Position numbers and translations under genes: made by a program. From Negaprion brevirostris (Eukaryota): a stretch of DNA of 64,000 bases. A model generated the notes under the pieces. That model was given only the letters and a program-made list of their open reading frames with translations, had not been told where the DNA came from and ran no database searches. This document shows, in pieces, positions 1 through 64,000 of the stretch. The stretch lies in contig JARDVH010000132.1 in NCBI GenBank assembly GCA_030324005.1, positions 88,835,350 through 88,899,349 on the forward strand, given 5' to 3'. The first letter of the stretch is position 1; the number at the start of each line of letters is the position of its first letter.

Positions 1-139
1 ACTGTGGGAGGAAACTGGAGCACCCAGAGGAAACCCACGCAGACATGGGGAGAACATGCAAACTCCACACAGACAGTGACCAGAGGCCAGAATTGAACCC
101 ACGTCCCTGGCACTAATCACTGTGCTACTGTGCCACCCA
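1..139 (-). mobile_element. HE1-type tRNA-derived V-SINE, 5' half (cut by window edge)
   Basis: Reverse complement reads ...GGTTCAATTCTGGCCTCTGGTCACTGTCTGTGTGGAGTTTGCATGTTCTCCCCATGTCTGCGTGGGTTTCCTC...; the same motif recurs about 16 times in the window. Confidence 0.9.
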
Positions 140-204
140 TGATGCACAGGCTATCTGCTTTAATGTTGGATGCTGTCAGTGTTCACCAGTACCTTGGGAG
201 ATGT

Positions 205-292
205 CCCTGCAATTCTTTAAACGAGGTATCGGATTTTTTTACCACCACCCAAGAGAGCAGACAGGGCCTTAAATTAATGTTTCGTCCAAAAA
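205..292 (-). mobile_element. Deu-domain SINE (SacSINE1-like) fragment
   Basis: Reverse complement ...TAAGGCCCTGTCTGCTCTCTTGGGTGGTGGTAAAAAATCCGATACC resembles the recalled Deu domain. Confidence 0.55.
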
Positions 293-699
293 AAAGCCTT
301 TAGCCACAAGTTGGATTTGAACTCGTGGGTCAGGATCCCACCACCACCATCCCCCCTCCCCGTGATGTGTTTTCCAATGGCTGAGGTAGTTGCCCATTGG
401 CTACCTGTGGGATCTTCCAGTCCCAGTGAAGTCAATTGCTAATTGCGTTGTTAGATAGCTACGCTGCTGGAGAGCCTGCCATGGGGGGTAATTTTGGCAG
501 GACTGAAAGATCCTACCAGCAGGAAGTGACAAAAAATGCAGGCTATGGTCTCCTGAATCAGAGACAGGACAGTGCTCACTGAACCATAGTCGTCACTGAA
601 AATGTTGGGCATAGATGTACTATGTTCCAGCATAAGCCAACATTTATGGATCAGAAGTCAACAAACATGTAGATGCCTTGCTTAACAAATCACAAAATT

Positions 700-932
700 A
701 TAGAATCCCGACAGTGCAGGAAAAGGCCATAACACTAAGAGGCAATTTAGCATGGCCAATTTGCTTAACCTGCACATCTTTGGACTGTGGGAGGAAGACA
801 GAGCCCCTGGAGGAAACCCATGCAGACATGGGGAGAATGTGCAAACTCCATACTGTCCAAGGCTGCAATTGAACCTGGGTTCCTGGCACCGTGAGGCAGC
901 AGTGCTAACTGCTGTGCCATTGTGGCACCCCT
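700..932 (-). mobile_element. HE1-type V-SINE with internal deletion
   Basis: TAGAATCCCGACAGTGCAG tail joined directly to the body; tRNA-like head at about 870-930. Confidence 0.9.
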
Positions 933-1325
933 GTCTGTTGTCTAAAGAAGATCAACACAGATCCATTCTGCTTGGTTTTCATTCAACAGGAGTTGTAAAG
1001 TAGCAATTTTGCACCAACTATAGAAGGTAAAATAGCAAGCCTGCTTTAAAGAAATGCTGTATTACCGTATTTTCTGTTTACAAAGATCAATCTTCATGGA
1101 AGTTTTACCTTCATGGAGAATTGACTCTTTGTCATAAAATCATGTTTGATTGTAGAACCCAGGGGAAGGGACTGCAAGTAAATGAATCAGTCTATCAAAA
1201 ACCAGCACAGGCATGACAGACCAAAAGCCACTTCTCTCTATAATTCCAGATTAGTTCAGGATGCATTGTTCAGTATATTTCTGTTATATTTGTTGTTTTG
1301 CTTCATTTCAAATTTTATTCTGCAG

Positions 1326-1421
1326 CTCAGTAATGACGTACCATCCAAATCGGCAACAAGAAGTTCATCTTCCAAAGATCTGCCCACTAGTGGAAAGTCC
1401 CAAGTTAATAGCTCAATTTAA
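1326..1421 (+). CDS. Candidate terminal coding exon of an unidentified gene (LSNDVPSKSATRSSSSKDLPTSGKSQVNSSI*)
   Basis: Pyrimidine-rich acceptor AATTTTATTCTGCAG, phase-0 Ser-rich frame to TAA, unique sequence; a second frame is also open to 1491. Confidence 0.35.
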   Translation, partial: LSNDVPSKSATRSSSSKDLPTSGKSQVNSSI

Positions 1422-2909
1422 CTCAGCCTTCATTTTCTCCACCATCTGTGTTGGGAATGCGTTTGAGGGTTGTGCCCTGAAGAACATCTAAAGTGTGTAT
1501 GTTGGAGCAAGGCCCAGTTGCATCTTTTTATAGTCAGAGATAATCATTTAGCTGTGGAAAGGGAGTTCCTATTGCAGACTTGCATTCCACAGAACTATTT
1601 TGTCTGTTAAGNNNNNNNNNNNNNNNNNNNNNNNNNNNNNNNNNNNNNNNNNNNNNNNNNNNNNNNNNNNNNNNNNNNNNNNNNNNNNNNNNNNNNNNNN
1701 NNNNNNNNNNNNNNNNNNNNNNNNNNNNNNNNNNNNNNNNNNNNNNNNNNNNNNNNNNNNNNNNNNNNNNNNNNNNNNNNNNNNNNNNNNNNNNNNNNNN
1801 NNNNNNNNNNNNNNNNNNNNNNNNNNNNNNNNNNNNNNNNNNNNNNNNNNNNNNNNNNNNNNNNNNNNNNNNNNNNNNNNNNNNNNNNNNNNNNNNNNNN
1901 NNNNNNNNNNNNNNNNNNNNNNNNNNNNNNNNNNNNNNNNNNNNNNNNNNNNNNNNNNNNNNNNNNNNNNNNNNNNNNNNNNNNNNNNNNNNNNNNNNNN
2001 NNNNNNNNNNNNNNNNNNNNNATTATTCAGAATGAGGAAATAGAGCATTTGAAGGATTCGCACATTTCACTGATCTTACTGTATGTGGTCAGAAACTTTA
2101 TTCACATTTACACTTTGCTGTTGCTGTGCACACACCTCTTTGCATCCCTTTTGAATCAATGCTAATCAGTTGAGTTAGTCAGGAACTGAAGTGGGAAAAT
2201 ATAGTTCTGATCAAAGTGAACTATATGCTTCAGTTGCCCAACAGAAATGAGGAAGTAACAAGTCATAGGATTTCTCTGTTCCAACAATTAAGCTGATGTT
2301 GTTAAGTGGCTAAAACTGACCTCCAATGTATTGTTGGCTTAATAGCCAAAAGTTTCACTTGGTGACTGTTAAAATTAGAAAACATATTTAAAAGCTTGAC
2401 CTTTCTGTAGGTTTACCTGTGAGTCCATTTTTGTTCACTGTGAATTGTGTCAGCGTACAAGTTACTATGCTGACACACATTTATTTCTATTTATCCAGGT
2501 GGGTAAGGCCGCTGGGTCTGAGAACTGTTCTGTAATGTAACTTGCTCTCAATGATGTCCCTTGTTGTTGTTGGCAAATGAAGGCACTTCAATATGCACCA
2601 GTTCTTTTTGCAATTCTTAATGACAAAATAATTTTACAAGCAGTTATGTGGAACGCAAGTCTGCAATAGGAACTCCCTGTCCACAGCTAAATGATCATCT
2701 CTGAGCTGTAGATGTGATTCTCAAGTAGAATTTGGGTAAAATTCTTAATAGGGCTTCCTGCATTATTCATGGAGCTTCAGATGCCTTTTCTCCAGTTTAT
2801 ATTTCTAGTAGTATGAACTTTCTTGTGGTGTTTTCCTAGTACTCACGCCTCTGCTTCAAGCTAACCCTCTGGACCTTGAGCACCGAATGTAGTACAAGTG
2901 CTGGGATGG

Positions 2910-3300
2910 CAACAAAAGCTTGCATTCATATAGCATGGAGACCTAATGGATGAAAATTAGAAGGGAAGTCCCAAAGCTTGACTGAAGATATGGATTTTAT
3001 GGAGGGCCTTAAGGGAGGAGAGGAAAGTGGAAAGATTAGGGATAAAATACCAAAAGGGTGAGGTTTTAGATAGTTTTAGCACAGCTACCAATAGTGGGAT
3101 GAGGGTGAATGTATAAAATACCATAAGCAGGTGAACAGAGTTTGGCTGGGGAATGTGGTGTGCAGAAAGGGTATTGTAGTGCTGGAAGAGGTTACAGGGA
3201 TTAGGAAGGACAAGTTGATGAACAAGTTTAAACTCAAGTGCCTTTTGGCACTGAGAGCCGGTGAGGATGGGAGTGTTTTTTTCAAGGCCCTATAGAATAT
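2910..3300 (-). mobile_element. L2-type LINE 3' fragment, decayed
   Basis: AACAAAAGCTTGCATTCATATAGC...CCAAAGCTTG...TTAAGGGAGGAGAGG, the reverse complement of the L2 end also seen at 17400-17890 and 39040-39620. Confidence 0.6.
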
Positions 3301-3334
3301 TTCCATAAAAGAATAATAAAAGAAGCAGGAGAGA

Positions 3335-3565
3335 TCCTTTCAGACCAAGTGTAGAAGACCTCAAGGCATTATAAGACGGGGTTCTCCTGCTGCCCTAGCC
3401 AGTATATCTCCCCCAAAAAGAAATGTAAATGAAAACAGATGAACACTGCTCAGTGTGGAACCTTGCTATGCTAAAATCAACTGCTGCTTTTTCTACCTGA
3501 CAGTGTTGCCTCAAACTGTCATTCGTAGAATGTAAAGCAACATCCCAAGAGTGTAATAGCTTGCT
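3335..3565 (+). mobile_element. Deu-SINE (SacSINE1-like) remnant
   Basis: GGGGTTCTCCTGCTGCCCTAGCCAGTATATCTCCC...AAAACAGATG...GTGGAACCTTGCTATGC...TGTAAAGC. Confidence 0.55.
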
Positions 3566-3774
3566 TATGTCCTCAATTTATTGTTTTTGAATGAACAGAC
3601 GTCATAACCATTTTGGAAAGTATTTTCATCTAAGTTGATTCTACCATTCTGTATTTGGTGTCCAACTTGAATTTTATATAATTCATACTTAGCATTAAAA
3701 AGGAAACAGAAGAGGCAAGAATAAAAAAAGAAATGGATGTTGGGTGGTAAGTATGTTGTCAAGTAATCAATGCC

Positions 3775-4060
3775 AGGAAGAAGTCCCATTCTGTGTGAAT
3801 CTAATCTCAGTTGAGGCAACAGTCAGGTCATTAGATCATGGTTGATCTATACCTCAATTCCTTTCATGCACCTTCTACCCATTGATACTTTACCTAACAA
3901 ATAATCTATTAGTCTGCGATCTTGAAAATATCAATTAACATATATAGCCCTTTATTTTCCAGACTTCCACTATCCTATGTGTGAAAGCTGCTTCATGATT
4001 TCAGTTTTAACTAGCTGAGTTCCAAGTTTAAGATCGCATCCCCTTATTCTTGATTCTCTG
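3775..4060 (-). mobile_element. CR1 LINE 3' end, decayed
   Basis: TAGATCATGGTTGATCTATACCTCAATTCC...TACCTAACAAATAATCTAT...TTCCACTATCCTATGTGTGAA. Confidence 0.6.
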
Positions 4061-4073
4061 TGCAAAGAAACGT

Positions 4074-5426
4074 GGTGGAATTCTCCCAAAGTAATTTTCA
4101 GTGTTGTAACAGTGAGAATAACAGAGTGCTCTACGCCGGTAATATCACCGTGTTCTGCACTGCAATCCTCCCCCACATTGTCACCTTTTGGAGAGTAGTG
4201 AGTTCCACATCAGTACGGGGGAGGGGGGATACCTCACCACCCCTCCCCATCAAACCCTGGACCATGGCCTCCACTTAGGCCCTACCCCCTCAGCACTGGC
4301 ACTGCTGGACGCTTCAGTGACCACAGCCAAGCTATCCAGTGGCCACTGCTGGTGTGCCAGGTAGGCGCTGTCCAGCCTTTGAGGGCTTCAGTGGCCACCG
4401 AGCTCCCTCAGGCTTCACCAGGTCTCTGCATGTGGAGGGCTGTTGCGATTTTGGCCTTTTTTGCACCACGCCCAAATGCTGTGATTTGTGCTGGGATTTG
4501 AGTGGCCTTTCATCAGATGCTTGATGTCAAGCTGGCCCCCCTCCCGACTTCACCCTCTCTCTCCGATTGTGCCTTAGCTATTCCTGCACAGACCGAAGCA
4601 GTTGAAAGCAATCGGGTTTCATTCATCTTTCTCACACTTCCGGGTTTACAAATTTACATTGCATGTCATGTGATTGCAGCAGTGCAGATTGTCCAAAAGG
4701 ATTCTGGAGCAGCACTCAACAGCAGTGTAAACATGTAGATAAAGGATTAGGCTGACAAAAGCATGTTGTTAGCAGAGCTTTTTGGTGCCGTCAACGCCTG
4801 AACCCCTTTCCCCTAATTCCTCCTCATCTCAGACAGCATGTGGTGGAAGGGTCAGAGACACACAGTGGCCTCTCTACCTGCAGACTCAGTGGATTGCAGT
4901 TGAACTCTGAGGGGTCACTGTATTGTGTTGCCACTGAGCCCATGCCTACTGTGCCATTCAGTGATCTGAGTGTGAGCAGTTGAGGGTTAATTAGCCTGTT
5001 GGGGTGGATGAGGTCATCCATCTCTTTCCTGCATTGCAGGTCTCTTCTTTGGGGGAGGCCCTGGGCGCTGACCACTATGAAGATGTCCTCCCATGCCAGT
5101 TTGGTCTATCAGGTCAGCCTCCTCCTCCTCTTCCCATCCTGTGGGTGCAGAATTTCCCTCCTGACCTTCATTCAGCAGAACGTTCAGGGATGTGTCACTG
5201 AATCCGGGAATACTGGGATCTCTGGGCTATCTACTCCTTGAACAGTGGGTAGGCCGATGTCTGGCCACCTTTTAAATATGGCATCTGAATATAATGGGAG
5301 GGTATGTGTCATCTAGCCCACTTTGCCATGCAAAATGTTGGAATACACCCCATAATTAATCAGGCTGGTGCCACGCGAAACGGTGCAAATTCCCACCAGT
5401 CTCGTTAGTGGGAAAGTTCCTGTCCC
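4074..5426. mobile_element. PIF/Harbinger-type DNA transposon remnant
   Basis: TIR-like ends (GGTGGAATTCTCCC ... GGGAAAGTTCCTGTCCC), GC-rich interior and an internal Myb/SANT-like pseudo-ORF. Confidence 0.6.
5001..5211 (-). pseudogene. Fossil Myb/SANT-like DNA-binding ORF of a Harbinger transposon
   Basis: Translates IPGFSDTSLNVLLNE/(frameshift)VRREILHPQDGKRRRRLT**TKLAWEDIFIVVSAQGLPQRRDLQCRKEMDDLI, fitting the F-S..L..L / W..I...V.A / R...QCRK...DL pattern; contains two stops and a frameshift. Confidence 0.75.
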
Positions 5427-5480
5427 TGCTCCAGGACTTAGGCCCAGAATGGTAAATTCTTCCCATGGTGACTTCTACCA

Positions 5481-5516
5481 CTGTAAGAAGTCTGACAACA
5501 CCAGGTTTAAGTCCAC
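5481..5516. repeat. Short fragment of the AAGTCTCACAACACCAGGTTAAAGTCC repeat family
   Basis: Matches the copies at 32183-32266 and 36225-36364. Confidence 0.7.
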
Positions 5517-6389
5517 TGTACCACTGACAGCNNNNNNNNNNCTGACAGCTTTCAGTATATAATAAGAATTAAAGGGCTAACATGCCCTTAAAACTTGGTA
5601 GTTTGTCAAATGCAATGATTGTATCATGTTAATATTGCAGCTATAGGAGACATTAGGAATAAATAAAATGAATTGATGTCATTTTACAACTATTTGTTGG
5701 CACCAGGCAAAGCAACAACACATTTATAAATGATTTATAACTGATGTTTACTACAGATTAACAACACATGTTAGACATCATTACCAAACGTATATGAATT
5801 ACATTTACGTTAGTGTTGACGATGGATCTCAAATGATAGTATTGACTTTTATTGAAGTATGGAAAGTGTTTTGACACAAGCTGAAGTATTTGTGCACATT
5901 GTTTATGGGTTTTACCACTGTGATAAATAGTTACTATCTCATGTCAAACATTCGATTTGTTGTTCACTTGCGAGATAAAGCAAAGGGAACTATTTCCTTG
6001 TCTGCTGGAAATAAATTCAAGCAACAGCACACTGGCTCCCAGCAGGAGTGGCTCGCAAATCAGGTCTGATAACTGTGCTATCAGCGCTACAAATGATGTA
6101 TGATGGCATGAAACAATCTCGCAACTTTAATCTGCCTCTCAGCATTTTAACCATTACTATCCTGCTGCTCGGTGGTACCTAACTCACTTTGCGCAAGAAA
6201 AATGACTGCCACACAAAACTGTACCACCTAGATTTCATATCATAGAATGATTACTGTACTGACGGAGGCCATTCAGCCTGTCACACTCCCACCTTTTCCT
6301 CCTAGCTCTACAATTTTTGCTGTAATTCTACTTAGAATTGAACAGTTCTATTTGAAATATTTTATTTAAAATTTATAAACTTTTGGAAA

Positions 6390-6482
6390 ATTCAGAGATT
6401 ACAGGGAAAAGGCGGGAGAATGCGGAGCAGATTCAATGAGCCGAATGGCTTAATTCTGCACCTATATCTTATGATCTTATGA
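6390..6482 (+). mobile_element. CR1 LINE 3' tail
   Basis: GGGAAAAGGCGGGAGAATG...GCCGAATGGCTTAATTCTGCACCTATATCTTATGATCTTATG. Confidence 0.75.
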
Positions 6483-6673
6483 AACTAGATGAATTAAGCT
6501 CCTTTGTATAGACAGAAAGAATAACATCCATTTATGTAGCAGCTTTCATAACTGCAGGGCATTCAAAAGCATGTAATTCCTCGCTGAAACTTGTAGTTGT
6601 GTTCCACTGCAGGAGGTCTTGTAGTACAGCGACTAGCCAGACGCTGAGGGGCTTTGAGTCTTACCCCAGGATG

Positions 6674-6985
6674 TAGAATCATAGAATCCGTCAATGACAG
6701 GAGGAGACCATTTGGCCCATCAAGTCTGGACTGAATACAATCCCACCCAGGCCCTATTCCTGCAACCCCACATATTTAGCCCACTAATCTCCCTGATACT
6801 AAGGGGCAATTTATCTTGGCCAGCCTACCTAACCTGCACATCTTTGGACTATGGGAGGAAATTAGAGCTCCTGGAGGAAACCCACATAGACACTGGGAAA
6901 AAGTGCAAACTTCACACAGAGGCTGGAATTGAATTTGTGTCCCTGGCGCTGTGAGGCTGCAGTGCTAACTACTGTGCCATCCCGG
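6674..6985 (-). mobile_element. HE1-type V-SINE, near full length
   Basis: TAGAATCATAGAATC tail repeats, body and head. Confidence 0.9.
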
Positions 6986-7309
6986 CTTGATGGCCACAGA
7001 AGGTGAGTTGCAGTATAGCCAAACAGGTGGATTATCAAACAGCAAGTCCTTTCAATTCGCCTATGGCAGACTGAGAAAGTTGAGAATTTTCTGGTCAGCT
7101 GGAATTAGTGGAAATGACACTCCCAGGTTAAAAAGCCACCTGTCCAAGCTCTTCCAACACAATCCATGGAAAAGTTCACTATTCAGGAACCTGCTCTCTC
7201 CAACAGTCCCTCAAAGCATGGAGGATGCTTGCCATGGCAATATAACTTGAAAAACAATAATAAATTTAAATTACAAATGAAATATGCTTGCTTTTTCAAT
7301 TTAGCTCCT

Positions 7310-8392
7310 GTTCACTGCAACTCGGGATTTGCGACAGGGAGATCTCAGAATAAGATCTTCCCCGCCCCCGGGTTGCAATGTAATCTGATTACCATACATT
7401 TAACTATATTTCCATATTCAAAAGTGGCTTAATGCAGTATTTTCAGGGAATATCAGAAGTTCCCACCCGCCATTTTATTCTCACGCTGGGAATCAATATT
7501 GCTCTCTAAAAAATGGAGACCAGATGTGATTACCATACCAGAGGATCAGAGGCTCATGTAGCTCCCGGGTGATCCTGGTACCCTTGCAGTGCCAAACTGG
7601 GCACTGCTGGGGCCAGGCCTGAAGAGGTGATGCCTGAAGAGAAGGGACTGATAGGTGACCATGTTGTCAGGGTTCAATGGGGGAGGGGGGGTGGTGGGGC
7701 CCAAAGATGCTGGTGGGGTGGTGGGGGTGATGCAATGCTGCCAGCAGTGGGAAGGCAGGTGTGGTCCTGATGTTGCCAGCGATGTGGAGGAGGGGGGGCT
7801 TTATGACTTATGATGCTGGCAGCTGGGGGAGGGGATGTGGTCCCAATGGTGCCAGCAATGGAGGTTAGGTGTTTCGAATGAAATTGAGATCTTTAAAAAT
7901 GGCGCCTTGATCTGAGGGTGGCACAGTGGTTAGCACGACTGCCTCATAGCACCAGAGACGCAGGTTCAATTCCAGCATTGGGTCACTGTTTGTATGGAGT
8001 TTGCACATTCCTCCCATGTCTGTGTGGGTTTTCTCCGGGTGCTCCACTGTCCTTCCACAGTCCAAGGATGTGCGGGTTAAATGAATTGGCCATGCCAAAT
8101 TGCCCCTTGGTGGCAGGGGGACTGGCTACAGTAAATGCACAGGCTCAGGAGGATAGGGCCTTGGTGGATTGTAGTCAGTGCAGAGCCGATGGACCTAATG
8201 GCCTCCTTCTACCTGTGATGTTCTATGATCCTGTGAGTTACTGGCGTTTTTTGGCTCTGCCCCTCTCAATGATGACGCAAAACCCATCCCCTGCAAAAAA
8301 AAATGATACTGTTGAAAGGACCGCGCAGCTGATGATCACACCAGGTTTCATGGCCGAGATGACAGATTGTCATTTTTGTGGAAAGTTCTCCC
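7310..8392. mobile_element. Harbinger-type GC-rich element interrupted by a SINE
   Basis: G-rich interior and a GTGGAAAGTTCTCCC end like 4074-5426 and 19487-20248. Confidence 0.45.
7916..8232 (+). mobile_element. HE1-type V-SINE, full length
   Basis: A box GTGGCACAGTGGTTAGC, B box GGTTCAATTCC, V-domain body, TTCTATGAT tail. Confidence 0.92.
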
Positions 8393-9250
8393 ATGCACAC
8401 ACTACCTGCCCAGCTGGAAATAAAGTTAAAGCAAATGCCCTGATGCTAAGTGCGTAGACTGGTCATATTACATCTGCAGTGCTAAAGTGAAACGTTGCTG
8501 AATGAGAAAATTTAAAATGGGAACTTACTGTCAACAATGAAGCACTTTAAAAGTGTAATCACTTGTAATAGAGATGGGAAGTTTCAGGAGAAAAGACAAC
8601 ATGAATCGGGGATTAGGATTTGGAGAGAAGTTTGGATTTTAGATGAATTCCAGGAAAGAATATGTTGTGGTAAAAGTCTTCAACAAGTTTGAATTTCAAC
8701 ATCATGAGGAAACAGGAAGAAGCATGTAAGAGAATAGGTATAATATCTCACAGGGGCAAGAAAGAAAAGTGCAGAAAACTGCAGAGGCTTAGGCTGCAAC
8801 CTTACAACCTCATCCCACCCGACTTTCGGTGAGGTGAGGCAGTAAAATCAGGCAGGAAANNNNNNNNNNNNNNNNNNNNNNNNNNNNNNNNNNNNNNNNN
8901 NNNNNNNNNNNNNNNNNNNNNNNNNNNNNNNNNNNNNNNNNNNNNNNNNNNNNNNNNNNNNNNNNNNNNNNNNNNNNNNNNNNNNNNNNNNNNNNNNNNN
9001 NNNNNNNNNNNNNNNNNNNNNNNNNNNNNNNNNNNNNNNNNNNNNNNNNNNNNNNNNNNNNNNNNNNNNNNNNNNNNNNNNNNNNNNNNNNNNNNNNNNN
9101 NNNNNNNNNNNNNNNNNNNNNNNNNNNNNNNNNNNNNNNNNNNNNNNNNNNNNNNNNNNNNNNNNNNNNNNNNNNNNNNNNNNNNNNNNNNNNNNNNNNN
9201 NNNNNNNNNNNNNNNNNNNNNNNNNNNNNNNNNNNNNNNNNNNNNNNNNT

Positions 9251-9325
9251 TATTCCTACCAAAATGAATCACCTCACACTTCTCCACATTAAACTCCATC
9301 CGCCACCTCGCGGCCCAGCTCTGCA
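9251..9325 (-). mobile_element. CR1 LINE ORF2 (RT C-terminal) fragment abutting a gap
   Basis: Translates WAARWRMEFNVEKCEVIHFGRN, a typical CR1 motif. Confidence 0.85.
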
Positions 9326-9799
9326 AGAATGCAACTTTATGTTGCATTCTTGTAGGGGTTTCCTGATTGTTTAGGAATGCAGCCAAGGAGAGTAGAGACA
9401 ACTTCTTTACCAAAGTAGAGAGGAAGTTCGTTCATTGTCTCCTGGTCTACAGCATGATCAAGAAATAATGAAGTCAGAGAGGAGATGCTCTCCAAAGAGG
9501 CCAGGAGGAGGAGCCCTGTGTAATAGATGGAATTTCAGAGAGTATGCCATTTGTAACAATGTCTCTAGCTCAAACTAGATCACCAATCGCCATTCTCTCA
9601 TTCATTTGTAAGCTGGTACATGAGTTACTCTTTTACCCTCTGGGTGGTTGCAATCCACTCATACCCATTGACTCACCATGTGGTGACAGTGACTCTATGC
9701 TAACCTCTAAAACCTTCATGGTGCCAATATGTGAACTGGCAGCTACAATTGTAAAGATTAAGTGCTGGTGCTTCCTTTTCACTTACAAGGCATCTTACT

Positions 9800-10076
9800 C
9801 ACGCCCACCCCATCCTCATAATTCTGCACATTTACCATGCTTAATCCACCTAACCTACATATCTTTTGGACACTAAAGGGCAATTTAGTATGGCCAATCC
9901 ACTGAACCTGCTCATCTTTAGACTGTGGGAGGAAACCAGAGTACCTAGGTGAAACCCACAAAGACACGGGGAGAATGTGCAAACTCCAAACAGACAGTGA
10001 CCCGAGGCCAGAATTGAACCCAGGTCCCTGGCTCTGTGATGAAGCAGTGCTAACCACAGTGCCATCAAGCCACCCG
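9800..10076 (-). mobile_element. HE1-type V-SINE
   Basis: Head and body motifs on the minus strand. Confidence 0.9.
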
Positions 10077-10370
10077 AGATTAAATAGTTGTGTTTGTATG
10101 TGGTTTGAGCCTAATTCCATATTGATGTGCCAGAATGTTACTTAGACATTGAAGAGGAAATGGCCTTGAATGACACATGAAGAAGCCATTTCTCCTTGGT
10201 TTGAGAATATTTTCATGGATATTTGACAGTCTATTGTCCAACAAAAGTAGGGAAATCTAAAGCATGTTGAAGGAAACCTGAGGCCGAAGGGGCAGATCTG
10301 CAATAATACATTTTGCACACTTGTATTTAGGAAGCGAAATATGGATGGTACTGTAAGGGTAAACACTTAC

Positions 10371-10497
10371 CGTAAGCAATATTTAATGATAGGCTGGCTC
10401 CTTTTATAAGGGACTGCCTTGGAATGTGTTCTCACCATGTGAGATTCAAACTCTTCTGAATACCAGTCTTCTGAATTTTGTTCAATTATGATCAGCA
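10371..10497 (-). CDS. Candidate internal exon (LIIIEQNSEDWYSEEFESHMVRTHSKAVPYKRSQPIIKYCL)
   Basis: Weak TTACAAG acceptor, strong CG|GTAAGT donor, one open frame (phase 1 to 2). Confidence 0.2.
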
Positions 10498-10666
10498 CTT
10501 GTAATAATATGCATTCAAATTTGCAAAAAGAAACCCAAATGTCAAGGCCCAAAAACAGGCCCAGGGATTGCTGTGGCAATGCCTGTTCCTTCCAACGTGA
10601 GCAGCAAGCACACCTTATCCTGATTGTTCAATTATATGTTTGCAGCATGCAGCCTTGCATGTCAAC

Positions 10667-10932
10667 GAATCCCTGCAGTGCAGAAGGAGGCCATTTGGCC
10701 CACTGTGTCTTCACTGACTCTGACAGAGCAACTTATCTGGCCGTGTCCTCTTAGCCCCACATATTTACCCCACTAATCCTCCTAACATACACATTTCGAG
10801 ACATTAATGGATAATTTACCATAGCCACACCTGGTCTGCACATCTTTGGATTGTGGGACGAAACCAGAGCAACCCGAAGGAAATCCAGGCAGACACAGGG
10901 AGAATGTGCAAACTCCACAAAAACAGTCACGA
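10667..10932 (-). mobile_element. V-SINE body and tail lacking the normal HE1 head
   Basis: Normal body from GTGACTGT...GTGGAGTTTGCAC to the tail; upstream sequence is tRNA-Gly-like rather than HE1 head. Confidence 0.88.
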
Positions 10933-10944
10933 AAGAAGTTGCTT

Positions 10945-11006
10945 TGCATTGGCTAGGAATCAAACCTGGGCCTCTTGCGTGGCAGGTGAGAGTTCTACCA
11001 CTGAAC
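10945..11006 (-). pseudogene. tRNA-Gly(GCC)-derived sequence lacking the first 9 nt
   Basis: Reverse complement GTTCAGTGGTAGAACTCTCACCTGCCACGCAAGAGGCCCAGGTTTGATTCCTAGCCAATGCA matches the recalled vertebrate tRNA-Gly-GCC at 54/62, all differences transitions and mostly at CpG; anticodon at 10981-10983. Confidence 0.9.
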
Positions 11007-11574
11007 TTACAGGGTCTTGGAGCAGTCCAGTAATCCATTCTCCAGTGCTATGATCACTGAGACATCCCACAGGGGAGCAGAAGTGGCAGGGATCCCTCCC
11101 TATTTTTGAGCCTTATTGATTTTCATGGCCTGGGACTTCCTCCTGTTGTGCTTTAAAGCCTTGATATTTTCATCCATGGAACAAGGACAGGATGACAGCA
11201 TTCATCCTCTCGACACTGCCAATTGCTCTAGCCCATCAACTAGCTTGTTCAGTCTGCTGTTAGCCATCTGAGATGATACAANNNNNNNNNNNNNNNNNNN
11301 NNNNNNNNNNNNNNNNNNNNATCCTGCAAGACCATCTGTATAGTTTCCTTGAGTGAAAGTTTACAGCTTTCCATCAGCCATGTTGCAGTGACTATGAAAG
11401 TGTTAGACCAGGTGAGGGCACCCACAAGACAGGCATAAAGGGGTTATACAAGGATAACCCCAACCTCCTCCTCCCTCCCTTCTTAAGTAGCATGTGTCGC
11501 TGTCGCTCTTCCTTCCTGTTATACTGAGGCCGAGAAAGATAGAAGCTGAAGCATCCATGACTGGATGCAAGTAA

Positions 11575-11935
11575 GGCGGTATAGTGGCACAGTGGTTAGC
11601 ACTGCTGCCTCACAGCAGCAGGGTTCTGGGTTCAATTCCAGCCTCGAGTGACTGTCTGTGGAATTTGCACGTTTTCCCTGTGTCTACGTGGGTTTCCTCC
11701 AGGTGCTCCAATTTCCTCCCACACTCCAAAGATGTGCGAGTTAGATGGATTAGCCATGCTCAATTGTTCTTTGATGTCCAAAGATATATATGTTAAGCGG
11801 ATTAGCTATATTATGTGCTTGGGGTTATGAGGATAAGGTGGGGGAAAGGACCTGGGTAAGCTATTTCTCAGAGAGAGTTGGTGCAGACTCGATGGGCCAA
11901 ATGGCTGCCTTCTGCGCAGTAGAGATTCTATAATA
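11575..11935 (+). mobile_element. HE1-type V-SINE, full length
   Basis: A and B boxes, body, GATGGGCCAAATGGC...GATTCTAT tail. Confidence 0.92.
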
Positions 11936-12944
11936 CTGAGGTAATGAGGGTAGAATCCTCAAAACGAGAAGTGAAGCCTTCACCATCCCACTCCCTGAAG
12001 ATGTAGCAAATTCAAGTAACAGTACAATCCTTGCAATAGCTCAGCAACAGACAACAGAAATCAATCAACTAACCTGAAAGTGTTTGATCCTTTGAATGGT
12101 GCTGGTGTGGGGTCTTTCCTGCTGTTGGTTGCATGTTGAGATTTGCAAGGTAACAAGACAGCATTAGCTGGAATGCTGAGGTTGAAAATGGCACTGCCAG
12201 AATCAAGTCAGCATTACACCTTGACTGATGTCTCATTCTGCCTGCCCTGTATATATTTAGGTGTACACTTAGTGCCTATGCTCTATACCCAAATAGAAAG
12301 TTACAGCCTGTGTCAGAAGTATATGCATGATGGATGGACACCATTTTGAACATACGAATACAGGTGCTACGTAACTAAAATTTACAACCCCAGATTGTGA
12401 CAGTGGAAAATTAGTGGGGGAATTCTCATCCTCTCATTCTATTCAGGGGCCTGAAAGGCAAGTGGAATTCACTTTGTGTTTTCTTCCATATTCATCAGAC
12501 AGCTAAACTGCACAGCTTTCTTCTCCTGAACTTTCAATGCAGAGTCTGTCACACTGAAATTAAACTTAACCTGAGAATGGGGTAGTTGAAATAAAGTTCA
12601 TAGTATCAGGTTCCTCTTTGTAAAACAGTCAGAAATGGTGTGTGTTAAATAATGGGACTGCTGACACGACAGAATTTGCCCATGTCAAAGAGTTACGTGT
12701 ATAGAATTGTTTGTTGGTTGTGACTGGCCTTTTAGTTGACTATCTGTGACCAGATAACCACACCAGATGGCACTGTGCCTGGCAACATCTTGTTTTGTTG
12801 CCTCTGGCACTACTGACTTCAAAAGGAATCCCTGGAAATGCGACCACTGAGGTGGATTTCCAGTATTGGAATGAAGAGCACTTTATAGGAACAGAAGAAC
12901 AGGGGTTGGCCATTCAACCTTTTGAGCTTGTTTCAAAATTCAGT

Positions 12945-13050
12945 TGGATCTGACGAAGGGTCATCCAGAGTTGAAACATTAGCTCTGTTCTCTCTCCAAG
13001 GATGCTGTCGGACCTGCTGAGATTTTCCAGCAGTTTCTGATTTTGCTTCA
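12945..13050 (+). mobile_element. Penelope-like element terminus with a hammerhead-like core
   Basis: CTGACGA-AGGGTC-ATCCA-GAGTT-GAAAC then GATGCTGTCGGACCTGCTGAGATTTTCCAGCA; same family as 57979-58123. Confidence 0.65.
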
Positions 13051-14184
13051 ATTGGATCGTACTTGCTTGGCAGCTTAACTATCTCTGTACATTGTGCATC
13101 CTTGAGATAGCTCACTGCAAATTAAAGGTGTCATGAACCATATAATTATTTTTCACAAGCTCAGAAATGATTAGTAAAGTTATGAAATGGATCTAGTTGT
13201 TGGCACAGCGACTTTGATTGTGTTTTATATCAGCTTAATGCTGTCATACTTCACAAGGGAGAATTTTTGTTAAACCCATGAGTGAGGCATGATACAAATT
13301 GCGAAAATTATAATAAATGCCGGAGAATGGTTGCAGATGTGTTTGTTGGTAATCAGTTGGCTATCTCAAGCACAATGCAGGATCCCATTATCCACTGGAT
13401 TTATCCGCATTTTCCGGGTTGTATCCATAGCAGTTCTCTTAGTCCAGCTGAACTAATGGTCCCCCATAATCTAATCATTTCAATGACCTGTTCCTTGATT
13501 TGAAGCAAGATGGTCTAAATGGTAACGATTTTAATTGCACACAAAGAAACCACAGTGTCCTTTGCATTTTGCCTGGTGGGAACTAAAGAGCACTGGATAT
13601 CATGCTCTGTAGGTTGGTATCTTAATGCTAATATGTGTAGTAGCTCCTTAGAAACCCCACAGAACATGTTGGGCTGTTGAGGATTATCACATTTAACGGT
13701 CTGAACATTATAGAAGATTGTAGTTGGAAAGGGAGGGAACATTGCTGGAAGTGAAAAATGTGTATCTGTTGCATGTATTTATTTGCCAGAACCATCAAAG
13801 CCAATTGTTTCTTTTATGTCTGACTAGAAGATCAAAGGTTCTGTATTATTTGGAAGGGAATGTTTAACTTGATTAACTGAGGCCATGCTGAGCGTGAAAT
13901 TGAGGGTATTCATTACTGTGGAGAATTAGGCACATAGAATGGAGTGAGTAGAGGGCAAATGATGTGCCAGAATTGCCCTTTGAGAATGAAAACTTAAGGG
14001 ACATGATAATCTGGGGAACTGACTGCTGTGACACCAATAAGAAAGATATGGAGCCAGTCATATTGAAATATCTCTATTATTTTTCTGTTGTTGCCTACCT
14101 TCTGGAATTGATCAGGGAGAATAGATGCTTAATCATTGTTTGCTCATGATGGTGATGGAGCTGAAACCCATTACTGTTTCAGCA

Positions 14185-14322
14185 GCTTAAATAACACACC
14201 TCTTTGACCATCTGCCCCACTAATATGGCTGGGTGTCATATTTTATGTGAGAACATTCTAACATTTATTGGGATCTTAAATGTTGTAGGAAGTGCTGTAT
14301 AAAATACAAATTGTGGTTGTTG
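14185..14322 (+). mobile_element. L2-type LINE 3' tail
   Basis: ACCTCTTTGACCA...GGCTGGGTGTCA...GTGCTGTATAAAATACAAATTGTGGTTGTTG. Confidence 0.55.
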
Positions 14323-15359
14323 TGATCACTGGTCATTGAATCTATCCACAAGGCTGATTAATCTAAACGTCTCTCTTTTGGAGATTTCGTAATTGTATTG
14401 TGGTCCATAAATTCTGTGGAAGTCAGTCTGCGATTAGACCTCACAGCTCTACTGAATAAAGTCAGCAAACAGAGTGATTAGCTCCTGAGAAGCAATGTCA
14501 CTGGCCTTTTGTTTGGAACTATTCTGCTCATAGGAGTACATTTTATCACATTTTGTGTTATTGCAGTTGAGCACATTATCACAATATTATCACTTTAAAC
14601 CTGTCCCATTTCCTTTCTCTGAATTGAATTACCCAAATGGGATCCAGTATCTGGTGCCACTAAATGTGAGAATTTCAAAAATGAAATACTCATTCATTGC
14701 TGTGAATTTGAAAGCTACAGCTGGAATATAAACTTCAAGTTGTCTTTTTAACTGAAGTGAATTGAAATAAATGTGTTTAATTCTGCTGCTGGTAATACAT
14801 GTCATTTTGAAAATTCTGCTTTCTCTGAGCTTAGAATTGATAGTGGTCACAGAGAATGTACATCAGAGATTTTTTGTATTGTTCATTCATAGTCTGTTCT
14901 ATGGTCATAAAAACAAAGATTTGGGCCTGAATTTTCAGGCACTCCAACAGACCTGAAAATTGAGGCTGAGCAGAAAAAGGCTCTTAAGTGGCCAATAAGT
15001 GTGTGCGCACAAATCTTACATTTTAAGAAAGCATCAATCTCTTGGTACTTTGTAGATGCCAGTTGTTTGGTGATTTTTGAGGAACAGATCAGTGAGAGCT
15101 TACCTGCAATTTACAGTGTGAAGTTAAATGCAGGAAAATGGGGTTCTTGTTGTTCTCCTGTCTATGTTTCACCTGACTAAAACAGATGTCGCAAAGCAGG
15201 GAAATGAAAACTGAATTACTCCTCATGCAATGCTGGCAGATGAAGAGCAGAAACTAGCAAGGAAGCAAATGAGAAAAGACTAGTGTCTAGGAAAGCCAAA
15301 AAGAATGAAACTCAGCAAAGAGAGAGAAGTATAAACAAAGGAGAAAGAGATACAGATGT

Positions 15360-15495
15360 ACTAACAGCACTTTGGGTGTAGCTGCATGGACTGCAGAGGT
15401 TCAAGAATGGAGTTCACTACCATCCTGTTAAGAGCAATTAGAGATGAGCAATAAATACTGGCCTAGTCAGTGATGTCCACATCCCATGATAAAAA
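15360..15495 (+). mobile_element. LINE 3' tail of the GCAATAAATGCTGGCC family
   Basis: GGACTGCAGAGGTTCAAGA...GCAATTAGAGATGAGCAATAAATACTGGCCTAGTCAGTGATGTCCACATCCCATGA; related copies at 27680, 45970 and 48620. Confidence 0.7.
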
Positions 15496-16357
15496 CACAA
15501 ATTTGAGGAGTAATGAGTGAAAGAAGGAAAGAGGGAAAACAAAAGTTGAAGAAAAGCAACAAAAAAAGTGAACAAGGTGAATAACTGAGATGGAAGCAAA
15601 GGAAGAGAATGAAAAACATCCAAAAATGAAGGAGGAATGAAAAGGGTTTTTTTTGGCCATTTTGTCACATTCAGTTGTGTCAGTGTGAGAAACTGCGAAA
15701 TGTTTGATTGAACAAATGCCCAAGAAAATGTTAAAACTGCTGCCTCAGGTAATTTTTGAGTGAGAATAACATGCAGCTTCAGTGAGGTGATGGGTGGGCC
15801 TCGAGCATGTGTGCCTGGACCTGTAGGCAGCTTTACAATGAGCAAAACAACATTATTGCAGGCGTGTTCTGATGACCTAATTCATTATGAATGCATTTGA
15901 ATTGATCTAGTTTTGCAGAAATCATTGTTTAAAATAGTACATTCCTGTGAGTTTGTTGAAGAGCCAAGGCACAAATCATATCTATGCTGTTGGAGGGATT
16001 TCTCCCTTGTAGCCAAACATTCATGTCTTACATATCAGTAAGTTAGCTGGAGAGTTGAATCATCAATCAGGAAATGTTTTGCCTTGGTAAGGATTTTAAC
16101 AGGTCACATATTTTCATTCGTTTTACTGGGAGTTTTCTCCACAATACCACCTAAAACTGGAAAACGTAGCAGCAGTGTTGCCTGGAAAATGGAACAGGAA
16201 GATATTGAAATGCTTACATCTGGTCACTCACCTTGTCTTTCACCCACTGCACTCCCCTGTGCAGCCACTCTGCGTGTCTAATATTCACTGTTGGATAAGC
16301 CACAACAACTTCTGGTCAATCATTTGGAAGACCATCTTTGGGCCACAAGTTATTTTT

Positions 16358-16676
16358 TATAGAATCCCCACAGTGCAGAAGGAGGCCATTTGGTCCATCG
16401 AACCTGCATTGACATCAATCCCACACAGGCCGTCTTCCTGTGAACCTTACATACTTGCCCTGTTGGTCCCCCTGACACTAAGGGACAATTTAGCATTGCC
16501 AATCCCCCTAACCTGCACATCTTTGGATTGTGGGAGGAAACCAGAGCAACTGGAGGAAGCCTATGCAAACATAGGAGAATGTGCAAACTCCACTCAGTCA
16601 TCCAAGGCCAGAACCGAACACGGGGCCCTGGCACTGTAAGGTAGCAGTGCAAACCATTGTGCCACTATGCTGCCCC
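16358..16676 (-). mobile_element. HE1-type V-SINE, full length
   Basis: Tail, body and head on the minus strand. Confidence 0.9.
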
Positions 16677-16739
16677 AATTCAAGAGTTCTGAATCCTCAT
16701 CACCAATTCCATCCCATTCTCCAGCCATTCAAGTCTTTA

Positions 16740-17345
16740 GCAGGAGAAATCAAATATCGAAGTAGGGGAAGAGCTGCTACAGATGCACAGGCCTTAGTGA
16801 GACTGCACAGTTTTGGTTTCCTTATTTAAGAAAGGATATAATTCCATCATAAGCAATCCGGAGGAGGATTATTCAACTGATTCCTGGGATGAAAGGGGCT
16901 AGGTTATGAGGAAAGGTTGAGCAGATCGGGCTTATACATATGAGCTCAGGAAAGTTAGGAGGGAAGCTTCCTGAAACATATAAGCTCCTGAGGGAACTTG
17001 ACAGGGTGGATCTCGAGAGGATGTTTCTCCTTGTGGTAGAGTCGAGAACCAGGGGACCTGGTTCAAAAATTAGGGGTCTCCTATTTAAGACTGAGATGAG
17101 ATGAAAGTTTTTCTCAGAGGGCCATTAGTCAGTGGAATTCTCTTAGCCAAGGAGCAATGGAGTCTGAAACATTGAATATATTCAAGGCTGAGTTAGATAG
17201 ACTTTTCATTCTAAGCAAGTTAAGAATTATGAGGAAATTGACAGGCAGAAAAATGGAGTTGAGACCACAATCAGATCAGCTGTGATCTTAATGAATGGCA
17301 GAGTAGGCTTGAGGGGCCAAAAAGCCTACCCCTGCTCTAAATTCT
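16740..17345 (+). mobile_element. CR1 LINE 3' ~600 bp
   Basis: Decayed ORF2 end (TATGAGGAAAGGTTGAGCAG...GAAACATATAAG...CTTGACAGGGTGGAT) plus 3' UTR and tail. Confidence 0.85.
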
Positions 17346-17399
17346 TGGTTTTGTGTGTCTGAAATTTCAGCATCTTATTTGATTTGGGGTTGAGGTTCC

Positions 17400-17890
17400 T
17401 TCACCATAAAGACCAACCACTGACTTTCACCCATGTAACATCATCAGCCTCTGTCCTTACCTCAACTCATCTGCTGAAACCCTCCTACCCGGTGACCAAT
17501 ATTTCTAATGTCCTTCTGGGCAGCCTCCCATCCTTATCCTCCAGCAGCTCCAGCTACTCCATCATTCCTGTCCTTACTGACTGATATTTGCTTGCTGAGC
17601 CTCTATGCCTCTGATTTAAAATTCTCCCCCCCTTGTGGCCATAACCCTCTGTTTCTTGGCGTAACCTCTTCTAGCTGTATAAACCCACTTGCACCCCCCT
17701 CCCCATCAAAATATACTTATCATCCAACTCTGACCTTCAGTGTCTCACCTTCCCTCTGCCCCAACCTCTCACCCTCTCCTTCCTAAACCCTGCTTCCTGT
17801 CTCCCATTCCCTCTCTGTCGCCAAGCCCCCCTTTAAAGTTTAACCCTTGACCAAGCTCTATCGGGTCACTCAGTTCAGCATTTACTTCCT
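17400..17890 (+). mobile_element. L2-type LINE 3' region, decayed
   Basis: CTCATCTGCTGAAACCCTC...CCTGTCCTTACTGACT...TGATTTAAAATTCTC...TTGACCAAGCT. Confidence 0.65.
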
Positions 17891-18697
17891 TGTCTCAACA
17901 TTGTTGATNNNNNNNNNNNNNNNNNNNNNNNNNNNNNNNNNNNNNNNNNNNNNNNNNNNNNNNNNNNNNNNNNNNNNNNNNNNNNNNNNNNNNNNNNNNN
18001 NNNNNNNNNNNNNNNNNNNNNNNNNNNNNNNNNNNNNNNNNNNNNNNNNNNNNNNNNNNNNNNNNNNNNNNNNNNNNNNNNNNNNNNNNNNNNNNNNNNN
18101 NNNNNNNNNNNNNNNNNNNNNNNNNNNNNNNNNNNNNNNNNNNNNNNNNNNNNNNNNNNNNNNNNNNNNNNNNNNNNNNNNNNNNNNNNNNNNNNNNNNN
18201 NNNNNNNNNNNNNNNNNNNNNNNNNNNNNNNNNNNNNNNNNNNNNNNNNNNNNNNNNNNNNNNNNNNNNNNNNNNNNNNNNNNNNNNNNNNNNNNNNNNN
18301 NNNNNNNNNNNNNNNNNNNNNNNNNNNNNNNNNNNNNNNNNNNNNNNNNNNNNNNNNNNNNNNNNNNNNNNNNNNNNNNNNNNNNNNNNNNNNNNNNNNN
18401 NNNNNNNNNNNNNNNNNNNNNNNNNNNNNNNNNNNNNNNNNNNNNNNNNNNNNNNNNNNNNNNNNNNNNNNNNNNNNNNNNNNNNNNNNNNNNNNNNNNN
18501 NNNNNNNNNNNNNNNNNNNNNNNNNNNNNNNNNNNNNNNNNNNNNNNNNNNNNNNNNNNNNNNNNNNNNNNNNNNNNNNNNNNNNNNNNNNNNNNNNNNN
18601 NNNNNNNNNNNNNNNNNNNNNNNNNNNNNNNNNNNNNNNNNNNNNNNNNNNNNNNNNNNNNNNNNNNNNNNNNNNNNNNNNNNNNNNNNNNNNNNNC

Positions 18698-18845
18698 ACG
18701 CCCAGATCTCTGTGTGTCTATGCTCCTGATGATTCTGCTCTTTATTTTATAGCCCCCACCTGAATTGGATCTACCAAAATGGGTCACCCTGCATTCGTCC
18801 GGATTAAATTCCATCTGCCATTTTTCTGCTCAATTTTCCAGCCTA
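18698..18845 (-). mobile_element. CR1 ORF2 fragment abutting a gap
   Basis: Translates MEFNPDECRVTHFGRSN...YKIKSRIIRSIDTQR. Confidence 0.85.
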
Positions 18846-19486
18846 AGTACACCCTGCTCTTTTTGTCCTGCAACTTTTTATATTTTATTAAACAGTCAAA
18901 TTATTTTTGTGCACAGGAAGGTTCCACATCTAAAATTAAACAATGTCAATATCCGGATACCATCAACTCTGTTGAAAATTTGCAGTACAATTCTGAGACA
19001 ATTTTGGTGATATATTTAAGAATGGACTTGATGTGGGCGGGAAGTGATTCAGTCCACTATGATTCTGAAGCAGAATCCAAAGGGAAGTGACTTTGACCCC
19101 TGGAATTCGACAGTCATGGGCTTGTCTTGATTCAGTTACCGTAGAACCCCTACTGTGCAGGAGTTGCCGTTGTCCTGCTTTTACTTGTTGTCCCATTATC
19201 AACATGAGGCTTGGTTCAGTCTGATTTAAAATCATTCTAGTCTTCTCAATCCAAAGTTGCCACCTGCATGGTTCTCACTTATGCAGCTATTGAAACAGCT
19301 CTGAAGCTGCTAAAAACTACTCAACATGTAAACCAGGCATTTTTGTTCATTCCCAAAGTAACATGCCCTGTTTCATGCTTAAAAAAAAGTTATCTAACTC
19401 AATCATCGTCCTTTATGGCAGACGTCTGTAGCTGGTCATTTTAATTAAATAAATAGAATTTAGTTTTCTCCAAATTCCCAACTTGT

Positions 19487-20248
19487 GGCCAGGATTTTCT
19501 GAGCCCATTCGATGCACACGCAAATCTTATTGCCGCCTCTAACTCTTGTGAGAGGATCGTAATGGGACTTGCACCAGGTTCAAATCCAGCAAGGATGTGA
19601 ATCTGATTTCCATTTACTTAAATATGCAGAAACGGCTTTACACCGTGGCTTCTGGGTTCCCCGTATGTTCCCGGCTGTGGTATCATGCTGGCAGGAATCA
19701 TTATTGGTTTTCAAGAACAGAAACTAATCATGGTGACCGTGGCGGGAAGGTGAGTACAGCCCCCACCCACCCCCCACCCCCCTCCCCAAGTGATGGAGGA
19801 AATGACTGGTACTGCCATGGTGCCACAGACGATGTGGTTGGCACTGCCAAGTTGTCAGGGCAGGTACTCTGGGGAACCCCACTGGGGGCTTTCCATTGTG
19901 TGCGATGGGGCTGCTGATGGTCATGAGAGTGGGTGGACTGCCCACATTGTGGCAGGGGACTGGGGTGTAGGATACCTGCATGGGGGTGGGGTGGTGGGGG
20001 CAGTGGGGCGGGGTGGTGGGGGCAGTCGGTCCTCTGATGCTGGTGATGAGGGGGAGGGGGTTCTTTAACTTCATTTAAGATTGGAGTGCCCTGTCGATCT
20101 CTTGGATTTGGCTTTTCCGGTCTGAGGCCTTGCTCTCAGGAATGAAGCGCAAAACATGTTTTTTTTGATGAAGTGTCAGAAGATCTAGAGAGAAAACCTG
20201 CCTGCTTCTCTGGGGGAAAGCTGACACTTAATTTGAAAAATTCTGCCC
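19487..20248. mobile_element. Non-autonomous Harbinger-type element
   Basis: TIRs GGCCAGGATTTTCT / GAAAAATTCTGCCC, flanks TGT/TAT (3-bp TSD with one transition). Confidence 0.65.
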
Positions 20249-20656
20249 TATGTGTTGGCCTCTCAGGTTGATGGTGAAGAATTCCTCTGATATTTACCGC
20301 AGTGAAAGTCATGGGTCAAATTTTCCCCCGATGTTCCAGTCCATGGAAGCCAGTTCTCTGAACACAATTCTGTAAAGTTGTATCGTATTTACTAGAAAAT
20401 GGCAAACTTCATAGAGGCTTTCTTAACAGTAGTGAAATTGAATTTTAAATCCTTTTAATACTGCAACCTTCAAATTTGGGCCTAGTAATTGCACATAGAG
20501 CTGTTGGACAGTTTTTTCAGTTTTGTGATGTGTTCATTTTTGGTTCAACAATGCCATTCCATAACGTTTTAAATTAGTGGATGAAATTCAATACAAATTC
20601 AAGCATTTACAGTAATCAACATTCATAACAAACATTTACACAGATCTTTAGAATAT

Positions 20657-20977
20657 GGGCAGCACGGTGGCACAATGGTTAGCACTGCAGCCTCACAGTG
20701 CCAAGGACCAAGGTTCAATCCCAGCCTCAGATCACTGTGTGTGGAGTTTGAATATTTTTCCATGTCTGTGTGGGTTTCATCTGGGTGCTCCAGTTTACTC
20801 CCACATTCTAAAGACATGCGGCTTAGCTTGATTGGCTATGCTAAATTGACCAATAGTGTCAGGGGGATAAGCAGGGTAAATACGTGGGATTATGGGGATA
20901 GGGCCTGGGTGAGGCTGTTGTCGGTGTAGACCTTGATGGGTCGAATGGCCATCTTCTGCACTGCAGGGGTTCTATGA
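20657..20977 (+). mobile_element. HE1-type V-SINE, full length
   Basis: GGGCAGCACGGTGGCACAATGGTTAGC...GGTTCAATCCC...TTCTATGA. Confidence 0.92.
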
Positions 20978-21023
20978 AACTCGTTATGCAAATATGTCAG
21001 TACTAATCACAAGCATGGACTGG

Positions 21024-21312
21024 TTTTAGTTTACTTAAGTGTCACAAGTAGATTTACATTAACAGTGCAATGAAGTCACTATGAAAATCCCCTAGTCACC
21101 ACAGTCTGGTGCCTATTCAGGTACACTAAGGGAGAATTTTGCATGGCGAATGCACCCCACCAGCATGTCTTGGACTGTGGGGAGAAACTGGAGCACCTGG
21201 ATGAAACGCAGACACAAAGAACGTGCAGAGTCCACACAGACAGTGACCCAAGGCCGGAATTGAATCTGGGTCCTTGGTGCCGTGAGGCAGCAGTGTTAAC
21301 CACTGTGCCACC
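21024..21312 (-). mobile_element. V-SINE with an alternative 3' tail
   Basis: HE1 head and body, but the tail reads GACTAGGGGATTTTCATAGTGACTTCATTGCACTGTTAATGTAAATCTACTTGTGAC. Confidence 0.88.
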
Positions 21313-21914
21313 AATTTAAGAGTCAAGTTGAACTCTCTCAGGTTAACTTGCATGTTTGCTAACATGCATATCCTCATTTTTGGTATTTTTCAGCAGTAGA
21401 CGTAGTCTTGCACTGTTAACTACAATCTCATATCACACAAATACAATTCTAAAGGCATAGTTTGACTGGCAGAGGTGGGGGATAATTTACAAATCATTTT
21501 AGTGATTGTATTACAGACTAGGGCATTCTAGAATACTCTCTGAGCCATTAAGTGTTTCATCTCCTGAAGGTTAAAGTATCTTAGTGTGCTTTATATTGTT
21601 TGCGAATCCTTTTGCTATCGATTTTATCAGTGTGATGCTACTGTGCTTCCTATGTAACTAGTATTTGTGATTCTTCAGCTTATCTTTCTTAAATACTGTA
21701 TTTCTCATTTGTTGCAAGGTATTAGACCATTGGCAGTTATTGTGACTTTTTTGTTTCCAACCGCACAGTTCCTTAGTTCCTCACAGCGTTTGAAATTCTT
21801 TTGTTTACTTGTACATCCTTTAAAAATAAATTTGGCCGTGCTTTACGCAATGAAGATACAAAATGCGTTCACAACCTCCGGCCTTTTGTCTCCATTGTGC
21901 ATCCTGTTGACCGT

Positions 21915-21972
21915 TCAGTGGCCTGGTGTGCGGATCACAATCAGGTTGTTCACCCACGCCTGGTTCAATGCA
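21915..21972 (-). CDS. Candidate terminal exon (ALNQAWVNNLIVIRTPGH*)
   Basis: TTCCCTTGTAAAG acceptor, CpG-rich unique sequence, phase compatible with 25670-25780; an alternative frame is open to 21820. Confidence 0.35.
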
Positions 21973-23094
21973 CTTTACAAGGGAATTGCAGAAGTATAAA
22001 AGGAGGATATACTTGTACCACTGAAACTGTGCCAAAGTAATGCAGCTTCCTGTCCTTCTTTCATTGAAAAGATGATTACGAAAATACCTGGATATTACAA
22101 ATCTTGATTTGCTTGCTGAGCAATTGTTAGACACTGATTAAGCAGTTGGTAGGGACTAAGTTTGATTTTGTTCAGTGCTATAAAATGGATGATACTGAGC
22201 AGTCATCCTGTTTTACATCTCTTCTGATTTTCACTTTCACTTGACTTGAATGAAGCTAAAAATTCAGAGTTGTTAAACAGGGTGACTGTTCAGTATCACT
22301 GGTTTTATGTTAATCTATAAAATCAAATTTCACCTCCCTTCCCCCATATTTTGTTTATTTTATATTTAAGATCTCTCACTTTCATGTACACTTTCAGCTG
22401 AACAGAATGGTGCAGGTTTAACTGCCCATATTGGCACAAGCTGATGTAGAAGAGAAACTCAGGGCCGCTTGATGGAGAATGTCGAAAGGGAGAGAAGGTG
22501 CCAAATGTGAGGTAGAAGTAATAACTAAGACTGAAACCACATCCTTCAATTACCTTATTCAGTAGCCGATTGACAACAAATGTAACAGTAACCAGGACAG
22601 GAAAGCAATCACAGCTTGCCTACTTCAAACCTCATGCTTCCAGGTACAATAGCCCTCCATGACTCTTGGAACATTATAACTGGGGACTGACTGAATAATT
22701 TATATCTGTTATGGGAAGGAAATAATCGTACACATCTCAGAAAGCCAAGATGTCATTTCCTTAATTTAGTGNNNNNNNNNNAGATGCTCCCTTCTCCCAA
22801 CAAACCTTTGCATTTTGTTGATATGCTGATAAAGGCGGATTGGGTGGGTGCGGATTATCGCTTTATTTTGTAATCGGTTTTGGGAGATGGGTATGATGAG
22901 GCTGATTTGATAAAAACGGTAAAATGTTTAGACCCTGAAAAAGACACAGGACTGTAGTGGTGAAACATGAAGACGTAATCAACAAAAAAAGAAGGAATAT
23001 GACCCTGATCCAATTAGAAGTTCCTAAATATTTTAATTGTAACACTGGCTCCAAATGACCTACTTAGTAACGGCACAATATGTTGTAGCACAGA

Positions 23095-23290
23095 GCAATG
23101 AAGTCCCAGCTCTGAGGCACGATTGGTGCTGAGTTCAGGATGTCAGTCAAGTTGCAATATCTCGGTTGTGGGTGAAGACATGATGAGGCTTAGTTCTGAT
23201 GGCCCACAGCAATCAGTCATAATGTTCACTCTCTAGTCTCACACAGGAAAAATGTCCACTTGTATGGGACAACTTCTGGCACCACTTCCT
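23095..23290 (+). mobile_element. Old SINE-like repeat remnant
   Basis: GTGCTGAGTT...GGGTGAAGACATGATGAGGCTTAGTTCTGATG...CACTCTCTAGTCTCACACA...TGTCCACTT resembles a recalled shark repeat. Confidence 0.4.
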
Positions 23291-23904
23291 AAATGATTGA
23301 AGATGATATAAGGACACTTTTAAAAGGAATTAAATGGCAATATCATACTCATTTAACATTGTGCTACATCAGCACAACCCTTTCTCTCAATAACCTTAAT
23401 ATTGACTCTTCAGGTTTCAAATTACATAATGATGCAGGAGAGGGGAATGATGCACAGTTTATGTGCTGTGGATTGGTACAGGTATAGGAATGAAGAAATA
23501 GAGAAAAATGTTTCAAAGGACATGGTTCTAAAAAGCAATCTTCACACAGAACGGGCAGAGATTGACCGATATCATTTGGCACAAAAGACTTTTCAGCAGA
23601 GGGAAAGAAAGCGAGAAGGATTTTATCTCAGCAGTTTAAATTGAAGTAGAAAAATAATGATTAACACTCTAACACCCATTAAGCCATTTAATATTTACCT
23701 ACTGAAGCAGGAGGATTTACATAATTTGCAACAAAAAATTCATGTAATTTTAAAAATACATCATGGATAAAGATCGTCCTCCTTTTCAACATCAGAAAGT
23801 CTATTCTGATCCAGTGATTCAGATAAATCAATTTATTCTGTGACATCTCAAGTTTCACATCATTCAAGTGTCATGCAGTGACCACCTCCAGCCATCTAAC
23901 AAGC

Positions 23905-24320
23905 TCCACATGACACTGAATTGCATCACCATTCAGTAATCCCCACCATCAACATCCTGGTGATCACCATTGTCCAGACAATTAACTAGACCAGCCACCC
24001 AAGTTCTGTGGCTACAGTAGCAGGTCAGGGAAGATATTCTGTGTGGTTCACCCTCTATCCCTCCATCACCTACAAGTTACTAGTCAGGAGTGTAACAGAG
24101 TAATATTGATTTGCCTGGATGAGTGCAATGTCAACAATAAGCTTGTTACCAACCGAGACAAAGCAGCTGGCATCCCATCCATCAATTTATACACTTACTT
24201 ACTCCCAACACCTGCAGCTATAGCTGCAGTCTGTGTCATCCATTAGGTACACTGCAGCAACTTGCCAAGGCATCATTGGCAGAATCTCCCAAATCTGTAA
24301 CCTTTACCATCTCAAAGGAT
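23905..24320 (+). mobile_element. LINE ORF2 3' fragment (GCAATAAATGCTGGCC family)
   Basis: ATCCCCACCATCAACATCCTGG...TGTGGCTACAGTAGCAGGTCAG...GTCAGGAGTGT...GCCTGGATGAGTGC...CACTGCAGCAACT. Confidence 0.7.
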
Positions 24321-24714
24321 AAATTAATCAAGTGGACAGAATTTAAAGGGGAACTCAGGAGCAAAGTGTGGGAGGGGGAGAGTGTGGTAAGGAGGAGTGC
24401 AGTGGGTGGGGGAGTGTGTGTGTGTAAGGGGGGGGATGGTATGAACAGCAGAGAATTGAGAAGGNNNNNNNNNNNNNNNNNNNNNNNNNNNNNNNNNNNN
24501 NNNNNNNNNNNNNNNNNNNNNNNNNNNNNNNNNNNNNNNNNNNNNNNNNNNNNNNNNNNNNNNNTGTTATTGCCCAAAAAATTCAAGGCTCACCTTTCCT
24601 GGAGTGTTACACTGACCCTGAGATAAACTCCTAATGACAAAGCTAAGGTACCTACTTGCACCAACATAATATTGCATAACTCCACCCCACCACAATTTAT
24701 CAGCTATTAAAACT

Positions 24715-25050
24715 TTCCTCTATTCCTTCATTATCTGCTTCTCTGTATGCACTATCTGTTCTCCCCACCCTCTTATCTGTCACTTCTCTTGACCTTATCC
24801 TGTCCTGCATTTCTCAATTTTGTCTTTACTTCTCGGTTTCTATTCTTCTCATCCAATGCTTCTTCAGTATTCACTTACTTCGCTTACTCTCTGATGTGTT
24901 TTTTTTTTCTCTCTACTTTATTTTCCTATTCATTTCACCTTTTCTCACTTATCTGATTTACCTCTCTCTTCTGCTTGTTTCTACAAATGCAAGCTATTTT
25001 TCCTTTGCCTTCACCACTCATTGTCTTTTTTGCCCTTTGCTGTTTGTACT
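24715..25050. repeat. Low-complexity pyrimidine-rich tract
   Basis: About 330 nt dominated by C/T. Confidence 0.8.
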
Positions 25051-25669
25051 GCTGCAGGGGATTCCGAAAGCCGGAAATTAAAGCTAACAGAAAAATGTTG
25101 ATGACATAGACCAGGAAAAGAAAACACTGAAACAGTGTAAAGGGGCGTAGCACGGTATTCTCCTTGGAACTGTAATCCAGGATGTTTGGATTGAGAAACA
25201 ATTGCTCAAATATCAGCAGATGGAAATAGCCTCAAGGCAGCTCCTAGGAGGGTTTTGCTGCTAACAAAAACTGTGGTGGCATTTGGGAATTGTCTTGGGG
25301 TCACTGACAGGAAATGTGGATAAAACCTAATTAACCTATAGTAGCAATGCTGCTAGTGAGTCAGCATACATGCTAACTTCTAATGTCAGCAACATTATAT
25401 GGCTGTTGCTGCGCAATGCTCTGTGTACAGCAAATACAGATAGATATGGGATCACATGAAAAGCATACAGCCATAATGCATAATATTTAGGTCTAAGTTG
25501 ATGAATAAGGTGGTTTCGGATATGAATATTTAAAATTATCAAGGTACCTGTGTTTTCCCCAGAGAAGCCAGCAGCTTCTATTACTGACAGGAGATTTCAG
25601 TATTCACAAACGTCATGGGCAATTTTAAAGCAGTGATTCTTGAAATTGTTTGGCGGGATTTGTACTTAC

Positions 25670-25780
25670 TTTTTACATGTACATGATAGCCAACTATATC
25701 GTCCTCGGGTCTCATTAAATTCGGCTGCTGATATTAAAGTCATGGCAGATACAACATTGCAGTCTGATTTGGGTTTAGTT
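25670..25780 (-). CDS. Candidate internal exon, 111 nt (TKPKSDCNVVSAMTLISAAEFNETRGRYSWLSCTCK)
   Basis: CATTCTCAG acceptor, GTAAGT donor, single open frame (phase 2 to 2), retained CpGs. Confidence 0.4.
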
Positions 25781-26728
25781 CTGAGAATGTTGATAGTTAT
25801 TGGAAAATGCACTGACAAATGATGATTTTAAAACTCACAGGTCAGATGGTTAGGTTAGGAGCACAGTGCTGAATTGGGTTCAGGAGAAAATTGATTTTTA
25901 AACAAATAATAGTCAATCTCACGCCACTCTGTCACAAGGAGTCAGGACTAAGGGCACTTTTTAGTGAAGGAAAGGTCAGTGACAGAAGAGATTACTGAAC
26001 TCAGATTGGGCAAGGGAATAGAGGCAGAAAAGAGATGGATAGAGGAGACAGTAGGGTGGAAATAAGAAGGGTGAGGTCAGAGAATGAGAGGAAGGTGATA
26101 AGAACAATGGTCAGGCTGACAGGGAGAGGAAAGGATGAGGGGCAGAGAAGGAAGGCAGAAAGGGAGTGTGTCTGTTGGTTTCCTGACACTGTAGGATTTT
26201 GACTGGGGTGAGGGGAGCTGGAAGATTGCCTTCCCGCCCACACACCCTTGAATAGTCAGTTGAGGCCTCTTCCTGTTACCACTGGCACTCAAGCAGCAAC
26301 AGAGGAGGGTGGGGTGGAGAGGCAGGTGGGAATGTGCGAACACTGCCCAGATGGGAGACTATCCAGAAAAGCTTGGTAGCTTTCCTGTAGACTTGGTGAT
26401 GTAGGGCAGTGTTCCCTGATGGGAAATGCCAAGCCTCCAGCCCCTCCACCCTAACCCTTATCAAAAGCCCTACTCTCACTATGGCCTGACTGACTGGCCT
26501 CAGCATCTCAGTGCCTCAAAGTTGGGTACAGCCTCAGCGGTGGAACTGCTCATAGTGGTGCCTTCTGGCCAACAGATTTTGGGAGCGTGATCTTTAGGGT
26601 AAATTTAGGATGTCATGTGGCCTGTTCTGCAGTTAGCTTTACAATGAGCCTGGGTAGTTTGATTGTTCTGGACTAAAGGAAGACTTTTACTGAGAAGATG
26701 GTGCAAAGCATTTATGCTTGGAGATAAT

Positions 26729-26855
26729 GGGCAGGATTTTTCAGCCACAAGCGCCTGAAGACTAGAAAATCCTGCCTGAGGTTAATTGACCTTTACATGG
26801 TCTGTCCCCTGCCCACGACGATTCCCATGGCAGGTGGGATGGAAAAATTCCGCCC
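26729..26855. mobile_element. 127-bp Harbinger-type MITE
   Basis: TIRs GGGCAGGATTTTTC / GAAAAATTCCGCCC, exact TSD AAT/AAT; alignable with 43916 and 44844. Confidence 0.8.
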
Positions 26856-26999
26856 AATGACTGCAGCCTCCAAGCTTACTATCCGTTGATCTTGAGTCTC
26901 CCAATGATCCAGAAAGCTGTTATAGATATTGAATTGAAAACAGTAATGCTGTAAGTTAGCCATTTACTTCTAGAATGAAAGAGAGTTAGGTTCAAAGAT

Positions 27000-27680
27000 A
27001 ATTTACTGACATTTCTAAGTAGATTACAAAGCTAATGTGTTTTTTATTACCATGGGTAAAGGGAGCCATTTTTGAGATTTGGCTTCCTAATAAATCCATG
27101 ACTATCGCAGACTTAAGACAAAGTTCACAGCTTTGTTTTGAGTCATCTGGAAGATAGAAATAGCAGCAGCCAGGCCTGCATTTAAAGCAGAGATAATGCT
27201 GTTTCTGTTTACACCTTACAGAACACAGGTATGAGCTTGCACTCAGATTGGAGACTGAGTTAAGATTTAAAGAAGGCTGGAAAATTCATCTAGCTTGGAG
27301 CTAGAAGAAGGGATCTACAGTGTAACCCACACAATGAGAGGTAGTCCTGGCTTTGAAAGTAAAATGAGGAACAGGCCATCAGCATCTGGGCATAATTTTA
27401 AACTGGTTCCTGGAAGATGAATTCTCCATTTTAAGGGAAAATAAAACTGATACCCATAGTGAGAGATTTTCAATCATGCTAAAAGTTAAATGGGGATTTT
27501 CCTTTCTGGAGTTTAAAGTATAAGTTGCTTACAAAAAAAAAGTGTTTACTCAACAGTTTTGTCATTTGTTACAGTAAAAGTTTTAAACATGGAATTGTAA
27601 TGTGTCATTCTTTCAGCTGTTGACTGAAAGTTCTAATTTCTCTTTAAAAGTTAACAGCCTTTAAGGAGATCATTTCCATA
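27000..27680 (+). mobile_element. Possible solo LTR, decayed
   Basis: General resemblance to recalled shark LTR sequence only; termini not clear. Confidence 0.3.
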
Positions 27681-27865
27681 GTCACACGCCATCCTGCCAT
27701 ATATCGCGCTACCATCATCAGCACTACCTCGAAACCCGGAATTACTCCCATAACAGTACTTTAGGAACACCACCAGCCCATGACTGCAGAAATTCACCAC
27801 CTTTCTAGAGCAATTGTTTAGAGTAAATAAATGCTGCCATTGCCAAAGTCATCCATATTTTGAGC
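27680..27865 (+). mobile_element. LINE 3' tail (GCAATAAATGCTGGCC family)
   Basis: GTCACACGCCATCCTG...TATATCGC...CTCCCATAACAG...AATAAATGCTG. Confidence 0.6.
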
Positions 27866-30034
27866 ATGTATGGGATGTAATTTCCTAGCTCCAGGGCTGG
27901 GAAATTTCACCCGCACTCCTCACTCCCCCCACTTGGAGGTTCTCAGGTAATGTTTACATGGCAACGTTTAGGAAATTCAAACTTCCCAAAGCAAGTGTCC
28001 TGCGCTGGAAATCATCCAAAAATGTGATTTAAACTGCCAATCGTTACATCAATAATTATCCAAAAAAACTTTGAAAATGCAAAACCACTCCAAACTTCTG
28101 GGTAACCACTGTACAGACCTACAACAACACTCTCTGCAGAACTCCCCAACATCCCTGAATTTCCATGGGACTCCCGCAACTAACACCCACCTCCCTCTTT
28201 CCATCCACCCACCGACTGACCTGCACGGGATCTACCAAACCCCACAGAAATTCAGATGGAACTCCCCATACCCCCCGATTCTTCAGTCACCAACCCACAA
28301 AAAGACCTCCCCAACAGGACACTATATGCCCACGGGACTCTTTCCCCCTGCCCTCCCCACAGTAGATTTGACTCTCACCCCCACCACCTATGGTCCAACC
28401 TCCTGCCTCTACCCCACTTCTGCCTGATTCTGTAGCACTTGATTGAAGGCTTCAAGAGGGATCTGCTTTGCACAGTTCTCGCCCAGCCTGAGTCAGAAGA
28501 TCGGTGATGTGGGATTGGAGTGGCAGTCTGATTGTCACTCCACAGAAGTTCCAGCCCAGTATTGCTAAAACAACACACACTGGTGGCTTTACTGATGGTC
28601 AGGCAGCCTGTGAAATATTTAGCATTGTGATTGAAAGATAGACTAGAATTCGAAATATTACTTTTCAAAATTTTAACCAGAATGCAGATACTGGAGAACT
28701 GAAAGTGATGCTGGCATTTACAATATCCATATTTTGCACCATAATAGAAATAAATGTAAATACTCTTACTGGTTGCAGCACCACTGTTATAGGATCTGTA
28801 TTTCATTGTGCAGTTGTTGAGCGATTTTGAAAGCACATTTGTTATCTTTGTCAGGACAGGAAAAATGTTCATGCTAATAGCGGTAAACCTGCAGAGTGTT
28901 TGGGCTCCAGTAGCCCAGTGCTTTTAACACATCTCTCTTTTCAGGGAATTATATGAATGACTGCTAAACATCTTTGAAGAGGTTAAAGCAACCTCAAAGA
29001 CTGTGAGGAAATTAAAGCATTGNNNNNNNNNNTAAGCACTTTGGTCCAAATATTTGAGAATCTGCTTTTGAAATGCAACATTTTATCTTTGAGCTCACAG
29101 TACAAATGGAACATCTGATGGAAGAGTAAAATTATATTTTATTCTACAAATATGGGCCATCTTTGAGGTACCATGTTTTTCTTATTTATGATAGACTCTG
29201 TGGGCCTAAGATTCCACCATTCTCTATCTTTCCCACCGGAATCTCAGTGGGAGATCAACTTTGTGAGGGAAATGTGTAAATGACCTTTCTCAGCCATTTC
29301 TGTAGCATTTCTATTGATTCTGTACCAAAACTATAAGAACTGGAGAACTCCCATGGAATTTTACAGTTCCTATTATGTACTATCACTGTCTCAGATCAAA
29401 ATTATACTTAATACTTGTAAATGCTGTGGGTTCCTGAATCACCAACAGCAAGGACTTGCAACAAAGAGTAGTTTGTTCTCTAGCTTAGCNNNNNNNNNNN
29501 NNNNNNNNNNNNNNNNNNNNNNNNNNNNNNNNNNNNNNNNNNNNNNNNNNNNNNNNNNNNNNNNNNNNNNNNNNNNNNNNNNNTCAGTCTACAGTACTTA
29601 TATTATCCGTTCAGGTTTCAACATAAATTTGTCACTATATTGCATTGCGAATTGACTTATTTTGTTGAACATACATTGGAATACAAGTATATGCAATCAT
29701 GCTGTATTCAAATTCCTGAATAGTGGGTTGATTCAGGTTGACACTAGGTTTGCCAACTCCACAGTTTGTGCGAAATCTCTAAGAGTTAAAAATCCCATGG
29801 ATGTTGTTGAGAACTGCCTGGGAGAAAGGTCCTGGAACCATTTAGGAAAAAAGGCACTTCTTTCACTTTCGTGAACAGTTTCATCTTTTCTTTATAAAAA
29901 TACTGGCAATGGGGAAAACAGCTGTGAAGCAGAAGGTCATGTGATCAAACCTTCAGGAAAGCAGCCAGCCAGAGTTAACACCCCTAGTTCTAAGACTGAC
30001 TATATAAGCCTGGATTTTGCAATTGATCTTTAAT

Positions 30035-30265
30035 TCTGGCCTCGGGTGATTGTGTGTGTGAAGTTTGCACGTTCTCCCCATGTCTGCGTGAGTTTCCTCC
30101 CACAGTCCAAAGATGTGCAGGTTAGATGGATTGGCCATGGGAAATGTGTGGGCTTACCGGAATAAGGCAGGGGAGCGGGCCTGGGTAAAATAATCTGTTA
30201 GAGAGTCAGTGCAGACTTGATGGGCCAAATGGCCACTTCTGCATTGTTGCAATTCTATGATTCTA
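30035..30265 (+). mobile_element. HE1-type V-SINE, 5'-truncated
   Basis: Body and ATTCTATGATTCT tail. Confidence 0.88.
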
Positions 30266-32182
30266 GTTGCGAACTATCAGAGAATTCACTGCTGTACTTG
30301 AATAAAGCTGCCCGTAAGGATTTACCAACTCCTTTAATATGGATTTCACCTTTTCTGATTATTTCATTCTGCCATTGGCTATGTGAGATCTCTGGCACCC
30401 AGCAACCATGTATGGTAAAGAAACCCAGAAGTGTAAAGGACTGATGATCTTTCACTTTTTGATTGTTGTGAAGATTGAAATTTGCAGCATGCACATGGGA
30501 TGAAGTTAGAAACTGAAATGTGAAAGACTTAAAAATTAATTTAAGAATCCGTATTTTTATCATGTCTGAGAATTTTCTTATGCCACAAATATAAAATTAG
30601 TTTTTCAGAGCCAGAGAGGTTGTCAGAAGTAATTATGATTTAGAAGGCTGTTAAAAATCCAATTAAACCTCAGCAGACAGGGGTTTAGCAGTGAGTCGTG
30701 TAAAGCGTAGATGTTCTTATTAAACCAAGTGATTTCAAGATTTCCATCTGCAAGAACTTCAACAGCATATGGAGAAATGGAGTATCAATGACAGCATTTT
30801 CTAATGACTGCATTTAACTGCGAATATATAGATGCCAGAAGTTGTTGCTGGTTTCACAGAGTAATGATAACTAATGCTGACAACGTTGCTGTCATTAGAA
30901 CTGCAATTTTCTTTTCCCCTTTACATCTGCATTGGTATCCTTGGACCAACTAAGTGCAGCTTTGCTTCCATTAGAATCAGTTGCATTTAAAGAATTTGAC
31001 TGTATAATGCTGATCCTAAACTAGGTCAAGCACAACTCACAGTGAATTGTCCTACAAACCAATAGCTGCTGTCTAAACTATTTCAGTTGAAGCAGCAATT
31101 CATCACTTTAATGTGAAAAACATTCATTTGTATTTGAGAAATCACTCTTTCAATTGGTTTCTCTATTGAAAGATTGCCATTGTTTTATCTTTGTATAAAT
31201 GTAGGAGCATTCAAGGAGCATAGTCATAAACTGAAACCTCAATAACAAGGAATGTGAGGGGAATTCTCCAGGGCAGCTAGCCCCTGGTAGGAATCGTGAT
31301 GGCCTGTTGAATTGGGCGTTAGGGCAAAAATGGGATTCCCACCATGCATCAAACCCATTGTGAGTCTCCCTGCCAGCTGCAGGGTGCTGTCCGTAGCGGG
31401 CAGAAACTTGATAAATACCAATTAAATATCATGTCTGTGTCATTGACAGGTTTGAGGCCAGCTGCTCTGGCCTCCTGCTATGTACTCCCCCTCCCAGCAG
31501 CAAGTCCAGCAGGCAGGATTTGGTACAGATCCTGACAAACATAGACCTGACACCTTGGACTCCAAAGGAAGGGGCCAGTGAGGCAAGTTCTGTGCCTATG
31601 TTCCCCTCTGCCACTGCCAGGCTGCAGAGGGAGGATCCCCCAGCAGTTCGATGGTCTTGGGTTGTGGCAAAGGAGTAGGCTTTGGGATTCTCCCCCAGCT
31701 TGGGAGTCTTACAACTGGACAGCCCATCTTGTCCTGGGAGAAGTGGAGATCACGTTGGCATGGTGAGTTCNNNNNNNNNNAGTGGCTTGGTCACTATAAT
31801 ATCCATGCCCCAAGGATACTAAAAGCCATCAAAATCATTTAAGAGCTCCAACCTACAGAAAGAATTGAACTGTGATTTGCTCTTAGAAGCCCAAGGTCTG
31901 TTCACAGACCCCTTAGAAGCCCTCTGACCGAGAGATGTCAGTTTCATTCGGGGGGGATTCAATTCTATAGCCTGGATAAGCCACAGGCGCAATCTGGCCA
32001 CTTTGAACTGCTCTGATTGACAGCACTAGAACAGATCAAACAGTTCACTGCAGATATAATTGAGTAAGCCTCAAGTACTTCAACTTTTCAGCATAGCTGC
32101 TCACTCAGCTGCATTCCTTTAACACTGCATGTTTTTCTACTCTCTGAGCCTTAGTAGAAAGCTCAAATGCCTTGAAAAACTT

Positions 32183-32266
32183 TGATGTGGAGATGCCGGT
32201 GTTGGATTGAATAGGCACAATAAGAAGTCTCACAACACCAGGTTAAAGCCGAACAGGCTTATTTGG
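32183..32266. repeat. Repeat terminus, probably Penelope-associated (TGATGTGGAGATGCCGG...AAGTCTCACAACACCAGG)
   Basis: Near-identical to 36225-36311. Confidence 0.7.
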
Positions 32267-33688
32267 ACAGTGACTGCCATGGTGTCACTACCACGATGTC
32301 ACCGGCAGGATGCTGGAGCAGTGTAAGATTGGAACTGTCGATGGGGGCGGGAGGGGCTTGAAAGAGTGGCCTGACAGGATCCCATACCAGAGTTTCTCTC
32401 TTGTGGTGGAGTATTGAGGCTTCTGTCTGGGGGGATGGTTGGGGTGTTCCCCTTGTCAGTGGGATGTTGCTTTGTCTGTTGTGGGAGTGGGGAGTGGTCC
32501 TGTTGAAGAACGCCCTTTAAAAATGATACCCCAATCTCTGTAAAATGGGAGGTTTCAGCGTGTTTCCCCATAGAGGATTCCTCCTCCTCCACACACAAAC
32601 ACCTCTCCCCCCCCCAAAGGTAGTTGAATCCCACCTGGAAGGCACTGCCAACACCAGCAGGAAACACTCCGGTTTTCCCGTTGACAGCAGCACTTCGAGT
32701 GCAATCAGGAGAATTGTGCCAATGCATTTACGATCAGTGGTAAAGGTTGTTTTGGCTTAATGCAAACTAAGGGTAGTTAAATTCAATAGCATTTAAACAC
32801 AAAAATATTTCAGTCATTACTACTTTAATGATGTGCAGGGAATAAATCCAATAAAAATAGATGATCAGTGGAAGATTGTGGAATACCTACTTTATTATCA
32901 CTTTGGCAAAGATGTGACAACACGGGATTGCAAGTCAATGTCTTCATGAATGAAATCAATTCTATATTTCAGAGTTCCCATTGTACAATGATGGTCACAT
33001 TGTATCATCAATACCATATCCAGTGTTTGCCTCATGATGAATGAGACATCATCAGACGTGGAACTAGTGCAGAATCACAAGGCTGTTCCCAAATTATCGG
33101 AGAAGCTAATTGTTAGGAAAGATGGTCAGATAGTTATTCAGCTTTCAAAAGACACAACTTGAACAGTATCTTTTTGCTATTATTTTGATCTGATAATGTT
33201 TTGCCACATGGATCAATCACTGACCACATTACAAATGAAATTCAGCGGAGTGTATCGACTGAGGTGACTTTAATCAGAAATGTGTAAGGAGGTTGAACTG
33301 AAACTTTTCCATTTGATGATCAAGACCCAAATTCTGAAAGTTTGTACAACTTGCAACCATGTTGCTGACATGCATAAGATTGTCTTCCCTTGCATCCTGG
33401 CATGACAGGACTTTGTGATTACACAACCAAAGTAAAATTATTGCAGACATTTTGACAGAAGTAAAGATACTGCTGAGAGGGGATCCATTAGAACTAGAAA
33501 GCACATCAAATTGTGTGGAATACCTAACACCATATCATAACACCACTTCTACTTAAATTGGGCCAGTAGGAAAAAAAAATGCTACAGATTCAAATGGGGA
33601 AATGAATGCTAATGCCAGGAAATTCTTCTTCACACAGTATTGCGTGGGCTGGACTTCCAAACAGAGTAGTGGAACCAAACAAAAACTT

Positions 33689-34546
33689 AGCCCAGATTTT
33701 TGTCTCTGGGCCAGGATGGGTGATTTCCCAGCACAGCGAATGTGACCTTTAAAAATGGCCAGCCACAGGCTGAAACAGGAGCGGAGGCAGACTGCCCAAC
33801 GCAGAGGCTGGCAGGGTGCAAGATCCACCTCAGTGCCCAGGCACTGTGTATATAAAAAAAAACAAAAAAATCCCTTTTAACCCTCATTCCCCCAACCCCA
33901 CACCCCGCCCTGCCTGCCAAAAACACATACACTGCCTGTGCCCCATCCATGGCAACCTATGTCCCCACACCCTCAAACCAATTTAATTCCCCTTTACCAC
34001 ACCAATGTGGAGCTAATTCATGCCAACCCGTACCCTCAACCACCCTTTACTCTTACCCACTCCATGCCAACTCATTTAGTATCCTTGGACATTTCCTTGA
34101 TAGGTTTGATACTTCCTGGATAGATTTGATAGCTGGACAGCTCCTTAACATTTCCCTGACAACATTACATGGACAGGTAGTCATTTCCTGGATAACTGGG
34201 TACCATCTTTACAACATGATAGTTCCAATTAGTTTCTGCATAAATCATGCATGATGATACTCACATTTAACAATCCCAAAGGGTGCTTTACCTTTCCCAA
34301 AGATGTCCCAGAACTCAATCCAAAGGGCTATGCTGGCTATTCATAAGAATCCACCAAGTTCAGGCCTCCTCTTACATGCACATTCCAGGTTCCGTATCCC
34401 TGTTCTTCCAAAATTCCACTTCAGTGAAGGCAGCTGGTTTAAGTGGCCAACTCCCTTTGTGAATCATACATCCGCGATCCCTGGCCTAACTCCAGTCCTG
34501 TCCCCACAATAGGAAATGTTGAGTTCGGTACACAGAAAATTTGGCC
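33689..34546. mobile_element. Harbinger-type non-autonomous element
   Basis: TIR-like GCCCAGATTTTT / GAAAATTTGGCC with a C-rich interior resembling 52925-54360. Confidence 0.5.
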
Positions 34547-34623
34547 ATTCCTAGGTTTTTTGTTTTCGACACACAGGCTCTTTCATGAAAAAGAACCTGG
34601 AAATTATGAAAACCAGGGCCTTA

Positions 34624-34833
34624 GAGCAGGACTCTCCGGCCTGTCCCGCTGGTGGGATCTTTCCGCACCAGTGAAGATGATCACACCACGGTGCAATCCT
34701 TGGCAGCAGAGGGCAGGCAAACAATGCAAATGGCCAAAAGATCTCTCCAGTGGCAAATGGCAAGCTGTCTCTGCTACCAGAAAACCCACCCCTGGGGCAG
34801 TGGGTGGGGGAGCAGAGGCCAAAAATCCCAGCC
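34624..34833. mobile_element. Harbinger-type MITE
   Basis: GAGCAGGACTCT ... AAAATCCCAGCC flanked by exact TTA/TTA. Confidence 0.65.
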
Positions 34834-36224
34834 TTAGTGTAATTTCTAAAACAGTTGGGTGCTGCAAAGATGGGAAACTAGGTTTGTTATTTGCCATGTT
34901 TGTATGATGCAGGGTGACTGACACAACTGCTGTAAACTAACTTTATTAATAACAGAACATGAATGCACAATTGCAAGGCATCTGCAGCTTTGTTGCAACT
35001 TTCCCTAACATGTGCTATCTGACCTTTAGCCCCCAGATCAGGTGCCCCCATGTAGCGCAGAGTGTACTGTATTGTATCTAATATTGAAGTCCAGTACCAC
35101 AATCACCCTATTATCAGCTAAGTCAAGATGGGGAGGAAGTAATTCTCCTTTTCCATATATATTCTGAGAATTCTGTTTATACAGCAATGTTTTTAAATTT
35201 AAGAAAAACAGAAATGATAAATTGACAGTTAAATAATTTTGGCATCTATCCAAAGGATTAATTGAAGTGTGATGAGAATTTCAAGTTCCTTCAACAAGTC
35301 TGATTTTCCTTTCAAGATCTGAGGAACACTAATTTACTGATTCATGTGATTAAATTTGATTGCCATTCCGTTACTCCATTTAAAATAGTTCTTAAAAGGA
35401 AGCAGAGTCATGAGGGTTGTGGAGGCCGATTCTTCCTGCAAGTATCATGTGGCCAGTTTGCTGCTTGATAGGTATGAACAAAGAATAGTTTTCATTTTAA
35501 TTTCACTGCATAGCATCTGAGAGAGCTTGTACTGTTCATACGGTATACAAACAATGACAGCCAGGAATGGACCCACAGGTTCTTAACCTATCTCTTACTT
35601 TTCCATTACCTCATGCATCTTAATGCAAAAACTCCTCAGCCTACAACTAACTCTCAGGAGGAACTAAAAGACAGATAAAACCTTAGGCCAATTAGGGAAA
35701 AGAACATTGAGAAAATTCCTCTCTGACCCCAAAAGTGATCAAAAGGTCCAGGAAATAATCCTGATCCAAATTGATATTATGTGGCATCTTCCTTTTGTAC
35801 AAAGTGACTGCTACCTCAGTTATTAACAGGTACAGATCTTGCTTGAAATAATTCAATGAATTGGCATTCAACACACACAGTGTGGAGTAGCCTGCTCCAC
35901 AAGCGCACATTCTCGAGGCAAAAACCATCTAAACTAATTATGGCCTTTCTTGGGATTGAACCCCTGCTCCTTCCTAAGCTTTCTAGCTGAAGCTGTCCAA
36001 ACAAGGCCCACTTACAACACCCATTCTATCATTTTATATTTTCCAGAGGTTCAAAATTTGGAACCCAAGGTTGCGTCGGGCAGAACTTCCCTTATTACTT
36101 TCTGAACTCTCAGCATGTAAAGCATGTTTTGGGGATAGTACAACAATAGAATTGAGTAGGTCAGTATACTCTTTGTGGGATTATGTGGAATGGAATTCAG
36201 TGACAGACCAACCAATAGTTTATA

Positions 36225-36364
36225 TGATGTAGAGATGTTGCCTGTGGACTAGGGTGGGCACAGTAAGAAGTCTCACAATGCCAGGTTAAAGTCCAACAGG
36301 TTTACTTGGAATCAAAATATTTCCAAATAAACCTGTTGGACTTTAACCTGGTGTTGTGAGACTT
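36225..36364. repeat. Inverted-repeat element with 44-bp arms and a 9-nt loop
   Basis: 36268-36311 pairs with 36321-36364 at 41/44. Confidence 0.9.
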
Positions 36365-36413
36365 TTTAATACTTTGTATGCCACACTCAAGATTATTGTT
36401 GAATGAAACTCAC

Positions 36414-36449
36414 CTCACTTGAACCAACTGCAGGCGTAGATTTCAGCAT
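36414..36449 (-). CDS. Candidate first coding exon (MLKSTPAVGSSE)
   Basis: AAG-ATG context, consensus GAG|GTGAGT donor, local CpG retention. Confidence 0.25.
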
Positions 36450-37195
36450 CTTTGTATTACTCACTGGAGATCCAGGTACTGAGCCTCTCGTGACCACCAG
36501 TTGCCACAGACGATTGTAAAAGCAAAATGACTTGAGCAGAGAGAGAGACATACTCAGCAGGTGAGAGAGACTACCAATCAATTATAATTCCCAGTTTAGC
36601 CCAAGGCTACAACAAATAGACATAATATCTAAATGAAAGTAGTTTAATCAAAACAAAATATAAGAGATTGCCAAATGCCTTGCTAATACATACAGTATTG
36701 TGATATTTAATGCTGTCATGCTCCAGCTTTGGAGAGTAGGAAAGATATCCAGATGTCTACAAGCAACGGTAAGTTCCTGGCTGAATGTTTGTTTCATTTT
36801 GTTTTTATTATTCAGGTCAAACATTCGCCAAAATGTGAGTGAATTCAATAGGATAAATTTAATTGGAGAGTGTTTGGTTCTTTTCCAGTTTTGTCTCACT
36901 GCTAATTGCCATCTTTCCGATCAGCTCGTAACCAACAATATAGTAAGACAGAGCATTTTGTTCGGAAAACAATGACTGATATTTTGTTTTCAGCTTTATC
37001 GTTTTTGAATAGGCTGCCAAAGTTGATTTACAAACTGGAGAAATCAGCAGCCAGTAAGCTTAGAAATTTGGAGAAAAATCTCTACTTATTGTATTTTGAT
37101 TTGGTGATGGCATAGATGATTTCCCCACTGAGACGACAAGGAAACCTGGTCTTGGAAGCCTATCATAGCTCCTCTTAAATTGATCACTGACTGTA

Positions 37196-37319
37196 TGTGA
37201 ACAACAATGACAACTTATATTTATATAATGTCGTTACTGGACAAAAACATCCAAAGCATTTCACAGGAGCTTTATCAGCCAAAATGTAATGCCAAGCCAT
37301 GTAACAAGACATTAGAACA
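37196..37319 (-). mobile_element. L2 3' end (left part of a split element)
   Basis: CAACTTATATTTATATA...CAAAGCATTTCACAGGAGC; continues at 39033. Confidence 0.7.
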
Positions 37320-39032
37320 TAAGGAACAGGAGAAGACTAGACAGCCCATTGAGCCTGTTCCACCATTCAATATAATCACGGCTGATCGTAGGCCTCAATT
37401 GTTTGCTCCCCTATACCCTCATTCCTGAGAGCCCAAAAGTCTTTCTATCTCAGCCTTAAATATATTCAATGAAGGACCCCTCTGGGGTCAAAAGAATTTC
37501 AAAGATTCACAATCCTCTAAATTAAGAAATTTCTCTTTATCTTAGTCCTAAATGATTGGATCCTTATCCAAATCTGTATATGCCCCCTTGTTCTAGAGTC
37601 CCTGACTGGGGAAACAATATTGCAATAAGTACCTTGTCAAATTGCTTCATAATCTTGAATGTATCAAGGAGATCATTTTTCAGTTTTACAAACTCCATTG
37701 AGAAAAAAATCCAATTTACTCAGACGTCCACCATAGGACAACCCTTCCAGCTCACTAATCAAGTGAAACCTCACTGTACTGCCTTCAAATGCAAGTGTTC
37801 CTTTCCTTAAATATGGAGACTAATATTCTAGGGTCTCAAAAAACCCCTGTATAATTGTAGCAAGGACTTATTTATTCTTTTATACCAATCTGCTTGCAAT
37901 AAAGGCCAAAATGTCATTTGCTTCCTTAATTGCACTGCATTTTTTTTAGATTCTTTGCACAACATTGATAAATTTCATGTCTTTTTAAACAATCTATTTT
38001 TCTATTCTTATGATGAAAATGAGTGTGCTCAGACTTTACATATTATATTGCCACCTCGTAGCCCACTCACTTAACTTGTCTATATCTTTTTGCAGTCTCT
38101 TTGTGCCCACCTCACAACTTGCATTCCCACCTAGTTTAGTATTGTCAGATTTTCTTAGCCAACGTCCTTTCTCACTAATGTGTATCATCCTTTATTATCA
38201 GAGTTATTACTCTTCATTTTCCTCCTTTGCCTGTCTTTTCCAAATGTTGCACATCCTGGAATATATACTCTCAACCCTATCATCTTGTAGCCATGTCTCT
38301 CTCATGTCAGTTGGATCCAAACAGTTATCTGTATTTGTGCCACTAGTTCATCTATCTTACCGGGGGTGCTCCACCCATTAGGATAAAGTGACTTCAATTA
38401 TTTTTAATACTATTCCCCACTTTGGCCTTACTGACTGATGCACTATTACTATACACTCTCCATATCTTTGTGTCCCATTCTGCTTGTCTTTGCCCACATC
38501 AATATACTTTTCTATTGCCTCAATTTTCTCTTCTGCTGTACATCCCCTTGTAAATCCTTCCACCACTTCCCCTTCCCACTACTTAATTTAAAATCCTAGT
38601 TATACGACTTACCAGCTCACTAGCCCTAGCACAGTTCAGGTAAAGGCCTTCCCAATGATACAACTTCCCCTTCCCCAGTACTGGTACCAATGCCCTATGA
38701 ATTGAAACCCATTTCTCCCACACCAGTGATTGAGCCATGCATTCAACTCTCTGATCTTATTTACCCAATGTCAATTTGCTCATGGCACAGGTAGCAAACC
38801 AGAGATTATTGTCTTTGTGGTTCTGTCCTCTGATTTAGTCCCTGGCTGCTCGTAATCACTCAGAAGCACCTCTTTCTTAGTCCTACCTATGTTCTTTGTA
38901 CCTACGTGGACTTGTAACTAGATCCTTCCCCTTTTTGGCCCAGAGGGGATGTCCTTAACACTCACACCAGGCATGTACGTTCTTCGCAACTCGCGCTTTT
39001 AGTTTCAGAGAATTGTATCTATTTCCCTTATC
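37320..39032 (-). mobile_element. Internally deleted CR1 LINE (3' tail, ORF2 pieces, ORF1-like region)
   Basis: CR1 tail at left; ORF1-like motifs at 38620-39030 (CCCCAGTACTGGTACCAATGCCC, CATGGCACAGGTAGCAAACCAGAGATTA). Confidence 0.75.
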
Positions 39033-39620
39033 TAGAACAGATGATCAAAAGTTTGGTCAGGCAGGTAGGTTTTCAGGAATGTCATGAAGAAGAAGAGAGG
39101 GAAGGAGATAGAGTGGCTTAAAAAGGAATTCAAATGCTTGGAGCTAATACAGCCAAAGGCGTGGCCATTAATGATGGGGTGAAGCAAACTGGGGATACCC
39201 AAAGGCCTATGTTGGCAGAATACAGATTTCTCAAAGGCTAAGAGTAGAGCAACTCACAGAGGTAGGGAGGAGTGAAACCACAAAGGGATTTATACACAAT
39301 CAAATATTTTCAATTTGACAAATTGCTGGACCAGGAGCTGATTTAGGTGACTGAACACTAGGGCTTGGTGCAAGTTAGAATATGGACAGCAAAGGTTTGG
39401 ACAATCTCAAGTTTATGGAGAGTGGAAAATGAAAGGTCAATCAACAGATATATACCTATAGATTGAGGCAGGGCTGGAGATGAGTAATGTAATAGAGGTG
39501 GAAGTAGGCAGTCTTACTGATGTAGAAGGTTGGGGTTGGAAGGTCATCTTGGGGTCAAATCAGTTGTGAATAGTCCTATTCAATCTGAACGTGGAACAGG
39601 TTGGGGAATAAAACTAAAGG
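39033..39620 (-). mobile_element. L2 LINE (right part of the split element)
   Basis: GATCAAAAGTTTGGTCAGGCAGGTAGGTTTT...GGAATTCAAATGCTTGG. Confidence 0.7.
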
Positions 39621-39929
39621 AGATAGGCAGTGATTTTTCAGTACCTATNNNNNNNNNNNNNNNNNNNNNNNNNNNNNNNNNNNNNNNNNNNNNNNNNNNN
39701 NNNNNNNNNNNNNNNNNNNNNNNNNNNNNNNNNNNNNNNNNNNNNNNNNNNNNNNNNNNNNCATTTATTTTCTGCTTTGGATTGTTGTGAAGTTATGGAA
39801 TGGGTAAGCTTTACTATTAATGTGTAAAACTCCTACTGTGGATTTGCTGACCCAATCTAGAAATTGCCTGATTTCCATATCCAGTGAAATCAATGGAAAT
39901 TAAAACTGAGTTGTTTCTATAATGCCAAT

Positions 39930-40100
39930 CAATCCACAAGGAGATTGATAGGTTCTTGATTGATAACGGAGTCAAAGGTTACAGAGAAAAGGTGGGAGAA
40001 TGGGGTTGAGAAGGTTGTTAGCTATGGTTGAATAGCGGAGCGGAGTGAATGGGTAAATGGCCTAATTCTGCTCCTACATCTTATGGTTTTAGATGGTTTT
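39930..40100 (+). mobile_element. CR1 3' tail
   Basis: GAGATTGATAGGTTCTTGATT...TGGCCTAATTCTGCTCCTACATCTTATGG. Confidence 0.8.
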
Positions 40101-40479
40101 ATGCATCAGTAGCCAGCCGAAAATCTACCCCCATGGATTTCAGCTCTTGCTTTGGGATTTGATGGATCTGTGCTTTGCCACATCATGATGCAAGATCATC
40201 CATACAGAGGATTCAGTACATCTGATTATAAGTATTTCAATGCTAAATTGAAATATAAAATCCTGCAATGGTGGTGCTACTTTTAAAAAACATATTCAAA
40301 TATTCAGATAGCTTATTATGGATACATTTTAATCATTGGAGAATTAGATTTACTTTGCTGAATTCCATAATTCTTGGATGTTGCTAGTGCCAATTAGTGT
40401 CCTGTGTACTAGCCCTTAAGGAAAGCTTGAAAGATTTTGCGAAGGAATCTCCATTCTTTATAACTGTACGATTTATAAG

Positions 40480-40625
40480 TAGAACGAAAGAATAAACTTC
40501 TTTTATATAAAAAATGCCTTTCATGTTCTCAGAACATTCCAAAGTGCTTCACAGCCATTGATGTTGTTTACAAGCATAGTCACAATTGTTATATGAGGAA
40601 TGTGGCGGCCATTTTAAATTTCTAT
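40480..40625 (-). mobile_element. Deu-SINE 3' tail
   Basis: GCCTTTCATG...CAAAGTGCTTCACAGCCATTGA...AGTCAC...GGAATGTGGCGGCCATTT. Confidence 0.65.
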
Positions 40626-40752
40626 AAAAATGAATGACAACTTAGTAGTGGCCTGCAGTAAGGAAGCCCGTAATGTGACAGGAAATTAGGCTTTTGTAAG
40701 TGTTCCATGTGTGTGGTTTCATTAAGGAGCTATATGCATGCTGCACCATCCT

Positions 40753-40986
40753 TCACAAGCTGCAATGTTTGTGAGGGTAGTCATTGAGGATGAGTGAAAG
40801 CTGTTGGTTCCGATCAAAACAATTTAAGCCAAGCCAATTAAAACCAGATTGAAAATGCACAGCACTGACAAATCCAAATCCTAGGCCCTGGCAGAAAAAT
40901 TTAAAAAAAGAATCTTCAGGAACAGGAGAAGACCATTGGTTCAACTGCAGCATCTGTTTTTCAGCATATCTCTGAATCTCTTCAAG
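40753..40986 (-). CDS. Candidate terminal exon, 77 aa (LEEIQRYAEKQMLQLNQW...DYPHKHCSL*)
   Basis: TGTATCTGCAG acceptor followed by a long open frame in unique sequence; a phase-2 reading LKRFRDMLKNRCCS* is also possible. Confidence 0.3.
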   Translation of the reverse strand, partial: LEEIQRYAEKQMLQLNQWSSPVPEDSFFKFFCQGLGFGFVSAVHFQSGFNWLGLNCFDRNQQLSLILNDYPHKHCSL

Positions 40987-41819
40987 CTGCAGATACACAA
41001 TTAAATGTTGTTAAATCCATTTATATTATTCACTGCAGTGGTCTTGCCTAGAAACATCCTGTGTTCGTCTACTATTCATTGGCTGGAGGTATTAATCCAT
41101 CTGACCTCCTGTCTGACTTGTGGCTTCCTACATTTTTGCTTTTGTATCCTCATGTGGATTTTAATCTTTTGCTATGCTAAATACTCTGCCTAGATAAATT
41201 GCATCAATTTCCTTCATAATTTTTAAAATCTTAACTTTGCTTTAAGGAACTGAGTCCAGAATGTAGACTACATCCCACAGTTCTCTGTGTCAATTTCCGT
41301 CATTTTAGAATACCTTATCAACACTCTTTATCCATCATCCCCAGATTGGGTTTCCATGTGGGGAGCAGATCTGCCTTTCACCAATAGAATCTCTAGGTCA
41401 CAAACTTCCTTTCAAAACCTTCCCCTGACATGAACCCAATATTATTCTCAGAAAAGAACTTCACACATCTCTCACATCATGGATTCCCACAATCAGATGT
41501 TTGATATTTTCCTCAGACAAGATCTGTCTTTTCGCACAGATTCTTTAACGATTTATTGACATCAGGCAACTGACATTATTTGGGATGATTTTTAGCCATC
41601 ACCAGGAACATCCCCCTCCTTGGCAATGTTTCTTTGAAAAGCCCTCTCTTAAAGCTTCTCTTGATGGTCTTGCTGAAGTGGATTTTTCTGCGGCCTTTCA
41701 ACAAGGCCCTATCTAACAGATAATCCAGATTCAGAATAATATGCTGGATGATACTGTTATTATTAAAATTTGTGTATAATTGCACAACCACACAATTTTT
41801 CTTGCCCCCTCAACAAAGA

Positions 41820-42225
41820 ACAACCCAGCCCGGGAAACAGGCCCTTCGGCCCAACAAGCCCGCACCGCCATTTCAACAAAGCGTTTTCCTACACCTACCC
41901 GGCCCCGTGTGTATGTGAATGGTACCCCTAATNNNNNNNNNNNNNNNNNNNNNNNNNNNNNNNNNNNNNNNNNNNNNNNNNNNNNNNNNNNNNNNNNNNN
42001 NNNNNNNNNNNNNNNNNNNNNNNNNNNNNNNNGAGAGGTCCCAGTACTGAGCCCTGCGGCACACCACTGGTGACTGACCTCCAGCCAGAAAAGGACCCTT
42101 CCACTACTATTCTCCGTCTCCTATTGCCCAGCCAGTTTTCAATCCATCTAGCTACCTGTCCTTGTATCCCATGTGCCTTAACCAGTGCCTACCAGTCTAC
42201 CGTGAGGGACTTTGTCAAACCTCCA
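41820..42225 (-). mobile_element. CR1 LINE pieces spanning a 100-N gap
   Basis: GGAAACAGGCCCTTCGGCCCAAC tail; GGTCCCAGTACTGAGCCCTGCGGCACACCACTGGT encodes the RT motif TSGVPQGSVLGP. Confidence 0.85.
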
Positions 42226-42357
42226 TAAATATTTTCCTGTCATTTCATAACCTTCTGTTCAGTTTACGTTGGACACCCTCAGCTATGTGTCCTAATCTGG
42301 GAAACAAAGTGTACAAGTTAAAAAATCAGATTAGAGAAAAAAAGAAAATGTATTTAT

Positions 42358-42675
42358 GAATCATAGAATCCCATACAGTGCAGTATGAGGCCATTTAGCC
42401 CATTGAGCCTGCACTGACAACAATCCTACCCAGGCCCTGTCCCCGTAAGCCCACATATTTGCCCTGCTAATCCTCCTGACTCTAAGGGTCAATTGAACAT
42501 GGCCAATGCGCCCAACCCTTTGGACTGTGGGAGGAAACCAGAGCACCCGGAGGAAACACATGCAGACATGGTGAAAAAGTGTAATCTCCACTCAGACAGT
42601 CACCCAAGGCCAGAAATGAACCTGGATCACTGGCATTGTGAGATTGCAGGGCTAATCACTGCGCCACCATGCCGA
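42358..42675 (-). mobile_element. HE1-type V-SINE, full length
   Basis: GAATCATAGAATC tail, body and head. Confidence 0.92.
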
Positions 42676-43526
42676 AGTAAGGAATGCAAAGGAAAATGCA
42701 TTTTAGTTGTTACTTCATTTATATTTCAAAACTTACATTGATTTGTATTGGCCATATTTTGATCTGTGTGTTGGGAGTCAAATAATGTGAGTAAATAATT
42801 AAGGCTAGAAAAGGAAGCACTAATGAACTTCCCTTCAATCTTACGGCTACTCCTGAAAAACTGCCCTGGGGTGAATAAAAATGAAAATTGATTTGTTTAT
42901 TTGCATACAGAAATAAAACTGCTGATGTGGAGGAACAATTGTTTTTAATAATTGTGACTCAGTTTTGAATATTTCTCAAATGTAGCCAGAGTTACAGTTA
43001 AATAATGAATAAGTTATTAAAGGATACTTGCTGATTGAAACACAACTACCTTTTGACATCCAACCAGTTTCGAGTGAAATAGGTCAATATCATGAAATAA
43101 TGGAAACCAATTCCAAATCCATTGCCCAGAACCTCTGTTCCCTGGTGACCAAATCCCAGAAAATGTGCTGGGAGCACCACCACCACCCCGCCGCCGGGGA
43201 TGTCTCCACTCAAGGACTGCATAGGCTCAGAAATTGAAGCTGGAACCATCCGATACTCCGATTTAAATGGCACTTCAGATGGTTCCAACTTTTTAGTGGA
43301 CTAGATTACCCAGAAAATGTATTAAAACTGCTTAAATCCTGGATAACTGTGCTGCTGAACCCAGAGATGCTCACTGGACAACCCACAACACCATTTATGC
43401 AACGGATTCATTTTACCGAGATTAATTGTTATTTTGTGGTCCCCATTGTTCATTCCAGATAGATGAAACTCTATTTATATTGAGTCAACGTCCCAAGAAC
43501 TTCCAGCCCTCTCTGCCCACACTTAT

Positions 43527-43838
43527 CTTGGAATCCCTGGAGTGTAGAAGGAGGCCATTCAGCCATTGAACCTGCACCAATAATAATCCCACCCAGGCCC
43601 TATCTCCGTAACGCCACGTTTTTAGCCTGCTAATCACCCTGACACGAAGGAGCAATTTACCATGACCAATCAACTTAACCAGCACGTCTTTCGGACTGTG
43701 GGAGTTAATGGTGCATCTGGAGGAAAGCCACGCAGACGCAGGGAAAACGTACAAATTCAGCACAGACAGTGACTTGAGGCCAGAATTGAACCCGGGCCCC
43801 TGGCGCTGTGAAGCAGCAATGTGAGCCACCGTGCCTCC
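43527..43838 (-). mobile_element. HE1-type V-SINE
   Basis: Tail, body and head. Confidence 0.9.
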
Positions 43839-43915
43839 CCAGAATCTACACTGTTTGTCAAGTGGTGATTGCACTTGCATTTTGGTATATTAACATAACT
43901 TTGCAAAAACTCTAA

Positions 43916-44045
43916 GGCGGGATTTTCTAGCTGTGTTCGCCCCAAAGCCAGAAAATCCCACCCGAAATCAACAAACCTTTCCATAATCTGTTTCCCGCCC
44001 ACTATGATTCCCGTGGTGAGTGGGCGGGATTGGAAAATTATGCCC
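43916..44045. mobile_element. 127-bp-family Harbinger-type MITE
   Basis: GGCGGGATTTTC / GAAAATTATGCCC; same internal sequence as 26729. Confidence 0.75.
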
Positions 44046-44074
44046 TCAATGTTTTTCACAAATGTTTTATTAAA

Positions 44075-44690
44075 TCAGCCGGAACATTGAGTTTAAAAAT
44101 TGGCAAGTCATGTTGCAGCTTTATAGAACCTTAGTTAGACTACACTTGGAATATAGTATTCAATTCTGGTGGCCACACTACCAGAAAGATGTGGAGGCTT
44201 TGAAGAGGGTGCAGATTTACCAGGATGTTGCCTGGTATGGCGGGCAGTAGCTATGAGGAGAGGTTGGCGAGACTTGGTTCGTTCTCACTGGAACAATGGA
44301 GGTTGAGGGGAGACTTGATAGAAGTCTACAAGATTTTGAGGGGCATGGACAGAGTGGATGGATATTCAGAAGCTTTTTCCCAGGGTGCAAGAGTCAATTA
44401 CTCAGGCCATAGGTTTAAAGTGTGAGGGGCAAGGTTTAAAGGAGATGTTCAAGGCAAATTTTTTTACACAGAAGTGGTGGATGACTAGATCTCACTGTCA
44501 GTGAGATAGTGGAAGCAGATATGATAGTGACTTTTAAAGGGCGTCTTGACAGATACATGAACAGGATGGGAATGGAGGGATATGATCCCCGAAAGAGTAG
44601 GGGGTTTTAGTTCAGTCGGGCAGCATGGTCAATGCAGTCTAGGAGGGTCGAAGGGCCTGTTCCTGTGCTGTAATTTCCCTTGTTGTTCTT
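44075..44690 (+). mobile_element. CR1 LINE 3' ~600 bp
   Basis: Translates MLPGMAGSSYEERLARLGSFSLEQWRLRGDLIEVYKILRGMDRVD; GGGCCTGTTCCTGTGCTGTA tail. Confidence 0.92.
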
Positions 44691-44843
44691 TTTTGTTGTT
44701 TTTTTTGTCAATATTGAATATTTACAGTGTGCATTTTTCATCTATACTAAATTATTGTCTGAAATCATGGCGTGGGACAATTGAAGACAAATACGCTAAA
44801 TATTCAGCTAAAAGTGCTCACTCTGTATGTTTGTGGAAATCTT

Positions 44844-44970
44844 GGGCAGGATTTTACAGCATTGCCCATCCCGTAATAGTAAAATCCCACCCGAAGTCCA
44901 TGGACCTTTCCATGGTCCGTCCCTTGCCTGCTCCCATTCCCCTAGCAGGCAGGGCAGTAAAATTCTGGCC
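44844..44970. mobile_element. 127-bp Harbinger-type MITE
   Basis: GGGCAGGATTTTAC / GTAAAATTCTGGCC, flanks CTT/GTT. Confidence 0.8.
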
Positions 44971-45969
44971 GTTGACTCATTTAAAATAATGATATTTGAA
45001 AAACTGAAGTGAAATCTTTAAATGCTGTAATTGTTCCCTCAAATTAGAATTTTCTTCCAAAGAATGGGCAAGGGCAATTTTAATATACTCCTGTTTATTA
45101 AATGGGGCATTAAATGAATTCATGTGGAAACAAAGGACTTTTTCACATTATAATCACAATGCCAACATGTATTATTTGCCATTATTGGTTTAGTGTCATC
45201 AGCTGTTTGCATAATCTTGCATTATTTTCCATTGTTGTAAGGGTTTTTCTCAGTAGTAACCATGGTTAATATTAAATAGATTGGTTCACGACAGTTGCAG
45301 GGTTGTTGTTAACTATGTTTCTCAGACTTGTGCTTTCTCCGTAACGTGTGTGAAGCAACTTGACCCCATTAGTAAAGTATTGGCACAAATCGAAACACAT
45401 CAAGANNNNNNNNNNNNNNNNNNNNNNNNNNNNNNNNNNNNNNNNNNNNNNNNNNNNNNNNNNNNNNNNNNNNNNNNNNNNNNNNNNNNNNNNNNNNNNN
45501 NNNNNNNNNNNNNNNNNNNNNNNNNNNNNNNNNNNNNNNNNNNNNNNNNNNNNNNNNNNNNNNNNNNNNNNNNNNNNNNNNNNNNNNNNNNNNNNNNNNN
45601 NNNNNNNNNNNNNNNNNNNNNNATTGAATAAATTAAAATAATACATATCGAGTGCTAAACTGTAACACGTTGTGTGGTTCCTTAGCAGTTGTCTAATGGG
45701 TATGGTTTGGTTTGCCTATACACAAAAGAATACAAGATTGCCTCCCACACAATTACTGCATGTTCTATGAGCTACCCACTTTCAGTATTTGTACCTCTTG
45801 AAGTATCTAAAGGGAATTTGAAAATATTTTGACAAGTTGGAAGAATCTTTTCCCATAGGCAAAGCAGCTGACCATTGTATTGAGAGAGTCTAGAATCCTT
45901 GGGCTCTTGCATTGTAGGAATTTACAGGAACATAGGAATTGGATGGCATAAAAGGAGCCTATTCAGTTC

Positions 45970-46200
45970 ATCATGGGAACAGCCCCACCTGCACACTCTC
46001 CCACACCCAGGTCAGGCACCATCCTGACTTGGAAATATATCGCCGTTCCTTTGCTGTCACTGGACAGAAATCCTGGAACTCCCTCCCTAACAGCACTGTG
46101 GGTGTACCTACACCAACACCATATTCTCAAGGGCAATTCAAGATCAACGATAAAAACGCTGGCCTAGCCAGCAACACCCATGTCCCATGAAAGTAATTTT
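45970..46200 (+). mobile_element. LINE 3' end (GCAATAAATGCTGGCC family)
   Basis: CACCATCCTGACTTGGAAATATATCGCCGTTCCTT...CCTGGAACTCCCTCCCTAACAGCACTGTGGGTGTACC. Confidence 0.8.
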
Positions 46201-46700
46201 TAAAAATTCTGTGCCGATCAAACAAAGAGTTATCCAGTCAAATCCCACTTTCCAGCCCTTGATCTGCAGCCCTGTAGGCTATGAGTGGATTTACTTCAGT
46301 TTTTTAATAAAAAGTTTATGTAAGTGGGAGAAATTCATCTTAAAAGGTTTGCAGGCTTTATACTAATGTGACCAGGTGCCATGATGATGGATCAAAACGT
46401 CATATTAAACTTTAAATAAAACATGTTCACAAAAATTGACATATATGCCAAAGATGGCTGAGGAAATAAATTGTGGGAATGTAAATTGAGTGACTGTCTG
46501 GGAAGTTCCTGTGTGGATGATACTGAGTTCTGACAGACAATGGAATATCATACTCTTTTTCCAGAAAGGAACATAACAAAGGCACAAAGTAATGTAGGAA
46601 CTAACTGTAATCACCTATGGAGATAATAATAGAAGCCCTACAATGCAGAAGGAGGCCATTCAGCCCATAAAGTCTGCACTCATCTCATCTCATTTCATCT

Positions 46701-47420
46701 TGTCAGGAATCACATCCTGTAAGTTACGTCCCGAAACTTTGTGGGTTCTCCCCTTCCCAGGAATGCACAGAAGACTGGGATGAAAAAAAACACAGCCACA
46801 ATGCTGATCTGTGTGGATTAGTGCTGTGTGTGTCAGAGTGTGTGACACAGAAGCAAGAAAAGATGGCAGCAGTCACCCCTAAAAAGGATGCAGGTTACAG
46901 TCTTGCCCTTGAATTGCTAGAAGCAAGCTGAGGCAGCTCCTGTCAGCTAGTCAGCAGAACCCTGGAATCTTGAAACCGACTGTTCAACTGCTGAAGGCAG
47001 TACTACTGGAATAGCAAATCTAAAAACACAGCAGTGTTTCAGTATCCAAGTCTCCGCAGACAAGTCAGAGACTGATCCATATATTTTTTCCTCACTTATT
47101 TTTGGACACTTCTAATATGTCTGAGTGCATTTTTTATTATTATTTTCCTTGCATTTCATAGCTAATAAACTCTTCCTTTACACAAGAAAGCCTGGCAGAA
47201 TTGACTACTTTAAAAAAATACATTTGAACTTGGAAATGGTGTCTACAAGGGAAGCAATTCTTTTGAAGTAATCTTGTTGTGAGGAGGTTGAACAAAGGAA
47301 GAGAGTCAGTTTACACCTCCTCTCCTGGCAGCATAACAGTTTGGGGGCATCCAGTCCAGAATTGGGGCTCATGCTGAGAACTCCCACAGAGGGGATGGAG
47401 TGTAACAAATTTGGGGACCT
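46701..47420 (+). mobile_element. Probable LTR with a tRNA-Pro-like primer-binding remnant
   Basis: TGT start, internal AATAAA at 47164, CATAACA end at 47338 followed by TTGGGGGCATCC, similar to the Pro PBS TGGGGGCTCGTCC. Confidence 0.5.
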
Positions 47421-48403
47421 CACTTGGAGACCTGTCACAGCACCAAATGAGGAGGAATAAACTGCTTTACCTCCTCTCCCACTCCCCATTTGGTAATAAC
47501 AAATATTTTGAATTTTTAAAAGTGATGCTATATTACCAGTTCAGTGTGACCTTGACTGTGTGCAGTTTGTAAGAATTAAACCAGTTAAACACGCAAGATA
47601 TTAGTTTCATTGTACTGAAACTTGCCCAAGTAAAAATATGAAAAATAATCATATATGCTCTACTTTCCAATAAATGCGTGAATACTCTCTCAAACCCCAA
47701 GATTGCAGAAGAAGGAATGACTTTACAGAGAATCAAATTGGCCAAGTTAATGTGATTTTTTAAAAAAAGGCAAGTCAGTAAAGATTTACTGATTGTATCT
47801 GGAGGCGTGGGTTCTTCAGCTGAGGCAGTTGATTTAAAGTTGTGTCAAGTCAACAAAAGGAGTCCCTTTCTTCCTGGAAACATTGCCGACTATTNNNNNN
47901 NNNNNNNNNNNNNNNNNNNNNNNNNNNNNNNNNNNNNNNNNNNNNNNNNNNNNNNNNNNNNNNNNNNNNNNNNNNNNNNNNNNNNNNNNNNNNNNNNNNN
48001 NNNNNNNNNNNNNNNNNNNNNNNNNNNNNNNNNNNNNNNNNNNNNNNNNNNNNNNNNNNNNNNNNNNNNNNNNNNNNNNNNNNNNNNNNNNNNNNNNNNN
48101 NNNNNNNNNNNNNNNNNNNNNNNNNNNNNNNNNNNNNNNNNNNNNNNNNNNNNNNNNNNNNNNNNNNNNNNNNNNNNNNNNNNNNNNNNNNNNNNNNNNN
48201 NNNNNNNNNNNNNNNNNNNNNNNNNNNNNNNNNNNNNNNNNNNNNNNNNNNNNNNNNNNNNNNNNNNNNNNNNNNNNNNNNNNNNNNNNNNNNNNNNNNN
48301 NNNNNNNNNNNNNNNNNNNNNNNNNNNNNNNNNNNNNNNNNNNNNNNNNNNNNNNNNNNNNNNNNNNNNNNNNNNNNNNNNNNNNNNNNNNNNNNNNNNN
48401 NNN

Positions 48404-48682
48404 CCTGCCACATCAGATGGTGGAATTTGAATTTGATTTAAAAAAATCTGGAATGAAGAATCTACTGGTGACCATAAAACCACTATCAATTGTCGGAAAA
48501 ACCCATCTGGTTCACTAATGTCCTTTAGGGAAGGAAATCTGCTGTCCTTATTCGATCAGGCCCACATGTAACTCCAGAGCTCAGCAATGTGGTTGACACT
48601 CTCACAGCCCTCAGGAAACTAGGGATGAACAATAAATGCTGGCCAGACAGCGATGCCCATCTCCCACTAATGAATTAAAAAA
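48404..48682 (+). mobile_element. SINE sharing its 3' tail with the GCAATAAATGCTGGCC LINE
   Basis: AAAACCCATCTGGTTCACTAATGTCCTTTAGGGAAGGAAATCTG body plus AATAAATGCTGGCCAGACAGCGATGCCCA tail. Confidence 0.8.
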
Positions 48683-48730
48683 TGGAATATGGGTACAAAG
48701 ATGCTAATTGTTAGCCATGTTAAGTTGAGA

Positions 48731-48936
48731 GGCAGGATTATCTGGCATCCCAGCTGCATATTTCCTGCCGTGGGAGTTGGCGCGTTGTTTGCTAGCAGCG
48801 GAATTCTCTTGTTCTGCTGTTGTCAATGGGAATTCTGACTGATATCACCCCATGCAGGCCGGAAACCCACGAGCGGGGTGCGCTGCCGACGGGATTGGAG
48901 AATCCCACAGGCGTGAATGGCCGGAGAAATCCGGCC
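48731..48936. mobile_element. Harbinger-type MITE
   Basis: GGCAGGATTATCTGGC / GCCGGAGAAATCCGGCC; related to 34624 and 51496. Confidence 0.65.
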
Positions 48937-50327
48937 ATTGTCCTTGTTTCTGTGAAATGTTCCTTCTGAAAAGTTAAATATGTGAAACCAACAAATGAGA
49001 TATCAAATTCATTCCATTAGCACATCATCATGACAAAATGTACAAAAAAATCAATCAGAAATGCCTGACAGATTGGTGATAGCAATATTTGAAAAATGGG
49101 ATGTTCTTACCCTTTGTCCAAATTTGCGTTGTGTTATGCATATCAGAAGATACAACATCTGGACAGACTTAATGGCAAAGAAAGTACAGAAAAGAAACTA
49201 ACCAATTTTTAAAAATAATTGAGTAGCAGCTAGACTTCCTTGTATTGTATTATTTAGGAATGATCTGAAGAACTGAAAATCTCACACTTGAGTGCAATCA
49301 TTTAATGATGCTGATATCTATTTAATAGGACAAATCTTTATCGTCAAATGTTGTCATGATGAGGAGAGGAGATCATGGGTAATATTTGCGGTTTTCCTCC
49401 CTATCTCTCCTGAAGCAATTATTTATACAAAGTACAGATACACAGGTCCCAGCTGCTCTCCTGCGCCCCACTCAAGTGGTTTTCATTGTGTGTTCATATT
49501 TTACACAATGTTAACAATATCAATTTTTGCACATTCTGAGATGGAAAATGGACTTGCTACTCAAAATCATCATGTTGTAAGAATTAATGATTCATTTCAT
49601 TTCATTTTTTCCCCTCCTGTGTATTTACTTGGCTTGTTCGTTTTTTTAAAAACCACAGGTGGTGAGATTGTTGCTTCATGTGGTATGAGTTGTTGACATC
49701 CAAATTGAATTCAGAAATGACATCTATGGCTGAATTAAACTGTAAAGTAGCATTTACTTTAGGATAGACATTCTGCAGAATAGCATTAAATAGCATTACT
49801 GAACAAAATGGTGTTTCATTGGTATCATCATATAGGATATTGGAAAAACAAACCTTTCGATCTTAGCTTGGAAGAATTTGTCTTCAGTCTTTGTGTTTAA
49901 GGATCAAACAATTTGTTCTTACTATTAACTCAGCCAGAAAGTGGGCAGCACAGGAGGACTCTCAAATAGGAAACCTGGAAGTAGGGGTTTACTAATCTGA
50001 TGAGTTTCAGTTCTTTTCAATAGGGTTCCTGCCTGATGCCAGTCAGATTAACAGCAGAAAACCATTAAAGAGTCCACTCTAGTTAAGAGTAAAATCTAGA
50101 AGGAGTCAGATGAGTCATATATAGAGTGGGGATAGTTTGGGACAATACGTGGAGGGGCAGCTGGAGTTAGTGATGAATTGTACATTCCAGGGTTAAGGTC
50201 AGAAATCAGGGGTTTGGAGGTGAGTTAATTTTGGTGATTAATTGTGTAACAATACTTCATTGGGCCAAGGAGTACCTGGCCCACAAGCAGACACCTACTT
50301 CTTGGATCTGATCATCCTCGTGTATTT

Positions 50328-50405
50328 TCATAGAATCATGGAATCATAGAATCTCAACAGTGCAGAGGGAAACCATTTGACCCATTGAATCTGCACTGAC
50401 TCTCT
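50328..50405 (-). mobile_element. HE1/HER1 3' tail fragment
   Basis: TCATAGAATCATGGAATCATAGAATC...CAGTGCAGAGGG. Confidence 0.8.
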
Positions 50406-51495
50406 GCAGATGCATAGTTTGGTGAATCAGGTCTGTCCATCAGTGATTTTAGTCTTCAGTATACAGACACACACACACACATACTGCAGTGTGCTTTAAT
50501 GTAGCAATGACTTTGATGTGGTCAACACCTTGACCTTTGTGACAAAAAACAAAACGCTGAGTACAATATCAATAGCGACAGATTTATAACAGATTCTCTC
50601 TTTCTGGTGTTAAAACAGCCCCATGTGACACGATTGGATAGGAAGAAAGCAATTCTGATCACTAGTGTAGAAAAATATCAATAATGTCTACTTTGGCTGT
50701 GGAGCATTTTCACAGTTGCCGTAATAATTGGACTTCATATAGAACCCCGGTGTGAATTGCCAGTTTTATGCTCATGGTTGCTTCATAGCAGTTACCCAAA
50801 TATTGGGTATGATTACCAGTAACATTGACTGGTTCCCAAAATGGGCACAAATTCAGCAAAGTGATATCTCTGCTCACTGTTTCATGCCAGAATGAAACCC
50901 GAGCCAATTCAACATTAGGCCTCATTTACATACCACCCGCAAGGTGTTGGCATCAAACAGGCATCCAGCTGCAGCACGCTAGTCGGCACAGCAACAAATC
51001 AACTGTGCCTCACATGAAGCTGACTGAGTGTTTGGATCTGGGGACAACAGGGACTAGTGGGGGTGATGTTAATAAATAATTGTCTTGAATCAGGAGGAAC
51101 ATTGCTTCATCTTCTGAGTTCAGGAAAGAAATCAGAATGTATTTGATTTTTAGTTTAACAGCCTCCAGCCAGCCTCTTAAGAATTGTTTGCTAATCTGCA
51201 CAGTGCCAACCAATGAAACCAACCAAGATGAAACTAATCAAATCACTCAAACTGATGGCCGTACTAGTGTGTCAATATTGTGACTANNNNNNNNNNACTT
51301 AAAAAGACTGAAATTCAAGGTGGCTTTCAAAGGCCAGTGGATGCAAAATATTATGTTGTCTCAGGAAAGAAGCATCTTCAGTAAGTTCTAGACTGACTTC
51401 TCTCAGTGAGAGTGAGTCCTGCAGAGAGCCATCCACTGCTGCAGTTAGCTAAGCAGCCTAAGTATATTCCCACAATACTGTACAAGAGGAACAAT

Positions 51496-51618
51496 GGCCG
51501 GAGTTCTCCCATCTCGTCTGCAGCGGGGGTACTTCACTGTGGCATTTTGACTGAGTGTCAAATTTTCCATTGTCCTTAGCAGGGGTAGCAGGATGAAGCA
51601 GACTGGAAAATTCCGGCC
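51496..51618. mobile_element. Harbinger-type MITE
   Basis: GGCCGGAGTTCTCC / GGAAAATTCCGGCC, exact TSD AAT/AAT. Confidence 0.75.
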
Positions 51619-52342
51619 AATGACTCTCTCCTCTAAGCTGTTCCCCTACCACATTCACCTAAGTATTCAGTGTCTGAAAGATAAGGGCCTTCACCACCAT
51701 AGAGAAATCCTTGCTTTACAAGATGTCTCACCAAGAAACCTTCAGCCTGCAGCAAAATAGAAGCTGAGTTAAATATCAGTTTTTTCATTTTTTTGTTTCA
51801 ACCATATTTCTTTTCTATGTGATAGTGTGAGTGAGTCATGTGAGTGAGAAACCAAGTTTTTGTTTAACCTCTGGGGCAAGTGTGCATAAAAAACAAAGTG
51901 ACTTCCTTCATTGTTAATACGCAAAGGCTTGCTGCTGAGTTACTTAAAGTAACTCAGTTTTCTGTCCGGTAAGAAAACACACATGTCCACATACAAATAT
52001 ATTTGATCATGTGCAATGAAAGGTCTCACCTTAAAATCATCTATGTCACTGGGAACTAAATTGTGCATTCCAAAGTACAAACTCCCAACCAAATAAACAT
52101 TGAAATTTATTCTTTCCCATAGGTAAAACTATAAAATCATATTTTGTCTCTTGCCCTCACTTTATTCAGGCTTTTGCCTCATCATCTTTTGTTGTCTCAG
52201 AAATTTTGATCTATAATTCACTCCACTCTGTCCCATCATCTTTCTCCTTCATTCAGGGCAGATTTGCCCGCACCCAGTATCTTACTCTATATGTGTGAAA
52301 TGTGGGGTTTATTTTGATTGGGGGTATAAGAAGATCACTTAC

Positions 52343-52455
52343 TTTCCAGAAGGCAATAAACTAACTGGGTTCGGGGAGAGAAAAGATCTTGGCATATATA
52401 AATCATTATAAGGAGTAACGTTAGTTGTAAAGCCACGCAGACTGCAAACAAAGTG
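52343..52455 (-). CDS. Candidate internal exon, 113 nt
   Basis: Strong TTCTATTTTTCCCAG acceptor and GTAAGT donor; two open frames (HFVCSLRGF... or TLFAVCVALQLTLLLIMIYIC...). Confidence 0.35.
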
Positions 52456-52514
52456 CTGGGAAAAATAGAACACACATGCACTTAGAGAAATGTTCAATTT
52501 ATCCCAAACAAAGG

Positions 52515-52644
52515 TGTATTGATCTTTCATGATCTTAGGATTTGCCTTATAGTTAATTAAGTAGTTTTGTGTGGAGTCAGTGTTGTAACGTAGGAATTGT
52601 GAAGCCAATTTACACACTGCAAGCTCCCATAAACAGCAGAGTGA
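52515..52644 (-). mobile_element. Deu-SINE 3' part abutting a gap
   Basis: GTTGTAACGTAGGAA...GCCAATTTACACACTGCAAGCTCCCATAAACAGCA. Confidence 0.75.
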
Positions 52645-53699
52645 NNNNNNNNNNNNNNNNNNNNNNNNNNNNNNNNNNNNNNNNNNNNNNNNNNNNNNNN
52701 NNNNNNNNNNNNNNNNNNNNNNNNNNNNNNNNNNNNNNNNNNNNNNNNNNNNNNNNNNNNNNNNNNNNNNNNNNNNNNNNNNNNNNNNNNNNNNNNNNNN
52801 NNNNNNNNNNNNNNNNNNNNNNNNNNNNNNNNNNNNNNNNNNNNNNNNNNNNNNTTTATTCCCAAGGAAGGTGAGCAGAGTCAGGAAAACTCCTGACACA
52901 CACCTCAGGCAAAATGGGCCTGAACAGCCGGATTTTTGTTCTGGGGTGGTGGTGTTGGGAGACTGCTGGTGTCAGACCCCACTGTCCCCCAGAAGTGTGG
53001 AGCCAGCCGCAAGGGTTGCTGAGTTCCAAGGTGGGCTGCTGGAAAGCCCGTCTTGGTGCTTGGGACTTTGACCCAGTTCTAATAAAAACAGATAGGCACT
53101 CTAGTCTTGCCCCTCACACTTCCTCATCCTCCTATCCACTCCCCCATGCCCCGTCTATGCCAACGTATGCCCAACCCATCCCCCAAAGACCTTCAGATCT
53201 TTCATGCCAACCTATACCCACTAATCATTCTCATTGCCCCTTAGAACATCTATTCCAATTTAGTGCCAACTCACTCAGTATGCAGCATGAGCAGACCTCA
53301 GGACCCTTGCAATTTTTAAAAAGTAATTAAAATTAAAAATAACCCTCTAGCCCTCATCCGTCACACCCCTCTCATTCTCCATCCAAACCAATCAATGCCA
53401 CCTCATGACCTCTATCACAACCCACCGTGGCTGCTTATACTTGCCATGCCAACCAATGTCCTTTTATCCTCTCCTTCTTTGCCATTTATGAACTCTGCCA
53501 CATTAGTGCCAATTCATGCCAACAAATGCACCGTGCTCATTAATCTTTCCCTTGTATCTACCATGTCGTCCAACCCAGTGTCTACCAATAGCAGACCTCA
53601 GGATTCAGGCTGAGATTAAATAAACAAGGTGCTAAGAATTTATTACAGACTTCACTATATTAGGAAGAAGTGTCATTGACAAAGGTCCATCAAGAAGAA

Positions 53700-53825
53700 A
53701 TTATATATAGATCTAGGGGCTGAAGGGATCAAGGGATATGGAGGGAAGGGGGAAATCAGGATATTGAATTTGATGATCAGCCACAATCAGGTAGCCTACC
53801 TCTGCTTCTAGTTTCTATATTTCTA
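53700..53825 (+). mobile_element. CR1 3' tail
   Basis: GGGATCAAGGGATATGG...TGATGATCAGCCA...CTAGTTTCTATATTTCTA. Confidence 0.7.
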
Positions 53826-54379
53826 TAGGTATCTTTGAATTCCTTCAAGCATTTAATCCATTACAAGAACAAACATTTGTTATCATAGCCCCATGTCAAA
53901 GTTAATTCCTTAATCATTTATTTGAACAATCAAACTGTGAACTCACAGGCCCCCAAAGTGATAATGATAGGTTGTGGAAGTAGTCAAGCAGTTATAATAT
54001 TGTAGTGATAGCCACAGGGCTTATGTCAGCAAACAGCTACTATAATTGCAAGTACTAATGTTTTTCAGCTCAGAGACACAGTTGGCTGTTTTTCTTTGAA
54101 GAGCAGGGCATTTAAACATGGCAGCATGACAGTTTTACAGACCTTGTGCACATTCATACCTACTCTTAAAAATTGTAAGTCATACACTGTGGGAAACAAA
54201 TCTTTCTTACAAAAATGATATCTGAACTCAGCACTGAATCACACCTCGCCCTCTTCCCCACCACCCAGTGAAAATGGATCTGTCAGGAATGGAGTAGTAG
54301 GACTTCTGGAACTGGGTTCTGGTACCATTTTGGCTGAGGCCTAGAGTCTCCACAACTCTGCAAAGATTGGAACTTATGA

Positions 54380-54870
54380 AAAAAAATGGAAGCACTGGAG
54401 AGAGTACAGAAAAGATGTACATAACATTTACCTGAATTAGAAATCTGCAACTGTCAGAAAAATACGAGAATTCTTCTGAATAAGTGAAGATTAAGAAAGT
54501 TTTTTTTTAAATTATGAAGGGATTCAATAGGATGGATGTGAAGAAATTGATGCCTGTTGTAGATTAGTCCAGAATAAAAGGGGTATATAAATAAAATAGC
54601 CACTAACCGATCAAGTAGGACTCTGTAGGAAATTTCTTTGCACAGAGTGGTGAAGATGTGGAACTTATTGTCGTATGGAATGATTGAAGCAGATAGCATT
54701 GATGTACTTAAGGCAAGGCTTGATGTAAACATCAGGAAGAAAAGATTAGTGAAAAATGAATTTGGCGAGGGAGCAAGCAAGAGCAGTAATGGTGTAAGGA
54801 GGTTTGAGTATAAAGCACTGACATTGATTCATTAGACTGAACGGTCTGTTTCTATGCTGTAAATTCTACA
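54380..54870 (+). mobile_element. CR1 3' region, decayed
   Basis: Translates HRVVKMWNLL...IEADSIDVLKARLD. Confidence 0.8.
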
Positions 54871-55399
54871 GGAGATCACACTTAGCCCAGTCTCTTATTT
54901 GTTGCCATCATTCACACAAGATTGGCAGCATTTCATGCGAGGACCATTCCTCTCCATCCAGTATTTATTTCCTCCTACTAAGTGAGTATTCTGCATGGGC
55001 AGGTGCCTGTCAGTTCTTGTTATGCACAGTCATTCTCAGGCCTGGCCCAGCTGACACATATTATCCAGAGCTGATGAGAATGCCACGTCTGTGTGGTTTT
55101 CACTGCTGTTTCGTAATGACCCATCTGAGTTTCTTTCCAGCCTGCCCAACCAGTTTTACCTTTCCTTCCTCTCAAATTTAACTCATGCTATCATATCCTT
55201 ACCACCTTCTCCTTCCCAATACACATCCACAACTTGACCTTCTTCCATCTCCCAACTCCATATAAGTATCCATTTCAATATCAAAGTGGGAGAGAGAGTA
55301 GGGCAGGATATAATTCCAATCTTCTATAGTCCTAGTGATACTCTTCCCCACCCCATTATTTTGTCTTATAATGGATTGGTCATTGTTCAAGCCAGTAAA

Positions 55400-55600
55400 G
55401 AGCTTGAGTGGCTCAGTAGATAGCTCTGCTGCCTCTGAGCCAGAAGGTTCTGGATGCCTGTCCCATCCAGGGATATGTTGGCCAGGAAAGAACCAAGCTC
55501 CTGTTGCAGGGAGCAAGTACAGGCCCCAGCCTGGGTGAATAGGAAGGGTTAGTGGCAGAAAAGGCATCTGACTGTAAAAATCACCTGCTAACTCCAAAAA
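55400..55600 (+). mobile_element. tRNA-headed SINE remnant of another family
   Basis: A-box-like GTGGCTCAGTAGATAGC...TCTGAGCCAGAAGGT head with GGGTTAGTGGCAGAAAAGGCATCTGACTGTAAAA downstream. Confidence 0.5.
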
Positions 55601-56394
55601 ATATATATTTGATATAAAGGGATTGAGAGCATCTAAGCTAAAAAGGGTGGTTAAATGAAGAAGCAGTCAAGCCANNNNNNNNNNCCTCCAATTTAGAGCC
55701 AAAGCAACTGGTCACCAAAAATCAATGATTTTAGCTCAAATGGTTCAGGGTGGCAAGGGGTGGTAAGATTGAATAGGCAGAAATAAGTACAAGTTTATTT
55801 ATGTTCAGTTTGAAATGTTGACATTATGAGAAACTGCTGAGGGTAGAACTTCCCTTGCAATTTCTGAATCAAAGTCCAGAATCAATCTTTAATGAAAGGG
55901 TTGTGAAGGGGACTAAATTATCAATATATATGAGCATTATTATACTTTACAGATCAGTTTGTTTCTTCTCTGGATATTTTAGTCATATTTAAATTCCTCC
56001 TGCTCTTTCAGTTGAAATGAGTTCTGAGCAACAGCTCACTTTGTGGGCTGGATTTTCAATCCATGCCCTGATCCTGACACTGGGCTGAGTTCCAGCGGGA
56101 ACCTGATGTGATTTTCAAGGAAGTAGTTAATTAGCTGACTGCCACCGGGAATCCTGTCTGATTCTGGATGGAGGGTAGGCTGCTGAAGCTGGAGGAGCTG
56201 TAGGCAGCTCTCCAGCACAGAAAGATCGACAGCCCCTTTATCAGAGGTGGGAGATGCTGATGTAGGCAGGAGGAAGTGATGGCACCTCAAAATAGAGGTG
56301 CTCACTGAAGACTAGTTTTAAAAAAGTAAAATAACAAGTGGCCACAGATGCTAAATAGTTAATGTGGAGAGTGACCTTCTACAGGGCAGCCTGC

Positions 56395-59300
56395 AGTCAC
56401 AGTGGCACCCAGCTCACAATTGCAGCCACAGAGCGGGGTTCAATATGCTTGGTTGGACGCTGGCATTTGATGTCTGCCTGCATTTATTGGCCAGGATTCA
56501 ACCTCAGCAGACAGCCTTGCTTTTGCACTCTATGCCACTATTTATAAATCCCAGGACCCCTTGTGTATTTTTAGATGCTTTAATAACCTGTTGTACTAAC
56601 TTTAATGATTTGATGTCAGAGCCCTCCAGTTCTCCGTTGCTGTAGTTTTTTTTCAAATTGCTCACTTAATTTGCATTGACTGTCCTCATTCTTCCAAAGT
56701 GTACCATCTCGCACTTCTCTGTATCAAACTTCAACTGTCATTCATCTGCCATTACACCAAACTGTATGTATTTTATTGAAATGTATCACTTTCCTCCTCA
56801 CAGCTCCTAGTATTTGTAAGTTTTGAGTCATTTGGAAATTTTGAAATTGTGCTCTGCACACCAAGCCTGGATTATTAACATATAACAAGAAAAACAGTCC
56901 TTCTATTGCTGACCCCTGGGGAACCTGTTGTCTATCTTCCTCAAAAAAAATAACTGTTCACCGGTACACTCTGTTTCCTGTCACTCAACCATCATTGTAT
57001 CCATGCCTCCACTACTTATTTTGTTCCAAGAGCTTCAACTGTGCTGGCAAGTCTATTGTGTGGCAGTTCATCAAATGCCTTCTAAAAAGCCATAACAGCA
57101 TATCAACTGTATTACTGTCATCAACCATCTCAGTTAGCTCATCAGAAACGCAGTGAAGTTAGTTAAACACCAACAAAAACAGAAACAAAACCAGAAAACA
57201 CTCAAGCGACTCCATGTTGGCTTTCCTGAATTAATCCATACTTGACCAAGTGGCTGTTAATTTTGTCCTGGATTGCTGTCTGCAATGGTTTACCCACCAC
57301 CAAGGTTGACCTGACTGGCCTGAACTTGCTGGGCTTATCATGGCATGTTTTTTTGAATGAAGTTGGAACATTTGCAGTTCTTCAAACCTCTCCTGCCAGT
57401 CTTGTATCTAAGGAGGATTGGAGGACTTGGCCAGTACCACTGTAATTTTTAGCCTCAATTCCCTCTATATCTTATGATGACACCCATCCAGTCTTGGCCA
57501 CTTTTAAATACCTCCTTTATATCAAATTTTAACCCACCCAGTGTCTCAACTAACTCCTCTTTCACAATGATTTGGCAGCATTTTCTTACTTAGTAAAGAC
57601 AGGTACAAAGTACTCGTATAGTATCTCAGCCATGCCTCCTCCCTAATCGGCACCATCCTTTTCTTACTACCCTTTTACAATCTGGATGCTTCCAAATGAC
57701 TTTCACATTTTTTTTACGCTGACTGCTGGCTCTTGTATTCTCACTTTGCCTCTCTCATTTCCTTCCCTCAGAACCTTGTATAATCAGCCTGTTTCTCACT
57801 TGTATTATCAACTTGCTTTCTGGCCTATGCTTCTTTCTTTCTGCTTTCTCTTTACTCTCCATCTCTTGTCATTCAGGCAGCTCTGATAGGCCTTTGGTTG
57901 ACCTATCTTTCCCTTCTGTGGGAATGTGCCTCAGCAATCCTTGAACAATCTCCTCTCTAAAAACAAACCTGTTGGTACTGAAATCTGAAACAAATGCTGG
58001 AAAATCTCAGCTGGTCTGACAGCATCTGCTCAGACGAAGGGTCATCCTGACTCAAAACGTTGACTCTATTTTCTCTCCTCAGATGCTGTCAGACCAGCTG
58101 AGATCTTCCAGTGATTTCTGTTTATGAATCTCCTCTTTAGTTTCATTACAGATTTACCTGCTGCTCTTTGATTTCACTTTACTTTGGACAAGTCTGTTCT
58201 CATTTCAGAGAAATGTGCCCTCCTCCATTCTCATCCTTTTTGTTTACTTTAGATTGCAAATTGCCCTTTTCCATTGTTAAACCTCATGTTACAATGATCA
58301 CTGTTCCTAAAAATTCCATGACTCGCAGTTTACAAGAACACAAACTGGGAACAGGTCCCTTGAGCCTGCTCCATCATTCAGTAACAATCCTGATTTGATT
58401 CTGTCCTTAACTCCAACCAGTAAATTATTTGCCTTACTATTTCTTATTTCCACTTAAACTGATTTGGATTTTTGAAGCCAAGATAACTTTTCATTGCTGC
58501 ACTGATCTGCTCACTTATTAAGATAGCTACATCGCTTCATCTTCATTTTCTTTCTTCCTTTCCAAAATGTCCAGATGCCCCTGATTTTTCACCTTCCAGC
58601 AATGGTCACCTTGCAATCACATCTTTGTAAAAGTTCTCATTTCGTACCCATTTACTTGAATTTTTGCTATCAATTCATCCATCATGTTAAGAATGCTGAG
58701 TGCATTCAGATAAAGAGCCAATAATTCTGACTTCTCACCATTTCACCTGCTCTGACCCGATCTGCTAGTGCACTCTGTTCTGTCCCACTCTGGTTATCAT
58801 TTGTCACATCACTACCCTGAATTATTGCCTTGCCTTTTCTTGTTAGTGTCGTAAGTCTCCCCTCACGTGAAGCCGCCCCCTCCCCTTTATTATTTAGTTT
58901 AAAGCCCTCTTGATCCACTTCATTTACCAAAACTGGGTTCAGCAATGCCTCCTCCCTTCTTGGGCTGGAAACATAATGGTGAAGAAAACTCTCCTGAGCA
59001 AAATTCAGCACTCTTCCTCCTCTCTGCCCTTATTTCTATCCCAGTCTGTAGCAGGATATATCCCTCATCATTACCACTCTTTCAGTTTTGCGTTTCTCTA
59101 ATTTCCTTGCAAATTTCTCCCTCTCTATCCTCACTGGTAGGTGGCTAATAGAATACATCCCAGTAGTGTAATGTCATCTCCGTGATTTCTTAACTCAATT
59201 GATTCAGTCCTTTGCCTTTCTATTCTCGAAATGTAATATTCTCCTTAGTCATTACAGCCGCTCACCACTTTGCTTTAAATTCCTATCTTTCCTGAACATG

Positions 59301-59600
59301 TGTTCCGGAATATTTAGCACTCAGTCCTGCCCTTTTTTGAGTACCGTCCCATTTATTGCCCATGTGGCTGTATGCACCAGCAGCTTACAACCTTTTGTAC
59401 TGCACTTTGATTGTAAACACGTATGCAGGTATTATAAATCGCATTTGCACCACCTTGCATTACCTCCTGGTCTGACTCCCACAATATCTAAATATCCCTT
59501 ACTCTAATGCAATCTGCATCTCTCAACCCTTTGTGAACCTTCTTTACCCTTCCTAGTGCTGTATTCTGTTCCCATTCCTCTGCCAAATGTACTTTAGCCC
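56395..59600 (-). mobile_element. Long decayed CR1 LINE (RT and endonuclease regions)
   Basis: GACCCCTGGGGAAC (GVPQGS motif), TCAAATGCCTTCT (KAFD motif), and QESFLHHYVSSPRREEALLNPVLVNE. Confidence 0.85.
57979..58123. mobile_element. Penelope-like inverted terminus with a hammerhead-like loop, inserted in CR1
   Basis: Perfect 25-bp arms 58004-58028 / 58080-58104; loop CAGACGA-AGGGTC-ATCCT-GACTC-AAAACGTT. Confidence 0.75.
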
Positions 59601-59702
59601 TCATGCACAGCACCAGCAAATACTTGAAGATGTGAACAAAGCTCAGGAGTAGTAGTAGTACTGACTGATCAAAAGTCACCTCCAGCATTCAACTGGTCTT
59701 AC

Positions 59703-59808
59703 TTTGTTTTGCGAGCACATATGTTTCTGGGAGCAGTTCAGAAAACATGTTTTGTACGAATGTAATAGTGTTTGTGCTGTGAGATAAGCAGTGAAATCTG
59801 TTGGAGAT
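59703..59808 (-). CDS. Candidate internal exon, 106 nt
   Basis: TTTTTATTTCAG acceptor, GTAAGA donor, two open frames; the acceptor resembles a Penelope terminus and could be repeat-derived. Confidence 0.28.
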
Positions 59809-61004
59809 CTGAAATAAAAACTTTGGTAATGAATGGAACACCAGTGAACAATTGGAACAATGTTGCTGCTTCAGTTGGGAGTATTAGTCAGGTAGCAGAG
59901 TTTTTGCAGAGGATAGATCAGAGAGAACACATTTTAGAGCCAAACTATTTACAAAACGTACCCCAGCACTATAAAAAGATCTCCTCACCTTCGTAGTTAA
60001 GATAACTTTAATACTCTTAACCAGAATCAAGAATACAGAGTTAAATCTCGACCTCACTTCACTTTTGCTTTATAATTGTTGCAGAGGTGAACGAGTCTGC
60101 TAACTTTCATAGGGTAGTTAAAAGGTTTGTTGCAGGTATGAGGGGATAAGAACATACAAATTAGGGGTATAAAGAGGCCGCTTTGCTCCTCAAACCTGCT
60201 CCACCCTTTAATATTATGATGGCTGATCTGATTGTAATCTCAACTCCACATTCCTGTAGACCACAAAATGTATGGTCATTCCTTTACAAATGTCCTCATA
60301 GTAAATAAATTGTTAAATGATGAGTGGAACTTAACCGAACTCACATTTTAATTAAAGTGGCCTAAGGGCTTGAACAAGGGATTTTTGTTTAACTATTGGA
60401 TTGCTGCCTTTCAGAATATTGTTTGCTCACTTCAAATAGCATTTGAAACAGAAATGCCTCATGGAATTTATTGGTACATTAAAATAACTAGGCAAGGGTA
60501 GCCTGCCCAACAGAAGAACAGCTGTCCCTCAATCATCTAACCATCAATTGGCCATGAGTCAACAGGAACAGGAAGCCCTGCCTCAGAGAGTTGCTGGCGA
60601 ATCGAAGGACATCAGCTCTCCAGTACTGGCTGCATCACCTGGAATGCTGGCCACTGTCAGTATTTCACTTGTGGCTCGAGGAGACATCCAGTGATGCATC
60701 AGGACTTGTTAAGTGTTTGGGGATCAGGTTTGAGTCCTTAGGGAAAGGGGAAATGAGGGTGGGGAGAAGTGGGATAGCATCAACACCATGGGGGAGGCCT
60801 TCCATTGGGCTTCGAGGGCCTATTAAGAAGGAACCTCTTCCCCACGAGTCAGCCTCCAGTGAAGGGGAATCTGTCAGGCTGGCGGACTTGGTATGGACCT
60901 CTCCTTCTGCTGACAGGCAATTATGTGACATTAATTGCCACCTAAGGATTTCAAATGGCCCACCGTTGGATGTGTCACTGGATGCCAATCCACTACGGAT
61001 AAAG

Positions 61005-61078
61005 GTTAAAGTTTATTTGTTAGTCACAAGCAGGCTTACATTAACACTACAATGAAGTTACTGTGAAACTCCCCTATT
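61005..61078 (-). mobile_element. Isolated alternative SINE/LINE tail
   Basis: AAAGTTTATTTGTTAGTCACAAGCAGGCTTACATTAACAC...GAAGTTACTGTGAAA, the reverse complement of the tail at 62845-62915. Confidence 0.85.
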
Positions 61079-61898
61079 GCTTAGGGAGCAGGAGTGGGCA
61101 GTTTCTGGCAGGCAGGGGACACAGTCTGTTGTATTTTGAGTATCAGTTCATGGTTCATCTATTCACAATTGTCCTTGATATAGACTCTTGTTGAAAATCT
61201 ATTGCATACCCTAGTAAACCCTGGTGCTCAAATTATTACACTGTTGTCAAGGACTCAGCTGAGTATTTCAAATTTACCAGATCAAAGTTAATTAAACAGG
61301 GCTAGAATTTCCATGAAGTTCTCGCCCCATCTCCTTCCGCAAGGACGATCAGCAGAGGGCCTCACAAAAATGACAATGTTCCTTTAAGCTTTCCACCAAT
61401 CGTCCACTGAAGCAACAGTTATGTGGAAATGCAACCCCACAGCCGCTTATCGTTCCTCTAAAAGAAAATATTTCTCTTTCAAAAAAAAGTTGATTAATCT
61501 TAAAAATAAATTAGTTAGCCTTAAAACATATTGATTTGGTAGATTATGTAGATTTGTGGATTCTATATTAACACATGATCAATGTTCAGTCCGTGTCATT
61601 GTATCAACATCTATTTTGTCCATTATAAAACTCACTGAAAATATTTTTAACTTGAAGTGCAACTCTATTGCATTATGCCTTGTTGTAACAATTCTTGCAC
61701 AGATTTTATGATTTTTGTCATGAAATGACTGTGGAAGTAAATCGAAACTTCTGCAGTGCATAGCAGGTTCAACTGATTATCCTAAGGCAACAAAACTCTC
61801 ATTAAAATTCACGTTTTTTTCTCTCCACTTTCAATCCAACTGTGTTTTAAATAAGATAAGTCAGGAACAGACAACTGATATGATACTGATCTTCATAC

Positions 61899-62031
61899 TG
61901 TAGGCTGACCATGACGCAAACTTGTGAGTTATCTGCTGGACCACCTTTGAGCTATCTGCTGGCTGTGAAGCATCTTCTGTTTCACTGACTTTAACATGTT
62001 GCTTCCTCTGCTGCACAAACCTTGAATGTGT
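61899..62031 (-). CDS. Candidate internal exon (THSRFVQQRKQHVKVSETEDASQPADSSKVVQQITHKFASWSAY)
   Basis: TTGCTTTCTGCAG acceptor, GTATGA donor, single open frame (phase 0 to 1). Confidence 0.3.
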
Positions 62032-62637
62032 CTGCAGAAAGCAACTATCCAAGCTTGAATAAGGAGTACAAATATATATGGTGAACTTTTGCTTGACTAT
62101 CTTCAGGAGTCAGTGGTTAAATAGTGGAACACTTTCCATGATGGGATGGCTCTCAAAATAATAAATGATTTTTTTCTTGACTCACACTTGCTAACCTTTG
62201 CTCTTTATTTTATTACGTGGGTTGGAAGGAAACATTGCACCATTAAGTTGTAAATTTTGAGTTAATTTATGCATGCTGGAAATATAAAGTAGTTTATATG
62301 GGAACATGTCACTGTTCTATTTGCCTACACCTTCTTATTCTTCTGAATAAATACAAATCACAGCAAACAGTGCACATTGTCTTCTATAGGAAAATTTATA
62401 ATTATATTTAAGTCTGTGTTTTCTACAAGTTAACCAAAGAATTATACCATCAAAGGACAGCTCTTTGTCTTGACTGATGGTGTGTATCTTGGAAATAGGG
62501 AGAGGAAAGAGATTGACCAACTTAAGGTTGAGAAGATGAAGATTTGTGAAAGTGTTCTGACAATATTTTTAAAGGTTTGCCCTGGAGATGCAAAAACTCC
62601 CAGTAAAGACAGATTGACTGTCCTTCCCATTCATGTG

Positions 62638-62915
62638 CAGCATGGTGGCACAGTGGTTAGCACTGCTGCCTCAGAGTGCCGGGGACCCAGGTTTAATTCC
62701 CAGCTTGGGTCACTGTCTGTGTGGAGCCTACATGTTCTCCCCGTGTCTGCATGGGTTTCCTCCTGGTGCTCCGGTTTCCTCCCACAGTCCAAAGATGTGC
62801 TGGTTAGATGCATCGACCTGAACAGGTGCTGGAATGTGGCGACTAGGGGAATTTCACAGTAACTTCATTGCCGTGTAATGTAAGCCTTACTTGTGACCAA
62901 TAAATAAACTTTAAA
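62638..62915 (+). mobile_element. V-SINE with the alternative 3' tail
   Basis: HE1 head and body, then GTGGCGACTAGGGGAATTTCACAGTAACTTCATTG...AATAAATAAACTTT. Confidence 0.9.
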
Positions 62916-63042
62916 CTTTATTTATCCTGAGAAGGTGACATGGAACCTTTCCCTTGAACTACTTCAGTCCAGGTACTGATGATACTCCTACCATGTGTTA
63001 GACTGCTAATGCTAGGATATTTATTCACTGTCATTGTGAAGT

Positions 63043-63342
63043 GATATAGTGGTTAGCACTGCTGCCTCATAACGCCAGGGACCCAGGTTCAATTCCGGCC
63101 TTGGTCGCTGTCTGAGTGGAGTTTGCACTTGCTTCCTGTGTCTGTGTGGGTTTTCTCCCACAGACCAAGGATGTGCCAGTGTGTTGGATTGTCCATAAGT
63201 TGACCCTAGTGTCAGGGGGATTAGCTAGAGTATTTGTGTGGGAGTTACGGGAATAGGCATGAGTGGGATAATGATGGGTCAAGCTTGATGGGCCAAATGG
63301 CCTCATTCTGAACTATAGAGGTTCTACGATTTCTATGATTCT
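63043..63342 (+). mobile_element. HE1-type V-SINE
   Basis: A and B boxes, body, TTCTATGATTCT tail. Confidence 0.9.
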
Positions 63343-63807
63343 GTCAGTGAAAGTAATGTATGTTTGCCAGGATGGTTTGTAGTCAGGAGAGATATCTGGG
63401 GTTGAAGGTGTTCCTGTTACATTTCAGTTCCTTTCTTTCTAGGTGGGAGATCATGTCATTCTGCACAGAGCCACTGGGCTGACATGGGGTTTCCATAACC
63501 AACCAATGCCAATGAGGCCCAGTGGTCAAAATGGACCAAGTATCTCANNNNNNNNNNTCAGCAGAATTGCAGTGCATTCCACCAGATTCTGCTCAGTAGA
63601 AATATCTGTCCCACCCTGCTTCAAAGTCCCTTAGAAACTATTTACTGTCCTAACCAGAATGTGACACATACCATTAAGGCTTTTCTTCTGTACTGAGAAT
63701 TTTTCCTGACTGTAATTGAAATTTATTGAAACCCTCATGCTTGCTCACTTGATTTATCTTTGTCACAATGTTAGTTTTTCTTCATGTGTATAGGAATGTC
63801 TTGATGG

Positions 63808-64000
63808 TTCATAGAATAAAATCCCTACAGTACTGAAAGACACCATTTAGCCCATCAAATCTGTACTGACTCTTCAGCAGAGCATCTTACCCAGGCCCTA
63901 TCTCTGCAATCCCATGTATTTACCCCTTAATCCCCCTAACATGCACATCTTGGGACACTAATGCAAATTAGCATGGCCAGGCAACCTAATCTGCACTTCT
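63808..64000 (-). mobile_element. HE1-type V-SINE, 3' half (cut by window edge)
   Basis: CATAGAAT tail and body. Confidence 0.85.

What the first reader, a model, noticed from the sequence alone, without database searches (positions are those of the whole stretch)
10667..11006. V-SINE whose head is replaced by tRNA-Gly(GCC)
Seen: other head-bearing copies have the HE1 head ending ...GGTTCAATTCC..TTGGGTCACTGT. Here the body begins at the usual GTGACTGT junction but is preceded, in the same orientation, by 62 nt of tRNA-Gly(GCC) and a short spacer AAGCAACTTCTTTC that looks like a pre-tRNA trailer (no CCA). Known: SINE families arise by swapping Pol III heads onto conserved central domains. Inference: this may be an undescribed tRNA-Gly-headed V-SINE subfamily, or a single reverse-transcriptase template switch onto a precursor tRNA.
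Basis: partly seen in the sequence, partly recalled or inferred. Interest (0 to 1): 0.7.

Follow-up and report, generated by a model that had tools for sequence, protein, structure and literature searches.

The report
Raw tRNAs capping shark SINE copies
A single decayed jumping-DNA copy carries an unprocessed glycine tRNA on its front; it is not a new family but one of dozens of such fusions in this genome, likely made when the copying enzyme jumped onto a newly made tRNA, and many of the fusions stop at the same tRNA base, likely where a chemical tag blocked the enzyme.

Summary
Observation confirmed (minus strand): tRNA-Gly(GCC) nt 10-71, a 14-nt trailer without CCA, then a headless HE1-type V-SINE body. 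The junction is single-copy, so no Gly-headed subfamily. The fusion is not rare: HE1 follows on the same strand in 17 of 39 Gly, 17 of 30 Leu and 11 of 20 Tyr tRNA ends (antisense 1, 1, 0; chance under 1%). Caps come from several genes, keep a short leader, trailer and intron, never CCA (0 of 39), also sit on CR1-like LINE ends, and chain with U6, U2, 5S and 7SK. In searches blind to 5' extent, 11 of 12 shortened caps begin at tRNA positions 57-60, as expected if the enzyme stalled at m1A58. Best reading: recurrent end-to-end jumps of a LINE reverse transcriptase onto nascent Pol III transcripts, the U6/LINE chimera mechanism with a new substrate. Trees could not reject one origin, and no empty site was seen for this locus. 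This scan noted such fusions before in other genomes; I found no note or paper on the position-58 stop. The window copy itself is likely dead.

The parts
10945..11006 (-). nt 10-71 of tRNA-Gly(GCC); 5'-truncated, lacks the first two A-box positions; anticodon at 10983-10981
   Evidence: 54/62 identical to intact gene L016, 6 of 8 changes at CpG; Rfam tRNA 25.8 bits
10957..10965 (-). B box (T-loop) with one CpG transition
   Evidence: alignment to gene
10931..10944 (-). pre-tRNA 3' trailer ending in a short T-run, no CCA; last base may be untemplated or from the trailer (not resolved)
   Evidence: same kind of trailer behind gene-like copies; same trailer start at two other loci with other partners
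10667..10930 (-). HE1-type V-SINE body from position 75 to the tail; own tRNA-like head absent; 9 of 97 stable columns changed
10919..10923 (-). T5 run early in the body, not in the majority sequence of copies; predicted Pol III stop
10667..10726 (-). tail of type A, sharing a short 3' motif with LINE-like partners; terminal repeats mostly lost; no target-site duplication seen
   Evidence: score 20 against shuffle maximum 12 with L036; weak or at shuffle level for the other 6 partners

Best explanation
This is a single-copy fusion of a 5'-truncated, trailer-bearing tRNA-Gly to a headless HE1-type SINE body, likely made in one insertion when a LINE reverse transcriptase copying the SINE RNA jumped onto the 3' oligo-U end of an unprocessed tRNA. 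It is one of a recurrent class: caps from many genes on two SINE tail types and on LINE ends, sometimes chained. A third of caps stop at tRNA positions 57-60, predicted to be a block at m1A58. The window copy is likely inactive (A box clipped, B box mutated, T5 run in the body).
For: Adjacency 17/39, 17/30 (30 of 36 hits fetched), 11/20, antisense 1, 1, 0. 0 of 39 Gly caps have CCA. 14 of 17 Leu caps are CAA-type and all 14 hold intron sequence; all 7 full-length Tyr caps hold the intron (read). Likeness to gene L115 upstream is limited to about 4-7 nt in 9 full-length Leu caps shown. Several trailer, leader and intron types, so several source genes. Tail types among capped copies 20A:8B, uncapped 57A:23B, p=1.0. 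Majority sequence of 31 Gly caps equals the gene at all 71 columns. Shared derived changes per pair: same small RNA 0.85, different small RNA 0.88, same Gly trailer 0.73. Other partners: LINE-like 3' ends, U2 piece, U6, 5S, 7SK (Rfam). 11 of 12 shortened caps start at 57-60 (rough p about 1e-12); m1A58 is reported on trailer-, leader- and intron-bearing human pre-tRNA (10.64898/2026.05.17.725798, passages). In 2 of 48 capped copies cap and SINE together interrupt an older repeat whose two sides are collinear (L009, L124).
Against: No empty site for this locus: one related organism's contig runs from the flank into the tail, two others stop matching just before it with 38-39 unlike letters left. 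No target-site duplication signal (mean longest match 5.05 against 4.95 for shuffled pairs). Trees are star-like, and AU tests did not reject one clade for Gly caps (p 0.062, 0.69) or for this copy with L050 (0.93). Divergence of cap and body does not correlate per copy (rho -0.24, p 0.11, n 45) and caps look younger (7.0% against 10.0%). No intact gene with exactly this trailer was found. This copy does not itself stop at 57-60 and is 1 of only 5 of 64 caps whose SINE alignment starts after position 20. No enzyme was tested.
Confidence: 0.8

Rival explanations
1. RNA ligation before copying: the pre-tRNA was joined to the SINE RNA (as proposed for U6/L1) and the hybrid RNA was reverse transcribed.
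For: Gives the same sense-oriented product (PMC13174262, passages). This copy's SINE part starts at the end of the tRNA-like head, where a cleaved RNA could begin. The position-58 stop fits ligation equally well.
Against: 59 of 64 caps sit on a SINE that starts within its first 20 nt; a primary Pol III 5' end is a triphosphate and a pre-tRNA ends in 3'-OH, which RtcB-type ligation does not join (recalled). One or two extra bases are common at junctions.
Confidence: 0.08
2. A dimeric or Gly-headed SINE subfamily amplified from one or a few master loci; this copy is a member or a deleted member.
For: One Gly trailer type dominates (20 caps). AU tests do not reject one clade. 37 of 57 tRNA spacers have no run of 4 T, so read-through is possible in principle.
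Against: Junction unique; no shared derived change in caps or bodies; label not clustered on trees (14 changes against 14.1 shuffled; 8 against 5.6); the same trailer sits on both tail types, on LINE ends and on other small RNAs; the trailer also stands behind gene-like copies L012 and L047.
Confidence: 0.05
3. Two separate events: a tRNA gene or pseudogene lay here and a 5'-truncated SINE inserted at its T-run, by chance or by targeting of tRNA terminators.
For: No empty site seen at this locus. SINE copies are dense (0.24 per kb). L038 keeps about 45 nt of gene-like upstream sequence.
Against: Chance is under 1% per site against 44-57% observed, with strand bias. Capped copies lack gene flanks beyond a few bases. 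13-17-nt tRNA ends with trailer cannot be genes. Cap and SINE interrupt host repeats as one block in L009 and L124.
Confidence: 0.04
4. The short caps come from cleavage in the T-loop or a structural stall, not from m1A58 (rival to the position-58 step only).
For: Starts spread over 57-60 and 7 of 11 have A at 58; full-length Gly caps show little misreading at 58 (1 of 31, but many were selected by patterns that fix this base).
Against: The same position in two unrelated tRNAs, with almost nothing between 6 and 56 (1 of 36 caps); m1A58 is on pre-tRNA.
Confidence: 0.25

Closest known systems
U6/L2 and U6/Mon-1 chimeras of platypus, U6/AnolisSINE2 of anole, U6/L1 of mammals (PMC4476161, passages)
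   Same: Pol III RNA fused in sense to the 5' side of a SINE or a truncated LINE, often 5'-truncated, short or no target duplication, read as template switching. U6 caps occur here too (6 of 29 loci directly on HE1).
   Different: Substrates here are mostly unprocessed pre-tRNAs of many genes with leader, intron and trailer; partners are HE1-type SINEs and CR1-like ends (that paper had one unresolved U6/CR1 case); chains of 3-4 RNAs; a position-58 stop.
Human tRNA/LINE-1 chimeras (PMC13174262, passages)
   Same: tRNA fused to a non-LTR element in one insertion.
   Different: There 21 loci, mostly tRNA halves in antisense (twin priming); here sense, 3' end plus trailer always present, and far more frequent per tRNA.
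SINEU of crocodilians (PMC4494074, passages) and head-swapped SINEs (PMC4824008, PMC5499810, passages)
   Same: Small-RNA sequence added at the 5' end of a SINE, attributed to template switch.
   Different: Those amplified from masters with shared structure; here abundant uncapped partners exist and no shared junction lineage was found, the case that paper calls independently generated chimeras.
HE1 V-SINE of sharks and rays (named in PMC4824008)
   Same: Body and LINE-like tail match the abundant SINE of this genome.
   Different: Own tRNA-like head missing; identity with published HE1 not checked against a library.
Pre-tRNA tailless retropseudogenes of mammals (Schmitz et al. 2004, seen only as cited in PMC4476161; paper not held)
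   Same: Retrocopies of precursor tRNA, pointing to nuclear capture.
   Different: Those are 3'-truncated and stand alone; here the 3' end is complete and joined to a retroelement.

Membership tests
New tRNA-Gly-headed SINE family | Many copies with the same head-body junction and different flanks | tested here: not met
   one copy
New tRNA-Gly-headed SINE family | Diagnostic changes inherited from a master | tested here: not met
   trees uninformative
New tRNA-Gly-headed SINE family | Intact A and B boxes and no internal T-run | tested here: not met
   A-box start missing, B box mutated, T5 at 10923-10919
New tRNA-Gly-headed SINE family | Absent from Dfam/Repbase | not testable with these tools
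   no repeat library on hand
Small-RNA/non-LTR template-switch chimera (U6/LINE type) | Small RNA 5' of the element, same strand, directly fused | tested here: met
Small-RNA/non-LTR template-switch chimera (U6/LINE type) | RNA origin of the 5' part (ends at transcript 3' end, no gene flanks) | tested here: met
   trailer ends at T-run; class-wide leader of a few nt, position-58 stop
Small-RNA/non-LTR template-switch chimera (U6/LINE type) | Independent origins: varied junctions and partners | tested here: met
Small-RNA/non-LTR template-switch chimera (U6/LINE type) | One insertion: shared target duplication or empty site | tested here: inconclusive
   no duplication signal, no empty site for this locus; collinear host repeat in 2 of 48 other caps
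Small-RNA/non-LTR template-switch chimera (U6/LINE type) | Jump by the enzyme rather than RNA ligation | not testable with these tools
   needs biochemistry
HE1 / V-SINE | 80-bp V central domain | tested here: inconclusive
   matches the genome's abundant SINE; published consensus not available, label recalled
HE1 / V-SINE | 3' tail shared with a CR1-type LINE | tested here: inconclusive
   short motif shared with LINE-like ends, above shuffle maximum in 5 of 7 but clearly only in L036; CR1 label recalled from translated motifs
Functional tRNA gene | Complete cloverleaf | tested here: not met

The most novel reading that the evidence does not exclude
The LINE enzyme of this lineage routinely finishes by jumping onto nascent Pol III transcripts, so the genome holds a fossil sequencing library of germline pre-tRNAs: thousands of SINE and LINE copies (rough extrapolation, about 1% of HE1 5' ends) capped with leader-, intron- and trailer-bearing tRNAs, U6, 5S and 7SK, with a stop at m1A58 that records an RNA modification on precursors from long ago. 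It is a countable supply of trial SINE heads, of which none found here spread.
Probability: 0.55. Interest if true: 0.7.

Novelty: new variant of a known kind. Interest (0 to 1): 0.55.

Why it matters
Head swapping by template switch is the standard but rarely observed account of how SINE families begin. Here the proposed first step can be counted, traced to single tRNA genes and compared with the number that spread, which makes the birth filter testable. The unprocessed substrates place the switch in the nucleus. The position-58 stop would be an RNA modification read from genome sequence alone, and gives a sharp in vitro test. Practically, such caps inflate tRNA gene counts: ARAGORN calls some of them genes, one with a changed anticodon (L008, L010, L030, L135). 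The single window copy matters little on its own.

Tried and rejected
Trees of capped and uncapped bodies: star-like, AU tests uninformative. Target-site duplications: no excess. Cap-body age correlation: none (the script stopped with an error after printing these figures and was finished). Idea that this copy's start at nt 10 marks m1G9: only 1 of 39 HE1-borne Gly caps starts there and G9 changes are not enriched (5/31 against 39/425, p 0.21); rejected. Sequencing runs: no RNA holder listed; 4 of 22 runs laid on the downstream flank and 3' part of the body gave no empty site and could not show the cap. Host-repeat test for this copy: flanks are not repeats in the loci at hand; L036 looks nested in a LINE by eye, but the script found no collinear partner. 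Dropped rows: L077 was lost to de-duplication (38 of 39 scored; all 39); 6 of 36 Leu hits and 18 of 48 U6 matches not fetched; 5 of 27 hits had neither tRNA nor SINE and were set aside as chance. Papers not held: PMC155270, PMC3242629, PMC524414. Literature searches that found no report of pre-tRNA caps on shark SINEs or of a position-58 stop in retrocopies: (open-licence PMC and bioRxiv only; Repbase, Dfam and subscription journals not seen; no supplements read).

Full report
What is there. The window is G000:C132:88835350-88899349 of a 2.69-Gb assembly. On the minus strand 11006-10945 is nt 10-71 of tRNA-Gly(GCC): 54 of 62 bases match an intact gene of the same genome, and 6 of 8 differences are CpG transitions. 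A 14-nt spacer without CCA follows, then 264 nt of the genome's abundant SINE from its position 75 to the tail. The copy is likely dead: the A-box start is missing, the B box is mutated and a T5 run lies early in the body.

Is it a family? No. The 18-nt tRNA-end-plus-trailer pattern has 3 matches: this copy, one on a full-length HE1 and one on a short LINE-like end. The junction with up to 3 mismatches gives this copy and one unrelated hit; a gapped pattern for any Gly cap on a headless body gives this copy and 3 chance hits. This copy shares none of its 9 derived changes with the full-length copy that has the same trailer start.

It is one of a class. A pattern for the tRNA-Gly 3' end that says nothing about what follows gave 39 hits. 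HE1 follows on the same strand in 17 and on the other strand in 1. By my reading the rest are 3 LINE-like ends, 1 U2 piece, 1 probable HE1 cut by a gap, 13 gene-like copies and 4 unclear. For Leu, 17 of 30 fetched hits (36 in all) and for Tyr 11 of 20 carry HE1. Background is 38 HE1 5' ends in 288,405 nt, about 0.2% per 30-nt slot on one strand. A search from the SINE side (18 hits) added caps that I read as Glu, Asp and Cys (labels recalled; Rfam gave only a weak match for the Glu-like one), and 6 cases of another SINE head in front of HE1. Of 29 U6 loci, 6 lie directly on HE1.

The caps are primary transcripts. None of 39 Gly caps on HE1 has CCA. Fourteen of 17 Leu caps are of the CAA type and all hold intron sequence; all 7 full-length Tyr caps hold the intron. 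Likeness to gene L115 reaches only about 4-7 nt upstream and ends at the T-run downstream. Different trailers go with different leaders and intron types, so several genes were sources. Some loci are chains: Gly, Leu-like piece, U6 (L030); U6, 5S, 7SK (L170); tRNA, U6, Glu-like piece, HE1 (L161); Leu with intron, U6, HE1 (L158).

Independence. Capped bodies have the same mix of the two tail types as uncapped ones (20:8 against 57:23). The majority sequence of 31 Gly caps equals the gene at every column. Pairs with the same cap share no more derived changes (0.85) than pairs with different caps (0.88). Against this, trees are unresolved and cannot reject one clade, so a small amplified subset is not excluded.

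One insertion or two. In 2 of 48 capped copies the whole unit lies inside an older repeat whose two sides are collinear (L009, L124). For the window copy this is not shown: no target duplication, unique flanks, and in 4 of 22 public runs one organism carries the tail at the locus while two contigs end unresolved just before it. Cap and body divergence do not correlate.

The position-58 stop. Two searches fixed only the last 10-11 nt of the tRNA and the trailer. Of 20 Gly caps, 15 start at nt 1-5, one at 14 and 4 at canonical 58-60. Of 16 Leu(CAA) caps, 9 are full length and 7 start at canonical 57-60. So 11 of 12 shortened caps start in a 4-nt window, rough p about 1e-12 for a uniform spread. 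m1A58 stalls reverse transcriptases (established) and is reported on human pre-tRNA with trailer, leader and intron (10.64898/2026.05.17.725798, passages). I infer a block at m1A58; cleavage or a structural stall in the T-loop is the rival. Patterns that include the T-loop miss this class, so my first counts are underestimates. The window copy stops at nt 10; a like explanation by m1G9 found no support.

Mechanism. Most likely the LINE enzyme primes on the SINE tail, copies to or near the 5' end, and jumps end to end onto the oligo-U end of a nascent Pol III transcript, sometimes several times. Template jumping as a model is described in PMC2912911 (passages) and for U6 chimeras in PMC4476161. 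Ligation first is less likely because most partners begin at their primary 5' end (59 of 64), but it is open for this copy. Whether this copy never had the SINE head or lost it later is not resolved.

Scale. With about 7-10% non-CpG decay, exact patterns of 17-19 nt would recover roughly a fifth to a quarter of copies, which suggests near 100 caps per tRNA type tested and thousands in all, about 1% of some 300,000 HE1 5' ends. This is an extrapolation, not a count.

Known and new. The mechanism class is known (U6/LINE and U6/SINE chimeras). Human tRNA/L1 chimeras differ: 21 loci, halves, antisense (PMC13174262, passages). Ten searches of the held library found no report of this class in sharks or of the position-58 stop; repeat databases, subscription papers and supplements were not seen. 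PMC5499810 was read in part (part 1 of 6 and passages). Earlier notes of this scan describe pre-tRNA-SINE fusions in other genomes; my reading was set before I looked, and a look-up for the m1A58 stop gave nothing. Verdict: the single element is an ordinary dead member of a recurrent class; the class, with its unprocessed substrates, chains and position-58 stop, is a new variant of a known kind. Interest 0.55.

Noticed in passing
L170:1501-2033: U6, 5S rRNA and 7SK copies joined head to tail with no SINE or LINE found directly behind.
   Followed up: partly
L030:1491-1761; L161:1400-1691; L158:1480-1720; L008:1492-1990; L123:1400-1724: Chains of two to four Pol III RNA copies, some ending on HE1; Val-, Ala-, Glu- and Cys-like labels are recalled.
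   Followed up: partly
L068:1450-1625: tRNA-Gly cap from nt 10 with trailer, joined to the 5' end of U2 snRNA (Rfam 40.5 bits); an assembly gap follows.
   Followed up: partly
L159:1501-2687: Near-perfect U6 fused directly to a 365-aa open frame with an RVT_1 hit (E 1.6e-14); looks like a young U6/LINE chimera of another clade.
   Followed up: partly
L087, L090, L091, L093, L095, L103 (around 1400-1550); L038, L149, L222: The head of a second tRNA-derived SINE stands directly before HE1 at varied junctions (6 of 18 hits); may be the same jumping onto short SINE transcripts or a dimer family.
   Followed up: no
window 21023-21312, 61005-61076, 62637-62914; L089:1550-1860: The SINE body occurs with two unrelated tails (about 70:30), suggesting two partner LINEs.
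   Followed up: partly
L108:428-473, 1439-1521, 2015-2060: A young, nearly intact tRNA-Leu(CAG) cap on HE1 lying between histone 3' stem-loops; good candidate for an empty-site test.
   Followed up: no
L038:1390-1509: The one Gly cap with about 45 nt of gene-like upstream sequence; a long leader or an insertion into a gene copy.
   Followed up: no
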